Below are positions 1 to 64,000 of a stretch of 64,000 nucleotides of DNA, in pieces (within the stretch, counting starts at the first letter, position 1; every line of letters starts with the position of its first letter). The translations under genes were made by a program, and so were the position numbers. Source of the stretch: an uncultured Acidobacteriota bacterium (GTDB lineage Bacteria; Acidobacteriota; Terriglobia; UBA7540); contig CAWDSK010000003.1 of the NCBI GenBank assembly GCA_963804995.1, positions 256,001-320,000 on the forward strand, in the 5' to 3' direction. Under the pieces are notes generated by a model, which was not told the origin of the DNA, ran no database searches, and saw only the letters and a program-made list of their open reading frames with translations.

Positions 1-136
1 GCGTGTGAATCAAGGTTGCGCGCAGCGAGAGCAGCATGAGGAGGGTGTAGATCCCGTTTCCCAGGAAGAAGTATGAAAGGATTACCACGTTGGAGAATAG
101 AACGACGTGGTCAAGGAATATGCGCAAGGTGATCAT
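1..136 (-). CDS. N-terminal part of a membrane protein running off the window, probably a GT2 glycosyltransferase
   Basis: Manual translation MITLRIFLDHVVLFSNVVILSYFFLGNGIYTLLMLLSLRATLIHT; AAGGA RBS overlapping the stop of the HEAT-repeat gene; HEAT-repeat + GT2 is a common gene pair. Confidence 0.55.
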   Translation of the reverse strand, partial: MITLRIFLDHVVLFSNVVILSYFFLGNGIYTLLMLLSLRATLIHT

Positions 137-151
137 GGCCGTGGATTTCCT

Positions 152-1618
152 TTACGCCGCCAGGGCGGGTGGAACATTCGAATTCTTCTGTAGCTCGCGT
201 AGGGCGTCCACCTCCGTAGGCGCACCCTTCACGAGCCGCACTTTGAGGCACGAATCGAGGTGGAAACGTTCTGTAAACTTGCGGGAGATGGGGGGGGCGG
301 CTTTCCGCAGACCTTCGAGAATCCCCACGGGCGCAGCTCCGCTGGCGAATTGCTCGACCACCAGGGCCTCCAGGCCGGAAGCGCCACGGCCGTAGGCTTC
401 GATGAGAGAGAGCATCAAACCCTTGCGCTCGATCACTTCCACGATTTGCTGCCGTATGGCTTGGTCGTCGCAAGTCAGGAAAGACTCATAGAGTTGTTGT
501 TTTCCACTGGGACCAAGCGCAATCAACGTTTGGATTGCGGCCTCGCGGACCCGCCAGTAGGGGTCGTGCAAACAATCCCGAACCGCTGCGAGTAAGAGCG
601 GGGTGGAATGACGTTGGCGAGCCAGCGCCCTCACTGTGTGATGCCGCACGTGCCACAGGGAATCAAAGCACAATCCGTAAAGAACCGTCCCCGCACGAGG
701 GTCGGCAAGATAAGCGATAACCTCCGCTGCCCGAGCCCGCACTACTCCCACCGCATCCTGATAAAGATCGGTCAGCAATAGATAGGCGATTTCCGGTGAG
801 AGAGTCTCTGCCGTAAGCAGGAACTCAGGATCACGGGCGGCTTCGCGCCGGACAAAGAGCCGGAGCAAATCCATCGCCAAGGAGCGGATTCGCGGGTGGG
901 AGTGGCGCAGTGCCGGTAGGAGATCCGGGCTGAACGTCAGGTCGAAATTTGCCAGGGCGGCTTCCAGAGGTCGTAGCGGGGGCTTTGCGGTTAGTCCCAG
1001 CACCACCGACTGAAGCCGTTCCAGAAGCACACGGAAACTCCCGGGCGCGCGGATGGCGGCCAGGGCACGTAGGGCTACAGTCTGTATATCGGAGTGCGGG
1101 TCGTCCAAGGCCTTCACCAGCAGCGGCCAGCTCGGATGATGCCGCAGGATTCCCAGGTTCCGGATGCTTTTGGCGCGTTGCAGCAGGTGGTGCGTGGTTA
1201 CGGAGGGGGCCAACATCGAAACACGACGCAGCAGGGCCCGCCCGCGCGGCAGATCATCACCCGCCGTAAGCCGCTGCTGCCAAAGCTCGACCAGCCCCAA
1301 CTCTGTGCAGATGGCCAATAGGAAACCGAAGTGATGATCCGTAATTTTCTGCTTGGCGAGCAGCGGCTCAACCAGCAACTCCAGGTCGGACAGCGGCAAT
1401 TTCCTCAAGGCGGCGATCCCGTCGACCGGGCGCGTTCCTGAAAGCAACTGGTCCAGCATGGGGCGGTACTGGGTTTGGAGGGCGTGAAGATAGCGGGAGT
1501 AATGGATCTGTTGCCAACGGCGGAAAATCGCCACTGTAACCAACACTAAGGTCCCCATCAGAACAGAGACCAGAATCATGAATGCGGATGCAGTAAAAGG
1601 ATCGGCGATCCTGAACAT
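152..1618 (-). CDS. Membrane-anchored HEAT-repeat protein
   Basis: 488 aa; N-terminal TM helix; repeats such as LVKALDDPHSDIQTVALRAL and CLHDPYWRVREAAIQTL. Confidence 0.85.
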   Translation of the reverse strand: MFRIADPFTASAFMILVSVLMGTLVLVTVAIFRRWQQIHYSRYLHALQTQYRPMLDQLLSGTRPVDGIAALRKLPLSDLELLVEPLLAKQKITDHHFGFLLAICTELGLVELWQQRLTAGDDLPRGRALLRRVSMLAPSVTTHHLLQRAKSIRNLGILRHHPSWPLLVKALDDPHSDIQTVALRALAAIRAPGSFRVLLERLQSVVLGLTAKPPLRPLEAALANFDLTFSPDLLPALRHSHPRIRSLAMDLLRLFVRREAARDPEFLLTAETLSPEIAYLLLTDLYQDAVGVVRARAAEVIAYLADPRAGTVLYGLCFDSLWHVRHHTVRALARQRHSTPLLLAAVRDCLHDPYWRVREAAIQTLIALGPSGKQQLYESFLTCDDQAIRQQIVEVIERKGLMLSLIEAYGRGASGLEALVVEQFASGAAPVGILEGLRKAAPPISRKFTERFHLDSCLKVRLVKGAPTEVDALRELQKNSNVPPALAA

Positions 1619-1988
1619 GGTCGTCTCGTTTCTCCAATGGTGAGTAATCGCGTGGCGAGCAATCCTGTGGGTGACAGGATAATTGAGGGAGTCGAGTGCC
1701 GGCGCACACGGAACTCATCGCAGTAGTAGGGAACCTAGGAGTACCCACCCGAGGTGGGTTGCGAGGAAGAGCGGAGTATAATGTTGGTGACGAGCATAGT
1801 GCAACATTTATTTTCTAATAAACGTCACATTATGCCTCCACTTGCGGTCGAATTGCCCGCATACGAAAACATTTTGACAATTGTATGACAGAGGTCAGGA
1901 TTGGCGTGCTAATTCCGCATCCCGTAGGGTCATTGATCCCGATTTCCAGGGCTTTTATGCAATAGATAAGTGGAGTGCCAGCTACTTA

Positions 1989-3635
1989 CTAGTTGGTGCT
2001 GAGCCCGGACTTTTCCCACCCTGCCAAGCCATCCTGATAAACCTTAACTTGGTTGTAGGGAATCCCCTGCTCCAGCAGGATACGGCCCGCGGCGCGGCTC
2101 GCAGCGCAGATGTCTCCTGACGATCGGCCGCTTTCGTAGAGAATAATAGTGCGATCTTTCGGCAAGGACTTACCGCGCTGCACCATGTCGTCTACAGGAA
2201 CATTGAGCGCTCCTGGTATTTTCCCTGCGGCATAGTCCTTGGCGGGCCGCACGTCCACGAACAGGGGTTTGGGATTGCCGTCCAGAAGCTGGCGCAGTTC
2301 GTCGCTGCTAATCAAGGTAGGCTGCTTTTTGGCGGCCTCAGCCTCACTGCAGGCGCCGCTACTGCTCTGCAGGCCCGTGAAGAATCCGCCCGGCTGCGTC
2401 CCGAACAAGCCTGTCGATGCCACTGGGCCTTGGTCGCCGGCTTTGCGGGGCGTTGGCTTTTCAGCTATCGCCGTCTGTGTCGAGGCAGTCTTCCTTTCCG
2501 ATTGCGTCGGGGTCGTGGGTGGCTGAACGCTCGAGGCGGCGCCATTTCGCTGGCTGGCAAGTTCCTCGTCGATGAGCTGCGACAGTTCGGCGAGCGAGGG
2601 AACGTCCTCAATCCGCTTCTGCCCTACGAAGAACGTGGGAGTGCCAGTGACCCCCAGGGCCTTGCCGTCCACCAGGTCTTGCCGCACCCGTGCCGCTGTC
2701 GATCCACTTATCAGGCACTGGGTGAATTTGGCCTGGTCAAGACCAGCCGCGGCAGCGTCACGCTTCAAGCCTTCGTCGCTCAGGTCAGATTGCTGGGAAT
2801 AAATCATGTCCACCATTTCCCAGAACTTTCCCTGGTCGGCTGCGCATTCGGAAGCCTCTGCGGCCCGCTCCGCCGGAGGATGGATGTGGATCAAAGGGAA
2901 TTGCCTGAACACAAAGCGAGTCTGGCTCGCATACTTGAGGCGAATTTCCCGGGCGACCGCTTCTTCCCGTCCGCAGGCGGGGCATTCAAAGTCTCCAAAC
3001 TCGACTACGGTCACCGGGGACTGGGGATTGCCCGCAATGTGATTCTGCGGCTGGACTAATCGAGTGGCCAGCGCCTCCGTCGGTGCCGGGGGAGCAGGGT
3101 GAGTCGATTTCCCATGCTGAGCAAGCACGTAGAACGCAGGAACCCCGAGGAGAAAGGCCACTAGACCCACTGCCAGGTTGCCGCGTGCCTCGACGAGACG
3201 CGCCTCCGGCGTGGGTTCCGGGGCGGCGTGCAACAGGTTATAAACGGCCAGACCGAACAGCGCGGTCATTACCAGGCCCGACATTACGCACCAAGCGCAA
3301 AAAGCATGGATCACAAAACCTTGCAGGTATTCGAGGTATAAGGAAAAGAGGAATCCCACTCCGGTCAGGCCCGCCAGAGAGTACCGAATGCTCCTGGCCA
3401 GCGAGGCGGTGACCAGCGGCTCCGCGAAGATCAGAATAACCAATGTCAGGTAGCCGGCCACCCCGAACACCGGCATGGGCACGCCCCTCAGGCTGGAGTA
3501 AGCGCTGAGGCGGACCGCGTCACACCCCGTACCCAGACAGAGCATGGGGCGAGAGGGTGAGGTGTAGATCCAGAGCAGGTAAAGCGAATCGAATAACCCC
3601 AGTAAGGCGAGACCCAACGAGATTGGTTTTCGCAT
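1989..3635 (-). CDS. VKOR - DsbA/thioredoxin - rhodanese triple fusion
   Basis: VKOR cysteines CLGTGC and CAWC; DsbA motif EFGDFECPAC and GVTGTPTFF; rhodanese-like DVRPAKDYAAGKIPGALNVP and YQDGLAGW. Confidence 0.85.
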   Translation of the reverse strand: MRKPISLGLALLGLFDSLYLLWIYTSPSRPMLCLGTGCDAVRLSAYSSLRGVPMPVFGVAGYLTLVILIFAEPLVTASLARSIRYSLAGLTGVGFLFSLYLEYLQGFVIHAFCAWCVMSGLVMTALFGLAVYNLLHAAPEPTPEARLVEARGNLAVGLVAFLLGVPAFYVLAQHGKSTHPAPPAPTEALATRLVQPQNHIAGNPQSPVTVVEFGDFECPACGREEAVAREIRLKYASQTRFVFRQFPLIHIHPPAERAAEASECAADQGKFWEMVDMIYSQQSDLSDEGLKRDAAAAGLDQAKFTQCLISGSTAARVRQDLVDGKALGVTGTPTFFVGQKRIEDVPSLAELSQLIDEELASQRNGAASSVQPPTTPTQSERKTASTQTAIAEKPTPRKAGDQGPVASTGLFGTQPGGFFTGLQSSSGACSEAEAAKKQPTLISSDELRQLLDGNPKPLFVDVRPAKDYAAGKIPGALNVPVDDMVQRGKSLPKDRTIILYESGRSSGDICAASRAAGRILLEQGIPYNQVKVYQDGLAGWEKSGLSTN

Positions 3636-3689
3636 GGTTCTTTATTCTACAACTATTTGAGAAGCGCCCGCACGGTGGCGGGTTGCATC

Positions 3690-3821
3690 TTAGGTGGTGG
3701 AAACTCCGAGACCCACCTCGGGAGAGTCGCGATCCCCAATGCCTGCTTCGAAGAATTCGCGGGTCTGGAAACTAAAAAGGCTCGCCACGAGGTTGGAAGG
3801 AAACTGCGCGATCCGGACATT
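3690..3821 (-). pseudogene. lemA: C-terminal remnant of a LemA-family gene
   Basis: NVRIAQFPSNLVASLFSFQTREFFEA...DRDSPEV resembles the LemA C-terminus; upstream part absent, replaced by a short repeat. Confidence 0.6.
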
Positions 3822-3883
3822 TGTCTTCAAACCTCTGCGTCTCCGCGTCTCGGCGGTGAGAAATCCCGGCTTACGCAAAGGCC

Positions 3884-4366
3884 CTACGCGCCGCCGGTCT
3901 CCGGTGTTTCCTCGATCGAATCTCCCACGCGGATGACACCTTCCTTAACGACTTCCGTGCGCAGGCCGGCCCGGTGCATCAAGGCCGAACTCACACCCGG
4001 TTGGGTCGCCGCCTCCAGGTGCTTACAGGGTTCGCAGAGGCGCATGCCCCGGAGCACCGCTTGGCCAATGCGGAACTCGCGTCCCACCAGGTGATTCAGC
4101 GGCACGCCACGCGTGACCACGTTGCGGCGGGAGGCGCCGGGAGCAAGTTCGATGCCCGACTCGACCTTTATGGCTTCCAGGGCCTCGCTCTCAATCAGGG
4201 TGACGTGCCGGCCGTTGCGGGGGTCGGGAGACCAGGTGCCGCAGCCACGGAAGTACCGGTCACCCTCCAGCCCCTTCCCCAAAACGGCGCGGACTTCCTC
4301 GACCGGCTGCATCGGCTCCTTCGCCGACGGCGCAATGTAAATGGAGAGCACAGTTCCTGTCCTCAT
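3884..4366 (-). CDS. MOSC-domain protein
   Basis: GLEGDRY, RRNVVTRG, CEPC and RAGLRTEVVKEGVIRVGD motifs; GAGGAG RBS. Confidence 0.9.
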   Translation of the reverse strand: MRTGTVLSIYIAPSAKEPMQPVEEVRAVLGKGLEGDRYFRGCGTWSPDPRNGRHVTLIESEALEAIKVESGIELAPGASRRNVVTRGVPLNHLVGREFRIGQAVLRGMRLCEPCKHLEAATQPGVSSALMHRAGLRTEVVKEGVIRVGDSIEETPETGGA

Positions 4367-4399
4367 AAGGCAGACTCCTCACCGTAGGTATTTCCTATC

Positions 4400-4608
4400 T
4401 AGTGTGGTGTCCCGAGTTAGATTTGACAATGGGTAGAACCCCCTCACCCGTCTGGCCTCGGCTGATGAGAACGCCTCGGCCAGCCACCCTCTCCCCCAAA
4501 GGGGCGAGGGCAAGAAAATTAACTCTCCCCTCGCCCCTTTGGGGGAGAGGGGCTGGGGGGTGAGGGGGTCGGACTGCCTTGTCAAATGTTTACCGGGACA
4601 TCACACTA
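4400..4608. mobile_element. MITE-like element with about 30-bp TA-ended inverted repeats enclosing a REP pair
   Basis: Left TAGTGTGGTGTCCCGAGTTAGATTTGACAA versus reverse complement of right end TAGTGTGATGTCCCGGTAAACATTTGACAA. Confidence 0.65.
4439..4568. repeat. REP-like family A (CCCCTCACCCG...CACCCTCTCCCCCAAAGGGGCGAGGG), inverted pair
   Basis: Related copies at 15024-15096, 17977-18044 (reverse) and a degenerate copy at about 9930-9992. Confidence 0.8.
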
Positions 4609-5581
4609 CGCCTCAAACAACGACTCCACAAAATCCCGCGGGTTAAAGGGCAACAGATCGTCCATTTTTTCGCCGATGCCCACAAACTGAATGGGCAAGC
4701 CGAGTTCGCGCGCGATGGCAATCACCACGCCTCCCTTGGCCGTGCCGTCGAGCTTGGTCAGAATGATTCCCGTGGCGCCGCCGTGCTCGACAAACTGCCG
4801 CGCCTGCGCCAAGCCATTCTGGCCAGTGGTCGCATCGATGACCAGCAAAACTTCGTGGGGCGCGTTGGGAATTTCGCGCGCGGCAATGCGGCACATCTTC
4901 TTCGAGCTCCGACATCAAGTTGAATTTGGTGTGCAGCCGCCCTGCCGTGTCAACGATCACCAGATCAATATGGCGGCTCTTGGCGGCAGCCAGCGCGTCA
5001 TAGAGCACCGCTGCGGGATCGGCGCCGGACTTCTGCTTGATCATTTCGATGCCCAGCCGCCCCGCCCAGATCTCAAGCTGTTCATTAGCCGCGGCGCGGA
5101 AGGTGTCAGCAGCGCAGAGCAGTGGCCGCCGACCCTGCTGAAGATAAAAATTCGCCAGCTTGGCAATGCTAGTGGTTTTTCCCACGCCGTTCACGCCTAC
5201 CACAAAGATGACCGCCGGCATGCCCTCCGGAGGCTGCTTGGGTTTGGGGGCAACGCCTTGCCCTGAGCCAGGGCTTTCAAGAATCGCCAGGATGACCTCT
5301 TCGACCGCCGGGCGCAGTTGGCGAGTTTCCGTCAGCCTGCGCTGGCTAACCTGTTGTTTCAGGCGGCTCAGGATTTCCTGCGTCGTCTTCATACCCAAAT
5401 CGGCAACGATGAGAGTAGCTTCCAGGTCATTGAGGACCGATTCGTCCAGCACCACCTTGCTCTCAACAATCTCCTCGATGCGCTCCACAAGCTGGGCTTT
5501 CGTCGAGGCCACGGCCTGCTTCAGCCGCTCGAAGATGCCCGGCTTCTTCTCCTTCTCGTCGGAACCGAACAGGGAAACCAT
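4606..5581 (-). CDS. ftsY: Signal recognition particle receptor FtsY, with an apparent +1 frameshift near 4900
   Basis: [16 protein letters not shown] and DTAGRLH in ORF 4643-5581; continuation [17 protein letters not shown] and GIGEKMDDL in ORF 4606-4896. Confidence 0.95.
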
Positions 5582-5696
5582 ACCCGCCCATTCTAGCTTG
5601 AACTCGCAAAACCTGGGGGATGAAATCCTGCGCGCGGGTAATGGGTCAGTTTGGACTGCGGTGTACAGAGCGCCATAAGTGTTTGCGCATTCGGCT

Positions 5697-5844
5697 GTAG
5701 CGGCGCTCTATGAGCGCCGACCGGCGGTCATAGACCGCCGGTACAATTTATGGCGCTGTGTATAGCAGCAGCTACCGCCTCCCGCCTTGGGTTCATACGG
5801 CCAATGCGCAACTTGCGGAGGAAGAAAAGCGGTAGCTGCTGCTA
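5697..5844. repeat. Two GTAG-type REP doublets
   Basis: GTAGCGGCGCTC-TAT-GAGCGCCG paired with CGGCGGTCATAGACCGCCGGTAC (same family at 51489-51555); 16-bp inverted repeat TAGCAGCAGCTACCGC (5763-5778) / GCGGTAGCTGCTGCTA (5829-5844). Confidence 0.75.
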
Positions 5845-6095
5845 CCGCAGTGTCTTGGGCGCACCAACATTCAGGAGAGCGGGCCGCGGAGCCGTGTCTC
5901 AGACTCCCGCCACCCGGATGGAGATTTCTGAGAGAGTAAACCCCTTTACCAAGCAGTCCCCCCCCCATCGTGGCCTCGTATTTTCTTTGTCAGCAGTGTT
6001 ACAATAAAATTACCGAAACGTTTGGGCTACGGTACGATCAAAAAAAGCAACGCCCTGAGAACCTCTCCGTGCAGGGCGCCTTGTGGGGGGGAAAT

Positions 6096-6959
6096 ATGGA
6101 GCGAAGCCACCTCATTTCCGGCACACCCAAGACTGTGCTTCCCATCCGTGTCCGAGGTGTTTCGACTGCCAACCGCTTCTTCGATGAGCAAGCCGAAACG
6201 AGTCGTGTGACCCAGGAATTCATCGTGGCTCGCATCCACAACCTCGTTGACCTGGATGTCGAAATCCACATCACGAACCTGAAGAACGAGCTCGCGGGAA
6301 ATTTTCGAGTGGTCTGGATAAACACCCGGGGCGAGAATGGCGCCTATCCCGTCGGACTGGAATTGCTCGAGTCGGACGGTGAGATTTGGGGAGCGGATGC
6401 AACGCCGGAAAGCCAGGGGGCCGACAGTGCTTCGACACCCATTGAACTGGAATGCAAAAGGTGCCATGAAAGGGCTTTTACTCCCCTCCCCGAGGCGGAA
6501 AACGAGGCAGTGGGTGATGGCTTCATGGTCGCGCGCCCTTGCGACACTTGCAAATCCACAACCTATTGGCTTGTCGTTGTGGAAGCGCCCACGTCCGCGG
6601 AGCCGGCCACGGCATCGTCTTCCGCTTCCGCCGAGGAGATGCCATGGTCACCCGATGATAAACGGGCCAAGGGGCGGGCTCCGATCAAAATGTTGATTCA
6701 AGTAATCCGCCAGAAGTACGAGGCCAGAATAACGGACCTGAGTGAGACCCTCAACGTTTCTCGCACTGGGGTGTACTTCCTTTCGCATAAGGAATACGAA
6801 GTCGGAGAGTGGGTGGAAATCATCGTACCCTACCACCCTGACAGTGTCGCCATCCCGGTGCCCGCCCGAGTGGTCCGCAAAGACCACCGCAACGATACCT
6901 ACAAGAAAGGGATCGCCCTGCAACTGACGGCCGCCAGCCAAATCTCGGCCTCCCCTTGA
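6096..6959 (+). CDS. PilZ-domain protein (two PilZ-like domains around a CxxC...CxxC zinc ribbon)
   Basis: DKRAKGR (RxxxR) and NVSRTG (NxSxxG) PilZ motifs; CKRC and CDTC. Confidence 0.8.
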   Translation: MERSHLISGTPKTVLPIRVRGVSTANRFFDEQAETSRVTQEFIVARIHNLVDLDVEIHITNLKNELAGNFRVVWINTRGENGAYPVGLELLESDGEIWGADATPESQGADSASTPIELECKRCHERAFTPLPEAENEAVGDGFMVARPCDTCKSTTYWLVVVEAPTSAEPATASSSASAEEMPWSPDDKRAKGRAPIKMLIQVIRQKYEARITDLSETLNVSRTGVYFLSHKEYEVGEWVEIIVPYHPDSVAIPVPARVVRKDHRNDTYKKGIALQLTAASQISASP

Positions 6960-7116
6960 ACGATTTTAAGAGTGGTCCGCCTTGTGAATCCCGGCAGGTC
7001 TCCGTGCGGATTGGCCTTTGCCGCGATGCCTGCCTTCTCACCGCGGAGGTCCAGAGACAGAGAGAAAAGACGCTAGGTTCCTAAGTCCTTTTTGCGGCGA
7101 CTCTTCTCGACATTTG

Positions 7117-9591
7117 CTACTCTGCGCGCAAGGACGTCATCGGGTCCACCTTGGTGGCGCGGCGTGCGGGCACATAGCTGGCCACCAGTGCGACCAGGAC
7201 TAGAGCCAAGGCCGCCCAGGCGAACACGCTCGGCTCCGCGAGACTCAAGGGAAGATTGAGCTTGCTTGACACCAGGCGGGCGCCCGCCATCGCGGCGGCC
7301 ACTCCGGCCACCAAGCCCGGGAGCGCCAGCACCAACCCTTCCCACAACACCCGACCCAGGACTCCGCGCCGCTGCGCGCCCAACGCCAAGCGGATCCCGA
7401 ACTCGTGAGTGCGTTCGTTAACCGCGTACGCCATGACGCTGTACAGTCCGACCGCCGCCAACGCCAGCGCCAGCATGCCAAGGACAGAAAGCAACCCCGC
7501 CACAATCCGCTCAGCGAACAAGCCCCCTTGCGTGTACTCGCTGAGCGGCGCCTCGTTGTACAGTCCGCTGGCCAGGGCCAGCGCTGACACTTCACGCCGA
7601 ACCGCTGCGCGCGCGCCCTCCAGGTCGCCGCTAGTCCGGATGTAGAAGAAGGGGGTATAGCCCGAATAATAGATCTGCCGGAACGGTCCGTAAAAGCAAG
7701 GCACGGGCGCCTCCGGCGGGTTGCGGTACTTGCTGTCTTTAACCATCCCCACCACCGTCGACCAGGTATCTGAAACACGCACCCTGCGGCCGATGGGGTC
7801 TTTCCCGGCGAAGTACTTCTTAGCAAAGGTCTGGTTGATGATGATCACGGGGAGAGTGTTTCTGTCGTCCTGCTCGGAGAAGTCGCGGCCCGCCAGCAAG
7901 GGAATGTGCATCAAACTGAAGTACCCGGGCGCCACGATGGCGCGCGGGAGAGAGAGCACCCCGCCCCGATCCTGTAAGAAGCCTTCCACCTCCACGCGGT
8001 CGGTCCCCATTCCATAAATCGAAAGCGGAACCGAGTCCGCGTAGGTCACCTGCTGAATGCCCGGAGTCGCTTCCAAACGCAGGCGCAGATTGCGGCAGAA
8101 CTGCTTTTCTTGATTCAACGAGTAGCCGTTGATGGAGAGGTAGAAGTGCGCCACCAAGACGTCCCGCGAGTCGAAACCCGGATTAAGTGTGGCCAACTTC
8201 TGGAAGCTCCGGACCGCCAGACCAGCTCCGCAGAGCGCCAGCGCCGCGAACGCTACTTCCAGCACCACGAGCACCCCCCGAGCGCGGTGTGAGCGGACCC
8301 CGGAAGTTCCGCTGCGCCCTCCTTCTTTCAGCGTCGCGATGAGGTCCACGCGACTGATGGAGAAAGCCGGCAGGAGGGTTGTGAGCACGGCCGTACTGAG
8401 AGAGATGAGTACCGTAACGGTTAGGACGTTGGCGTTTGGCTGCACGTGCAACAGCGGTTCAAGGGCAGCGCGGACGGAGGGTTCCAAAGACGGGAGCACG
8501 CGGTAAAGTGATTCTCCCAACCAGCCCGCGAGCAATGCGCCGAAGATGGCCCCCACGCCAGCTAACAGCAGGACCTCCACCAGCAATTGCTGCAGGACCC
8601 TTCCCCGGCTGGCGCCCATGGCCATGCGCACCCCAAATTCCTTCTGCCGGGAAACCGCGCGCGCCATCAACAGGTTCGCCACATTGGCGCAGACGATCAA
8701 CAGCACCAGAACGCACACCACCATGAGGAGGTACAGCGGCTCGCGCAAAGTCGCTTGCAGCCCGTACGACGCCTGCCACAGGGAAACCATCCGGGCGCTG
8801 ATGCCCTTGTGCGTATCCGGGTGATCGGCGGCGATTCGGGCCGCTATGAGCCGGGCTTCTTCCTTTGCTTGCTCGATCGTGACGCCGGGTTTCAGGCGCA
8901 CGATAACATTGAGGAACCTCGCGTTCCAGTCGGCGGCGGCCCAGGTATTCAGGGCGCCCATCTCCAGGATCATGCTGAGCGGGACCCAGACGTCGAAGGC
9001 GGCCCCGCCGAACGTGCCACGGAAATCAGGCGGGGTGACGCCGACAATGGTGAGCGGGTGGCCGTTGATACGCACCGCGCGCCCTACGATGCCCGGATCC
9101 GCACCGAATTGGGTTGTCCACAGCCGATGACTGATGACCGCGATGGGATAGGCACCCGGTGCGTCCCGATCCTCTTCGGGCAGAAACAGGCGGCCCCGGA
9201 ATGGCTTGACCCCGAGCACCGTAAAGAAGTTGGCCGAGACCACTTCCCCCAAGGCGCGCCCGGGATGATCGGACGAACCGATGGTAAAAAAGGAAGTGTG
9301 CGAGGCGACTACGCCTGAGGCCACCGTCAGGCCCTGCTGGAAAGCGCGGAAGTCGGGATGGGTGCAATTGCCCAGACGGCCTCCGTCCGGGGCAATGCCT
9401 TCCAACGCCACCAACTCATGCGCACTTCGGACGCCCGTGATTGGCCGCAGCAAGACAGTGTCAATCCAACTGAATACCGTCGTGCTCGCGGCGATCCCCA
9501 ATCCGAGCGTGACCACGGCCACGACCGTGAAACCTGGGGTGTTGCGCAGAACTCGCCAGGCAAAACGCAGATCCCTCAGAATGTTAGCCAT
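7117..9591 (-). CDS. ADOP-type duplicated ABC permease (MacB/FtsX-like)
   Basis: RDLRFAWRVLRNTPGFT, LLIVCANVANLL, RTHEFGIRLALGA and PARRATKVDPMTSLRAE signatures. Confidence 0.92.
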   Translation of the reverse strand: MANILRDLRFAWRVLRNTPGFTVVAVVTLGLGIAASTTVFSWIDTVLLRPITGVRSAHELVALEGIAPDGGRLGNCTHPDFRAFQQGLTVASGVVASHTSFFTIGSSDHPGRALGEVVSANFFTVLGVKPFRGRLFLPEEDRDAPGAYPIAVISHRLWTTQFGADPGIVGRAVRINGHPLTIVGVTPPDFRGTFGGAAFDVWVPLSMILEMGALNTWAAADWNARFLNVIVRLKPGVTIEQAKEEARLIAARIAADHPDTHKGISARMVSLWQASYGLQATLREPLYLLMVVCVLVLLIVCANVANLLMARAVSRQKEFGVRMAMGASRGRVLQQLLVEVLLLAGVGAIFGALLAGWLGESLYRVLPSLEPSVRAALEPLLHVQPNANVLTVTVLISLSTAVLTTLLPAFSISRVDLIATLKEGGRSGTSGVRSHRARGVLVVLEVAFAALALCGAGLAVRSFQKLATLNPGFDSRDVLVAHFYLSINGYSLNQEKQFCRNLRLRLEATPGIQQVTYADSVPLSIYGMGTDRVEVEGFLQDRGGVLSLPRAIVAPGYFSLMHIPLLAGRDFSEQDDRNTLPVIIINQTFAKKYFAGKDPIGRRVRVSDTWSTVVGMVKDSKYRNPPEAPVPCFYGPFRQIYYSGYTPFFYIRTSGDLEGARAAVRREVSALALASGLYNEAPLSEYTQGGLFAERIVAGLLSVLGMLALALAAVGLYSVMAYAVNERTHEFGIRLALGAQRRGVLGRVLWEGLVLALPGLVAGVAAAMAGARLVSSKLNLPLSLAEPSVFAWAALALVLVALVASYVPARRATKVDPMTSLRAE

Positions 9592-10174
9592 GTCGTCCTA
9601 CTCGGGGCAATGCGAGGGAACTCGCATGCCAGGGGTTAATCGCTTTTTGGCCCGGAACCCGATGGCAGCGACCCTGTCGGGTCAAGCCCAAGCCCAGAAA
9701 AGGCTCCTTGCGCCGGGGGTGGGCAAAAGACTCACGTCGGATGTCCATCTGCTCCTCCGCCAATTGGCCAGCAAAAGAGTAGCCATTGGCATCATGCTTG
9801 TAACTAGTTGCAGTTAAAGGGAGTTGGCAGTGCTTTCAGACCATCTTTTCTCCTCAAGGTGTTCGATTATGGGAATTTACCATGCCAATAGTGAACAGCA
9901 TGAAAGGGATCTTTGCCCTTCGTCAACCACCTTCTCCTGCTCCGGTGGAAGAGGGTGGACAGCGACCGGCGTTCCCATCAGCCGGCGCGGGAAAAGGCCC
10001 CCACGTTTTGCAGGGTGGGGGGGGGCACTTTGCCACTGGCCGAGCGGACCCGCTCCCTCTGACGGAAGCGGCGGTTCCCTCCCACATTTGGTTACGGCCC
10101 CCGCCGCGCTGCGTTGATCAAGAGGCCGGAGTTATTTCTGGGAAAGTCAAATGCGTGCAACGAGGTCAGTAATC

Positions 10175-11968
10175 TCAGGCTTGAGGGAGTGACACTTGAT
10201 CCGCTGGGATCGCGGGGGCGGCGATGACGGTTCGGCGCCGGACCTCAAACTTGGTCAGGCTGCCCTTGGAGTAGGCGGAGTCCAGGGCGTCGACGACGAT
10301 GGGATCATACTTGCTGCCCGCGTGCTTGCGCAGGATTTCGAGCGCCTTGGGGAATTCTGAGCCCGCCTGGTAGGGCCGGTCAGTGGTGATAGCGTCGAAG
10401 GTATCGGCCACGGCGATGATCCGCACCATGAGGGGCAATTCATCACCCTTCACCCCGTCCGGGTAACCCCGCCCATTCAGCGCTTCGTGGTGCCACCGGA
10501 TGCCCGGGAGCATTTCGGAAAGCTGTTTCACCTGGCGCACAATTTCATACCCCATCACGGTGTGCCGCTTCATGATTTCAAACTCTTCGTTGGTGAGTAC
10601 GCCGGGCTTCTTCAGCACGCGGTCTTCAATCCCGATCTTGCCGACATCGTGCAGGGTGGCGGAAATTCGGACCTTGTCAACCTCTTCATCCGGCAAGCCC
10701 AGTTCGCGCGCCAGAATCAAGGAGAACTGGGCGACGCGCCCGGAGTGGCCTTTGGTGTACGGGTCCTTGGCGTCGACGGCGGCCGCGATCATCTCAATCG
10801 AATCCATAAAGAGCTGGCGGTTCTGCTCCGACGCCATCTGCAGATTGCCGATGTAACGTTGAATGTCTTCGGCCATCAGGTTGAAGGTTTCGGCAAGCTC
10901 CCCGATTTCGGTGCGGCTGTGGAACAGGGCGCGCTGCGAAAAATCGCGCTGGGCGATGGAACGTGCTGTCTGGGTCAGCGAGTCGATGGGATGGGTGATG
11001 GTTTTAGCAGCCAGGAATCCAATCACCAGACTGAGGATGACCAAGAGAAGACCCCAGCGGAAAGTCGCCCGCCGCATTTCATAAACCGTGAAGTAGGCAT
11101 CGCTCAGCTTGTGCTGCACGATGACACCCCAACCGAGTTTCTGCGTGGGCGCGCTGGTTCCCAGCATGGTGACCATCTGGTTGCCTTGGGGCAGGTCGAA
11201 CAAAGAAGTCTCCGCCACCGGGGCGCGATAGGCCAAAAACCTCTGCACGATGGGAAGGCCCGCCATATCCACACCGGCAAACTTGTCGGGGTCATACGAG
11301 GTTACCAGGTGTCCGGCGTTGTCAACCACGTAAGCTTCCAGGCCGGTCCCGCGGCTGGTGTCCTGCAACTGTTGGGTAATAGGCTCCAGCGTCACCACCG
11401 CCGCTACCATCCCCAGGAACTTATCCTTCTGCTTGATCGGTTCCGCCATCACCATGACCGGCTCGTTCTGGCCGGCCCGCGAAATGGTGATAGGGTTGCT
11501 GCGGTACTCCTGCCCCTGCCGGGCGGCAACGTAGGCGGCTTCGATCGCCTTGCTCAGGAATGCATCAGCACTTGCCTTGTAGTTGCCCGCCTCCCTTCCC
11601 CGAGCCTGGTCATTGAGCACAGTGGCGTCGAGCACCGAGGGGTGGTCCGCCACAAAACCTTCGAGCGCCGTGCGCAATCCGGTATCGGTGGCGTAATTGG
11701 CGGCAGGAATATGCGTGGCGAGCGGCAGGACCGTGTCAAAAAACTCTTTCAATTGCTGGTTCAGGTTCTCCATGTAAAGCGAAATGACTTGGGCGAGTGA
11801 TTGCGAGGTAATCGTCTGGAGAACACGCTCCTGGGTCTCCAGCGTTTCCTTGTTCATCGACAGCATCTTGGATCCGTAAAAACTTAACGGAACCACACTG
11901 ATGCCGATCAGGATCAGCAGGATGACGTACAGGATTCGGATACGCCATTTTTTTCTTTGAGCTTTCAT
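10175..11968 (-). CDS. Cache/HAMP sensor HD-GYP c-di-GMP phosphodiesterase
   Basis: Two TM helices, HAMP region, KDPYTKGHSGRV, LHDVGKI and HHEALNGRGYP. Confidence 0.92.
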   Translation of the reverse strand: MKAQRKKWRIRILYVILLILIGISVVPLSFYGSKMLSMNKETLETQERVLQTITSQSLAQVISLYMENLNQQLKEFFDTVLPLATHIPAANYATDTGLRTALEGFVADHPSVLDATVLNDQARGREAGNYKASADAFLSKAIEAAYVAARQGQEYRSNPITISRAGQNEPVMVMAEPIKQKDKFLGMVAAVVTLEPITQQLQDTSRGTGLEAYVVDNAGHLVTSYDPDKFAGVDMAGLPIVQRFLAYRAPVAETSLFDLPQGNQMVTMLGTSAPTQKLGWGVIVQHKLSDAYFTVYEMRRATFRWGLLLVILSLVIGFLAAKTITHPIDSLTQTARSIAQRDFSQRALFHSRTEIGELAETFNLMAEDIQRYIGNLQMASEQNRQLFMDSIEMIAAAVDAKDPYTKGHSGRVAQFSLILARELGLPDEEVDKVRISATLHDVGKIGIEDRVLKKPGVLTNEEFEIMKRHTVMGYEIVRQVKQLSEMLPGIRWHHEALNGRGYPDGVKGDELPLMVRIIAVADTFDAITTDRPYQAGSEFPKALEILRKHAGSKYDPIVVDALDSAYSKGSLTKFEVRRRTVIAAPAIPADQVSLPQA

Positions 11969-12374
11969 TCACGGCCCTATACTTCTCATATTAGGCAAAC
12001 ACGCAGATGAAATCAATAGGTGGATTGACGATTGCCGGACAGCGTTTGACTTGCGTCACTTTCAGGATGATGACTGCCGTAACTCGGAGCGCCATATTAG
12101 TGCTGTAATCCGGACTCCACTAGGCAAAACCTGGACTTGAACTGTAAGTCCATGAAACAATTTGACTTCGCTTCGGAGGTAACACTGGCATCCATCCGGT
12201 AAATACCCCATGTATGGGGGTACACCCTCTATGTAGCCCCTTGTACACCTTTGTCAACCTTCGCAGCGCAGCACGGGGGTTCTCGACGCGCAAATTCCTC
12301 TTTCAGTTGCCTTCTGAGTAGCATATAACACTGGGCTTTCTTTTCCATAGAGTTTTAATTATCCGGAGATTGCT

Positions 12375-14925
12375 GTGCTCAAGGACTCCCCAGGAACTAC
12401 GCCAAGCTTGACGAAGCAAGTTCAAGTTTTTCTCTTCGTTTCAGGATTCTCGGCGCTCGTGTTGGAAGTCGTTTATGTAAAACTGCTGCGCTATTGGGTG
12501 GGGAATACGGCCTATTCAGTCGCGGCGGTCCTCTGCGCCTACATGCTTGGGCTCGCCCTGGGCAGCGCATTGGCCGGCAAGTGGTGGGTCCGGTTCCCGC
12601 GGCTTCTGGCTGTTTACGGCGCCATGGAGCTCGCGATCGGATTGTATTCCGCAGGGCTGCCCTGGACGATGCAGTGGCTCAAACCTGTCTACCTTGGGCT
12701 GACTTCTCTAGTCGGCCCGGACTCGCATCTGGCTCTGGTGGGGCACTTCACCGCTTCGGTCACCGTGCTTTTGTTTCCCACCCTGATGATGGGGGCAACT
12801 TACCCAGTGGTAACGCGCTCCGCCTCCCAGGCGCGGCGAGACAGCGTGGACGCCGCAGAAAAACTCTATTACTCGAACCTCGCGGGGGCTGCCTTGGGAA
12901 CCCTGCTCAGCGACTTCCTGATGATTCGCTTCTGGGGACTGGGGAACACGCTTTTCCTCGTGGCGGGAATCAATTCGCTGTTAGCAATCTGGGCCTTTTA
13001 CCTCGAGTTGGCGCCGCGGCGTGGCGACGCACCCCGCCATCGAGCCCGTGGCCGTCGCGCCCTCCAATCGCCACAGCAGCGTTGCCATTCTCGCGGTGGC
13101 TTTTCTCGGTGGATTCCTGGTGCTCTTCCTGGAAATGGTTTGGACGAGCATGGTGGGCCGTTTCCTTGACAACACTGTATACGCCTTTGCTGTCACGTTG
13201 TTTGCCGTTATAGCGGGCCTGGGAGCGGGGGCGCGCATTGTAAACCGGTTGGTGGCACGCGGCAGACTTACCGGGCTGCTTCCCGCCTGCTGCCTGGGAA
13301 CGGGTGTCCTGGTGATGACCCTGCTTCCTTTCTGGGGCTGGTCTCGCATCATAGCGGGCGACCACCCGGTGTGGTGTGTAGCCGGAGCCGGGGTTCTGCT
13401 CTGGGTAGTGGTGTTCGCCATCGATTCCCGGCTGAAGGCATCGCTCTGGTACTTGCTCGTGGCAGCGGGATTGGTTGCGGCCATTCTCTATCGTCACCGC
13501 ACCGACCCACAAGGATCGGCCTTTTGGATTCTACACGGAGTCGATTTTTGTGTGTCCGTGCTCTTCATGGTCGGGCCGGCCGTCTTGATGGGGATGATCT
13601 TTCCTCTGGTGCTGCGCTGGTCCCTGCTAGACAGCGAAGCGGTATCGGTAGCGCGCGTGTATGCCGTGAATACGGTAGGTTGTCTGGCAGGGGTTTTAGC
13701 AGCTACTTTTCTGGTTTTACCTCGCCTGGGGGTGGAGCGCAGTGGCCGCCTGGTGGGCTTGGGATTTTTCCTGCTTGGACTCGCTCTGGCGTTGCCGGCC
13801 TCGGGAGTCCGCCGGCGTTGGGCATTGGCCTTGGCGTTGGTAGCGTGGGTGGGCTGGCTCAGACTTGCCCCCGATTGGAATTTCTCCAGAACCTTGCAAT
13901 ATCTAGGGTATGAAGGGGCGGTGGTTTGTCAGCAAGAGGATATAAACGCGGGATTCACCACGGTCTTGCACAAAGATGAGTACTGGGAAATTTTCGTCAA
14001 TGAATTGTTCAACGGTGGCAACACGGCGGAAGAAAAGGACCAGGCGCGCATTGCCCTGATCCCCCTGCTTTATGTTCACAAATTCGACCGGGCCCTGATC
14101 GTGGGGATTGGAACCGGGGAAGCCGCCGCGCTGATGGGGGAATATCCCTTCCGGCACATCGACATCGTGGACCTCTCGCCGCGAGTCGTGGAAGCGGCCG
14201 ACCAGAATTTCGCCTTTTTGAATTTCGGCATCCTCAAGAATCCGCGGGCCAGCGTCCACGTTGACGATGGCCGGCATTATCTGTTCACTCACCCCAATCA
14301 GCTCAACCTGCTGACCATCGAAATCAACCGGATGTGGACGGCGGGCGAGGGCGATCTCTACACGCGGGAGTTCTACGAAATCTGTTCGGAGCGTCTGCAA
14401 AAGGACGGCATATTGCAGCAATGGGTTCCTCTGTTCAGTCTTTCCATTCCGGAGACCTTAATTATTATCCGTACCATCCGGCAGGTTTTCCCTTACGTGG
14501 TGCTTTACGTGGGCGGGGGAAGCGGCATGGTTGTGGCGTCACAATCTCCGTTGGAATTGGATATGGCCAGGCTCCGCACCATGGATAAGAACCCCAAGGT
14601 CAATGCGGTCTTGAAGCGCATCGATTTGGACTCCGCCGCGAGTCTGCTGGGCGATTTGGTGCTGCTACCGGACGGGACCAATGCCGTGCTCGGGCGCGAC
14701 CGCGATCAGCGAATCTCAACTGATCTCTGGCCCTACCTCGAATACTCCAATACCCGCTACCATGTGGGATTAACCAGCGTCATTCCCCTTTGGCAGTACC
14801 TCTTGAACGCCGAGGCATTCACGATTCCCGCCGTGGAGGGGGCCACTCCCTTGGAAAGGGCCATGATCATTCGGGCCGCTTCGCTGGAGCGACAACGCCA
14901 GTTCGCAAATCTCTCCGACCAGTGA
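12375..14925 (+). CDS. Fused MFS-like membrane domain / spermidine-synthase-like methyltransferase, with an apparent +1 frameshift near 13010
   Basis: Two overlapping ORFs: SGFSALVLEVVYVKLL membrane repeats, then LIVGIGTG, VDLSPRVV, DDGRHYL and LYTREFY. Confidence 0.85.
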
Positions 14926-14951
14926 TTCGCCAAACCATGCGGGCGTGTTTC

Positions 14952-14992
14952 GTAGCGCGGTCCCCCGCTTTTGGGGTCCGCGGTTCTTCGTT
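14952..14992 (+). repeat. GTAG-type REP family B
   Basis: GTAGCGCGGTCCCCCGCTTTTGGGGTCCGCGGTTCTTCGTT; copies at 19375-19410 and 48706-48746 (reverse). Confidence 0.75.
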
Positions 14993-15023
14993 CGCACTGC
15001 CTGCCGAATTGGTTGCTGGACGA

Positions 15024-15096
15024 CCCCCTCACCCGTCCCGCCCCGTCTGATGAAAACGCCGGTTGCGGTCCACCCTCTCCCCCAAAGGGGCGAGGG
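15024..15096 (+). repeat. REP-like family A copy
   Basis: Matches 4439-4510. Confidence 0.8.
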
Positions 15097-15154
15097 TAGT
15101 GAATTCCAGTTGACGCATCGCAGTAGCGACGAGGGGCGCCGACTCTAGTGCGTC

Positions 15155-17584
15155 TTATTTCGCTGCGCCGACCGCTCTCCAGGCTGTCTCCAATCCGATC
15201 CGGGCGTGCGCCTGGGTTTCGGCGGCGTTCTTATAATCGGCTTGGGCGGCAAGCCACGCCTGGTGAGTGGTGGGGTTCATTCCATTCAAAAGGACCTCGC
15301 GCGCGGCCTCGAACGCCAACTTCTTCTTCAACCGCTCCTGTTTGAGTTGCGCGAGTTTCTTGCGGTTCTCGTCCGAGGGATTCGCCTTGCACTCCTTCTC
15401 GGAGTCCCGCCAAGCTTTAAATGCCACTCCATACTCCTTGCCGGCTGCTTCGTAGGCTGACCGCAGCGGCGGCCGCGACTCGCTCGAGGCTTTCTTCCAT
15501 TGGTCAATCATGGCAAGTCGCTTGGTTTTGGTGTTCTTCTGAGCCGCGAGGTACGCTTGCCCTGCCTCCTGCGCCTGTTGCGCCGGGCTGGTGTCAGGCG
15601 CGCCCAGGCGGTACGAAACATTCTTGAAAGGGCTCGAGAGCGGGGCGAAGGCTACCGGGCGTTGCCATGGGCTGAGCGGTCCCCACGATGAACCCCAGGG
15701 CGGCATGGGATTCCCAGAGATCGGCTTGAGTGCGGCCACGGCCAACCCATGAATATTGAAGACGCCGTCGCGGAGCGCCTTGGCGTCCCCATCGATGTGA
15801 AATTCTCCCGCCGGCGCGAAATTCTGCGCGTTCAGAACCCAGGTTCTTTGGCCCCCGGGAACTTCAGAAAGCGCAATGACGGTGGTAGAAAGATTCGACA
15901 CGGTGACGAAGATGTTTCCCTGGCGGGTCTGGTCAGGCATCTGGAATCCCGAGGGGAGAGTTCCCAGATCGCTCAGCGATACGAGGTCGGGATTGACCCC
16001 GCCTCCCGTCCAATTGGACGACGGCATCCCGTTAAACCCGGTGAGCGTCAGATGCCAATGGGTGGAGGTGGGGAAAATTTTCGTGTGCAGATTGGCAGTA
16101 TCGATGGACATCATCAGCCTCATAAAAAACACAGGGAAGGCGTAGCGGAACATTCCATTCTGCACGTTGAGCGTATGCGCTCCGGGGGTCACGGTTTCGG
16201 GTGGCATGAAGTAATAGCTGTGCAGGTTCGAAGCCATGAAGCGCACCGGGAGGCCGTCCACGTCTACCCGCGTGCTGCCGCAGTCACCGGAGAAGTCGCC
16301 GCGCAAAACGCCCAGACGTCCCACTTGCAGGATGGGGGGCGCCACCAGGGCGTGAAAGGCATCTCGAACGTAATAATCCTGGGGGACAGCGTAGTTCAAA
16401 TAGTAGTCTTCGTTGTCTTTGTGCACATACGACATGCCGCCGTGGTAGAAAATATCCAGCCAGTGTTCCCATACCGCTTTCGCTTCCGCCACGTTTCGCA
16501 CCGCGTCCAGAGGCAAATGGTAGGCCAGGAAATCGGCGGCGTCTTGTGCGTCGTCCTGATCATCCTCAATCTCATCGAGGACCCAGTCCGGCGCCCCATC
16601 GTTATAAGCATCCCAATACTCCTCCTCGTAATCAGTGACTTTGAACCAGAGATAGTTGAGGGCGCCGAGCCAGTAGTTCAAGTCGCCGCCATTCCAAACC
16701 GGCGGCGAGATGACAGGTTCCCGCGCCCATGCCGGCGCCCCCAAGCTGAGGTTGGTGGTGAAGGTCGGGTCCTTCGGCTGATACTCTTGCCGGGCGATCA
16801 GAGAGAGGGTGCTCGTCCCCGGCGGGACGGTTAGAGTGAAGTGACCATCGACTACCCGCTGCGGGCCGGAATCCTCGCTGCCGATGTTGAGACCCTGATA
16901 GTCCGCCCCAGAGAACTGTCCCCCCTGTAGGCTCACGGTAAAGGTTTTCACAGTGAAGCCGGGGACGCTCGAGTAGTTTTTGGCTTCGTTCGCGGGCATA
17001 ACCGTACCGGAGAATGTATCGCCGGCTTGCAAGTTGGCCGGCACGATCATCCCCAGCTCCGTCGGCTCGTAAGAGACATTGCCAATCTTTTTGTCGGGCG
17101 GCGTGGAGGGCGTCTCGGTTTTCGTAGCTTTTACTTCCTGGTACGTGCCGGTCGCGGGATCCCAAACGTAGCCCTTTTTGTCGACCCAGTCCCAAATTGA
17201 GCTACTCGTTTGATTGCCCTGGGAATCATATTTTCGTAACACAGTTTTGACAAGCCGGCCGTTCGCGTCAAACAAATCCATGTCATCGTACAGAAGAGTT
17301 CCATCCTCCGCGCGATAGTCCAGATGGTTGATTTCAATCAGCTTGTGTGTGTCGGGATCGTAGGAATAGGTGGAAACGATGCGGAGTTTGCCCTTGGGAT
17401 CGGCGTACTCTTTTCGGTAAACCGTGCCGTCGGGGTTGTAGTACGTCGTGATAGTCGACCCTGGCCCATAATCACTGGTCTTTTCCGTAGTCTGCTTCTG
17501 CGCGGTCAGGCGCAGGGCAATGAGCAAGATGAATAGAGTGGTGACGACGAAAACGATGGGCCGGACAACGTGGGCGCGGGGCAT
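15155..17584 (-). CDS. Large secreted hypothetical protein
   Basis: 809 aa from ATG 17584 with GGAGG RBS; signal peptide; Y/D/G-rich N-terminal beta region; helical Ala/Lys-rich C-terminus. Confidence 0.75.
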   Translation of the reverse strand: MPRAHVVRPIVFVVTTLFILLIALRLTAQKQTTEKTSDYGPGSTITTYYNPDGTVYRKEYADPKGKLRIVSTYSYDPDTHKLIEINHLDYRAEDGTLLYDDMDLFDANGRLVKTVLRKYDSQGNQTSSSIWDWVDKKGYVWDPATGTYQEVKATKTETPSTPPDKKIGNVSYEPTELGMIVPANLQAGDTFSGTVMPANEAKNYSSVPGFTVKTFTVSLQGGQFSGADYQGLNIGSEDSGPQRVVDGHFTLTVPPGTSTLSLIARQEYQPKDPTFTTNLSLGAPAWAREPVISPPVWNGGDLNYWLGALNYLWFKVTDYEEEYWDAYNDGAPDWVLDEIEDDQDDAQDAADFLAYHLPLDAVRNVAEAKAVWEHWLDIFYHGGMSYVHKDNEDYYLNYAVPQDYYVRDAFHALVAPPILQVGRLGVLRGDFSGDCGSTRVDVDGLPVRFMASNLHSYYFMPPETVTPGAHTLNVQNGMFRYAFPVFFMRLMMSIDTANLHTKIFPTSTHWHLTLTGFNGMPSSNWTGGGVNPDLVSLSDLGTLPSGFQMPDQTRQGNIFVTVSNLSTTVIALSEVPGGQRTWVLNAQNFAPAGEFHIDGDAKALRDGVFNIHGLAVAALKPISGNPMPPWGSSWGPLSPWQRPVAFAPLSSPFKNVSYRLGAPDTSPAQQAQEAGQAYLAAQKNTKTKRLAMIDQWKKASSESRPPLRSAYEAAGKEYGVAFKAWRDSEKECKANPSDENRKKLAQLKQERLKKKLAFEAAREVLLNGMNPTTHQAWLAAQADYKNAAETQAHARIGLETAWRAVGAAK

Positions 17585-17976
17585 GGGTGCCTCCTCCGTT
17601 TCTCTGCAATATTGCAAAGATCAATAATGCCTGAAGGCCGATAACCCGGGACGAACCATAATGTAGCAGCCAAAACGGCTTTTACGCCGCAGGACTCCGG
17701 GCGCAGTTTCCTGACCGCGCCATCGCAGCTTGTGATCCAATCCAGAATGTAAGTGGTAGAGCCCTACGCCCCTTCAGTATACACCCCGCCGGCCGGTGCG
17801 CAACAGGAATGTCTAAAAATCTTGCCTTCTTTTATGCAAACATTTTGAATCTGGAGTAGGGCCGACGCTTGCGTCGGCCTTACAAAACCGCAGGGTATCC
17901 ACTTTGCATGATTGGGTGCTGCTCCCCCCGAGCGGTGCCGCCCATCAACTTCGCGGGATAGAAATTGAAAGCATAG

Positions 17977-18044
17977 CCCTCTCCGAGGGGAGAGGGTGGA
18001 CCGCCCCCGGCGTTTTCACCAGCCGGGGCGGGACGGGTGAGGGG
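17977..18044 (-). repeat. REP-like family A copy
   Basis: Reverse complement resembles 15024-15096. Confidence 0.75.
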
Positions 18045-18174
18045 TTACTCCGTAGCTGAGCTGAATGTTGCGACCGCATACATGCCAAAATGCGGCACGT
18101 ATGCGCCACCCGCGCAACCGCATTTTTGCCCTCGTGTTGTCGCCCCCGCAATTCCTGCTATAATCCCCCCCACC

Positions 18175-19278
18175 ATGATGCGAAAAACTCTGGCATTTGT
18201 GATTTTAATCGCCGCGTCCCTGTGTCCGCTGGTGGCTGAGGACGCGCCGCTGCACTGGGTGACGCTCCCCCACCCGCCCATGCAAATCAACGGTCTCCCC
18301 TGGTACAGCGAAAACGGCGGCGACCTCTATCGCCTGCCTGCCAAGCTGAAAGACACCTATCGCGAGCCCGTCTGGAATCTGGCCAAAGACCCCAGCGGCG
18401 GCCGTATCCGTTTCCGCACCAACTCTTCCCTGCTGGCCATTCGGCTCGAGTATCCCAAGCCGCCCGATGGGACCAACATGCACGCCTTCGGGCAGACCGG
18501 AGTGGATCTGTACGCCGACGGCGTGTATCGCGGCACGGCCATCGACGACCGTGAGGCAAAGCCAGGCACGCCCATCGAGCACACCTATTTCAAAGACCAG
18601 CCACGCCTCGACCGCGAAATCATTCTCTACCTGCCGCTTTACATGCCCGTAAAGGTTCTGGGAATCGGGCTGGACGCGGAGGCTCACCTGGAAGCGCCCA
18701 AGCCCTTCGCGGCCAGCGACCCCGTGGTTTTCTATGGCACCTCAATCACCCAGGGAGGCTGCGCCAGCCGGCCCGGCATGAGCTATCAGGCCATTCTGGG
18801 CCGCCTGCTCAATTTGGATTTCGTCAATCTTGGCTTCTCGGGGAATGGCCGGGGTGAGCCGGAACTCGCGCACGCCATGGCCAGCATCAAGGCCTCCTGC
18901 TATGTCCTGGATCTGGCCCAGAACAATCCCACCGTCGAATCGCTCACCCAGGTGTACGCACCGTTCCTGGATGTCATCCGTAGCGCGCACCCGGACACGC
19001 CGATTCTGGTGATCACCCCGATTTATGCCGCGCACGAATCCTGGTCGCGCGATGCGCGGCTGGAGGGTATGCGGGAATTGATCCGTCAGGTGGCCGCCCA
19101 AAGGATCGCCGCCGGGGACCATCATCTTGAAATTGTTGAGGGCACGGACTTGCTCGGCCCATCGCGGGGTGATGGTCTGGTGGACGGCACCCATCCCAAC
19201 GACCTGGGATTCCAGTGGATGGCCGAAGGTCTGACGGGGCGCATTGCGAAGCTGCTCAGCCTCAAGCCGGAGCGTTGA
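18175..19278 (+). CDS. SGNH/GDSL hydrolase with N-terminal GxDLY domain
   Basis: GVDLY, FYGTSITQG, NLGFSGNG and DGTHPNDLG; signal peptide; TGCTATAAT just upstream. Confidence 0.9.
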   Translation: MMRKTLAFVILIAASLCPLVAEDAPLHWVTLPHPPMQINGLPWYSENGGDLYRLPAKLKDTYREPVWNLAKDPSGGRIRFRTNSSLLAIRLEYPKPPDGTNMHAFGQTGVDLYADGVYRGTAIDDREAKPGTPIEHTYFKDQPRLDREIILYLPLYMPVKVLGIGLDAEAHLEAPKPFAASDPVVFYGTSITQGGCASRPGMSYQAILGRLLNLDFVNLGFSGNGRGEPELAHAMASIKASCYVLDLAQNNPTVESLTQVYAPFLDVIRSAHPDTPILVITPIYAAHESWSRDARLEGMRELIRQVAAQRIAAGDHHLEIVEGTDLLGPSRGDGLVDGTHPNDLGFQWMAEGLTGRIAKLLSLKPER

Positions 19279-19487
19279 TCCGCAGGCGGGAAAAGAGCCG
19301 AAGGCAGAAGGCGGAAAGCAGAAGGCAGCGAGCGCTTTGTGCGAGTCCCGACAGAGTCGGGAACCTCAGGAGGCGTAGCGCGGACCTCCGCCGTTGAGGT
19401 CCGCGGCTCTTCTTTCCAAATCCCAGTGAAGAACCCACGGCCACAAAAACGCTGACGGTGGCTGGGTGTGCGACAAATCTGTGTGGG

Positions 19488-20533
19488 TCAGGCCGCGCGG
19501 GGGCGACGGTTCTCCCAGTAATCCTCGAATTTGCCGCTCAAGCGATGGCAGCGAAGGGCGATGATGGCATTGGCCCCGCGGACCCTCCAGAACATACCGG
19601 AGCGCTTCAGCCGAGTGCCGATGAGGGTTTTGCAGCCGGCTTCGACGACCCCGGAACCTACGAACAGATGCTGACGCCGAAAGGTCGGATAGCGCATCCG
19701 TTGGGCGTTGACGGTAAAATAATCTGCCGCGTGGCGCAAGAGTTCGGCGGCTTCGGGCGTGGCTGGGAACAGCGAGCGCAAATCGCGCACTAGGGATTCG
19801 ATCCGCCCGCTCTCCAACTTCTCCTCCCGTTTTCTGGTCCACCTTCGGCGGTGGCGCTCGTCGGTGGGCCAGAGCTGGCCCGACAGCTCCCATAAGTGCT
19901 GTCGGGCATGATAAAGATCCACAATCTGAATGGCTCCCGGAAAGTGCTCGGCGGTGAGGTTCCAAATCCAAGGAGCACCATCGCCGATCACCACTTTCTT
20001 TTGGGCCCGGTTCCAGCCCCGACGATATGCTTCGAGGTAGATGCGTCGCCCAAAAACCTCGGCCGTTTCGATGCCTCCCGTGTAGGTGGTGGAGCCTTCT
20101 TCGCGCGCCGGTCGGCCCCGGGCATCCCGTGTCGTCTGGGCGAAGACACAACCTAATTTCACTTCCCGCGTGCGCGCTTGCTCGCTCTGTTTCCCCGCTC
20201 GACCCTCGGTTTCCGAACTCACCACCGGTACTCCCGTCCCATCCATCTCCACATAGAGTACCGGAATTTCCGGTCCCCTCACCTGCGGCAAGTTCCGTTG
20301 CAGGCCTTGCTGGATCGAGGCTTGTTCCTGGGCAGCAATCTCGGCGCCCAGAGCCTCTGCCTGCCGTTCCACGGCCTTGGTGGTCACCTCCAACCCGGCC
20401 AGCAGTTGCAGTTGTTCTCGACCGAGCGCAAAGGAGGTTTCGCTGCCCACCACCGCCATCATCCGTCGCACCCCAGGAGAATATTCCGTGCCCTCCACAT
20501 CCAGTTCCTGATCGCGGGGACTCTGTCCCCGGT
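19488..20533 (-). pseudogene. ISKra4-like transposase, C-terminal part
   Basis: YVEMDGTGVP, GDGAPWIW, DLYHARQHL and GSGVVEAGCK; joins the N-terminal part as CHRGQSPR|DQELDVEGTEYSPG. Confidence 0.9.
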
Positions 20534-20580
20534 CTGGACTTTGGCCTTTAACTAGATAAAGGCTGTCGGAAAGTATTTAC

Positions 20581-20626
20581 TTGCAGAAAAGCCAGTCTTC
20601 TGATATCTAGTTATATGACTAGATAT
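20581..20626 (+). promoter_or_regulatory. Putative IS promoter overlapped by a palindromic operator
   Basis: TTGCAG-17-TATCTA; ATATCTAGT-N6-ACTAGATAT at 20603-20626. Confidence 0.5.
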
Positions 20627-20646
20627 TCCTCAAGGAGGCTTTTCTC

Positions 20647-20934
20647 ATGGGGTTCCCTACCAAAGTACAGCTTATCAAACGCCAGGCGAGCGAGCAGTGG
20701 TACATCAACTTTCCTTCCGCCCTCGCCCAAGCCATGGAGTTTGCGCGCGGCGAATCGGTCGAATGGTTCGTCGAAAACAAAGGTCTGCTGGCCCTGCGAC
20801 GAGCCTCGCCGCCGCCTTCCGTGCTAAAAAAAACTCTACCGGCGTCCTCGCCGAACTCGAACAACTCTGGAGCCAATGTTTCCCGGGCTTCCGCCAGCGC
20901 CGCGTTGCCGCGCACGCCCAAGCCCTCGCGCTGA
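20647..20934 (+). CDS. IS ORF-A, AbrB/SpoVT-like small DNA-binding protein
   Basis: AAGGAGG RBS; TKVQLIKR...WYINFPSALAQAMEFARGESVEW...LALRR fits the swapped-hairpin pattern. Confidence 0.7.
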   Translation: MGFPTKVQLIKRQASEQWYINFPSALAQAMEFARGESVEWFVENKGLLALRRASPPPSVLKKTLPASSPNSNNSGANVSRASASAALPRTPKPSR

Positions 20935-22274
20935 GCACCTTGCTTTGTCTGGGACGCCATACCGTGACCGGTCTGCTCACCACTTGCGGCCTGCAGTTCC
21001 GTGACTGGACCTCCAGTTACCGGCTCTTCTCCCAGCACCGTCTGCGGGTTGAGGCGCTCTTCTCCGTGGTGCGCCGCGCGGTGGTGAGCGAACTCGCACC
21101 CGGCGCTCCCGTCTGCGCCCTCCTCGATGACTCGCTGTTGCGTCGTTCCGGTCGGCGCACTCCCGGGGTGGCTTGGCGCCGCGACCCGCTGGGCCCGCGC
21201 TTTCAAACCAACTTCGTGCGCGCCCAGCGTTTTCTTCAAACCTCCCTCGCGCTCCCCACTCCCGACGGCTCCTGCCGCTTGCTCCCCATTGCTTTCCGCC
21301 ATGCCCCCACGCCCCGCAAGCCTTCCCGGCAGGCCCCCGCCGCCGAGCAGCAGCAGTACCGCACCCAAGCGCGCGCTGCCCGCCTCGGTCAACGCGCCAG
21401 CGAACAGATCCACGATCTGCGTGCGGCCCTTGACTCCGATCCCGCCTCCGCTTCGCGCCTTCTCCTCGTCGCCTTCGATGGCGGATACACCAACCGCACC
21501 GTCCTCAAACGCCTTCCTCCCCATACCACCGCCATCGGCCGGCTCCGCAAAGATGCTCAGTTGCTGTTCCGGCCCGATCCCCAAACCCAAAAGGCGCGCG
21601 GTCGCCGTCTCTGCTACGGGCCTCCCGCTCCCACTCCCGAGCAGGTCCGCACCGACGATGCTCCCTGGCAGACCTTGACCTTTACCCATCACGGCATTCC
21701 CCATCAACTCCGCTTCAAGCGCCGCACCGGCCTCCTGTGGCGTGCCGCCGGCGCCCACCAATTCCTGCAACTTGTCGTCATCGCGCCGCTCGCCTATCGT
21801 CTGCGCCAAGGTTCCAAGCTGCTCTATCGCCAACCCGCCTTCCTCCTCTGCACCGACGAAAACCTCGACCCCCAACTCCTCATCACAACTTACTTCCAAC
21901 GCTGGGACATTGAAGTTAATTTCCGCGATGAAAAAACTCTGCTGGGAGTGGGCCAAGCCCAGGTCCGCTCCCCCCATTCGGTCCAGTCTGCCCCCGCCTT
22001 CACCGTGGCCGCCTATGCCCTCTTGCTCCTCGCTACCCATCGCGCCTTCGCCCGTACCCGCCACGGCCTGCTGCCGCGCCCCAAGTGGATCCACGCTGCC
22101 CCCACTGCCCGCATCTCCACCCAACACGCCATCCATCAACTGCGCGCCGAGGTCTGGGGCCGGGGACTGGGTCTCGATCATTTCTCCGGCTTCGCGCCTC
22201 CCCAACCCTCTACAACGAAGCCCCAGAATTGTACCTTCCCCCTCGCCTCCGCCCTCTGCTACGCCAATGCTTGA
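20826..22274 (+). CDS. DDE transposase (IS4/IS701-like), probably expressed by -1 frameshift from ORF-A
   Basis: LLDDSLLRRSG, VAFDGGY and YFQRWDIEVNFRDEK (YREK-type motif); A8 run at the ORF-A overlap. Confidence 0.85.
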   Translation, partial: KKNSTGVLAELEQLWSQCFPGFRQRRVAAHAQALALSTLLCLGRHTVTGLLTTCGLQFRDWTSSYRLFSQHRLRVEALFSVVRRAVVSELAPGAPVCALLDDSLLRRSGRRTPGVAWRRDPLGPRFQTNFVRAQRFLQTSLALPTPDGSCRLLPIAFRHAPTPRKPSRQAPAAEQQQYRTQARAARLGQRASEQIHDLRAALDSDPASASRLLLVAFDGGYTNRTVLKRLPPHTTAIGRLRKDAQLLFRPDPQTQKARGRRLCYGPPAPTPEQVRTDDAPWQTLTFTHHGIPHQLRFKRRTGLLWRAAGAHQFLQLVVIAPLAYRLRQGSKLLYRQPAFLLCTDENLDPQLLITTYFQRWDIEVNFRDEKTLLGVGQAQVRSPHSVQSAPAFTVAAYALLLLATHRAFARTRHGLLPRPKWIHAAPTARISTQHAIHQLRAEVWGRGLGLDHFSGFAPPQPSTTKPQNCTFPLASALCYANA

Positions 22275-22296
22275 ACTGCAAAAGGCCAAAGGCCAG

Positions 22297-22630
22297 CGCG
22301 GGGACTCTGTCCCCGGTGACAGGCCGGACAAACGTAATAGGGACGCTCGGTCTCAACCCGCCCCAGCACGGTCAGCAGTTGCTTCCGACGCCTGCCGCGG
22401 TAGGGTGCCCCCTGACCACAGCCGCAGGGAACTTGGCGAGGGCACTCGTCCGGGGCGGCCAGCAACTCCTCCAGCACCGCCGCCCCCGCCCGGTGCAAGG
22501 CCGCGCGTGTGGCCATCTCGACGGCTTCCAAATCCAGCGTCCCGGACTTGCGCCGCCCAGCAAAGATCACCGCCAGCAGGGACTCTACTTCTCGCGCCAC
22601 TTCCCGCTGAATGGCTTCCGCCGTTTTTTT
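22297..22630 (-). pseudogene. ISKra4-like transposase, N-terminal part
   Basis: DLEAVEMATRAALHRAGAAVL, CGCG and RPYYVCPAC; cut by the nested IS. Confidence 0.85.
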
Positions 22631-22989
22631 TCCTGCTCCGCCGCTTCGGCCTCCTGGGGGAGGGGGCGCTGACGGCAGATTTTTTCGTTCACCTCCACGA
22701 AGGCCCGGCGCAGTTGTTGAAACCTGCGGAACTCGGCAATCTGTCGTTCCGCCTGGTGCCGGGCGGCAGGGCTGGGGAAGGTTTCGCTGACGGTCCGGCC
22801 CTGCACCTTGTAAGTGAGCCGGAAGTTAGGGCCGTGGCCGGGATGATGGGGCTGATGACAGTGACAGTTGGACTTGCCGCAGCGGGCGGTAATGCTGGTG
22901 ATCGAACCACTGCGGAGGTCACCCAGTTGGGCGATCTGGCGGATCAACTCCGCCCGTTGGTTCTCCAGGACGTTAAGGGATTGGGGCAT
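22585..22989 (-). CDS. IS ORF-A (DUF6788-like Cys/His-rich protein)
   Basis: GAGGAGG RBS; RSGSI...RCGKSNCHC...GHGP; A8 slippery run near its 3' end. Confidence 0.8.
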   Translation of the reverse strand: MPQSLNVLENQRAELIRQIAQLGDLRSGSITSITARCGKSNCHCHQPHHPGHGPNFRLTYKVQGRTVSETFPSPAARHQAERQIAEFRRFQQLRRAFVEVNEKICRQRPLPQEAEAAEQEKKRRKPFSGKWREK

Positions 22990-23100
22990 GTTAAGGCCTC
23001 CTCTATCCTAACGTATCATATACGTTAGGATATAAGCGACAAAAAAAGAGCCAGCCCAGAGCGTTACATTTATGTCGCGCACCCACGGTGGCTCCTCCGC

Positions 23101-23128
23101 TTGACATAATCTCACAATCAGCTAATCT
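23101..23128 (+). promoter_or_regulatory. Sigma70-type promoter of the toxin-antitoxin operon
   Basis: TTGACA-16-TAATCT, ending 6 nt before the antitoxin ATG (possibly leaderless). Confidence 0.55.
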
Positions 23129-23134
23129 GATGGC

Positions 23135-23428
23135 ATGGCAGCGAAAACAAGCGCGCGTGAGGAGCGGATCGGGCGGGTAGGGCAGCGGCGCCAGGTGATC
23201 ATCCCGCGCGAGATTCTCGATCGCCTCAATCTTCGGGAAGGGGATTTCGTAGCATTCAGCCCACGGGCCAACGGAGTCCTCGTCAAACCCAAGCGCTTGA
23301 TTGACCCCGAGGACATGCTCACGCCTGCCGAGGCCAAGCAAGTTCGCCAGGGGATGGAGCAGATAAAAGCCGGCCGCTTCAAGTTATGGCGGGACGTGAA
23401 GCATGCCCTGGACCATTCGGGTCGCTGA
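23135..23428 (+). CDS. AbrB/MazE/SpoVT-family antitoxin
   Basis: RVGQRRQVIIPREILDRLNLREGDFV; overlaps the toxin start. Confidence 0.85.
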   Translation: MAAKTSAREERIGRVGQRRQVIIPREILDRLNLREGDFVAFSPRANGVLVKPKRLIDPEDMLTPAEAKQVRQGMEQIKAGRFKLWRDVKHALDHSGR

Positions 23429-23669
23429 CGGCGCCCAATTATTCATTGAAAACCTCCCCGAAAAGGCCCGTCGCCAAGTTTCGCGCAGCCTCAGCCAATT
23501 GGAGGAAGACCCGTTTCGTGGCGACGTGCGACCTCTCAAGGGCAAAGAATGGCAAGGCTATTATCGTAAGCGTGCCGGCGATTACCGAATCATATTTTTC
23601 CTGCACCACGAGCAGCGACTGATTGATGTGGCATGGGTGCTGAGGCGGTCGGAAAAGACCTACCGTTGA
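23403..23669 (+). CDS. RelE/ParE-family toxin
   Basis: 88 aa; DPFRGDVRPLKG...YRKRAGDYRIIF...RRSEKTY. Confidence 0.9.
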   Translation: MPWTIRVADGAQLFIENLPEKARRQVSRSLSQLEEDPFRGDVRPLKGKEWQGYYRKRAGDYRIIFFLHHEQRLIDVAWVLRRSEKTYR

Positions 23670-23740
23670 CCCAACGCACTCAGGCGCGAGTGGGGCGTCC
23701 ACATCCTGGCCAGCCTGAATCCCATCATGGAAGAGGAACG

Positions 23741-24934
23741 ATGTGTTGTCTTCGAAGTGTCTGGCTCCTTTGTCTACTCCTCCCCTACAAATCAATTCCG
23801 GCCTACACCAAGGTTCCACCGGAGCATGCTTCTCCTGCGACAGCTTTGCGAAGGATCAAATGGTTGCAAGCCCCTGCCGGTTTTGACGGCGACCTCCTTG
23901 CGCTCCGCGGCAAGGTGGTTGTGCTTGAGTTCTGGGCAACGTGGTGCAGTCCGTGCGTCAGCGCCATTCCCCACCTGAATCAACTGGCTAATGATTTTCA
24001 TGATGTCATGTTCCTCGCCGTGACCATGGATGACGAGGATCGTCTCAAGCAGTTCTTACACGACCATCCCGTGAATGCAGCAATCGGAATCGATCCGGAA
24101 AGGAAGACGTGGGAGGCATTTGAGGTACCGTCGATACCACACACGATTGTCATCGACAAAGACGGCAGTGTCATTGGCGCCACACTTCCGGAGAATCTTA
24201 CTCCTGACCTGCTCAGGGAGGCGCTTGCAGGCAAGAAGCCAACACTGCCTCCCAAAGAGACCGTCGAATCGGATATGGAGTGGGATGACCATCTTATTGA
24301 TTGGCAAGATGGCGTGCGCCCGACCACCTACGCGATCATTAAACCAATCAAAACGGCGACCGGGGTAACCTGGCCAAGGCCAGCTCACTTCACCGCCGAC
24401 GGAGTAGCCCTCGAGGTTTTGGTGCAGGCCGCCTATGAAACCGATAACTTGCATTTGGATTGGCGCATGCCCGAGGATCACCAGACCTACCGTGTTGCCA
24501 TACGGGTTCCGAAGGATCGGGAATCAACTCTGCTGCCCTACATGCGTCAGACCCTGAGTACGGTATTCGGCATTCAAGCCCGCTGGGAAAACCAGGAGCG
24601 CGAAGTATACGTTCTGCGACGAACTGCAGGTAGCACCGGACCTTCCGAATCCAGGTCAGAACACGATATGGCCCAAGCGCTGAGGGGCAAGATCACGCTG
24701 CGGCATCAATCCGTAAGACGCCTGTGTTATTTCCTCACGAACCACTCGCTTAACTTGGTTGTGGTAGATGAGACAGGTATGAATGGATACTTTGATTTCG
24801 ATGTGCCCTACCAACCCGGCCAACCTGAAGTCGCGCTTCAAGCGTTGAAGGAGCTAGGGTTTGACGCTATCAAAGCGCGCCGAAGCATCCCGATCCTCGT
24901 GGTCAGCCCCGACATTGTGATCAAGCAGCAGTAG
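23741..24934 (+). CDS. TlpA-like thioredoxin fused to a TIGR03435/DUF3738-like domain
   Basis: GKVVVLEFWATWCSPC; C-terminal EREVYVL...VVDETGMNGYFDF...ELG. Confidence 0.75.
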   Translation: MCCLRSVWLLCLLLPYKSIPAYTKVPPEHASPATALRRIKWLQAPAGFDGDLLALRGKVVVLEFWATWCSPCVSAIPHLNQLANDFHDVMFLAVTMDDEDRLKQFLHDHPVNAAIGIDPERKTWEAFEVPSIPHTIVIDKDGSVIGATLPENLTPDLLREALAGKKPTLPPKETVESDMEWDDHLIDWQDGVRPTTYAIIKPIKTATGVTWPRPAHFTADGVALEVLVQAAYETDNLHLDWRMPEDHQTYRVAIRVPKDRESTLLPYMRQTLSTVFGIQARWENQEREVYVLRRTAGSTGPSESRSEHDMAQALRGKITLRHQSVRRLCYFLTNHSLNLVVVDETGMNGYFDFDVPYQPGQPEVALQALKELGFDAIKARRSIPILVVSPDIVIKQQ

Positions 24935-24983
24935 CATGCCGGAAACAGAAGCGGCCGCCTTCTGCCTCACCTGCAATCGGAAA

Positions 24984-25836
24984 TCAATATGTAGCATGCC
25001 AATCATACCAAAATGCATAAAGCTCTGGTTTTCGAGAAAGAATTGGGCGCCTTTCCCGCAAATAAGTGGACCTGGCTTGGGCGTACGTCATCCAACCGCC
25101 GGGAATATCATCTCCCCAGGGGCCGCTGGAACCGGGAGAAAACACGAATCCTGAGGTCGCGGCAATCCGTCCCGAATCTGTAAAGCGCTCAGCGATTCCG
25201 GATAGACCTCTGACCCGAAGCCGGCCTCGGGCGGCGCTGGTGACCAGGCGCAGCCAGAAACGTGTGGCAGCATGGGACCTTATCGAAGCCCACCCCTCCT
25301 GGTTCACCAGCTTGAAACGCCGATAACCAACATCCCGCAACAACTCCAGCATCGCCAAAGCCTCTTGGTCAGAGAGAACGGCCGAGTCGCCGACACATTC
25401 CGACTCCACGGAAATATACCTGGGAAGACGGGTCGCGCGGAGGGCCTCGATACAAAGTTGGTCATTTCCCTCGATATCGATCTTCAGATAATGGGGTACG
25501 CCATACTCTTCGAAGAATTTGAGAGAACGGGACAGTCGACACCGAAATCGGTCGATGTGCGGTGCCCTCTCGCGATGCAATGGCCCTGTCAAAGGAACTC
25601 CAATCAGCGTGATCGGAAATCCAAAAGGTCGCGGTGCCCGGCGTTTTCGATATGCCGACATTCAACAGGGTCAGCCGCTTCGCCTGGATCTCTTTGGCGA
25701 AACGCAATTTTGCCCTCTCCACCATCACCGGATTCGCGTCAATCGCGACCACGTTGTAGCCGCGAAAAAGGTAGTACGCCGTATCTTCGCCATCGAACAG
25801 GCCGACGTCATAGATCAAATCAGAATCTGTTCCCAT
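24984..25836 (-). CDS. FkbM-family methyltransferase, with an apparent +1 frameshift near 25510
   Basis: IYDVGLFDGED and VVAIDANP in one frame; YLKIDIEGND in the next. Confidence 0.85.
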
Positions 25837-26292
25837 GGGTCCTCAAGAATAACAGAACCTGATGCGAAACGCTGGGAAGGCGGCTTCCCCCTGCCCGGAC
25901 AAGGCAAAGCCTGCCTCCTTATGCCGGCGCAGACCACGACTAAGACGCGTGAAATCAATTCCTTCACAGCTTCGGGGAGGTGGGCAGCCAAACCCCAGCC
26001 TGACGCATTTCACCACTGCGGTTATCGGAGGGTTGCATTGGAAAATGAGGTCCACAATCGACGCGGAATTGTGGGGTTTTCAAATGACCCGATGGCTCGA
26101 TGGCCAAATGGCCCGATTCCTTGTTCACCCGATCTCCGGATCCTCCGATCTCCCGATTCTCTGAACCCGCCGTGACACACTCCCCCGTTTCGGTTATCGG
26201 TGGGTTGACATGAAAACTTGAGACTTCAAATCGGCCGGGACTCGCACCAAGCGCTCGCTGCCTACTACCGTAACTAGAGATTGCTCTCACCG

Positions 26293-27870
26293 CTAGCGCA
26301 AGTCTGACAATATGGAAAGGGGGAAACGACACCGGAGGGTACGTCTTTCGTCAGAATCACATCCTGCCGCCGGGGAATCCGCCAAAGCAGCGCCCGCCCC
26401 GGTTCGAGGCCCCGCCTCGATCTGGGCAATGGGTTGTTGCTGCGCATCAGACCGTTTGCTTTTAACCCAAGTGTAGGCCGGGTGAAAACCTAGGCGCACC
26501 ACTTCCCCAGTCCGCCAGATCAGGTTGTCGCGCAGGATGTGATTTCGAGCGGTAAGGATCACTCGGCGCAAGGCTCGCACGCCGACACCCGGCCCGAGCT
26601 GGTTATCCGGGGCGGAAAAATCATAGCGGGGAGTTGCGCAGGAGTTTAAAGAAATCACCGCAACTTCTTTATCCAACGTCATACCTTTTCTCGACTCAGG
26701 CGCGGCAGAGTTTGAGGCCTGGGGCCGGTGTATATAGGTGACGGAACCCACGCACCCCGTAAAGAAAAGATCGTTGACCACGAAATCCCGCTCCAGGTCC
26801 ACATCACGTTCCACGCGGTGCGTGAAACCAAAAGGTTGAACGGAAAAGCTCGTGCTGACATCCCGGGTTGCAGCCGAGACCCAAACCGTCTGGCCCTGCC
26901 ACGTCTCGGGGCTCTTCCAAAGCCGCAGGTGGTCGCGCTTTTGAAATGTGTCCAGGGTCTTTTGGAAACTGAAATCGGGCTCGGCATTATCGACGAGCAG
27001 GATTCGCATGGGCGCGTTGGCGAAAGCCTGGCCTGCCACAATGGCACGCACAGCACCGACACCCGAGACCAAGGAAAGCGGCTTTGCCCCCGTCCACCCT
27101 GCTGCCGCAAAGGTCCGCTGTATACCTTCACTCGAACCGACAAAGGCCAGAGTGATAGGGTCCATGGGCATCCGCTCGCGCCGGGAATATGACCATTCGG
27201 GCATCCCACCCACCAAAGCTCCCAACCCAGTTTCGTCCTCCGATCCTGGCGGGGGGTTCGAAGTTTGAGCCTGCGCAGAAGCGGGCAGCGCTATCGGCTG
27301 TTCCAGCTTGATTCCCAGTTCAGTTCCCGTCGCAAAATTGATCTCCGGATCCGGGAAATCGAACAAAATTGTCTCCGCGGCAAAGATAGGAATCCATAAA
27401 TCCGGGTCAGCCCAAGCGGCAAATGCCAGGCGTGACCCCAGCCGATTGGAGAGGCTATACGTGGCGCGGATTCCGTGGATTTTGCCGTTGCGGTCCACGT
27501 TCTCACGGGCGTTTTCCACGCTGATGACACGCGACTTGATGGCGTATCGGACGCCGCCGGGTAACGCTAACTCACTGAACTCGAGTTGAAGCTCGGCCTT
27601 CTCGTGGACCAGACCCAGCCCCACCTTCCGAATCCCCTTGATGCTGCCGTAGACAGTCGTTCCCTCGGGAAGCGCACTTGGATGGCGGGGATTTACACTC
27701 GGGACCACCAGCGCCTGAACTTTATCACCCGGCTTCGAACGGTAAGTCGAAACGGCCGTCAGCAGACGCAGGGTAAGGACTGTCTCGGCTGGAACTTCGG
27801 CCCAACCGGGGGTGCTCAGTATTATCCCCCCTAGCATGGCCCACAAGGATAGTATCCGCAAATTCGTCAT
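26293..27870 (-). CDS. Secreted protein with LssY-like C-terminal domain
   Basis: Signal peptide; DPITLAFVGS, AAGW, KRDHLRLW, WVSAATRD and THRVERDVDLERD. Confidence 0.75.
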   Translation of the reverse strand: MTNLRILSLWAMLGGIILSTPGWAEVPAETVLTLRLLTAVSTYRSKPGDKVQALVVPSVNPRHPSALPEGTTVYGSIKGIRKVGLGLVHEKAELQLEFSELALPGGVRYAIKSRVISVENARENVDRNGKIHGIRATYSLSNRLGSRLAFAAWADPDLWIPIFAAETILFDFPDPEINFATGTELGIKLEQPIALPASAQAQTSNPPPGSEDETGLGALVGGMPEWSYSRRERMPMDPITLAFVGSSEGIQRTFAAAGWTGAKPLSLVSGVGAVRAIVAGQAFANAPMRILLVDNAEPDFSFQKTLDTFQKRDHLRLWKSPETWQGQTVWVSAATRDVSTSFSVQPFGFTHRVERDVDLERDFVVNDLFFTGCVGSVTYIHRPQASNSAAPESRKGMTLDKEVAVISLNSCATPRYDFSAPDNQLGPGVGVRALRRVILTARNHILRDNLIWRTGEVVRLGFHPAYTWVKSKRSDAQQQPIAQIEAGPRTGAGAALADSPAAGCDSDERRTLRCRFPLSILSDLR

Positions 27871-28535
27871 GGAAACGAGAACTGCTCCCCTGCTTGTCGG
27901 TTGAGAAGCTGAATTGCAGCCGCCCCAACTCGGGTGCGCGACCTCGGCAGGCTACTCTCGCAAAGCCTTGGAGGAAATCAACATCTTGTGCCTGACCACA
28001 CACTTGACCCGGTTCTCAGGCGATGACAACGTAAGTTTTACCCAGGGTCAGTGCGTGAACGTGCGCTTTCCGATAATCCGCCAAATAGTCCGGGCACTTT
28101 GACTACCAGAATCTGGGGGTTGCCTGGCGAGGGATTTCACCGTACCTGCGAGCCCCTGACCAACCCCAGCCTGCTAAGACAGCTAACCCTTGTATCATAT
28201 TTGCCACCCACTTCACGCACATTTTTCTGGTTTCATTCCAAGTTACGGCAGACCATCGCAACTGTTTCGCCGACTCGATTGACCTGGGTATGAAGCCCAG
28301 ACAACACTTGAATATAAACCTCCGTCTCTGAGGGCAGGGTGACCGTTGGGAACCGGGCCAAGTTTGCGGTTCTCTTGCGGCTCAACGGTGCCGCGCACCC
28401 GACTTTGAGCTTCAAGTTTTGTCCCATTTGTACGGCACAGCGAGGCTTAGCGGCCCTTGTCCCATCATTGTCATGCGCGATACGGTATAATGCGGTGGGC
28501 CAAAAATTCTGTGATCGCGACCAAATAATCAACGG

Positions 28536-29420
28536 ATGGGAAATCCCATGGAACCTATGCTGCCCATGCCGGCTCAAAAACTCACCCCCGATCAACAGCT
28601 CCATTACCAGGAGAAGGGCTACTACTTCCCCCTCAGAGTCTTCGGAGAGGAGGCAGCGGCAGGCTTTCGCAAATCCTTCCACGAGTATATGGAGCGATAC
28701 GCGGAACAGTTAAGCCGCCTACTGCCGAGGGACCGGCGCATTTACTTGACTGAAACCCATCTGTTCTTGCCATGGGTTTATCGAATCATTTCCGCTCCGG
28801 CGGTGCTGGATGCAGTGGAGTCCGTTCTGGGGCCGAACCTCATGGTGTGGGGGTCACAATGGTTCCCCAAGCTGCCCGGTGACAAGGCCTATGTCTCCTG
28901 GCATCAGGATGGCACCTATTGGGGCCTGAATCCTCCTAATGTGACGACGGCGTGGATTGCCCTCTCCGAAAGCACACCCGAGAACGGCTGCATGCGGGTG
29001 GTGCCCCGAACGCAATTGACGCCACTCCTGCCGCAGCGCGAGACCTATGCCCCCGACAACATGTTAACGCGCGGGCAGGAGATTGCGGTCGATGTCGACG
29101 AGACCCAAGCGGTTGACTTGGTCCTGCGCCCCGGAGAAATGTCGCTCCACCATATCGGCATTGTGCATGGCTCCGGGCCCAACCAGTCGCGCGGCCCCAG
29201 GATTGGTCTCGCGGTCCGTTACATTTCCCCGGATGTGGTTCAGGCTGGAGCCACGCGCGACATGGCGGTACTCGTACGTGGCAAGGATGAATACGGCCAC
29301 TTTGATTTGGTCACTCCCCCCGACTGTGCGGAAAGCCCTGAACAGAGCACGCTCCACGCGGAAGCGTTGCGGCGTAAAGGCAGCAACATCCTGCCCAAGG
29401 ATTATGCTCCCCCGAAGTGA
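28536..29420 (+). CDS. Phytanoyl-CoA dioxygenase (PhyH) family Fe/2OG oxygenase
   Basis: WHQD, TAWIAL, ENGCM, LRPGEMSLHH, HGSGPN and RIG. Confidence 0.92.
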   Translation: MGNPMEPMLPMPAQKLTPDQQLHYQEKGYYFPLRVFGEEAAAGFRKSFHEYMERYAEQLSRLLPRDRRIYLTETHLFLPWVYRIISAPAVLDAVESVLGPNLMVWGSQWFPKLPGDKAYVSWHQDGTYWGLNPPNVTTAWIALSESTPENGCMRVVPRTQLTPLLPQRETYAPDNMLTRGQEIAVDVDETQAVDLVLRPGEMSLHHIGIVHGSGPNQSRGPRIGLAVRYISPDVVQAGATRDMAVLVRGKDEYGHFDLVTPPDCAESPEQSTLHAEALRRKGSNILPKDYAPPK

Positions 29421-29442
29421 CGAGGCCCGCTGCTCTCAGAAG

Positions 29443-30450
29443 TCAACTCGTAAAGAAGGTTGTCTCCGCAGTTTTTCGGAGCATCCATTCCTTGTCATCA
29501 GCGGAAAGAAAACTCAGGCGGTCGCGTACCAGCGAGATGCTGTCCTCGTAAGTTTCCGTGGCCAGTTGGTAAGGGCAATCCGACGCCCACATCAGCCGCC
29601 GCGGGCCGAAGGCGTCGTAGAGGCGCCGGATGAACGGCACAAGGTCGAGATGCGGGGGCCGCTTGGCTCCCGCACCATACAAGGCTGAAACCTTGACCTT
29701 GACCTCGGGGTATTTCGCCAGACCGCACAATGTTTGGACGTCGCTTTCAGCAATGGGCCCGGCCGTTCCAATTCTGGCCAAGTGGTCGATCACCACCGGC
29801 GTTTCTGGAAAGCGCTCGCAACGCTTGGCGACACCCGGCAGGTTGTCAGGGTCGAGCAGCAGGCAGATCGCCAATCGCTCCTTCGCACCGCAGCGGAACA
29901 TCTTTTCGACGCTCTCGCCCTCCAGGAAAGTTAAGCGCGCAGGTCCCTCCGCGCGGATGCGGAATCCTCGCACGCCCTGTTTCGCGAAGTCGCGCATATC
30001 CGCATCGGGATGACTTCCCTTCCAATCCACCACCGCCACGCCGCGGAAGACATTCGGAAAACGCCGGATCGTTTCCACCATGTAGGAATTGTCAAAACCA
30101 TAAAACCTCACCTGGATCAGAACGATACGTCTCACGCCGGAGGGACGGGCCGCGCGCAGAATATCGTCCGCAAAGAAAGTACTGGGCACCATGTCGTGAG
30201 GAGTGAAAGCTGGAGAAATTGGATAGTGACTGAAGTCGTTTGTCCACACGTGAACATGAGGATCAATGAACCCTCGGGCGCCCCCTTGTCCGCGCGGTTC
30301 GGGTTTTTGCTCAGCCTCCGAAGAGCTGGAAGCTATGAAGCTTACGGCTCCCGCCATCGCCATACCCTGCTTCAGAAAATCACGGCGACAAGGCAAGTTT
30401 GAAACTGCATCTCGCCCGTGAGGGCGATGGTCTAAGGTGAACGTGATCAT
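29443..30450 (-). CDS. Tat-exported amidohydrolase (Amidohydro_2 family)
   Basis: RRDFLK; IDPHVH, GVRGFR, VIDHL and RLMWASDCP; start position uncertain. Confidence 0.85.
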   Translation of the reverse strand: MITFTLDHRPHGRDAVSNLPCRRDFLKQGMAMAGAVSFIASSSSEAEQKPEPRGQGGARGFIDPHVHVWTNDFSHYPISPAFTPHDMVPSTFFADDILRAARPSGVRRIVLIQVRFYGFDNSYMVETIRRFPNVFRGVAVVDWKGSHPDADMRDFAKQGVRGFRIRAEGPARLTFLEGESVEKMFRCGAKERLAICLLLDPDNLPGVAKRCERFPETPVVIDHLARIGTAGPIAESDVQTLCGLAKYPEVKVKVSALYGAGAKRPPHLDLVPFIRRLYDAFGPRRLMWASDCPYQLATETYEDSISLVRDRLSFLSADDKEWMLRKTAETTFFTS

Positions 30451-30725
30451 GACAAACCCCCATTTGATATTTTTGCAACCCTCTTTCGTGCCGAACCTTG
30501 GTGCGTCAGCCCTCGAACCAGCAGGTGCAGTGGTTGGAACCGCCAGAGAGACTTGGGAATCACCCTGGGTTACTGATCTTTCCACCAACTGTTCCCTTCC
30601 CCCGTGTTGCGATGACCACCATACAGCATTTGCAGTCTCGCCGCGAGTGGGATAGATTCGCGCGAGCGTCATCGAAGATGCGGCCACAAGCAAAGGCCAA
30701 GATTCGAGCCCTGAGAGGATGAGAT

Positions 30726-33063
30726 ATGGAAAAAATCACACGTCGAACCTTCATCGCCCAGACTGCCACGGTGGCAGTCGGCGCTTCCGCATTCGCGACG
30801 GACGTCAACGTGCGTCCACAGCCCCCCGCAGCCGCCGAGGACACATTGGCCAAGCGGCGCGCGACACTCGAGGAGCTTATCAGAGATCCTTCCGCCTCGC
30901 CCATCGGAGATCAACGGAAGGATGAACGCCTACGACAAGTCATGGGAAAACTGGCTGAAGCGCACGGGCGAGCTCCCGCCGGATTTCGACGCCCTGCCGT
31001 CGACCCCGTTCCTCGTTGACCCGCTCGAAGGCGTCCAGACTCCCGAACAATGGAAGCAAAAGCGCCGGCAGATTCGCGCCCAATATGAGCAGTGGGTTTT
31101 TGGCAAGCTGCCGCCGCAGCCTGACAACCTTCGCAGCGTGATCACGGGAACCGAGACCGACGGGAAGCTGACCATCCGGAACGTGCGCCTGGAGTTCGGT
31201 CCTGACCACCGGGGAACGCTGCGCGTGCAGGTGATTATCCCACCAGGGAAAGGGCCGTTTCCGGTCTTCCTCACCGACCACCCTCGCACCTACCCATGGG
31301 TGGCGCCCGCGGTACGTCGAGGTTACATCGGGTGCATTTACTATGCGACGGACCCCAATTATGGCCCAGCCGATGACTCAGATAAGTTCATCAACGTCTA
31401 TCCCGAGTATGACTTTTCCTGCCTGGCGCGCTGGGCGTGGGCGGGCATGCGCGCCGTCGACTACTTGCTCACGCTGCCAGAGGTCGATAAAGAGAAGATC
31501 GGCGTCACGGGCCATTCTCGTAATGGCAAACAGGCTCTGCTGGCAGCGGCATTCGACGACCGCATCGCCGCCGTCATCGCCTCCAGCGGCAACACCGGCG
31601 AGTGCGACCCCTGGCGCTACACCACTGACATGTTCGAGAATGAAAGCATCGAGCAGATCACCGGAGTCTTCCCCCATTGGTTTCACCCGCGCCTGCGATT
31701 TTTTGCCGGCCGCGAGCACAAACTTCCCGTGGATCAACATGCTCTGATGGCCCTGGTGGCCCCGCGCGGGCTCATGATGTACTCAGCTTACGCGGAGCAC
31801 GAGGGGAATCCCTTTGGTTTTGAACAGGCTTTCCCAGCGGTCCAGAAGGTTTATCGATTTCTTGGACACGAAGATAGGGTCTGGCTGAATTTGCGCGACG
31901 GCGAGCATCCCACCACGGCGGAAGACATGGAAATCTTTTGCGACTTCCTCGATACCGTCTTCGGCCGCCGGACTTACCCACGGCGCGAGATATGGGTCAA
32001 CGGTTATACCTTTGAGCGGTGGAAAAAGCTTTCGGGGGAGGCAATTGACCCCTCAAAGTTTCCTTCCACGGGCCATCGCGACCTCGCGGCGCATTGGAGC
32101 GAGGACACCAAGAAATCCATCCTTCAAAGGCTCAACTGGGCCCTGGGAGACGAGCCCGCCGGGGTTCGCTTCCCTGCCCGCACCACGCTCAAAACTGGCG
32201 AGGTCATGACCGATGGGGGATGGATTGCCATGCAGCTCGGCCGGCCCTTCAAGAACCCATCGATGGGCGCCGTAGGCTTGGCCTATGGAGACGATCTCAA
32301 GGCAGACTTCTATTTCCCCGTCGACGCGGACGGCACACCCCAGGGGAACAAATGGCCGGTGGTGATTTGGTTGCACCCTTACTCCTATACGAACGGCTAT
32401 TCGCGCGACACCCAACCGACCTTTGTCTCCCTGACCCAGCGCGGATTTGCGGTTCTCGCCTTCGACCAAATCGGCTTCGGCACTCGCGTACGCGATGCGC
32501 GCTATTTCTATCAACGCTATCCGAAATGGTCGTTGCTGGGAAAAATGGTTACTGACACACGCGCCGCGCTGGATGCCGTGGCGGCGCTGGAGGTGGTTGA
32601 TGCTTCGCGGATATACCTGGTGGGATATGCACTGGGCGCCAAAGTGGGATTGCTAACCGCTGCTTTGGATGACCGGGTCAAAGGTGTCGCAGCAGTCTGC
32701 GGCGTTGATCCCTTGCGGCTGAGCACGCGGGAGAAAGGAACCGAGGGTGTGAAACATTACTCTCACCTGCATGGACTCCTGCCTCGCCTCGGATTCTTTG
32801 TTGGGCAGGAGGGCCGCTTGCCTTTTGACTTTGACGAGATACTGGCGGCCAATGCGCCCCGGCCTACGCTGGTGGTCGCGCCTACCCTGGATCGCTATGC
32901 GCCACTGCACGATGTGCAATTAGAGGTTGAGGAGGCAAAAAAAGTCTACGCGCTTCTGGGGCACGAAGACGCGCTCCGGTTCCAGACGCCATTGGCGTTC
33001 AATTCTTTCACGCCGTCAATGGAGGAGGCCGTCTTCGAGTGGTTGCGTGACGTGCGCGGGTGA
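30726..33063 (+). CDS. Tat-exported double alpha/beta hydrolase (CE15-like N-terminal domain), with an apparent +1 frameshift near 30884
   Basis: TRRTF signal in ORF 30726; continuation ILPPRPSEINGRMNAYDK; GHSRNGK nucleophile motif; second domain has GYALG. Confidence 0.8.
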
Positions 33064-33311
33064 GCGCAGCACACGCGTTGGAGTGGCAAGAGGAAGTGGC
33101 GGCGTGTCGGCGGCTCGTTTGTACGGATTCTTGAGCGAACCATGAATCTACGAATCGGGTCCCTGCCACTCCGCTCAGTGCCCTGCATTTTGTGATGATC
33201 TGGGTCCGGGATAACATTTCCCTGATGGCATGCATCTAATTTTCGATGCATAACTCATTTAGGCATTGGGAACAAACTGGCAAGCGAACTCTTGGGAAAG
33301 GAGTCCGGCGC

Positions 33312-34064
33312 GTGCTCCCAGCGGCCGCGCTCATACTACTGGCCGTGTCATCAGCGTTCAGTCAGACTGCTGGAGCAGGTGAAACAAGTTCCCAGACGCC
33401 CGACGTGCGGAGCGCCACATCTCCGGCTTCAGTGGCGGACAAGACCCAGGACGATAAGAATCGGCTCAGCGTGAATCCGGTAACCGGACAAGTGACGGCC
33501 ATGGCTTCAGATTACACTCCCTTGACCGGAGACGAACGCTGGAAGCTCTACCTCAAGCAGAGCTTTTGGTCTGTCGGAGCTTACGTGGGCCCTTTGTTCG
33601 CCGCCTTGGCCCTGGACCAGTCGACTGGCAGCCCCAAGGAATGGGGCGGAGGATTCCCTGGTTACGGCCGCAGGGTGGCATCACGCGTGGCCTCTGGTGA
33701 CATCGTTCAAAACAGCTTTCAGTTTCCCGTGGCGGCATTGCTGCATGAGGATGTTCGTTACATCGCGAGTAACCAGCATGGATTCTGCCGCCGGGCGGGA
33801 CACGCCATCCTCTACAGCTTCCTCACCTACAACCCCCAGGGCCACGCGACCCTAAACCTCTCCAACATCGGCGGCTACTACTTTGCCGGCGCCGTCTCCA
33901 CGCTTTGGTTGCCCGGACGTCAAAATGTGGCGTCTTACACCTTAAGCAACGGAAGTGAGGCGCTGGCGCTCAGCGTGCCCGTCAACTTGTTGCAGGAATT
34001 CTGGCCGGAGATCAGCCGCAAAGTGTTGCACCGGAAGACAGCAGCAGGCAGGATTCATCAGTAG
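33312..34064 (+). CDS. Hypothetical exported/membrane protein
   Basis: GTG start after AAGGAG; signal peptide; PKEWGGG.PGYGRR, LLHEDVRY and NLLQEFWPEI. Confidence 0.75.
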   Translation: MLPAAALILLAVSSAFSQTAGAGETSSQTPDVRSATSPASVADKTQDDKNRLSVNPVTGQVTAMASDYTPLTGDERWKLYLKQSFWSVGAYVGPLFAALALDQSTGSPKEWGGGFPGYGRRVASRVASGDIVQNSFQFPVAALLHEDVRYIASNQHGFCRRAGHAILYSFLTYNPQGHATLNLSNIGGYYFAGAVSTLWLPGRQNVASYTLSNGSEALALSVPVNLLQEFWPEISRKVLHRKTAAGRIHQ

Positions 34065-34123
34065 GCAGCAAGCGCCGCCGATGAAGGCGTGGTCCGCGCT
34101 ACTTCCCTTATGAAACAACCACC

Positions 34124-35353
34124 TTAGTGCGGCAGCGGCAGGCCGCGCACCGCCCGGAAGGTGTCACGTGCAATCAGGAGCTCTTCGTTGGTGGGGATCA
34201 CCATCACTCGCACGCGGCTAGCGTCCGTTGAGATCTCCCCTTCCTTGCCGGCTATGGTCTCGTTCCGGTTCGCGTCGATCTCGATTCCCAACTCGCGGAG
34301 CCCTGCGCAAGCCAGGGCACGCACGTGGGGCGAATTCTCTCCAATTCCGCCGGTGAAGACCAGGCCATCCACGTGTCCCAGCGTCGCGCTGTAAGCGCCA
34401 ATATACTTCTTGATGCGGTAGCAGAAGACTTCAATCGCCAGCTTCGCCTGTTCGTCACCCTTCGCGGCGGCCGTCATCAGCTCGCGCATGTCGTTCGACT
34501 CCCCTGAGATCCCGTAGAGCCCGCAGAACTTATTAAGCAATGTAGACATATCATGGAGAGTCAATTCGTCTTTTGACATGATGTAGAACAGTGCGGCCGG
34601 GTCGATGTCTCCGCAGCGCGTTCCCATCACCAGGCCCTCCTGGGGGGTGAAACCCATCGAGGTGTCCACCGAGTGGCCTTTGTCAATGGCCGTTATGGAG
34701 CAGCCGTTCCCCAGATGCGCGGTGATCAGGTTCGCCTCGTCGCGCTCCTTGCCGAATATCTGCCGGTAGCGGAACGCCACGTAACGGTGGGATGTGCCGT
34801 GGAACCCGTAACGCCGGATGTGGTACCGCCGGTAATAGGAATAAGGCAATCCATACAGATAGGCGTGCGCCGGGATCGACTGGTGGAATGCCGTATCGAA
34901 CACCGCCACTTGCGGTACCTGCGGCATGACCTTGCGCGCCACGTAATACCCGCGCAGGTTATGCGGATTGTGCAGCGGTGCGAGCTCCACGCAATTTTGG
35001 ATTTCCTGCTCCACGGCCTCGTCAATGACCACGGATGCGGCGAAGCGTTCGCCTCCGTGCACGATGCGATGCCCCACCGCCTGAATCTGCGAGATATCCG
35101 CCACGGCACGGCATTCCTTCAGAACCGCAATCGCCCGGGTCAGAGCCGTCTGGTGGTCAAGAATTTCCTCGGTCGAGGATCTGGCCGGATTGGGCGGCAC
35201 CGTTACCTTCAACGTCGCCTCGTCGGTCCCAATTCGGTCCACACTTCCCTTGGCAATTGACCGGTCCGTGTTGGAATCAATCATCTCGCTATCGGTCTCA
35301 ATCAGTTGGAACTTGATGGAAGAGCTGCCGCAATTCAAAACTAGAATCTTCAT
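34124..35353 (-). CDS. ackA: Acetate kinase
   Basis: ILVLNCGSSSIK, GHRIVHGG, APLHN, YGFHGTSH, FTGGIGEN and PTNEEL. Confidence 0.97.
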   Translation of the reverse strand: MKILVLNCGSSSIKFQLIETDSEMIDSNTDRSIAKGSVDRIGTDEATLKVTVPPNPARSSTEEILDHQTALTRAIAVLKECRAVADISQIQAVGHRIVHGGERFAASVVIDEAVEQEIQNCVELAPLHNPHNLRGYYVARKVMPQVPQVAVFDTAFHQSIPAHAYLYGLPYSYYRRYHIRRYGFHGTSHRYVAFRYRQIFGKERDEANLITAHLGNGCSITAIDKGHSVDTSMGFTPQEGLVMGTRCGDIDPAALFYIMSKDELTLHDMSTLLNKFCGLYGISGESNDMRELMTAAAKGDEQAKLAIEVFCYRIKKYIGAYSATLGHVDGLVFTGGIGENSPHVRALACAGLRELGIEIDANRNETIAGKEGEISTDASRVRVMVIPTNEELLIARDTFRAVRGLPLPH

Positions 35354-35613
35354 CGGTCACCCCAGAACCTGTCGCTTTCTGAAAAATACTCACAAGGACA
35401 ACTCGTCAGAGTCCCTCAGTCAAAATACTCACTCAATGTGACAGCGCAATATAACACTCTCGACTGATGTGAACAAATCAAGGGCCAAACTTGGCGTCGA
35501 ATTGTCCGTTCGAAATGTGACACGCGGTCAGTTCAGGTCAGATCACACTCATGTAACGGGCCAATCTAAATTGCCTCGCGACCGGGTGTCCGATATCATA
35601 TGGGAATACTAAT

Positions 35614-36546
35614 ATGTTGAAGGGCAACAACTCCGCGCTCGTGCACGTTGAGAATCTGCGCAAGTCGTATGGTTCGCTCCAGGCTCTCGGCGGAATCACC
35701 TTCGAGATCAAGCAAGGTGAAGTCTTTGGACTGCTCGGCCCCAACGGCGCGGGCAAGACGACCACCATCGAAATTCTGGAAGGCCTGCGTCAGCCCGATA
35801 GCGGTACGGTCACCGTGTGCGGGATGGACCCCACGCGTGAGAAGGCGGCGCTTAAGGAGCGGATTGGCGCGCAACTCCAGGCCACGGTTCTTCCCGATAA
35901 GATTCGGGTCGAAGAGGCCCTGCTACTGTTCGCGAGCTTCTATCGCGCCTCGGCCTCGATTGAAATGCTGCTGGACCGTTTTGGCCTCACGGAGAAGCGC
36001 CGCGCCTTTTATGAAAAGCTCTCGGGGGGGCAAAAGCAGCGCCTGGCGCTCGCGCTCGCCCTGGTCAACAATCCCGAGCTGGTATTGCTGGATGAGCCCA
36101 CCGTGGGCCTTGACGCCCAACTGCGCCGCGACATCTACGCGCTCATCGAGCAGTTCCGCTCCGAGGGCCGCACCACCTTGCTGACCACTCACTACATCGA
36201 GGAAGCGGAGCGCCTCTCGGACCGCGTGGCCATTCTCGACCGCGGCCGGATGATTGCCGTGGGTACACCCCGCGAACTGGTTGAGAAATCGGGCAAAGGC
36301 ACGCGCCTGGAAGTGCGCCTGGCCAAACCCGTTTCAACCGACCGCTTGAAACAGCTCGACGCAGTCGTGGATTGCCGCGAAGCCGAGGGCGTGTATTTCC
36401 TGCACGCTCAGCCGCCCGCGCAGGCCGTGGCGGCGCTCGTGCGCTTCCTGGAAACGGAAGGCAATGCCCTGCTCAACCTCCACATCTCGCCGCCCACGCT
36501 TGAAGATGTGTTCGTCGAAATGACCGGGCGGCGGATGGAAGACTAA
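35614..36546 (+). CDS. ABC transporter ATP-binding protein
   Basis: GPNGAGKTT, LSGGQ and LLDEPT. Confidence 0.95.
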   Translation: MLKGNNSALVHVENLRKSYGSLQALGGITFEIKQGEVFGLLGPNGAGKTTTIEILEGLRQPDSGTVTVCGMDPTREKAALKERIGAQLQATVLPDKIRVEEALLLFASFYRASASIEMLLDRFGLTEKRRAFYEKLSGGQKQRLALALALVNNPELVLLDEPTVGLDAQLRRDIYALIEQFRSEGRTTLLTTHYIEEAERLSDRVAILDRGRMIAVGTPRELVEKSGKGTRLEVRLAKPVSTDRLKQLDAVVDCREAEGVYFLHAQPPAQAVAALVRFLETEGNALLNLHISPPTLEDVFVEMTGRRMED

Positions 36547-36548
36547 CT

Positions 36549-36626
36549 GAAGAAGTGAGAAGTCAGGAGCCAGGAGTCAGAATAAGACCAGCGGGCTGCT
36601 TGCTTCTGACTTCTGACCTCTGACTA
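36549..36626. repeat. Inverted heptamer tandem repeats
   Basis: AGAAGTG AGAAGTC AGGAGCC AGGAGTC followed by the complementary TGCTTCT GACTTCT GACCTCT. Confidence 0.7.
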
Positions 36627-36631
36627 CTGTT

Positions 36632-38035
36632 ATGATGCCTGCGGTTCGAATTGCGCTAATGTCGATCAAGTTGGTGATGCGCACCAAGGCCGCGCTCTTT
36701 TTTACTTTCCTCTTTCCCATTGTTTTTCTTTTTGTGTATTCGGGCATCTTCGCGCGCGGTAATCCCGAGACCGTCCTGTATTTTTTTGGCCCGGTGATCA
36801 CCCTCAATATCATGGGGAGCAGCTTTTGGGGATTGGGCATGCAATCAGTTGTGCAGCGCGAGCGTGGCAGCCTGCGCCGCTATCGAATGGCGCCCATCGG
36901 CCCCGGCACCATGGTGTTCAGTAGCCTGCTGGCAAATTATCTGCTGCAACTCCCGACCCTCGCGATACTGGTTTTCTGTGCGACGGTTTTCTTCCACATG
37001 CCGATGAAAATTGGACTGCTCACTCTCCTCGCCCTGGTTACCGTGGGCACTTTCGCCTTTGCGGGTTTCGGCCTGACGATTGCCAGCGTGGCCAACACCA
37101 TGCAGGAAGCGCAAATCTTCAATAATGTCGCGTGGATCACTCTGGTGTTTCTATCCGGAGTGACTTTCCCGCTGCCGCTCCTTCCCCGCTTGGTTCAGCG
37201 TCTCGCCGCCTTCCTGCCCGCCACCTACCTGGTCACGGCGTTTCAAGCCATCATGGTGCGGGGCGATTCGCTCCTCGACCACTGGCTCGAAGTGCTGCTC
37301 CTGCTTATTTCCGGGACCTTCGGCCTGCTCTTTGCCTGGAAGCTTTTCCGCTGGGAGAAAGATGAGAAGATCTCGCGCCGCGCCAAATCCTTCGCCTTGC
37401 TCTTCGTCCTGCCATTTCTCGCCATGGGAATTTGGATGAACACGCGCGGAAATCTGGCCACCAACTGGGAAGAGACTTTCACGCTAATGAGTCACGCCAC
37501 GCTGATCGCGGAACAACCCGCCGCCGCCGCCGAAAGCGAGTTACTCGACGACTTCAAGAATCCCCAGGAGGCTGAAATCCTGCTGGCGCGCTGGCAGATT
37601 TCTACCGACCCCGGTGCGGCCGGCCACTCCCTCGGAGAATTCCAGGTGATTTCACCGGGCGCCGCGGGCACCGAGCATGCCCTGCGCTTCACTGGCCGGG
37701 TTGCTCCCGCCCCGGGCACGGACCACGGGTTTGTTACAGGGCGATATACGTTCTCGATTGCTCCTCGCGCCAAGGGCGTCCGCGGCATCCAATTCGAAGT
37801 GCGCGGCGACAACCGGATTTTCCAGGTCAGTGTCGGGCCCTCTACCCCGACCTCCTCTCGCCCCACGCTCAGCTTTGTCCCCGACTCCGACTGGCAGGCT
37901 GTGCGCCTGCCTGCTGCCTGGCTTGCTAATCCCGAAGTGGCCTCACCCGCCGGCACAACCTGGGCATTCGAGATTACCGTCGATGGGCCCCCCGGCGACT
38001 TCAAGCTCGATCTTGATGAGATATCCCTTTACTAG
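36632..38035 (+). CDS. ABC-2 type permease with C-terminal CIA30/CBM-like domain
   Basis: RERGSLRRY, FLSGVTFP and FRWE, then a soluble beta-rich domain LLDDF...GIQFEVRGD...LDLDEI. Confidence 0.8.
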   Translation: MMPAVRIALMSIKLVMRTKAALFFTFLFPIVFLFVYSGIFARGNPETVLYFFGPVITLNIMGSSFWGLGMQSVVQRERGSLRRYRMAPIGPGTMVFSSLLANYLLQLPTLAILVFCATVFFHMPMKIGLLTLLALVTVGTFAFAGFGLTIASVANTMQEAQIFNNVAWITLVFLSGVTFPLPLLPRLVQRLAAFLPATYLVTAFQAIMVRGDSLLDHWLEVLLLLISGTFGLLFAWKLFRWEKDEKISRRAKSFALLFVLPFLAMGIWMNTRGNLATNWEETFTLMSHATLIAEQPAAAAESELLDDFKNPQEAEILLARWQISTDPGAAGHSLGEFQVISPGAAGTEHALRFTGRVAPAPGTDHGFVTGRYTFSIAPRAKGVRGIQFEVRGDNRIFQVSVGPSTPTSSRPTLSFVPDSDWQAVRLPAAWLANPEVASPAGTTWAFEITVDGPPGDFKLDLDEISLY

Positions 38036-38041
38036 CGCGTT

Positions 38042-38151
38042 GGTAGTGTCTCAGTTTGCTGTAGAGGCGGTGGCATTCATCCCGATCCGATCGGGACGCC
38101 GCCATATGGCGAGGTAAACTCGCCGCTACATCATCAAACTGGGACACTACC
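38042..38151. mobile_element. 110-bp MITE with GGTAGTG-type ends and REP cargo
   Basis: GGTAGTGTCTCAGTTTG...CAAACTGGGACACTACC; 8-bp flanks AGCGCGTT / ATCGCGTT (one mismatch). Confidence 0.7.
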
Positions 38152-38367
38152 ATCGCGTTGTCCCCGTTGAAGGGACTTTCCAGCAACGTCGCTTCTGCCG
38201 CATGTCCCACCGGACAATTTGTGTGGGCTTTTTCATTTTTGGGCTACCGGTAGCCCAAATGTGTATTTACCCACTTGACAATCCATACTGGGTTTATGAC
38301 ACAATAACACCTAGACAACGTACGCTGCCCTTACGCAGCGTTTTCTTCGCACCCTGGGGAGGTTCGA

Positions 38368-38769
38368 ATGTCTTTAGCTAAACAGCACAAGTTGAGTCGA
38401 GCAAAACTGACTGCAAAACGGTCGAGCAGGCGGCGGCCACGGCGTGAAGTCACACCTTCCGGCAACGCCCCACCGATCAATTTGGAAATACCTCGCGATC
38501 TGAACATGGCCCCAACGGTCAATTTGAAAGGGACACACGATCGGGGCAAGGCGCGGGCTGCGGCAAAACTACGGCCCGTGCTCTACTCACATTCGGTGGA
38601 GGTGACTCTGGCTTCCCCGGGACATGACCCTGCGGACTTCCAACGCCGCCTCGAAGCGCTGATCGACATTTGTCAGCCCGAAAACGCCATGGAGATGGGA
38701 TTGGTGCTGCGTTTAACCCAGCAGATCACCGATTTATTGACAAGCATCAAGCAGGCAGCGCGAAACTAG
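38368..38769 (+). CDS. Hypothetical protein
   Basis: GGAGG RBS; TTGACA at 38275; GKAR...PGHDPADFQRRLEALIDICQPENAMEMGLVLRL. Confidence 0.6.
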   Translation: MSLAKQHKLSRAKLTAKRSSRRRPRREVTPSGNAPPINLEIPRDLNMAPTVNLKGTHDRGKARAAAKLRPVLYSHSVEVTLASPGHDPADFQRRLEALIDICQPENAMEMGLVLRLTQQITDLLTSIKQAARN

Positions 38770-39150
38770 AAAAATATCAAGAATGAAGAGTGGTCCCAAT
38801 AACTTTTTGAAAAGGTTGGAGATAGGCGGGATACCTGAGAAGGTCACACCATTCCAGAACTTGCCAGGAAGCCCCCAGACTCTCCATAAGTCGGGACGCG
38901 TACCGCAACCGCTTCTGGAGACAAGCAGCGGGGACCAAAGATTAGGGTGTGTGCGGATGAGGGGCATACTGTTGCGTCACCCCACGCTCCGCACATCGAC
39001 CCCATCACTTCACCTTTTGGGGCCGACAACGCGCCGGGCCAGCCGAACCTTAAGGACACACCTACCCTCTTTCCACGACGCGTTAGCTTCCAAGGTCTCG
39101 GGAAAGGTAGGGACTACAGGGGACAGGACCGTGTTGGCGGGATCCCGGGA

Positions 39151-39267
39151 CTACCCAATGTCCAGCTTTGTATACTTGCTACCTGACAATTTGCTCCCAC
39201 TGCTCTTAAGAACCGCGAAGAGTGCTCCACCGACAACCAGACCACCAAACACTACGATGATAACCAT
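39151..39267 (-). CDS. Putative 38-aa single-TM small protein
   Basis: MVIIVVFGGLVVGGALFAVLKSSGSKLSGSKYTKLDIG; GGAGGT 13 nt upstream. Confidence 0.4.
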   Translation of the reverse strand: MVIIVVFGGLVVGGALFAVLKSSGSKLSGSKYTKLDIG

Positions 39268-39537
39268 GGGGACAACTTACACCTCCAAATAGATTTCAAC
39301 CAGAACCTTAGACACCGAACAGATGACAAAGGTTCCAATTCCTCGTTTGTTTCAGAGTGCAAGTCAGGGACCATTCACGAGGTGTGGATTTGATGAGCGA
39401 AGACCGGTTCACGAACCTAGAATCGAGCCACGTCTTCACGTGTCGCACCAAGTATCGGGTTTATCCAAGGCAGCTTAAGATCAAGAAAACAAAGGAAGGC
39501 GCCAATGAAAATCGTTCCGGCCATTTATCCCAGGCGG

Positions 39538-39705
39538 TTATGGGGTGCCCAAGTCGCCATGGATCATGGGTTCAACCCAGGACTGAAAGTCCTGCGGGTA
39601 TTCGACCGGCAAAGCGCTGGCGGCGTCAAGCTTTTGCCACTCGTCGGGCGGAAACTCCCACCCCGCCGCGCCCAGATTCTCCTCAAACTGTCCGAGGTTC
39701 GGTGT
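39538..39705 (-). pseudogene. C-terminal remnant of an aldo/keto reductase
   Basis: NLGQFEENLGAAGWEFPPDEWQKLDAASALPVEYP; rest of gene absent. Confidence 0.65.
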
Positions 39706-39878
39706 CGATGAAATTACCGCCTCGCTCGAGATAGGCGTTAAGCATCTCAAGACGAGGCATTCTCATCGCATCCGGGAACGCGTCGTCCCCCGGGCAGACT
39801 TCCAAAGGTCATCGTGCCCAGACAGATTTCTGAAACCTTCAGCCCGGTACGCCCCAGCAGCCGTATGCGCATGGTAAC

Positions 39879-40406
39879 TTATTTCGCCTTAAAGTCGGCC
39901 GTGGCTTTCAGTGTGCCCCATTCGATAGTGATCGCTCCACCCTTGCCGGCTTTCGCCAGAGTGATCGTGACCATTTCAGCGGGTGCTGCAGGCTTCGATT
40001 CTTTCAAAGGCACAGACGCGAAACACTGCGCAGGATCGGGGGTGGGCTCTCCCCATTGGCCGTGCTGCTTGTCGAAAAGCAGTTTCCAGGAATTATCTTC
40101 CTGCCGCTGCATCCAGATGCTGTATTCCCCGGCGGGGATCGTAACGTCACCAAAAGCCAGATCGATGCCGGTCTTAAAGGTCGTGGAGGTATCGGCACCC
40201 AGCCGCCAAACACCTCCTGCCTTCAACTTGCCGAGCAACTCGTCCGTGGTACGTCCCTTCAGCGAGGGCCGCCCGTACTCAACCGAAACCGTTTTGCCAT
40301 TGAGTGCTATCTGCGATGTGCCGCGAGGATTCTTCTGCGCGAAAGCCGGACCGGCAAGTGCGACCAGCACCAGCATCATCAACATCCCAATCGTAGCTCT
40401 TCTCAT
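39879..40406 (-). CDS. DUF2911-family exported protein
   Basis: VEYGRPSLKGR, WRLGAD, IPAGEYSIW and IEWG; AGGAGG RBS. Confidence 0.85.
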   Translation of the reverse strand: MRRATIGMLMMLVLVALAGPAFAQKNPRGTSQIALNGKTVSVEYGRPSLKGRTTDELLGKLKAGGVWRLGADTSTTFKTGIDLAFGDVTIPAGEYSIWMQRQEDNSWKLLFDKQHGQWGEPTPDPAQCFASVPLKESKPAAPAEMVTITLAKAGKGGAITIEWGTLKATADFKAK

Positions 40407-40534
40407 TTCATCCTCCTTCTTAAGACTAAGGCTTGTAGTCTTACCTGAACTTCCCTGCCTCGACGCGAACCATTCCGGGGATCAGGCACGGCATATCTTC
40501 CAGTGCCCCCTTGGGTCCATAGGCCTGGCCGCGT

Positions 40535-41890
40535 CTACGCAAACGTGGCTTCTTTCCCATCCCAAACGACTTTCCGGTTGCCATTGCGGTACGACATGTT
40601 GGCTAGGTGAGCGCCCAGCGCCGCGTTGTGGCCCTCAACGCCAGATTCTTTACTCTTCTTTCGCGTGCGAACACATTCAACGAAAGCCTTCACGTGAAGG
40701 TCACCCGGATCACCAATCACATCGTAGTGCTCATTGGCTTCCGCCGCCCGGCATGTCCCCGGGGACCACTGCTGGCTGAGGTTAAGGAAATTGTTTTGCT
40801 TTACCCAATCCTCTTGCATCTTCCGCGGCCACGTGGCCACTACCCAGTCAGATTCATCGAACGGGTCGTCGGTATAAAAGGAGAGGGCCGTTTCGCTGAT
40901 CTGGACGGTGCCTTTGGTGCCCATGAAGTAGGCGCCAAAACCCTGGCTCGATGCGTTCAGGGTCAGCGAAACGTTGTAGGTGAAATTTGGGTACTCGAAC
41001 AGCGTCTGCACCACGTCCGGAACTTCCGTCTCGGGGTAAATCTTCTTCCAGCGATAGCTGCCCCCGTAGGTGATAGCGCTCCGTGGACAAATCTCATTCA
41101 TGAGATAGTGGAGCGTGGTCAGGTGATGCACTACCAAGTCAGTCTGCAAGCCGCCGGAATAATCCCAATAACACCGCCAACGGAAATAGCGTCGCGGGTC
41201 AAAAGGCCGTTGGGGTGCAGGACCTAGCCAGGTTTTCCAATCGATGGTCTCTTCGTTCCCATCCGGAGCGATGGGATAAAACCAAGCACCGGAAGGCGTA
41301 TTGCGGTTCTCCCAGGCCTTCACCAGCGTGATCTGGCCGCAACGTCCTTCGGTGATCCACTTCTTCGCAAGTTCAGTGAGCGGTGAGTTCACCCACTGGC
41401 TGCCAATCTGCAAGATGCGTCCCGTACGCTTTTCAGCCTCCATGATTTCGAACCCATCCTCGATCTTATAGGTCATGGGCTTTTCGCAATAGACGTCCTT
41501 GCCCGCGTCCAGGGAATCCAGGATCATCTTCTTGTGCCAGTGATCGGGCACGGCGATCAGCACGGCATCAATGTCTTTGCGGTCGAGAACGCGGCGATAA
41601 TCACCCGTGGTTTCGAGCTTCTCGCCAAACACTTCCTGGGCTCGAATCAAGCGGTTCTTGTAGACATCACAGGCGACAACCAGTTCCACACCCCGCGTCA
41701 CGGAGAAGCTGAAGGTATCCTGAAGTGCCCGCGCGCCCATGCCGATCACACCCACCCGCACCTTCTCGCTGGGCGGAACGGGCGACGGGTCCGGCGCAGA
41801 CGCCCACAGAACCTTGCCTCCGCTGCGCAGCGCAACCGTGCCCGTAGTCGTGGCCATTCCTGAGTAACGCATAAAGTCTCTGCGATTCAT
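40535..41890 (-). CDS. Tat-exported Gfo/Idh/MocA oxidoreductase
   Basis: NRRDF; VGVIGMG, PDHWH, DVYCEKP and WRCYWDYSGG. Confidence 0.92.
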   Translation of the reverse strand: MNRRDFMRYSGMATTTGTVALRSGGKVLWASAPDPSPVPPSEKVRVGVIGMGARALQDTFSFSVTRGVELVVACDVYKNRLIRAQEVFGEKLETTGDYRRVLDRKDIDAVLIAVPDHWHKKMILDSLDAGKDVYCEKPMTYKIEDGFEIMEAEKRTGRILQIGSQWVNSPLTELAKKWITEGRCGQITLVKAWENRNTPSGAWFYPIAPDGNEETIDWKTWLGPAPQRPFDPRRYFRWRCYWDYSGGLQTDLVVHHLTTLHYLMNEICPRSAITYGGSYRWKKIYPETEVPDVVQTLFEYPNFTYNVSLTLNASSQGFGAYFMGTKGTVQISETALSFYTDDPFDESDWVVATWPRKMQEDWVKQNNFLNLSQQWSPGTCRAAEANEHYDVIGDPGDLHVKAFVECVRTRKKSKESGVEGHNAALGAHLANMSYRNGNRKVVWDGKEATFA

Positions 41891-42194
41891 GGGATTATTT
41901 ATTAATGCCTCCGTGTTGAGATTTCGCAAAGCCGGAAGTATGGGATCGAGTTTCCTCCGTCCCCAGGTTCATTTCCATCCTGACGAGGCGCGATTATACA
42001 GCCACCGTAAGCGTCGCGCCAGATGTGTCTTGGGGAACCAGTACACCACCTCAACGCAGGCAGGGAAAAGTGCTATGCTCCGCCCGCTAACCTTTAGAAG
42101 CGCCGGTGTGCGGAAAGCTGCCCTGCTCTGCTTGTACCTTATGGCAGCGCCACCTGCGGCTTCTCGGGAGCGCGAATCCGAGGAGGAAAATCCC

Positions 42195-42956
42195 ATGGCC
42201 CAATTTTGCACGAAGTGCGGCTCCCCTCTGGTCGAAGGAATGAGATTCTGCACAGGTTGTGGAGCTGCGTTGGAGGGTCCCCCGGCGCCTGCGTCGCAAC
42301 CGCCCGCGGCTCCGGTTCCGCCTCCCGCTGAGCCGCCGCCTGCTATGGCCGCTCCTGCTCCACCGCCAGCCCAAGTCACCGCGACTCCCCCGCCGGTGGC
42401 TGCTACTCCTGCAGCTTCGGCTCCTGCACCCGTCAGCACAGCGGCAAAACCTGGCACCCCCATTCTCAAAATCGTCGTCGCGGTGGTGGCTGTGCTGCTC
42501 GTTTTCGGCCTCATCGGTGCCGGGGCGTGCGTGTACTACGCCTATCGATTCAAGCAAAGGATGAACCAGTACCGGCAGCAAGTCCGGATCACTGCTCCCA
42601 TGCCCTCGGGCACACAGGAGGTTCACCCACAACCCAACCCGGCTCCCACCACTGAGACAGCCGCGCCCATCGATACCGAGGTAGCCACCTATCCCGGCGC
42701 CACTGCGGCGGAAGGTGGCGGTGAGATGTCAATGGGGGGAGGCGCAGTCAAGGTACAACAGTTCGTCACCGACAACTCCGTGGATAAGGTGGTAAGCTTT
42801 TACAAAGACAAGCTGGGGCCGAAATCCATGGTCCAGCAAACTGGTGACCAAGCTCTGGTGCAACTCGCAGGATCAAATGGTGTTATCAGCATTACAATCA
42901 CCCGCGATGCCGCCTCTGGGAAAACCAAGTTCAGTATTACGCGCATCGGAAAATAG
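42195..42956 (+). CDS. Zinc-ribbon membrane protein
   Basis: GAGGAGG RBS; FCTKCG...FCTGCG; Pro/Ala linker; one TM helix. Confidence 0.85.
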   Translation: MAQFCTKCGSPLVEGMRFCTGCGAALEGPPAPASQPPAAPVPPPAEPPPAMAAPAPPPAQVTATPPPVAATPAASAPAPVSTAAKPGTPILKIVVAVVAVLLVFGLIGAGACVYYAYRFKQRMNQYRQQVRITAPMPSGTQEVHPQPNPAPTTETAAPIDTEVATYPGATAAEGGGEMSMGGGAVKVQQFVTDNSVDKVVSFYKDKLGPKSMVQQTGDQALVQLAGSNGVISITITRDAASGKTKFSITRIGK

Positions 42957-43097
42957 TAAGCGCCCACGCTCAACTCGGCAGATAGAACCTTGCTGGCCGG
43001 ACTTGAGTCGGGGGAAGGCGTAGCTCCTCCAAAACCGGCAGCTAAGGAGGGGCGTTGCTCTTGACGCCCAGGCGCGCCCCAAGTCACGAGGTAAATT

Positions 43098-44468
43098 ATG
43101 AAGCCCTTTTCCGGGTCGATAGCCTTCATCCTGTTCCTTACGTGTTCGAACGTTCCAGCTCTGCGGGCTCAGGCAACGAACCCTGCAACCCCGCCCGCCG
43201 CCTCTTCCGTCGACAATAACCCAACGGTCATGCTCCTGAAGCAAGGTCACAGCGACAGCGTACGGGCAAAGGCTGCAAGTGAACTCGGCAAGGAAGGCGA
43301 CCCTGCTACTATCCCGGTGCTGGCCGGAGCACTTACTGACCCCAGTTCCAAGGTGCGGCACGAGGTGGTGCTGGCCCTGGCACAGTTCCACCAGTCGGAG
43401 GTTCTGCCGCCACTGGAGCAGGCCACCAAAGATGTGGACGGTGACACGCGATTGCTGGCTGTCAAGGCGCTGGTGGGCTTCTACTCCGGGGGTTCGCTCG
43501 GCGGGGGCCTGACGGGATTTATGAGGAAGAGCGTGCAACGCGTGAAAGGTCATTTCGAAGCCGACCCCACGAGGATCGATCCCGGCCTGACGGTGGACCC
43601 GCAGGTCATCACGACACTCGTCGCGACCCTCAACGACACGCGCTCGAACGACGCGTCGCGCGAGGCCGCCAAAGGGCTGGGCATTCTGGTCGCAAAGCCA
43701 GCGGTGCCGGATCTGATAAAGGCTGCGCACTCCTCTGACACCGACCTGGCGCGCGAGGCGTTGAACGCTCTTTCCAAGATCAAAGACCTCACGGCAGGCC
43801 CGCAACTCGTCGACTTGCTGGACTCGCCGACCAAGGATGTCAAACGCGATGCCTGCGTCACGGTCGGCATCCTGCGGGCCAAGGATGCTGTGCCCAAGTT
43901 GCAGTCGATCTTTGAGAGCGGCCCCGATCAAAAAGACAAAGTAGCAGCAATCCAGGGGTTGGCTTACCTCGGAGAAAAGGTGTCCGTTCCGGTCTTTATC
44001 AAGGCCCTGTGGAGCCAGGATAAGACCGTCCGTCAGGCGGCGGCAGAGGGGCTGGCGCGTGCTGCAGATCCCCAAAGCCTGGGAGAACTGGAGAAGGCAG
44101 TCACCGCCGAAAAGGACGCCGACGTAACCCTCGCGATCGAATTCGCCATTACGGCACTTGGCAAGGGGGACTACTTGAGCGCCATGGTGGGCGATTTGGG
44201 TTCGCGGACGCGCGGCGACACGGCCCGCGCCTACCTGACCGAACTGGCCTGGACGCCCGGCTTCCTCCCCAAACTTTATCCCTACCTGCAAAGCAAGGAC
44301 TCGGATGTGAGGAAGCGGCTTTGTGCCGTGCTGATGTACAGTGGCGATCAGACCAGCCTGGAGCCGCTGGACCGGCTCTCTCACGATCCTGATGCCGGCG
44401 TGTCTGCACAGGCCCTGCGCGCCAAAAGTGCCATTCGGTCCCGCCTGGGAGCGACGGCAAAACCGTAG
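43098..44468 (+). CDS. Exported HEAT-repeat protein
   Basis: Signal peptide; VRAKAASELG, DPSSKVRHEVVLAL and VRQAAAEGL repeats. Confidence 0.88.
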   Translation: MKPFSGSIAFILFLTCSNVPALRAQATNPATPPAASSVDNNPTVMLLKQGHSDSVRAKAASELGKEGDPATIPVLAGALTDPSSKVRHEVVLALAQFHQSEVLPPLEQATKDVDGDTRLLAVKALVGFYSGGSLGGGLTGFMRKSVQRVKGHFEADPTRIDPGLTVDPQVITTLVATLNDTRSNDASREAAKGLGILVAKPAVPDLIKAAHSSDTDLAREALNALSKIKDLTAGPQLVDLLDSPTKDVKRDACVTVGILRAKDAVPKLQSIFESGPDQKDKVAAIQGLAYLGEKVSVPVFIKALWSQDKTVRQAAAEGLARAADPQSLGELEKAVTAEKDADVTLAIEFAITALGKGDYLSAMVGDLGSRTRGDTARAYLTELAWTPGFLPKLYPYLQSKDSDVRKRLCAVLMYSGDQTSLEPLDRLSHDPDAGVSAQALRAKSAIRSRLGATAKP

Positions 44469-44764
44469 TCCGGATATTTCAGCAGTGAGGGAAACCGTGG
44501 GCCTCTGAGCCCGCCCTTCCAAACCCGTGGTGAGAAATCTGTCCCTCCTCGCGATCCAGAGGTGTGAATCGCTTCTTAAATGTGCGAGTTGGTGGCATCG
44601 GACGGCCTCTGAATACCCGCTTCAACTTCTTGCCTATCGTTAATACAACCGCAACCTGGCATAGGTTCTTGTGACATTGCTCGTTGGGATAATTGCCGGA
44701 AACGGATCCGCGTGGTAGTATAACCGCTCTCCAAATTGAAGGTGATTTCCGGTTGAGTGAAGGT

Positions 44765-45640
44765 ATGTCGTCTACATCCCCGCAGAAGTTGGATTCCCAG
44801 ACACCCCGCGAGCTCGAGCTGAAGCTGGCGCACAGTCCGGACTCTGACGACGCTTTTATGTTCTATGGCCTCGCGACCAAGAAACTGCGGACGGGCAACC
44901 TGCTCTTCACGCACACGCTTGAGGACATTGAATCCCTGAACCAGAAAGCGATGGAGGGCGTTTACGACATCACTGCAATCTCTTTCCACGCCTACCCCTA
45001 TCTCGCCGACCGTTACATTTTGCTCCCCTCCGGCGCGAGCTTCGGCGAGCGCTATGGACCTATTGTGGTGGCGCGTGCCACGCTGGGAACAGAAGGCTTG
45101 CGTGGTAAGCGCGTGGCGGTGCCAGGGAAAATGACTACCGCTCATCTGGTGCTGCAGCTCTATGAGCGTGAATTTGAGGCCATTTTCACCCCCTTCGATC
45201 AGGTCCTGGAAGCTGTCAACCGGGGTGAGGCGGATGCCGGGGTGATCATCCACGAAGGCCAGTTGACGTACGCCGAATCCGGGCTGCAAAAGATTGTGGA
45301 TTTGGGCGAATGGTGGCACCAGGAAACAGGTTTGCCGCTTCCGCTCGGTGGAAATGCCATCCGCCGCTCGCTTGACCACCGTACCTTGCGCGCGGCCGCT
45401 AGGTTGTTGAAGGAAAGCATTCAATACTCGCTCGATCATCGCGAAGAAGCCCTTAACTATGCCCTGCAGTTCGCCCGCGGGCTCGATTCCCCCACGGCCG
45501 ACCGCTTCGTGGCCATGTACGTCAACGATTGGACGCTCGATTACGGTGAGCGCGGCCGCCAGGCGGTACAAACGCTCCTTGACCGTGGTTACGAAAAGGG
45601 AATCCTGCCTCAGCACGTAAAGGCGGAATTTGTGGAATAA
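44765..45640 (+). CDS. mqnD: 1,4-dihydroxy-6-naphthoate synthase (futalosine pathway)
   Basis: [34 protein letters not shown]...LPLPLG and MYVN. Confidence 0.88.
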
Positions 45641-45754
45641 CCCCGCCGCCTGCCCTGCGCGGTTCAGGCGAGGAATTATTCGGCCGCTGGCCAGCAGCTT
45701 GATCCAAACGTAGCACCGCAAAACCCAAACTTTTGACGACGAGAGGAATCTGCC

Positions 45755-46558
45755 ATGCCGGACAAGTATCGCTATGAAGAATTCACTTGGCCGGAGATTC
45801 GCGAGGCGGTGGCGGAGAATCGCGTGGCCGTCCTCCCGGTGGGTACCATCGAACAACATGGCGTGCACCTGCCACTGGTCACTGACGTGCTGACTTCCAC
45901 CGAGGTCGCCCGGCGGGCGGTCGAGCAAGTGCCCCACGAGGCCGTCCTGATGCCGTCGGTCTATTATTCCTTCAACATTCACCATATGGATTTTCCCGGC
46001 ACCATCGCCATCGACGGGCCGAATATCATTGGCTATGTGACCGATATCGGCAAAAGCTTGGCCTACCATGGTTTCCGCAAAATCCTCCTGGTCAACGGAC
46101 ACGGCAGTAATGTTCCCTTTCTCGACATCGCGGCTCGGAACATCGCAAACACGACCGAGGCGATCTGTGGCATGATTTCCTGGTGGAGCTTGATCCCTCC
46201 CCAGCTTTTTCGAGAGTTGCGGGAATCGGAGATCCCTGGGGGCATGGCGCACGCTTGTGAACTTGAAACCTCCGTGTTGCTCTATTTGCGCGGCGACTTG
46301 GTGCAATTCGAAAAGGCGGAGAAAGAAATCAACCTGCCGCCTAACTCCGAGTTCTTCTTCTGGGATTTCGAGACGCCCTCGCGGCTGGTTTTTCAAGAAT
46401 GGGCCAGCCGGAATTCGAAGACCGGAACCTTCGGCGATCCCACCAAGGCCACGCGTGAGAAGGGCGAGAAGTTCGTGAACGCCGCAGTGGAAAGAATGCT
46501 GGTCTTGCTCCGGGAACTGCGAGCGCGCCCGATTCCTCCGCGCGTGGACCATCACTAG
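45755..46558 (+). CDS. Creatininase/amidohydrolase family protein
   Basis: PVGTIEQHGVHLP..D, NGHGSN, HACELETS and GTFGDP. Confidence 0.9.
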   Translation: MPDKYRYEEFTWPEIREAVAENRVAVLPVGTIEQHGVHLPLVTDVLTSTEVARRAVEQVPHEAVLMPSVYYSFNIHHMDFPGTIAIDGPNIIGYVTDIGKSLAYHGFRKILLVNGHGSNVPFLDIAARNIANTTEAICGMISWWSLIPPQLFRELRESEIPGGMAHACELETSVLLYLRGDLVQFEKAEKEINLPPNSEFFFWDFETPSRLVFQEWASRNSKTGTFGDPTKATREKGEKFVNAAVERMLVLLRELRARPIPPRVDHH

Positions 46559-46569
46559 GCACAGTTTAA

Positions 46570-47799
46570 ATGGCCAACACTACTGTCCGTAACCGCCTCG
46601 CATTTACTTCCACCCAAAGAAAGGTGCTTTTGGCGCTCGCCAGCATGGTGGGCTTGCGCATGCTGGGCTTGTTTCTAGTCCTGCCGGTCTTCACCCTTTA
46701 CGGGCTCCAATTCACTACCTCAAAGTTTTTGGTCGGCTTCGCTTTCGGCGCCTATGCCCTGACCATGGCGATCCTGCAAATTCCCCTCGGCAGACTCTCA
46801 GACCGCATCGGCCGCCGCAAGGTGCTGGTAATGGGCATGACGCTATTCAGTGTGGGCTCGTTCCTCTGTGCCTTGCCTCCCTTGTTTCCCCACTCCTGGC
46901 AAATCTGGGAGCTGATTTTTGGGCGGCTGGTGCAAGGCGGCGGAGCCATCATCTCCGTAGCCTTTGCCACCGTGGCCGATTACATTGAGCCCGAGCGGCG
47001 CTCAACCGCCATGGCGGTGCTGGGCATCCCCATTGGCGTGTCGTTTGCGGTGGGAATCATCGGCGGGCCCATCCTGGCGGGATGGTTTGGCACGGCCTTC
47101 CTGTTTTGGCTGACGGGTTTCCTGGGCCTGGCAACGGATTTTCTCCTGGTGCGCTACCTGAAAGACGAGGTTCGCGAGCGGCAGGCTCCCGCACCCATGG
47201 CACAGGTCTTCGCTCATCCGCCGCTTGTCGCCTATGCCGGGGGCGGGTTCCTGATCAACTTCTTCATGACTACGTTCTTCTTCCATTTTCCTCTGATTGT
47301 CACCGGCCAGCACCACCTGAAATTGACCGATTACTACATGCTGTTGTTGCCGATGATGGTGATCAGCGGCTTCACCATGTTTGGCTTTTCGCAAGGCGCT
47401 GACAAAGGCTGGGGGCGCCCCCTCGCCTCGGTTGCCTACTTGATGTTCATTCCCAGTTTCTTGCTGCTCTTTGCACCGGCTAGTTTGGGCTTGGACCCCC
47501 AACGGCTGTTTCCGGTATTTCTTGCGGGAACGCTTTTCTATATCGGTTTCACAGGGCTGGAGCCGATTCTCCCCAGCCTGGTCAGTAAAGCCTCGCCCGG
47601 AACGGCCTATGGAACGGCCCTGGGCTTCTACAACACCGCGCAGTTTCTGGGCAGCACGGTGGGAGGCTCTTTGGCCGGTGCCCTCGCCAATTACCCGCCG
47701 GAGCGGACCTTGGTGACCATGCTGGTCGCCGCAACCATCGGTTTCCTGATGATGGTCGCAACCAAACCGCCCGTTCGCGCTGAAACCGAATCTCACTGA
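46570..47799 (+). CDS. MFS transporter (YajR-like)
   Basis: LRMLGLFLVLPV, GRLSDRIGRR and LEPILPSLVSK. Confidence 0.9.
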   Translation: MANTTVRNRLAFTSTQRKVLLALASMVGLRMLGLFLVLPVFTLYGLQFTTSKFLVGFAFGAYALTMAILQIPLGRLSDRIGRRKVLVMGMTLFSVGSFLCALPPLFPHSWQIWELIFGRLVQGGGAIISVAFATVADYIEPERRSTAMAVLGIPIGVSFAVGIIGGPILAGWFGTAFLFWLTGFLGLATDFLLVRYLKDEVRERQAPAPMAQVFAHPPLVAYAGGGFLINFFMTTFFFHFPLIVTGQHHLKLTDYYMLLLPMMVISGFTMFGFSQGADKGWGRPLASVAYLMFIPSFLLLFAPASLGLDPQRLFPVFLAGTLFYIGFTGLEPILPSLVSKASPGTAYGTALGFYNTAQFLGSTVGGSLAGALANYPPERTLVTMLVAATIGFLMMVATKPPVRAETESH

Positions 47800-47843
47800 C
47801 TCTTGACAACGCCCCATTAGAGTTTCAAGCTCAACGCTAGGGC

Positions 47844-47963
47844 TAGTGTGGTATCCGGTAATTAACTGGACATCGAAACGCCGCTATCTTGGCGGCATTT
47901 GCCGGCAGGATGCCGGCGCTACGACCAACCCATTTGTCCAGCCATTTCCTGGACACTGCACTA
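47844..47963. mobile_element. 120-bp TA-ended MITE-like element with REP cargo
   Basis: TAGTGTGGTATCCGG...CTGGACA left end and TGTCCAG...CCTGGACACTGCACTA right end; near-duplicate of cargo plus right end at 48393-48482. Confidence 0.65.
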
Positions 47964-48084
47964 GACACATTGTCATCCTGTTCTACCATTTATCATAATG
48001 CTGCTAACAGTATTTGTTTTCAATAACCTCTCAGCTTTGGCAAACAGAAATCCCTAGTTGACGCGCTTTGTTTTCAACATGTTC

Positions 48085-48177
48085 TCAGCTTTGGGCGTTT
48101 TGGGCATCAAGCGACACATTGTCGACTAGAATGAACAGCTCAGATGGTGCGTTTTCGGTCTCATATTTACACTTCAC
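48085..48177 (-). CDS. Putative 30-aa small ORF
   Basis: GTG start 7 nt after GGAGG, downstream of a consensus promoter; MKCKYETENAPSELFILVDNVSLDAQNAQS. Confidence 0.4.
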   Translation of the reverse strand: MKCKYETENAPSELFILVDNVSLDAQNAQS

Positions 48178-48236
48178 TGGGGGGCCTCCATACGGTGCGC
48201 TCCACGCCCAGTCCTTCCGACAGTCGGCGCAGCCGG

Positions 48237-48266
48237 ATTATACCAATCAGTAAGGCTTAGTGTCAA
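48237..48266 (-). promoter_or_regulatory. Consensus sigma70 promoter
   Basis: TTGACA-18-TATAAT on the minus strand. Confidence 0.7.
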
Positions 48267-48934
48267 GCTTTATTATTGCGGGGGATGAACTGAGGGAAGT
48301 AGGGCCTCCACCTTCGCCGGGAACCCTGAAATTAGTCGCTCCGGCGGCAAACTGCACCACTACCACTAACCAGGCGCTGCCCTAATTGGAGCGTAGCGCC
48401 GCTATCTTGGCGGCACTTGCCCGCAGAATGCCGGCGCTACGGCCAACACAGTTGTCCAGCCATTTCCTGGACACTGGACTAGGCTTTTCTTGATCTCCTT
48501 TCTCTTGAATTTCGATCTGACTCCCATGGGGTTTAAGCTTCGGCAACAGGTAGGTCACGCGCTAGCCTTCCCGCAAGTTGGAACCTCCTGGGTTCCGGGG
48601 ACTGGGGCTTGGAGTTGCTCTCGCGCCCTTGACACCTAACATCCAGTCATCTGACCGAATATGTCATCGCGATGCCTTTTGTGTTGGGGGTTTGCAGAAT
48701 CTTCAAACGAAGAACCGCGGACCCCAAAGACGGGGGACCACGTTACGGTTGCTACACTTGCTCGTAAATTTCGTCCTGGCTTCGCGCTTGCTCCCAAACT
48801 CTTCCGGGGCGTTGTATATTAGGAGACAGGCATGTTGTAATGTTCATGTTCAGGGCAAAGACGAAGGCATCGTGAATATGCGGCGCGAAACTGAAAATCC
48901 GCGCTCTGCAGATGAGTTTGCGCACCGCTGTGCC

Positions 48935-51277
48935 ATGAAGGCGACGGCCGCACGGCTCCGGCTCACCCTAGGAATGGTTTTCGTGGCTCTCCTGGCCTCA
49001 ACCTCGCTCTCGGCGCAGAGCAACACCGGAGAGCTGCGCCTGAAGATGACCGACCCTGCCGGGCTGGGGGTCGAGAGCACGGTCGAGTTGACCAGCGACT
49101 CGAACCAGGTGCGGCGGACGCTCACGACAGACGACGCAGGGAACGCCGTGGCCAAGTTGCTGCCCTTTGGGATCTACAGAATCCGCGTCGCGCCACCGGG
49201 ATTTGCGCCCTTCTCGCAATCGCTGGAGATTCGTACCGCCCTCCCCACTTCCTTCCGCATCAAACTCGACCTGGCCACGGTGAGCGCTTCCGTGGTCGTT
49301 AAAGACGCGGATACGCTGATTGATCCCCACGCCACGGGCACGATCGAGCGCATTGGTTCCGACACGCTTCGCGACCGGCTGACTTCCCTGCCGGGCCGCT
49401 CGCTCGTTGACTTGGTGAATTCCGAACCGGGCTGGCTATACGAAGGCAACGCGGTTCTGCATCCGCGCGGCTCCGAATACCAGACTCAGTTCGTGGTGGA
49501 CGGAATTCCGCTCACGGACAATCGCTCGCCAAGCTTCGGGCCTGAACTCGAAGCCGACGACGTGGAATCGATAAGCATTTACACCGCCAACATCCCGGCC
49601 GAATACGGAAGGAAAATGGGCGGCGTAGTGGAGGTGAACACGACGAACGACTCACGCCCGGGGTTCCACGGAAAAGTGGTGGGGGCGGGCGGCAGCTTCG
49701 ACACTGCGGATGGCTACGGGCAGGCGCAGTATGCCTGGGGCGAGAATACGTTGGGAGTAAGCGCCTCAGGCGCCACCACCCATCGGTATCTGAACCCTCC
49801 GGTCGTCGAAAATTATACGAATGCGGGCACGACCTCAGATTTCGGGGCGCACTACGAGCGGGATTTGACGGATCGCGACCGCTTCAATGCGATTCTTCGG
49901 CATGAACAGGTGGGATTCGAAATCCCCAATGAGCAAGTCCAGCAGGCCGCGGGGCAGCGGCAAGATCGCTCGAATGACGAGACGATGGGAGTCTTGAGTT
50001 ATGAGCACATCTTCTCCCCCAGTGTTTTGGGGGATCTCCGGGCGATGGTGAGGTCGGACGACAACCGCCTTTGGTCGAACCCCTTCGCGACGCCCATCCT
50101 CGCCGGGCAGGAGCGAGGCTTGCGGGAAGGCTATTTCAAAGCCAGCGTGGCGGTACACCACGGCCGTCACGAGTGGAAAACCGGCATCGAGGCGGACTTC
50201 GCGTATCTTCACGAACAGTTCAGCGACACCCTAACTGACCCCACCCAATTTGACCCCGGAACGCCCCCAAAATTCAACTTCTTCGGCCGCGGAAACGATC
50301 TCGAACAATCCTTTTTCGTACAGGACCTCATCCGTCTGGGCGCATGGACCCTAAGCGCGGGCCTGCGATGGGATCACTATCAACTGTTAGTGAACCGGAA
50401 CGCGCTGAGCCCGCGGCTAGGAATCGCTCGCTATTGGGAAAAGGCCAAACTGGTTCTGCACGCTTCCTATGACCGAGTCTTCCAAACGCCGGCTTTTGAG
50501 AATATTCTTCTCTCCAGCTCTCCCGAAGTTGCCGTTCTGAACCCCAACGTCCTGCGGCTGCCCGTCGAGCCCTCACAGGGTAATTACTACGAGGCCGGGC
50601 TTAGCAAGGGCTTCTTCGGAAAATTCAAGCTGGACGCCAACGCTTTCGAGAGGCGGGTGAGCAACTTTGCCGACGATGACGTGCTGCTGAATACCGGTGT
50701 CAGTTTTCCCATCGCCTTCCGCAAAGCCGCTATTTACGGGGCCGAAGGGAAGCTCGATTTCCCCCGCTGGGGGCGGCTCTCCGGGTACACCAGCTATTCG
50801 TATCTGGTGGGCGCCGCCTATCTGCCGGTAACCGGCGGGCTCTTCCTGGGAACGGACTCAACCGATGCGCTCAGCGCAACTACCGGCCGGTTCTGGATTT
50901 CCCAAGACCAACGCCACAGCGTGCGCACCAGGTTTCGATATCAACTGAAGCCGCGACTGTGGGCGGCCCTGGGTGGCGAGTATGGGAGCGGTCTGCCCGT
51001 GGCATTCGATGGCACGGAGCAGCAAGCCATCGCCCAGTACGGCTCGGAGATTGTGGACCGCGTGAACCTGGCCGACGGCCGCGTGAAGCCGTCGCTCTCC
51101 GTCAACGCCTCTATGGGCGCTGACCTCTGGAAGAGTGAGCGCCTGACGATGCGGGTGCAAGCGGACGCGGAGAATCTGAACAACCGACTCAACGTGATCA
51201 ATTTCGCTGGCCTCTTTTCTGGAAACGCCGTGGCGCCCCCCCGCAGCGGGACAATTCGCCTTACTGCCGATTTTTAG
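48935..51277 (+). CDS. TonB-dependent receptor with N-terminal carboxypeptidase-regulatory-like domain
   Basis: Signal peptide; plug VDGIP...PAEYG...GGVV; LSAGLRWD and LSPRLG; C-terminal Phe; start position uncertain. Confidence 0.88.
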   Translation: MKATAARLRLTLGMVFVALLASTSLSAQSNTGELRLKMTDPAGLGVESTVELTSDSNQVRRTLTTDDAGNAVAKLLPFGIYRIRVAPPGFAPFSQSLEIRTALPTSFRIKLDLATVSASVVVKDADTLIDPHATGTIERIGSDTLRDRLTSLPGRSLVDLVNSEPGWLYEGNAVLHPRGSEYQTQFVVDGIPLTDNRSPSFGPELEADDVESISIYTANIPAEYGRKMGGVVEVNTTNDSRPGFHGKVVGAGGSFDTADGYGQAQYAWGENTLGVSASGATTHRYLNPPVVENYTNAGTTSDFGAHYERDLTDRDRFNAILRHEQVGFEIPNEQVQQAAGQRQDRSNDETMGVLSYEHIFSPSVLGDLRAMVRSDDNRLWSNPFATPILAGQERGLREGYFKASVAVHHGRHEWKTGIEADFAYLHEQFSDTLTDPTQFDPGTPPKFNFFGRGNDLEQSFFVQDLIRLGAWTLSAGLRWDHYQLLVNRNALSPRLGIARYWEKAKLVLHASYDRVFQTPAFENILLSSSPEVAVLNPNVLRLPVEPSQGNYYEAGLSKGFFGKFKLDANAFERRVSNFADDDVLLNTGVSFPIAFRKAAIYGAEGKLDFPRWGRLSGYTSYSYLVGAAYLPVTGGLFLGTDSTDALSATTGRFWISQDQRHSVRTRFRYQLKPRLWAALGGEYGSGLPVAFDGTEQQAIAQYGSEIVDRVNLADGRVKPSLSVNASMGADLWKSERLTMRVQADAENLNNRLNVINFAGLFSGNAVAPPRSGTIRLTADF

Positions 51278-51464
51278 GCGCTGCCATCAAGGCCCTTGCT
51301 ACCGTCGGGTGGGTAGTCGGTCAGTTTGAATCCGCAAGCCGGGTGGTTCGTTTGTGACGCATACATACAAGGCAATGTATGCGACCCCCCGAAAGGCGGA
51401 TTTACTCCGCCATATGGCGAGGTAAACTCGCCGCTACGGCAAACAGCCCTGCCCCCCGACCCAG

Positions 51465-51574
51465 GGTATTGGTTCAGTTTGGTTGTTTGTAGCGGCGGTC
51501 TATGACCGCCGACTTTTTAATTCAATAAGTTCCGGCGCTCATAGAGCGCCGCTACAGCAAACTGCACAACTACC
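51465..51574. mobile_element. 110-bp MITE with GGTA-type ends and REP doublet cargo
   Basis: GGTATTGGTTCAGTTTG...CAAACTGCACAACTACC; exact 8-bp TSD CGACCCAG at 51457-51464 and 51575-51582. Confidence 0.78.
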
Positions 51575-51589
51575 CGACCCAGCTTGGGG

Positions 51590-51618
51590 TTGACATTTTG
51601 CCGCATGCACCTTATGCT
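51590..51618 (+). promoter_or_regulatory. Sigma70 promoter of the reductase operon
   Basis: TTGACA-17-TATGCT. Confidence 0.75.
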
Positions 51619-51630
51619 TTTATTTTGCTG

Positions 51631-51708
51631 ATGCGTACCCCCTTCCAACCCGGCATGGCCATGTGCTGTTGTACGGTGCCAGCGCCGACGTGTGGGGAAC
51701 GTGCTTAG
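51631..51708 (+). CDS. Cys/Met-rich attenuator leader peptide (25 aa)
   Basis: MRTPFQPGMAMCCCTVPAPTCGERA*, between the promoter and a terminator, upstream of the reductase. Confidence 0.75.
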   Translation: MRTPFQPGMAMCCCTVPAPTCGERA

Positions 51709-51736
51709 CCACCAGCTAGCCTAAGGATCTAATTCC

Positions 51737-51781
51737 AACCCACCGCCGGACGCAAGTCGAGCGGTGGGTTTTTTGTTTTTT
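51737..51781 (+). terminator. Attenuator intrinsic terminator
   Basis: AACCCACCGC / GCGGTGGGTT stem with GAC-GCAA-GTC cap, followed by a T-rich tract ending 14 nt before the ATG. Confidence 0.85.
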
Positions 51782-51795
51782 GGAGAGCACTGGGA

Positions 51796-54051
51796 ATGAA
51801 AGCTTCGAATTCACTTTGGAAGGAACGCCTCGCCGGCAAGATGCCGGAGGCCCTCGCCCACGAGGTTGACAACTTCGAGTCGGACATTGGTCTGAGGAAG
51901 CAAGGCAAACTCAACGAGCGCCTTTTTGCTGAAACGCGTTTGCGCAGAGGGGCCTACGGGCAGCGCTACGACAACGGTCAGCGGCACGATGGCAAGAAGG
52001 TCCAGGAGTTCGCCTACCCCACCGGCGGTTTAACCAAAGGCCCCCATACCCTGTGGGACGCCCCGGGGATGCAGCGCATTAAGATTCCAGGCGGCGGCCT
52101 GAATGCCTCGCAGCTTGAAACCTTGGCGGACTTGGCCGAGGAGTACTCGGACGGAATCGCGCACATCACCACCCGCCAGGACGTGCAGCTTCACTACGTT
52201 CACATCGACGACACTCCCTCCTTGATGCGCCGCCTGGCCGCGGCCACCATCACGACGCGCGAGGCCTGCGGGAACTCGGTGCGCAACGTTACCGCGTGCC
52301 CCTATGCAGGCGTTTGCCCGGATGAAGTCTTCGACGTCACCCCCTACTCCCTTGCGCTTTCTAGGTTCCTGCTGGGCCATCCGGATTGCCAGAGCTTTGG
52401 CCGGAAATTCAAGCCCTCCTTCAGCGGGTGCGCGCAGCACGCATGCGGCCTCGCCAACATGCACGACATGGGATTGGTAGCCGTCACGCGCACTGAGAAC
52501 GGCAAGCAGGTGCGGGGCTTTGCTCTGTACGTGGGCGGCGGCCTGGGCACGGTTCCTTACCAGGCAAAACTGTTCGACGCATTTCTGCCGCCGGAAGAAC
52601 TGCTACCCATCGGGCAAGCCATCGCCAGGGTCTTTGCAAGGCTGGGCGAGAAGAAGAATCGCAATCGGGCCCGGATTAAGTTCTTAATCCACGATTTGGG
52701 TATCGAGAAATTCAAGGAGCTGGTTTGGGAGGAGCGCAAGACGCTGCCTCCCGATCCGCGCTGGACGGAATTCCTCGAAACCCTGGAAACCTTCAAGGAA
52801 GAGCCGTTGCGCCCGCCCGGAGAGGCACACCCGCCGGGGTCAGAGGACTTCGAGCGCTGGCGCGCTTCGAACGTGCGGCCACAAAAACAGGATGGCTACT
52901 CAACCGTCACGGTGACCCTCCCCCTGGGGGACATCACCGCCAATCAACTCCGCTCGCTCGCCGATATCGTGCGCCGCTTTACGCGCGAGACGGTGCGGAC
53001 AACCGTGGAACAGAATTTCGTCATTCGCTGGGTCAGCAACGCCGATTTGCAGGACATCCACGAAGCCTTGACCGCCGCGGGCTTGGGACAGCCGGGCGCC
53101 GGAACCATCGTGGATATCGTATCCTGCCCCGGAACGGACACGTGCAAGCTGGGAATCTCCTCGTCACGTGGCCTTGCCTCGGAACTGCGGAAGCGGCTCG
53201 CCCAGAAAAGCTTTGAGCTGGACGAGGCGGTCAACAATCTGCACATCAAAGTCAGCGGCTGCTTCAACAGTTGCGGCCAGCACCACGTAGCGGACCTGGG
53301 TTTCTACGGTGTCAGCCGCAAAATGGCGGGTTACGCGGTGCCGCACTTCCAGGTAGTCCTGGGAGGAGAATGGGATAACAACGCCGGCTCGTACGGGCTG
53401 CCCATTGTGGCGATCCCGTCCAAGAACATACCGGAAGTTGTGGCCCGCTTGACCGATCGCTATGTAGCGATGCGGAAGAATGGCGAAAGCTTCAAGGATT
53501 TTGCCAAGCGAATCGGGAAAGCGGAAATCAAGAATCTGCTGGAGGATCTTACCCGGATACCCACCGAGGAAACCGAGCGTTCGTTCTTCAGCGACTGGGG
53601 CGATCCACGTGAATACAGCTTGGGTGATTTGGGGGTCGGTGAATGCGCCGGCGAAGTTGTGTCCGCTATCGAATTCGACCTGGCGGCTGCAGAAAGAGAA
53701 GTCTTTGAAGCGCAGTTGGACTTGGAAAAAGGCCATTTTGAGCCGGCAGCCAGGACTGCCTACCTGGCTATGCTTCATGCGGCCAAAGCGTTGGTCAAGC
53801 TGGAACTCCGAGACATCTCAGATGATCCAGACCAGATCGTTCAGGAATTCACTGCCCGATTCTATGACACGCAGAAATTCTTCGATTCCTTCGCAGGAGG
53901 AAAATTCGCGCAATACTTGTTCGCAGCCCATCAAGCGTCAGGCAAGCCCGTGAGTCCGGACTCAGCACGCTACCTGATCGACGAGGCACAACTGTTTATT
54001 GACGCCTCACACGCCTGCTATAACCGCTTGGGAGCCGCCGTAGTTGCGTAG
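51796..54051 (+). CDS. sir: Siroheme sulfite/nitrite reductase with C-terminal HEPN-like extension
   Basis: ITTRQDVQ, ACGNSVRN, RKFK, CPGTDTC and SGCFNSCGQH; the Cys leader favours sulfite as substrate. Confidence 0.88.
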   Translation: MKASNSLWKERLAGKMPEALAHEVDNFESDIGLRKQGKLNERLFAETRLRRGAYGQRYDNGQRHDGKKVQEFAYPTGGLTKGPHTLWDAPGMQRIKIPGGGLNASQLETLADLAEEYSDGIAHITTRQDVQLHYVHIDDTPSLMRRLAAATITTREACGNSVRNVTACPYAGVCPDEVFDVTPYSLALSRFLLGHPDCQSFGRKFKPSFSGCAQHACGLANMHDMGLVAVTRTENGKQVRGFALYVGGGLGTVPYQAKLFDAFLPPEELLPIGQAIARVFARLGEKKNRNRARIKFLIHDLGIEKFKELVWEERKTLPPDPRWTEFLETLETFKEEPLRPPGEAHPPGSEDFERWRASNVRPQKQDGYSTVTVTLPLGDITANQLRSLADIVRRFTRETVRTTVEQNFVIRWVSNADLQDIHEALTAAGLGQPGAGTIVDIVSCPGTDTCKLGISSSRGLASELRKRLAQKSFELDEAVNNLHIKVSGCFNSCGQHHVADLGFYGVSRKMAGYAVPHFQVVLGGEWDNNAGSYGLPIVAIPSKNIPEVVARLTDRYVAMRKNGESFKDFAKRIGKAEIKNLLEDLTRIPTEETERSFFSDWGDPREYSLGDLGVGECAGEVVSAIEFDLAAAEREVFEAQLDLEKGHFEPAARTAYLAMLHAAKALVKLELRDISDDPDQIVQEFTARFYDTQKFFDSFAGGKFAQYLFAAHQASGKPVSPDSARYLIDEAQLFIDASHACYNRLGAAVVA

Positions 54052-54150
54052 AGGAAGAGATTCGGGTCACAGATCGAGCCCTGGAAGCCCAAATGGGATC
54101 GAGTTTCGAATTTCGAGTTTCGATTTTCGTCTTTTAGAGGATTGCATCGC

Positions 54151-54753
54151 ATGGAACTTCAGCACGTCAACGTTAAACTCCTAATGAAGAATCTGGAGGA
54201 ACATGACCTCAACCCCTTGATTCCGGTCTTTCATAGCTGGATCCAGGATCAGGGCCGCGGCGAGCTTCTGATTGATGTTGCCGATTACCGGCATGTCCCG
54301 GCGGGGCCGGGTGTGGTGTTAATCGGACACGAAGCCAATTACAGCCTCGATAACACCGGCGGGCGCTGGGGGGTTCGATACAATCGCAAGGCTGTGCTGG
54401 AAGGAACTAACCAGGATCGGCTGACGCAAGCCGCACAGGCGGCCCTTGCTGCTTGCCAGCGCCTCGAAACGGACCCGCGCCTGAATGGGAAGATTCGGTT
54501 TGAGGGCCGGGAGATCGAGGTGTTCATAAACGACCGCCTACTGGCCCCGAATACGGAAGAAACCCGCGCCGCGGCTGAGCCTGAGTTCCGTCCCTTTTTC
54601 TCGCGCTTATTTGGAAGCGTTGAATTTGATCTTGTTTACCCCCAAGACCCCCGCAGCTTATTCTCAGTTAGGGCAACGGCGTCCCAACCCGTTAGCACAC
54701 TGACTTTGCTAAACAACTTGTATTCGCTCGCCTCCGTGGCCGATCGAAATTAA
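54151..54753 (+). CDS. Hypothetical protein, probably co-transcribed with the reductase
   Basis: 200-aa ORF; IPVFHSWIQ, LIDVADYRHVPAGPGVVLIGHE and INDRLLAPNT; GAGG RBS. Confidence 0.8.
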   Translation: MELQHVNVKLLMKNLEEHDLNPLIPVFHSWIQDQGRGELLIDVADYRHVPAGPGVVLIGHEANYSLDNTGGRWGVRYNRKAVLEGTNQDRLTQAAQAALAACQRLETDPRLNGKIRFEGREIEVFINDRLLAPNTEETRAAAEPEFRPFFSRLFGSVEFDLVYPQDPRSLFSVRATASQPVSTLTLLNNLYSLASVADRN

Positions 54754-54856
54754 ATTGAACTATTCACCGCTCGCCTCCCACATCCGGATTGGGTCCGGCC
54801 CCCCACCGCAGGGATGCTATACTTTATAAGTTTACGGCCACTTTTTCGGAGCCCTT

Positions 54857-55687
54857 ATGCACGATATCTGTGTGTGGACCGCCCTGGCGTTATACGGCCT
54901 GGGAATTTTGCTGATCATTCCATCCGTCAAGCGACGCCGCCCCTCGCTCTCCCCCGCGTCATTAGGAGCGCTAGGGCTGGGTCTAGTTGCCCACGCCGCG
55001 GCCTTAGCAACTGTAGTCGCACGCATTCATCGTCTGCCGGTCACCGACGTGCGCAGCGCTTTGTCGTTTTACGCATTCATGGTGACTCTTGCCTTCTTCT
55101 TCGTCTACTTGCGCTACCGGATTGTTTCGCTCGGACTCTTCATGCTGCCGCTGGTTTTCCTGCTGACGCTCACCTCCGCACTGCGCCCCGAAGGGTCCTT
55201 TGATTCATCGGCGTTTCGTGGTGGCTGGCTGCTGGTGCATATCTGTTCGATATTTCTTGGCTACACGGCATTCTTTCTAACCTTTGTCGCGTCCGTCATG
55301 TACCTGATTCAGGAGCGAGAGCTGAAATCACGGCAGCCGCGTGGATTTTATTACCGGCTGCCCTCGCTCGAAGTCTGCGACGAGATCTATTACCGCTCGC
55401 TGGTGTTGGGACTTCCCTTCTTGAGTTTGGGAATTCTAACGGGCTTTGTGTGGGCCAGCCGGACGTGGAAAGGCCCCTGGGAACTTGACCCGAAAATTCT
55501 CGCCTCAATGGTGACTTGGCTCATCTACCTTGTGCTCTTTTCCACAAGAGTCAGCGGCGTCTGGCGAGGGCGGCGCGCTGCGTACCTTGCTATTTTCGGA
55601 TTCGCCGCCATCCTGGTGACCTTCATGGGAATCAGCGTGCTAAGCGGACAGCACGGGTATATCCCCAAGCTGGGGTCTGGGGGCTAG
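54857..55687 (+). CDS. ccsA: Cytochrome c assembly protein (CcsA/HemX-like)
   Basis: WLLVH, YLIQERELK and GFVWA...WELDPK; directly upstream of hemA. Confidence 0.85.
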   Translation: MHDICVWTALALYGLGILLIIPSVKRRRPSLSPASLGALGLGLVAHAAALATVVARIHRLPVTDVRSALSFYAFMVTLAFFFVYLRYRIVSLGLFMLPLVFLLTLTSALRPEGSFDSSAFRGGWLLVHICSIFLGYTAFFLTFVASVMYLIQERELKSRQPRGFYYRLPSLEVCDEIYYRSLVLGLPFLSLGILTGFVWASRTWKGPWELDPKILASMVTWLIYLVLFSTRVSGVWRGRRAAYLAIFGFAAILVTFMGISVLSGQHGYIPKLGSGG

Positions 55688-55707
55688 GGGCTGGGCACTG
55701 GGAAATT

Positions 55708-56973
55708 ATGAACTTGACGCTGTTGGGCATCAATCATCGCACGGCGCCGGTGGAGATCCGGGAGAGGATGAACATCCCGGAAGCACGCCTGGCTGAAGCC
55801 GTCTCTGATTTGGTGCACCGAACGGGCATTCGCGAAGGGATGATTCTTTCCACCTGCAACCGCGTGGAGGTGATGACCTCCGCGGAAGACGACGTGGATG
55901 CAGAGACGATTATCCGCGGCTTCCTGGCCGATCATCACCACTGTGACCTGACGCACTTCGCCCACTTCTTCTATCGCCTGCGCCAGCAGGACGTGGTGCG
56001 CCACCTCTTTCGCGTGGCCTCCAGTTTGGATTCTATGATCCTCGGCGAGCCACAAATCCTGGGACAGATGAAGCAGGCGTACTCTGTGGCGCGCGCCGTA
56101 GGTGGACTGCACGGCGCCTTGAACGAGGTGGTCGACCAGGCGCTGGCGGTGGCGCGGCGGGTGCGTCGCGAAACGGCTTTGGGGTCCGCGGCAGTATCGG
56201 TCTCCTACGCGGCAGTGGAACTGGCCAAAAAAATCTTCGGCAGCCTTGCGGGCAAAACCATCTTCGTGGTGGGGGCGGGCAAGATGAGTGAGCTCGCCGC
56301 CAAACACCTGCTGCGCAGCGGCGCCAGCAGCATTCTGGTCAGCAATCGCACCTACGACCGGGCTGTGGAACTGGCCGCCGCTTTTCACGGGACAGCGGTG
56401 CCGTTTGAAGAACTCTTCGACCATCTCGGCCAAGCGGACATCGTCATCAGCTCAACTGGCGCGCCCAATACAATCATCAGCAAGGCGCAAGTTGAAAAGA
56501 TCCTATCCGCGCGCCGCAATCGACCGGTGTTTTTCGTGGACATCGCCGTACCACGTGACATCGATCCCGCCGTCAATGAACTGGATAATGCTTTTGTTTA
56601 TGATATCGATGACCTGGGCCACGTTGTCGAAGCCAATAAGAAACAGCGCGAGCAAGAGGCGGTGTGGGCCGAGGACATTGTCCAAACCGAAGTGCAGAAG
56701 ACTATGAAACGCCTGGCGTCACGCGATGTGGTGCCCACCATCGTGGCCCTGGAAGGACGCCTGAACCGCATTCGCGAAAGCGAAATGGACCGCTACCAGG
56801 GCCGCCTGGGGAACCTTTCGCCCGAGCAGCGCCAGGCCGTCGAGGCGCTGACCCGCGGCATCCTGAACAAAATTCTGCACGGGCCCATCACCGAGCTCAA
56901 GAGCGGCGTGGGTGAACCGGAGCACGTGGCGCTGGTGCGGTTGATTCATAAAATTTTCGGGTTGGAGGAATAA
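55708..56973 (+). CDS. hemA: Glutamyl-tRNA reductase
   Basis: GINHRTAPVEIRE, LSTCNRVE, SLDSMILGEPQILGQ, GAGKM and DIAVPRDI. Confidence 0.97.
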   Translation: MNLTLLGINHRTAPVEIRERMNIPEARLAEAVSDLVHRTGIREGMILSTCNRVEVMTSAEDDVDAETIIRGFLADHHHCDLTHFAHFFYRLRQQDVVRHLFRVASSLDSMILGEPQILGQMKQAYSVARAVGGLHGALNEVVDQALAVARRVRRETALGSAAVSVSYAAVELAKKIFGSLAGKTIFVVGAGKMSELAAKHLLRSGASSILVSNRTYDRAVELAAAFHGTAVPFEELFDHLGQADIVISSTGAPNTIISKAQVEKILSARRNRPVFFVDIAVPRDIDPAVNELDNAFVYDIDDLGHVVEANKKQREQEAVWAEDIVQTEVQKTMKRLASRDVVPTIVALEGRLNRIRESEMDRYQGRLGNLSPEQRQAVEALTRGILNKILHGPITELKSGVGEPEHVALVRLIHKIFGLEE

Positions 56974-57032
56974 GCTCGCGGATGAGCTACGCCGAATGCT
57001 CAATTCGCTGCGGCGCAGACTCGGCTGATTGC

Positions 57033-57061
57033 TCGTCACTTGTCACTCGTCACTGGTCACT
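57033..57061 (+). repeat. Heptamer tandem repeat (NGTCACT)x4
   Basis: CGTCACT TGTCACT CGTCACT GGTCACT between hemA and hemC. Confidence 0.7.
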
Positions 57062-57069
57062 GTTTTGTT

Positions 57070-58020
57070 ATGAAACTTACCATCGGCTCACGCGGCTCTA
57101 AACTCGCGCTTTGGCAGGCCCAATGGGTCCGCGACCAGCTTACGGCCAAGGGCTTCGAGGTGGAGGTCCGCATCATCAAGACCACAGGCGACAAACTTCA
57201 AGCTTTCGCCCCCAACGAGTCCTTGCCGGCGTCGATCGCCGAGACGGTGGCGCAGGTTGGAAGCAAAGGTATGTTCATCAAGGAAATCGAAGAAGCACTG
57301 CTGGCTGGAGAAATTGATGTGGCCGTGCACAGCCTGAAAGATCTCCCCACCGAGCCGCCCGCCGGTCTCGTGCTCGGCGCGGTACCACAGCGTGAGGACG
57401 CTCGCGATGTCTTCATCTCGCGGAACGACCAGACCCTTGCGGCTCTCGCACCGGGCGCGCGGGTCGGAACCAGCAGCTTGCGCCGCCAGACTCAATTGTG
57501 TTCCTTGCGGCCCGACCTCACTTTCGAAGCGATGCGAGGCAATCTCGATACTCGCCTGCGGAAACTCGAACGTGGCGATGCGCAGGCACTGGTACTGGCC
57601 GCGGCGGGCGTGCACCGACTGGGCCTGGCCGGGCACATCACGGCGTACTTCTCCTTTGAGCAGATGTGTCCGGCCGTGGGCCAGGGCGCACTGGGCATAG
57701 AGATTCGAGCTGATGACCCGAAGGCGCGCGAAGCCGTCGAGCCGCTTGATCATGTATCGACACATCAGGCCGTGCGCGCGGAGCGTGCTGTGCTGCGCCG
57801 CCTGGGCGGCGGTTGTCAGGTGCCCATTGCCGCGCACGCGGTTTCAGAAGATAGCCAACTGCACTTGCGCGGGTTGGTTGCTAACCTGGACGGAACGCGA
57901 GTCATACGCGCGCAGGCCGTTGGCGCCGCCTCCGATCCCGAGGCGCTGGGCACGGCGGCGGCCGAAGACCTGCTGCAACAGGGCGCTCGGGATATTCTCA
58001 ACTCGATTGGCCAGGCGTAA
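57070..58020 (+). CDS. hemC: Hydroxymethylbilane synthase
   Basis: GSRGSKLALWQA, AVHSLKD, GTSSLRR, RGNLDTRL and GGCQVPI. Confidence 0.97.
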   Translation: MKLTIGSRGSKLALWQAQWVRDQLTAKGFEVEVRIIKTTGDKLQAFAPNESLPASIAETVAQVGSKGMFIKEIEEALLAGEIDVAVHSLKDLPTEPPAGLVLGAVPQREDARDVFISRNDQTLAALAPGARVGTSSLRRQTQLCSLRPDLTFEAMRGNLDTRLRKLERGDAQALVLAAAGVHRLGLAGHITAYFSFEQMCPAVGQGALGIEIRADDPKAREAVEPLDHVSTHQAVRAERAVLRRLGGGCQVPIAAHAVSEDSQLHLRGLVANLDGTRVIRAQAVGAASDPEALGTAAAEDLLQQGARDILNSIGQA

Positions 58021-58035
58021 GACCTTGCTCCTATC

Positions 58036-58863
58036 GTGATGGGTGTAGATATGGGGTCGCACAATCACGTGCATTCGCCCGAGCACCTGCCACTTTCCGG
58101 CAGGCGCATTGCCATCACCCGCGCCCGCGACCAGGCCAGCGTGCTGCGCGAAGAGCTTGCGGCAATGGGCGCGGAAGTAATTGAAATTCCGACGATTGAA
58201 ATTCGACCGCCTGATTCATGGGAGCCGCTCAACGCCGCGATTAGCAAGCTTGATAAATTTGATTACCTGCTGGTGACCTCCGCGAATGGGGTGCGAAACT
58301 TCCTGGCGCGCCTTGCAGCGTGCGGGCGAGACGTGGGGGATCTGAGGGGCCTGACCATCGGCGCCATCGGCCCTGCTACGGCGGCGGAATTCTCACGTGC
58401 AGGCGTGAAAGTGGATTTGCTGCCGCGCGAGTACGTGGCTGAGGGGTTGCTCGCGGCGCTCGGCGACCGCGACTTGCGTGGTAAAGCATTCCTCATTCCA
58501 CGCGCGCGGGTGGCGCGAGACGTGGTGCCGCGCGTGCTCGAGGAGCGGGGCGCCCGGGTGGAAGTCGTGGAAGCCTACCAGACGGTCGCCCCTGAAATCT
58601 CCCCGCAGGAACTCACGCTCCTGCTCACGCCGCCACCGGACGCCATCACCTTCACCAGTTCGTCTACTGCGATAAACTTTGCGAAGCTCGTGGGCGAAGG
58701 CCGGCTCGTGGAAACGCTGCGCGGAACAGCTATCGCCTCCATCGGCCCGGTCACCTCCGGAACCCTCGGCAAGCTTGGCCTCACGGTAAACCTCGAAGCG
58801 CAAGAATCCACAATGGCGGGACTAGTAGAGGCAATTCAAGGATACTTTTCCAAAAACTGTTAG
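58036..58863 (+). CDS. hemD: Uroporphyrinogen-III synthase
   Basis: ITRARDQA, TSANGV, AIGPATA, FTSSST and SIGPVT. Confidence 0.93.
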   Translation: MMGVDMGSHNHVHSPEHLPLSGRRIAITRARDQASVLREELAAMGAEVIEIPTIEIRPPDSWEPLNAAISKLDKFDYLLVTSANGVRNFLARLAACGRDVGDLRGLTIGAIGPATAAEFSRAGVKVDLLPREYVAEGLLAALGDRDLRGKAFLIPRARVARDVVPRVLEERGARVEVVEAYQTVAPEISPQELTLLLTPPPDAITFTSSSTAINFAKLVGEGRLVETLRGTAIASIGPVTSGTLGKLGLTVNLEAQESTMAGLVEAIQGYFSKNC

Positions 58864-58994
58864 AGAGAAGAGGTTGTCAGTTGCAAGTTGTTTGAAGTAA
58901 ATCAACTCACAGCGCTGCCAACCGCCCCATCAATCGATCACTCCAGGTTTCGACTTTCGAATCCAGTTATTGGACTTACCCGCTCGGACACATC

Positions 58995-59777
58995 TTACAG
59001 GTTCAACAACTCGCGCAGCTTGCGGGTTTGGGCGCGGCTGACGGGGATTTCCGTCTGCTTGCGGTCTTCCATCTTAAGTTGGTAGGAGCTCTTGAACCAC
59101 GGCACAACTTCTTTGATGCGGTTCACGTTAACCAGGTAGGAACGGTGAACGCGCCAGAAGGTTTTGTCGTCGAGGTTCGCCTGGAGTTCCTCGACGGTCC
59201 GGAAGTTAGATTCGCCTTCCAATTCGCGCGTGACAATGCTGATGACACCGTCTTGGATGCTGGCGTAAATGATGTCGCCGGAATCAACCAGAAAGAGCCG
59301 GTTGCCGCTCTTAATAACCACTTTGCCTTTGCGGTCGGCGGGACGCTCCTCCATCATTTGCACCAAGCGGTCAAGCTTCTGGCTGGCGGGGTCCGAGGTG
59401 TCAACCAGGCGGCGCACGCGCAGTAGGGCCTTTTCCAAGCGCGCCTTGGCGATAGGTTTCAAGAGGTAGTCGATGGCGTTCACCTCAAAGGCCTGCACGG
59501 CATAGTTATCGTAGGCCGTCGCGAAAATGAAGAAGGGCAGGCGCAGCTTCTTCTCCAGCAGGCGCTTGATGACGCCGAAGCCGTCCATGCCGGGCATTTG
59601 CACGTCTAAGAAGACCACGTGCGGGTTCAGGTCGCGGACCAGATTCACGGCCTCAACGCCGTTTTTGCCTTGGCCAACGACTTCCAGCTCGGGAATGCCT
59701 TTGAGCAGGAATGCCAACTCGTCACGGGCCGGCTGTTCATCGTCAACGATAAGTGCCCTGATTTTCATGCCAGACAA
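58995..59777 (-). CDS. LytTR-family response regulator
   Basis: IVDDE, FLDVQMP, DYLLK, FWRVHRSYLVN and IPVSR. Confidence 0.95.
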   Translation of the reverse strand: MSGMKIRALIVDDEQPARDELAFLLKGIPELEVVGQGKNGVEAVNLVRDLNPHVVFLDVQMPGMDGFGVIKRLLEKKLRLPFFIFATAYDNYAVQAFEVNAIDYLLKPIAKARLEKALLRVRRLVDTSDPASQKLDRLVQMMEERPADRKGKVVIKSGNRLFLVDSGDIIYASIQDGVISIVTRELEGESNFRTVEELQANLDDKTFWRVHRSYLVNVNRIKEVVPWFKSSYQLKMEDRKQTEIPVSRAQTRKLRELLNL

Positions 59778-60016
59778 TTCTCCTTCCTCACCTATTGATT
59801 CCGTTACAACTTAGTCGCCACCAGTCCCTGTGCATCATTATACCTGACACCGGATTTCCCGAGAACGCCGAGTCGGGCGCGGCGGCCTCGCGACGACGAG
59901 AAATGCTGGGCGTCCTGTGCTAGCATGGGCGACAGTAATCGGCCTCGGGCTCCCAAGATCGGCTGCCGGTGGGCCGTGTCCCCAAAGGTGCACAGTCAGA
60001 ATTGTGAGGTGTAACC

Positions 60017-60457
60017 ATGAGAATCGCACGCGGGATCGCCCTCCTGATGGCTATTGGATTCGGGTCGATGGCCTGGCCACACCACGCTGCTGCCCAAGCC
60101 TGTAAAGACGAGGAATCCATGGTGGAGGAGTCCAAGAAGTCGCTCGTAGGATTGGTCACGACCGTAAAGCAGGAGAGCGTCCAGGATTTCGAAAAGGCCT
60201 ACCATCAGAAGAGCGCTGTGAACAAGCTAACCTTCTTCGGCATCGCCGTGGATAGTCTCGTCAAGTGTCTGGAAAAGGTGGAGCAGGATCCGTCTACACC
60301 GAAAGAGGTCATCGAGGCCAGCAAGACCAGGCACGAGGCCTCCGCAAAGCTGAAAGAAAAAGTCCAACAAGACCGTGACGCGTTGAAAGCGCTGAGTGCT
60401 CCCAAGGACGCGAAAGAGTACGTCGAGAAGCTCGAACGAAGCACATTAGGCGCGTAA
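60017..60457 (+). CDS. Exported hypothetical helical protein
   Basis: GAGGT RBS; signal peptide; 146 aa. Confidence 0.75.
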   Translation: MRIARGIALLMAIGFGSMAWPHHAAAQACKDEESMVEESKKSLVGLVTTVKQESVQDFEKAYHQKSAVNKLTFFGIAVDSLVKCLEKVEQDPSTPKEVIEASKTRHEASAKLKEKVQQDRDALKALSAPKDAKEYVEKLERSTLGA

Positions 60458-60576
60458 GAGCTCTTCGAGGACTTGTGAAGCTCCCTCCGGCGCTCTTGCC
60501 GGGACGGCAGGCTTGAGGTGCTATACTGCCTGCGCCGATATCGTTGCGTCACTGTCACCATGCGAGGTTGATACTT

Positions 60577-61119
60577 ATGGCCGGGCGTGCCCGCGTCCTG
60601 AAGAGCAAAACCCTTTTCCGTGGAAGAGTGATTCAGTTAAAGGTCGAACGAGTAGTCGAGCCAGGTGGCATCCTTACCACGCGCGAAGTCGTCTGCCATG
60701 CCGGGTCCGTAGTGATCGTACCCCATCTTCCCGACGGCCGGATAATCCTGGTGCGTCAGTATCGGCATCCCGTACGGGAGAGTCTTTGGGAACTGGTCGC
60801 GGGTGGCATGGAGCGGGGAGAGACTCCGCTCCAAAGCGCCCGGCGTGAGTTGCAGGAAGAGACGGGATACCGCGCCCGGGTTTTCAAACCCCTGGTTGAG
60901 TTCTTCCCAAGCCCCGGGATCTTGAGTGAGAAAATGCATCTTTTCGAAGCCCATGGCCTGACGCCTTCCAAAGGCCACCCCGACGCAGACGAACACATCG
61001 AAACTGGACTCTTTACCATTACTGAGCTGATTAATATGGTTCGGGAAAACAAGATCCGGGACGCGAAAACACTGGTGGGAATTCTCTGGCTCTTTGGCCC
61101 CCCAAAAGATTCAGTCTAA
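60577..61119 (+). CDS. NUDIX hydrolase (ADP-ribose pyrophosphatase-like)
   Basis: Nudix box GGMERGETPLQSARRELQEETG; SPG; DAKT. Confidence 0.92.
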   Translation: MAGRARVLKSKTLFRGRVIQLKVERVVEPGGILTTREVVCHAGSVVIVPHLPDGRIILVRQYRHPVRESLWELVAGGMERGETPLQSARRELQEETGYRARVFKPLVEFFPSPGILSEKMHLFEAHGLTPSKGHPDADEHIETGLFTITELINMVRENKIRDAKTLVGILWLFGPPKDSV

Positions 61120-61333
61120 TCAAGAAAAGGACTGAATGTTCATGATTGGAACATTTTCCTTGACAAATCGCAGGCAGAAACGTTATCAGTATTGGTGAGG
61201 GAGTTGGGAAAGTGTTCTCGCTGGGAAAGTGGTCATAGAGTAAAGCTGCCGGGGATCGAAATGATCTTCGGCTTTTTCTTTTTTGGCGCTTCCCGGGAGC
61301 CGCAACCCCAAAGCACAATCGAGGAGGGCGCAA

Positions 61334-61543
61334 GTGGCAAGACTTCAAGGAAAAGTTAAGTGGTTCAATAACAGCAAAGGGTACGGGTTTATCGGCCAGG
61401 ACGGCGGAGCTGATGTCTTCGTTCATTACTCGGCCATCCAAGGAGAAGGATTCAAGACCTTGCAAGAAGGCGACACCGTAGAGTTCGAGATCGTCCAGGG
61501 ACAGAAAGGACCTCAGGCCGACAAGGTCACAAAAGTAACGTAA
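61334..61543 (+). CDS. cspA: Cold-shock protein
   Basis: GKVKWFN, KGYGFI and DVFVHYS; GTG start after GAGGAGG; TTGACA at 61160 implies a long 5' UTR. Confidence 0.95.
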
Positions 61544-61568
61544 ACCGGCATCTGCTTCAGCATTTCCT

Positions 61569-61600
61569 GGCCCAACCCTCAGGGTTGGGCCTCTTTGTTT
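61569..61600 (+). terminator. Intrinsic terminator of the csp gene
   Basis: GGCCCAACCC-TCA-GGGTTGGGCC then TCTTTGTTT. Confidence 0.8.
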
Positions 61601-61804
61601 CTGGGCAGAATGGGTATGGTTGCCACCTCGCGACGGAATAACCTTGATCTGTTAATTGTCCCCTTGCTTTTCTGTCAGCCAAGCGAGACAATACGTCGGT
61701 TAGGTTAAGCCTACAATCAGGGAGGGGGCAGCAGGGTGCCACCCTTCAATCGCAAGATGATGCAAGTGCAGTGCCAGCCCAGGGACTGCAGAGAGGAAGT
61801 TGTT

Positions 61805-62515
61805 ATGACGAAGTTTACCCGAGCCGCTGTTGTCGCGCTGTTGGGTGTGTTCTGTGCCTTGGCCCAGGACACCGTTCCGACCACGCCCTTGTCCCACCGC
61901 GCGACTTTTCCGTCCGACCTAACGGAGCCTTCCACGCCCCTGACGGTCACGCTCCCAGCGGAGACTCAGGTCAAGGTCAGTGTGCTGTCCGGGATCGATA
62001 CTGGAATTAACCGTGTAAACGACCCCGTCATCGCCCAGGTCCTCGAGCCGATATACGTCAAAGGGAAGGTCGCCGTGCCATCCGGCACTTTGCTGGATGG
62101 GCACATCACTTTGATTCGCAATTCTGGTCACATGCATCGCCCTGCCGAACTGGGTTTGCGATTTGATCGCATCAGCCTTCCGGACGGCCAGGAAAAACCT
62201 GTCGCTGCGCTGTTGGCCGCCTTGGAGCACCCAGAGTCTCTCGATTTTCACCTAGACGCGGAAGGTCACTTGACGGGTAACCGCAGCTTATCCTGGAAAA
62301 CGCTCTTCGGTGGTGTCACGGCACTGGGCACGTATGGAGTTCTAAAGATTGCTGCGGTCGGTTCCAGCGGCGCTTCCCTGGTGCTTCCTATCGGCGGGGC
62401 AGCCCTGATTGGTTACGAAGCCATTTGGCGCCGTGGCCGCGAGGTCGATTTGCCCCCTGACACTCATTGCCGTCTGCGGCTGAATTATCCTCTCACCGTG
62501 CGCGTGCCTTGGTAA
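61805..62515 (+). CDS. Exported hypothetical protein (VirB10/TrbI-like beta domain)
   Basis: Signal peptide; LPAETQVKV, VPSGTLLDG, LGLRFDRI, Gly-rich hairpin and EVDLPPDT. Confidence 0.7.
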   Translation: MTKFTRAAVVALLGVFCALAQDTVPTTPLSHRATFPSDLTEPSTPLTVTLPAETQVKVSVLSGIDTGINRVNDPVIAQVLEPIYVKGKVAVPSGTLLDGHITLIRNSGHMHRPAELGLRFDRISLPDGQEKPVAALLAALEHPESLDFHLDAEGHLTGNRSLSWKTLFGGVTALGTYGVLKIAAVGSSGASLVLPIGGAALIGYEAIWRRGREVDLPPDTHCRLRLNYPLTVRVPW

Positions 62516-62746
62516 GCAAGAAAAGCATATCCTGAGGGCTCCGCCATTGGGTTTGTGTCTCACGAGTTGGCCGGCACTTTAAATCCGTAACACTCCACAC
62601 AAGCGATTCTCTGCCCGACATTTCCTTCGGCTTCTACCGACGTGTTGAGCATCAGCCGCAGGAATTTCCACGGGGGCCTGGGAATAATTCGCGGTGAGCA
62701 TGGCACGGACAGTTGTAGAATGGAATTTACCGTAAGGATCATCAAC

Positions 62747-63613
62747 ATGGACTCACTCATCTTTCATAACGACCGCGTGGTTCCCCTTGAGGAGGCGCGG
62801 CTTTCTCCCGGCCAAATGGGCTTGCTGATGGGCTGGGGCGTTTTCACAACGCTGCGCATCTACGAAGGCGTCCCCTTCGCCTTCGACCGGCACTGGGCGC
62901 GGATGGCGCGTGATGCGCAACGCCTCGGCATCGGGCTCGATTATCATCAGCAGGCGGTTTGGGAAGCAATCGTGAAACTGGCGGCCGCCAACACCCGGCC
63001 GGAAGGCATGGCCCGCCTTTCCTTCGTCAAGAACCAGGGCGGCCTCTGGGCTCAGGCGCCGGACAACCGCGCTACGGACCTGCTGATCTTCACGCGCGAA
63101 GTGCCGACCTGGCCGGTGGCGAACAAGCTCAAGCTCACGCCCAACATCGTCTTTTCGACGGGACGATTGGCAGGCGCCAAGATGCTTTCCTGGGTGCAGA
63201 ACGCCGGCACACTCGAGCGGGCTCACGCGGAAGGCTTCGACGATGCCCTGCTCTTGAATGAGCAAGGCCACCTGGCAGAATGCACTTCGGCCAATTTCTT
63301 TATGGTACGAGACGGGGAGATTCTGACCCCTCCCCTCGCCTCCGGCTGCCTGCCGGGAATCACCCGCGAAGTGCTGCACGAGGTCATCCCCGCGGCTGGC
63401 TACAAACTGCTCGAACAAAACCTCACACCTGACGATCTGGGTTCGGCCACAGAGGCCTTCATCACCGGGACCACACGCGAGGTGGCTGGAGTGGGAAGCA
63501 TTCATCCGAATTGGACCTATGCCGCCCCGGGCCCCATCACGAGCGTGGTCGCAACAGCTTTTAAGCAATACGTCCAATCGCACTTGAAGCGCGCCCCCGC
63601 TCCGCTTTCCTGA
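62747..63613 (+). CDS. Class IV aminotransferase (IlvE/PabC-like)
   Basis: GVFTTLR, PLP Lys in AGAKMLS, ECTSANFF and LPGITR. Confidence 0.92.
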   Translation: MDSLIFHNDRVVPLEEARLSPGQMGLLMGWGVFTTLRIYEGVPFAFDRHWARMARDAQRLGIGLDYHQQAVWEAIVKLAAANTRPEGMARLSFVKNQGGLWAQAPDNRATDLLIFTREVPTWPVANKLKLTPNIVFSTGRLAGAKMLSWVQNAGTLERAHAEGFDDALLLNEQGHLAECTSANFFMVRDGEILTPPLASGCLPGITREVLHEVIPAAGYKLLEQNLTPDDLGSATEAFITGTTREVAGVGSIHPNWTYAAPGPITSVVATAFKQYVQSHLKRAPAPLS

Positions 63614-63788
63614 TCGCTCAAGAATCTTCAGGGCCTGATGGACCGGTTTGAAGTCCTGGCTATTGTCGGACCTGAGGGTCCACCCCGCTTCTTGGTTTTC
63701 ACTCCGTCATATCAGGACACCACCATTTTCGCATCCGGGTTGCCGCAATCCGCACCTTGAGCTAACTTATAGACAATCCCTGGGGCGA

Positions 63789-63804
63789 TGGCGTCCCCTT
63801 TGCA
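63789..63804 (+). promoter_or_regulatory. Possible sigma54 -24/-12 promoter
   Basis: TGGCGT-CCCCT-TTGCA with exact GG-N10-GC spacing; target gene would lie at or beyond the window end. Confidence 0.35.
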
Positions 63805-64000
63805 TGCTGGCGGGAGCCGCCTATTCTTATGCGGGAAGAATCTTCGGAATCGGCCAAACTCGCATCTGCCGGGAGTTCGGACCAAGGGCCGCGCGAACTC
63901 GAATCCGGCCATAATCTCTTGCGTGAGATTCCCTCCCCTTCCCGGCGTCTTTGGCTGGGATTGGGGGTGACGCTTGCCCTCTTCGTCATCTTTGCTTCCT

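Follow-up and report, generated by a model that had tools for sequence, protein, structure and literature searches.

The region upstream of a siroheme/[4Fe-4S] reductase gene in the window (the whole analyzed stretch of 64,000 nucleotides from an uncultured Acidobacteriota bacterium) can be read, with a probability of roughly 0.85, as a classical ribosome-mediated transcription attenuator that senses charged tRNA-Cys, the same module controlling a cysteine regulon and the reductase most likely being a sulfite reductase. Three features of classical attenuators were identified at this locus: a run of codons for the end product upstream, an intrinsic terminator between the leader stop codon and the first gene, and a covarying antiterminator that excludes the terminator. 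The attenuator interpretation given in the earlier note is supported by the Cys-run ORFs of orthologous loci, by the antiterminator found in masked folds and by covariation.

The putative sigma-70-type promoter (all features described here are on the plus strand) consists of the −35 hexamer TTGACA (51590-51595) and the −10 hexamer TATGCT (51613-51618) with a spacer of 17 nt, as had been described before and as was recovered by inspection of the sequence and a promoter scan (consensus score 10/12). Taken alone the match is weak, since shuffled sequences already contain 0.5 promoter-like sites per 1.2 kb compared to one observed. The RNA 5′ end would lie near 51625, approximately 5 nt ahead of the leader ATG, which is located at 51631, 12 nt downstream of the −10 hexamer. 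The leader ORF comprises 25 codons (51631-51708, stop codon TAG at 51706-51708) and its translation agrees with the one first proposed, including the three tandem Cys codons Cys12-Cys14 (TGC TGT TGT, 51664-51672); a fourth Cys is found at codon 21. The ORF had been described as lacking a ribosome binding site. No Shine-Dalgarno site was found, and the leader is better described as near-leaderless than as merely devoid of such a site. In the family, TTGAC was found 33-43 nt upstream of the leader ATG in 88 out of 130 leaders. For 83 of these 88 the ATG lies 4-13 nt past the −10 hexamer, the start sites being inferred, and an SD-like word precedes it in three.

The intrinsic terminator (51737-51781) is formed by the stem 51737-51746/51761-51770 with −24.3 kcal/mol, followed by T6-G-T6, and is positioned just before the reductase gene as previously noted. 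A simple terminator scan with a loop limit of 3-8 nt did not list this stem. It is followed by the Shine-Dalgarno-like GGAG of the reductase (51782-51785). Segment 2, the 5′ strand of the antiterminator, covers codons 18-22 (51682-51696) and begins 9 nt past the last codon of the Cys12-Cys14 run. It can pair with segment 3 (51737-51753), which is common to antiterminator and terminator; the predicted duplex energy of this helix is −20.9, with an A-C mismatch at 51688/51746. Both structures use 51737-51746 and are mutually exclusive. The antiterminator had been drawn as a pairing of 51692-51701 with 51733-51743. This pairing is present in the sequence but amounts to a 5-bp core of −8.4 kcal/mol and the covarying part is the extension beyond it. 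The 9-mer reported to be shared by the leader and the 5′ region of the terminator is present at 51643-51651 and 51733-51741. A putative anti-antiterminator (1:2) hairpin of −31.5 kcal/mol spans the leader ORF (51627-51708). On nascent RNA without a ribosome, 1:2 and 2:3 pairing are about equal at equilibrium (0.35-0.37 and 0.39-0.49). The predicted fold of the complete leader is more stable than that of 199 out of 200 shuffles (z −2.95), and the 5′ part is stabilizing beyond shuffles at z < −1 in 97 of 130 leaders (family median z −1.88).

Upstream of orthologous reductases with intact upstream DNA, the Cys-run ORF and the terminator were found in 20 out of 25 cases, including 14 out of 14 within the genus, so that the Cys run expected in orthologous leaders is largely conserved. 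Among 18 additional regions upstream of reductase genes, the module was identified in 12. A motif scan yielded 120 stretches, and 100 of them contain an ATG-led in-frame ORF ending before the hairpin, a property not demanded by the search pattern, which did not require an ATG, a reading frame or a stop ahead of the hairpin; terminator conservation, on the other hand, is partly built into this pattern. Among 80 titled records, 61 of 62 from Acidobacteriota were ORF-positive compared to 3 of 18 others. For ORF-positive stretches with long flanks, sulfur or thiol genes are located downstream in 61 out of 64. The predicted targets across Acidobacteriota are genes for sulfite reductase, sulfurtransferase, cysK-family, cysD/cysH-family, sat, peroxiredoxin and SBP56 proteins.

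The switch was modelled on shortened nascent RNA with the ribosome placed codon by codon. Nascent-RNA folds were used instead of the full leader because the terminator wins every full-leader state, also in E. coli trpL. Masking of the Cys region, the fold suggested in the earlier note, gave a stable antiterminator (P 0.87). For this leader, the modelled probability of the terminator arm being bound to segment 2 was 0.87 up to codon 13-14 and 0.00 from codon 20, the antiterminator being lost about six codons past the Cys run. The same profile was obtained for E. coli trpL (NC_000913.3; 0.71 to 0.03) and for the his leader of the same genome (1.00 to 0.00). In a set of 121 leaders, which is without the nine minus-strand ortholog loci included in the sets of 130, the modelled probability exceeded 0.5 in 114 when the ribosome was at the last Cys, compared to 7 when it was at the stop codon. 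In the model, segment 2 is free while the ribosome occupies the Cys codons and is covered once it has moved further on, so the spacing fits, with a weak shuffle control: mononucleotide-shuffled segment 2 still gave a mean P of 0.53, with 71 of 121 leaders above 0.5. The raw pairing probabilities thus owe much to G-richness, and since the shuffle discriminated poorly it was replaced by duplex energies of cognate versus foreign arms and by pair counts. On the full transcript at equilibrium, the terminator is formed with P 1.00 at every ribosome position, and the switch would therefore have to operate kinetically. E. coli trpL shows the same behaviour (0.04), whereas the his leader of this genome reaches 1.00 without need of a kinetic argument. 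According to the model, stalling at codon 21, the fourth Cys, would shift the balance towards termination.

Covariation was analyzed in 49 aligned sequences that were hand-chosen and are related to one another. In line with the expected covarying stems, both sides change in 10 of the 13 antiterminator pairs. The covariation count was 51 cells compared to 21.3 in shuffles (0 out of 500), and slid controls gave 0.05-0.09 versus 0.227. Conservation of the lower five pairs is poor beyond close relatives, 27 and 30 of the 49 sequences being unpaired at two positions. Based on duplex energies, segment 2 prefers its own arm over foreign ones for 43 of the 52 distinct arm types; this comparison omits the leaders L065 and L166.

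Taken together, the following course is proposed. Transcription would start near 51625 and the ribosome would load at the AUG approximately 5 nt from the 5′ end. When Cys-tRNA is plentiful, the ribosome would pass codons 12-14, cover segment 2 and reach the stop codon, allowing formation of the 3:4 hairpin and termination of transcription near 51775. When Cys-tRNA is scarce, the ribosome would wait on the Cys codons and segment 2 would pair with segment 3 before the 3′ arm of the terminator is synthesized, and the polymerase would read into the reductase operon. The tauE-cysH genes of this genome and the sulfur and thiol genes under the same module across Acidobacteriota would then form a ribosome-read cysteine regulon.

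The regulated gene encodes a NIR_SIR family protein of 751 aa (51796-54051). Its architecture of two NIR_SIR and two ferredoxin-like half domains corresponds to SirA/NirA-type assimilatory sulfite reductases; a C-terminal extension resembles HEPN weakly, with an E-value (8e-4) that stays below cut-off, and none of the curated NCBIfam cut-offs was reached. The closest solved relative is M. tuberculosis NirA (PDB 1zj8; E 6e-55, residues 92-573), compared to which the window protein is longer by about 90 N-terminal and 170 C-terminal residues. M. tuberculosis NirA reduces sulfite, the entry itself being titled a probable nitrite reductase. Because the reductase is the sole NIR_SIR gene found in the genome, beside homologues of sat, cysH and cysK, it most likely carries out the assimilatory reduction of sulfite in cysteine synthesis. 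The earlier designation as a sulfite reductase needs adjusting in that the substrate is deduced from context. A conserved protein of about 200 aa (54151-54753), encoded directly 3′ of the reductase here and at nearly all ortholog loci, is probably co-regulated; no Pfam or NCBIfam family was found for it, and only hypothetical clusters in Atlas. It is followed by a ccsA-like gene, hemA, hemC and hemD (54857-58863), which are tetrapyrrole/siroheme precursor genes. No consensus promoter or terminator was found between the reductase end and the ccsA-like gene (53900-55000).

The 7.55-Mb genome contains 78 small ATG ORFs encoding CCC. Only two are followed by a terminator, both located before sulfur-assimilation genes, and the combination therefore exceeds chance. 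The second module precedes tauE-cysH. Strict and loose genome scans agree on these two Cys modules, plus one unconvincing match (C3 minus 636815). No Cys leader was found within about 450 nt of the cysK, sat and cysS homologues, and convincing leaders for trp, phe, tyr or met were absent from the strict genome scan. The 14 Trp candidates and one Phe candidate appear chance-like, and one Trp candidate that was examined lies inside a gene.

TGT accounts for 68% of the leader Cys codons compared to 26% in the long ORFs of this genome, which has two tRNA-Cys genes, both with anticodon GCA. The last two of the codons Cys12-Cys14 are TGT in 23/23 and 22/23 close relatives; 20 of the 23 use CCG for the Pro of segment 2, and the Pro two codons earlier is CCA or CCC. 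Ahead of the Cys run, the residues are not conserved apart from Cys, the commonest residue reaching at most about a quarter. In one leader (L156), the ORF stops one codon past seven Cys and segment 2 persists outside the ORF. The lack of residue conservation, the arrangement in L156 and the TGT bias, a signal of the codon and not of the peptide, argue against the same switch being operated by a Cys-rich nascent peptide that senses thiol-reactive compounds, metals or sulfur species in the exit tunnel, instead of or in addition to tRNA-Cys charging. Such sensing would fit the 3 to 11 Cys per leader with frequent CxC/CCxCC patterns and the modules preceding 1-Cys peroxiredoxin at three loci and SBP56 at one, and is nevertheless considered improbable. 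Similarly improbable is a broader version, a phylum-wide portable promoter-leader-terminator cassette that runs sulfur assimilation and part of thiol defence in Acidobacteriota and whose Cys-rich nascent chain, when modified by such compounds, metals or sulfur species, also arrests the ribosome directly, giving a combined supply-and-redox sensor. The high Cys content and the promoter and terminator of its own could also point to a functional small peptide, a metal binder or RiPP precursor made from a short constitutive RNA whose terminator just ends the RNA and limits read-through. This is highly unlikely given that no peptide conservation beyond Cys is seen while codons are fixed at the nucleotide level, that the ORF length varies from 11 to 37 codons, that sulfur genes lie downstream at 61 of 64 loci and that no modifying enzyme was found among the neighbours scanned.

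The nearest experimentally tested precedent, the polyCys leaders of mycobacteria, acts on translation in the dissected case (10.1101/834739). Here too the leader RNA might hide the reductase ribosome binding site, with the hairpin and U tract being secondary, and forcing the antiterminator indeed raises the predicted SD accessibility from 0.24-0.39 to 0.63, so a minor second, translational layer is possible. As the principal mechanism it is very unlikely: pairing between the Cys segment and the SD is absent from every fold, segment 2 covaries with the terminator arm, and the hairpin and U tract are retained in relatives where 50 to about 150 nt more separate them from the next gene. SAM riboswitches and T-boxes frequently regulate sulfur genes, which makes a metabolite- or tRNA-binding RNA worth considering. 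Conservation, however, concerns an in-frame Cys run together with a start and a stop codon, and an Rfam search of 50800-52300 down to E 10 gave 11 weak matches, none near the gathering score and none to a T-box or SAM family. Such an RNA, or a chance arrangement, is hardly credible.

The ribosome-mediated attenuator favoured here resembles E. coli trpL and Salmonella/E. coli hisL in the short ORF with end-product codons, the predicted 1:2/2:3/3:4 helices and the terminator before the first gene. It differs in that cysteine is read, the leader begins only a few nt from the inferred 5′ end and lacks an SD, the targets are sulfur assimilation and thiol enzymes, no sequence likeness exists and attenuation is predicted from sequence. 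The mycobacterial sORFs are likewise polyCys ORFs at the mRNA 5′ end that control unlinked cysteine loci in parallel ('ribulon'). The dissected leaderless sORF hides the downstream SD and transcription termination is excluded (Canestrari et al., 10.1101/834739), whereas the output here would be an intrinsic terminator and the Cys tract does not hide the SD in folds. Cys-run leader ORFs ahead of cys operons were also predicted in Actinobacteria, where conserved terminator hairpins are absent and Rho was suggested (Seliverstov et al., 2005; PMC1262725). The uORFC-8-2 motif is a predicted Cys attenuator described as exclusive to Rhodobacterales cysS, with two Cys codons, UGC dominant, and a rare third helix without covariation (Brewer et al., 2021; PMC8632094). 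Shared features are the uORF with its tandem Cys codons, the stems and U run, the proposed stalling and read-through and the purely predictive status. The family reported here is set apart by at least three Cys, dominant UGU, a covarying antiterminator and biosynthetic or redox targets in Acidobacteriota. The module precedes a NIR_SIR gene, no Cys ORF was found ahead of the cysS of this genome, and uORFC-8-2 was not among the 11 weak Rfam matches in 50800-52300. The presumed novelty applies to Acidobacteriota, Cys transcription attenuation having been predicted in another phylum (PMC8632094). Within the literature records and text passages covered by the search, no description of an acidobacterial Cys attenuator was found.

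Cysteine synthesis is the textbook example of an amino-acid pathway whose known regulators are proteins, T-boxes or riboswitches and not leader peptides. The attenuation mechanism itself is likewise textbook. The only dissected polyCys leader acts on translation, and the only terminator-type Cys leader found in print is the cysS prediction. For the biosynthetic pathway itself, the family would provide a terminator-type Cys attenuator that can be tested, combining a covarying antiterminator with 5′-terminal initiation. The leader supports sulfite over nitrite as the substrate of the 751-aa reductase and would link rhodanese, peroxiredoxin, SBP56, TauE and the protein of about 200 aa to cysteine supply. 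It would also account for the control of sulfate assimilation in Acidobacteriota, an abundant and little-studied soil phylum.

The leader upstream of the NIR_SIR reductase gene lies on the forward strand. Promoter-like hexamers TTGACA (−35, at 51590) and TATGCT (−10, at 51613-51618 in the promoter scan) are followed by a 25-codon ORF (ATG at 51631, stop codon at 51706-51708) in which codons 12-14 and 21 specify Cys. Folding gave a terminator hairpin at 51737-51770 (−24.3 kcal/mol). Its U tract ends at 51781, a Shine-Dalgarno-like GGAG begins at 51782 and the reductase ATG is located at 51796. When the sequence was re-read, hexamers, Cys-run ORF and terminator were all found where the earlier note had placed them. 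The whole-leader fold beats 199 of 200 shuffled sequences. Between the TonB receptor gene and this promoter (51400-51570) lies a cluster of REP-like inverted repeats, parts of which were matched by BLAST as many as about 145 times within the genome.

Small ATG ORFs containing three consecutive Cys codons number 78 genome-wide. A terminator then follows in two of them, the leader described here and one on the minus strand of contig C2 (about 95040-94840; L151:2372-2523), identified by genome scan and folding. The latter is another Cys attenuator built in the same way, with three Cys, its own antiterminator sequence and a terminator, and stands ahead of genes for TauE/SafE and for a PAPS-reductase-family protein (cysH). 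The same approach revealed a His attenuator before hisI-hisG-hisD (C2 750119, minus strand; L152), consisting of a near-leaderless 24-codon ORF with a His run, an antiterminator and a terminator.

For the analysis of orthologous reductases, 30 loci from 61 related genomes were collected, 26 of them with intact upstream DNA (L016, L027 and L028 had none, L015 was cut); exclusion of the window's own locus left 25. A Cys-run ORF, proposed as a check in the earlier note, and a U-tract terminator, judged partly from the DNA by reading and partly from folding runs, precede 20 of these 25 reductases. Within the genus the number is 14 of 14, and other families within the class are represented among the 20 as well. 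Among the five misses, L023 (G038, a 2.2-Mb genome) carries a decayed leader in which CYCY replaces the Cys run and no stop codon stands ahead of the hairpin, the terminator itself being intact, and L029 shows a Cys ORF plus a hairpin but no U tract. The three loci of family f4 (L024-L026) have neither leader nor terminator. What they share instead is a near-palindrome, TTGC-N7-GCAA, upstream of a −10-like site; it is exact in L025 and L026 and is possibly a protein operator in place of the attenuator. In 18 further reductase upstream regions, a Cys-run ORF was found in 12 and none in five, one reaching the contig edge; the terminator is visible in 11 of the 12, the stretch of L167 examined stopping short of it. 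In L166 and L167 (family f3), upstream of reductase paralogues, the leaders are longer, their Cys codons fall into two separate clusters, and the terminator differs in sequence.

Species-representative genomes were then scanned for three Cys codons, 52-82 nt and the terminator core, start and stop codons being no part of the pattern. At least 120 stretches matched, and in 100 of the 120 matches listed an ATG lies in frame at a distance of up to 25 codons, with a stop codon ahead of the hairpin. Among the 80 titled records of these matches, 61 of 62 counted as Acidobacteriota were positive, as were 3 of 18 others (two labelled Eisenbacteria, one Ignavibacteria); since the scan covers leaders with this terminator core only, the latter is no measure of presence in other phyla. 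Protein clusters and a family search of representatives placed sulfur or thiol genes downstream of 61 of the 64 positives listed: 39 precede NIR_SIR reductases, 12 rhodanese-type sulfurtransferases (in one case judged by eye, the frame being broken), four cysK-family enzymes, three 1-Cys peroxiredoxins, and one each a PAPS-reductase-domain, an ATP sulfurylase and an SBP56 gene. The remaining three precede an unassigned protein, a short-chain dehydrogenase and a TonB receptor. Outside the main pattern, L042 (labelled Eisenbacteria) has a Cys leader before an unassigned 389-aa gene and L063 (Ignavibacteria) before cysK.

The antiterminator pairs 51682-51696 (segment 2) with 51737-51753 at −20.9 kcal/mol. 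The pairing in the earlier note is real as a 5-bp core (−8.4 kcal/mol), its extent being too short. In an alignment of 49 leaders hand-picked out of 130, both partners vary in 10 of the 13 antiterminator pairs, so that the covarying stems sought by that note were found. Double-change cells numbered 51 versus 21.3 in shuffles (0 of 500 as high), and the covariation score was 0.227 versus 0.05-0.09 for slid partners, counts that sequence kinship inflates. One pair is C-G in 22 sequences and U-A in 18; the five lower pairs are weak beyond close relatives. For the terminator, 8 of 11 pairs change on both sides, partly built in by the search pattern. In 108 of 121 leaders (43 of 52 by distinct arm type) segment 2 pairs more strongly with its own arm than with those of other leaders; kinship raises these numbers and the terminator count as well.

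A ribosome footprint was moved along nascent RNA ending before the terminator 3′ arm. The probability that segment 2 binds the arm was 0.87 as long as the ribosome stood no further than codon 13-14, and it had fallen to 0.00 once codon 20 was reached. It exceeded 0.5 at the last Cys codon in 114 of 121 leaders and at the stop codon in 7. The same model gave 0.71 to 0.03 for E. coli trpL and 1.00 to 0.00 for the genome's his leader; with shuffled segment 2 the mean was still 0.53. On the full-length transcript the terminator wins at every ribosome position, as in trpL but not in the his leader. A stall at the fourth Cys (codon 21) would favour termination in this model.

Anatomy, conservation, gene context and covariation favour the attenuator proposed in the earlier note, and we assign a probability of about 0.85 to a kinetic, co-transcriptional switch dependent on Cys-tRNA. 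With ample Cys-tRNA, a ribosome translating the leader would cover segment 2 and the terminator would form. With scarce Cys-tRNA it would stall at codons 12-14, the antiterminator would capture the terminator 5′ arm and the reductase would be transcribed. Ribosome arrest by the nascent peptide is improbable and a functional leader peptide more so; the peptide is conserved only in Cys and in segment 2 codons. Translational control ranks between these two: forcing the antiterminator shifts SD accessibility only from 0.24-0.39 to 0.63. A riboswitch or a chance arrangement is the least probable reading; Rfam returned nothing for the leader region.

TTGAC was located 33-43 nt upstream of the leader ATG in 88 of 130 leaders. 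In 83 of these 88 the −10 hexamer ends 4-13 nt before the ATG, and an SD-like word precedes it in only 3, whereas 62 of the 130 leaders have such a word within 45 nt past the terminator. This suggests that the leader ORFs are leaderless or nearly so; the his leader looks much alike. The Cys codons of the leaders comprise 529 TGT versus 249 TGC, compared to 958 versus 2706 in long ORFs on three contigs of the window's genome. Both tRNA-Cys genes have the anticodon GCA, so the preferred codon is the wobble-read one. This fits a starvation sensor, though RNA structure might be served by it as well. The cysteinyl-tRNA synthetase gene shifts frame at about 180506 of contig C5, probably an assembly indel.

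The first gene past the leader encodes a 751-aa NIR_SIR-family reductase, whose scores stay under all the curated NCBIfam thresholds. Among solved structures the best relative is M. tuberculosis NirA (PDB 1zj8), an enzyme that reduces sulfite. No other NIR_SIR gene was found in the 92%-complete genome, which also has two ATP-sulfurylase homologues, several cysK-family homologues and cysH, and sulfite is therefore the likely substrate. Next come the gene for a conserved 200-aa protein that matches no known family (54151-54753), found behind the reductase in nearly all ortholog loci, a ccsA-like gene, hemA, hemC and hemD; no consensus promoter or terminator was found between them and the reductase, and a single transcript is possible. 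The C-terminal extension of the reductase (53560-54051) has a weak HEPN match. Elsewhere (44693-46558), a menaquinone-biosynthesis gene (PF02621) adjoins a creatininase-family gene and an MFS transporter, an ordinary arrangement.

The working principle is that of the trpL/hisL attenuators, and, apart from the no-translation default, the module has every feature checked for membership; for that default, the 1:2 (anti-antiterminator) and 2:3 (antiterminator) pairings come out about equal on nascent RNA without a ribosome. According to the accessible parts of the respective papers, mycobacterial polyCys leaderless ORFs exert translational control, the dissected case not acting via termination (Canestrari et al., 10.1101/834739), Cys leaders without terminators were predicted in Actinobacteria (Seliverstov et al., PMC1262725), and a two-Cys uORF with terminator was predicted for Rhodobacterales cysS (Brewer et al., PMC8632094). 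An acidobacterial Cys attenuator was not found in the accessible parts of PMC13236596, PMC4833913, PMC2965389 and PMC8079986, nor in the main text of PMC11109978 under the terms sought. In agreement with the earlier note, the literature search, most subscription papers being outside its reach, found no description for Acidobacteriota. Comparison supports the module well as real. The predicted mechanism itself is textbook; the novelty lies in cysteine as an unusual amino acid, the near-leaderless start and the phylum-wide reach.
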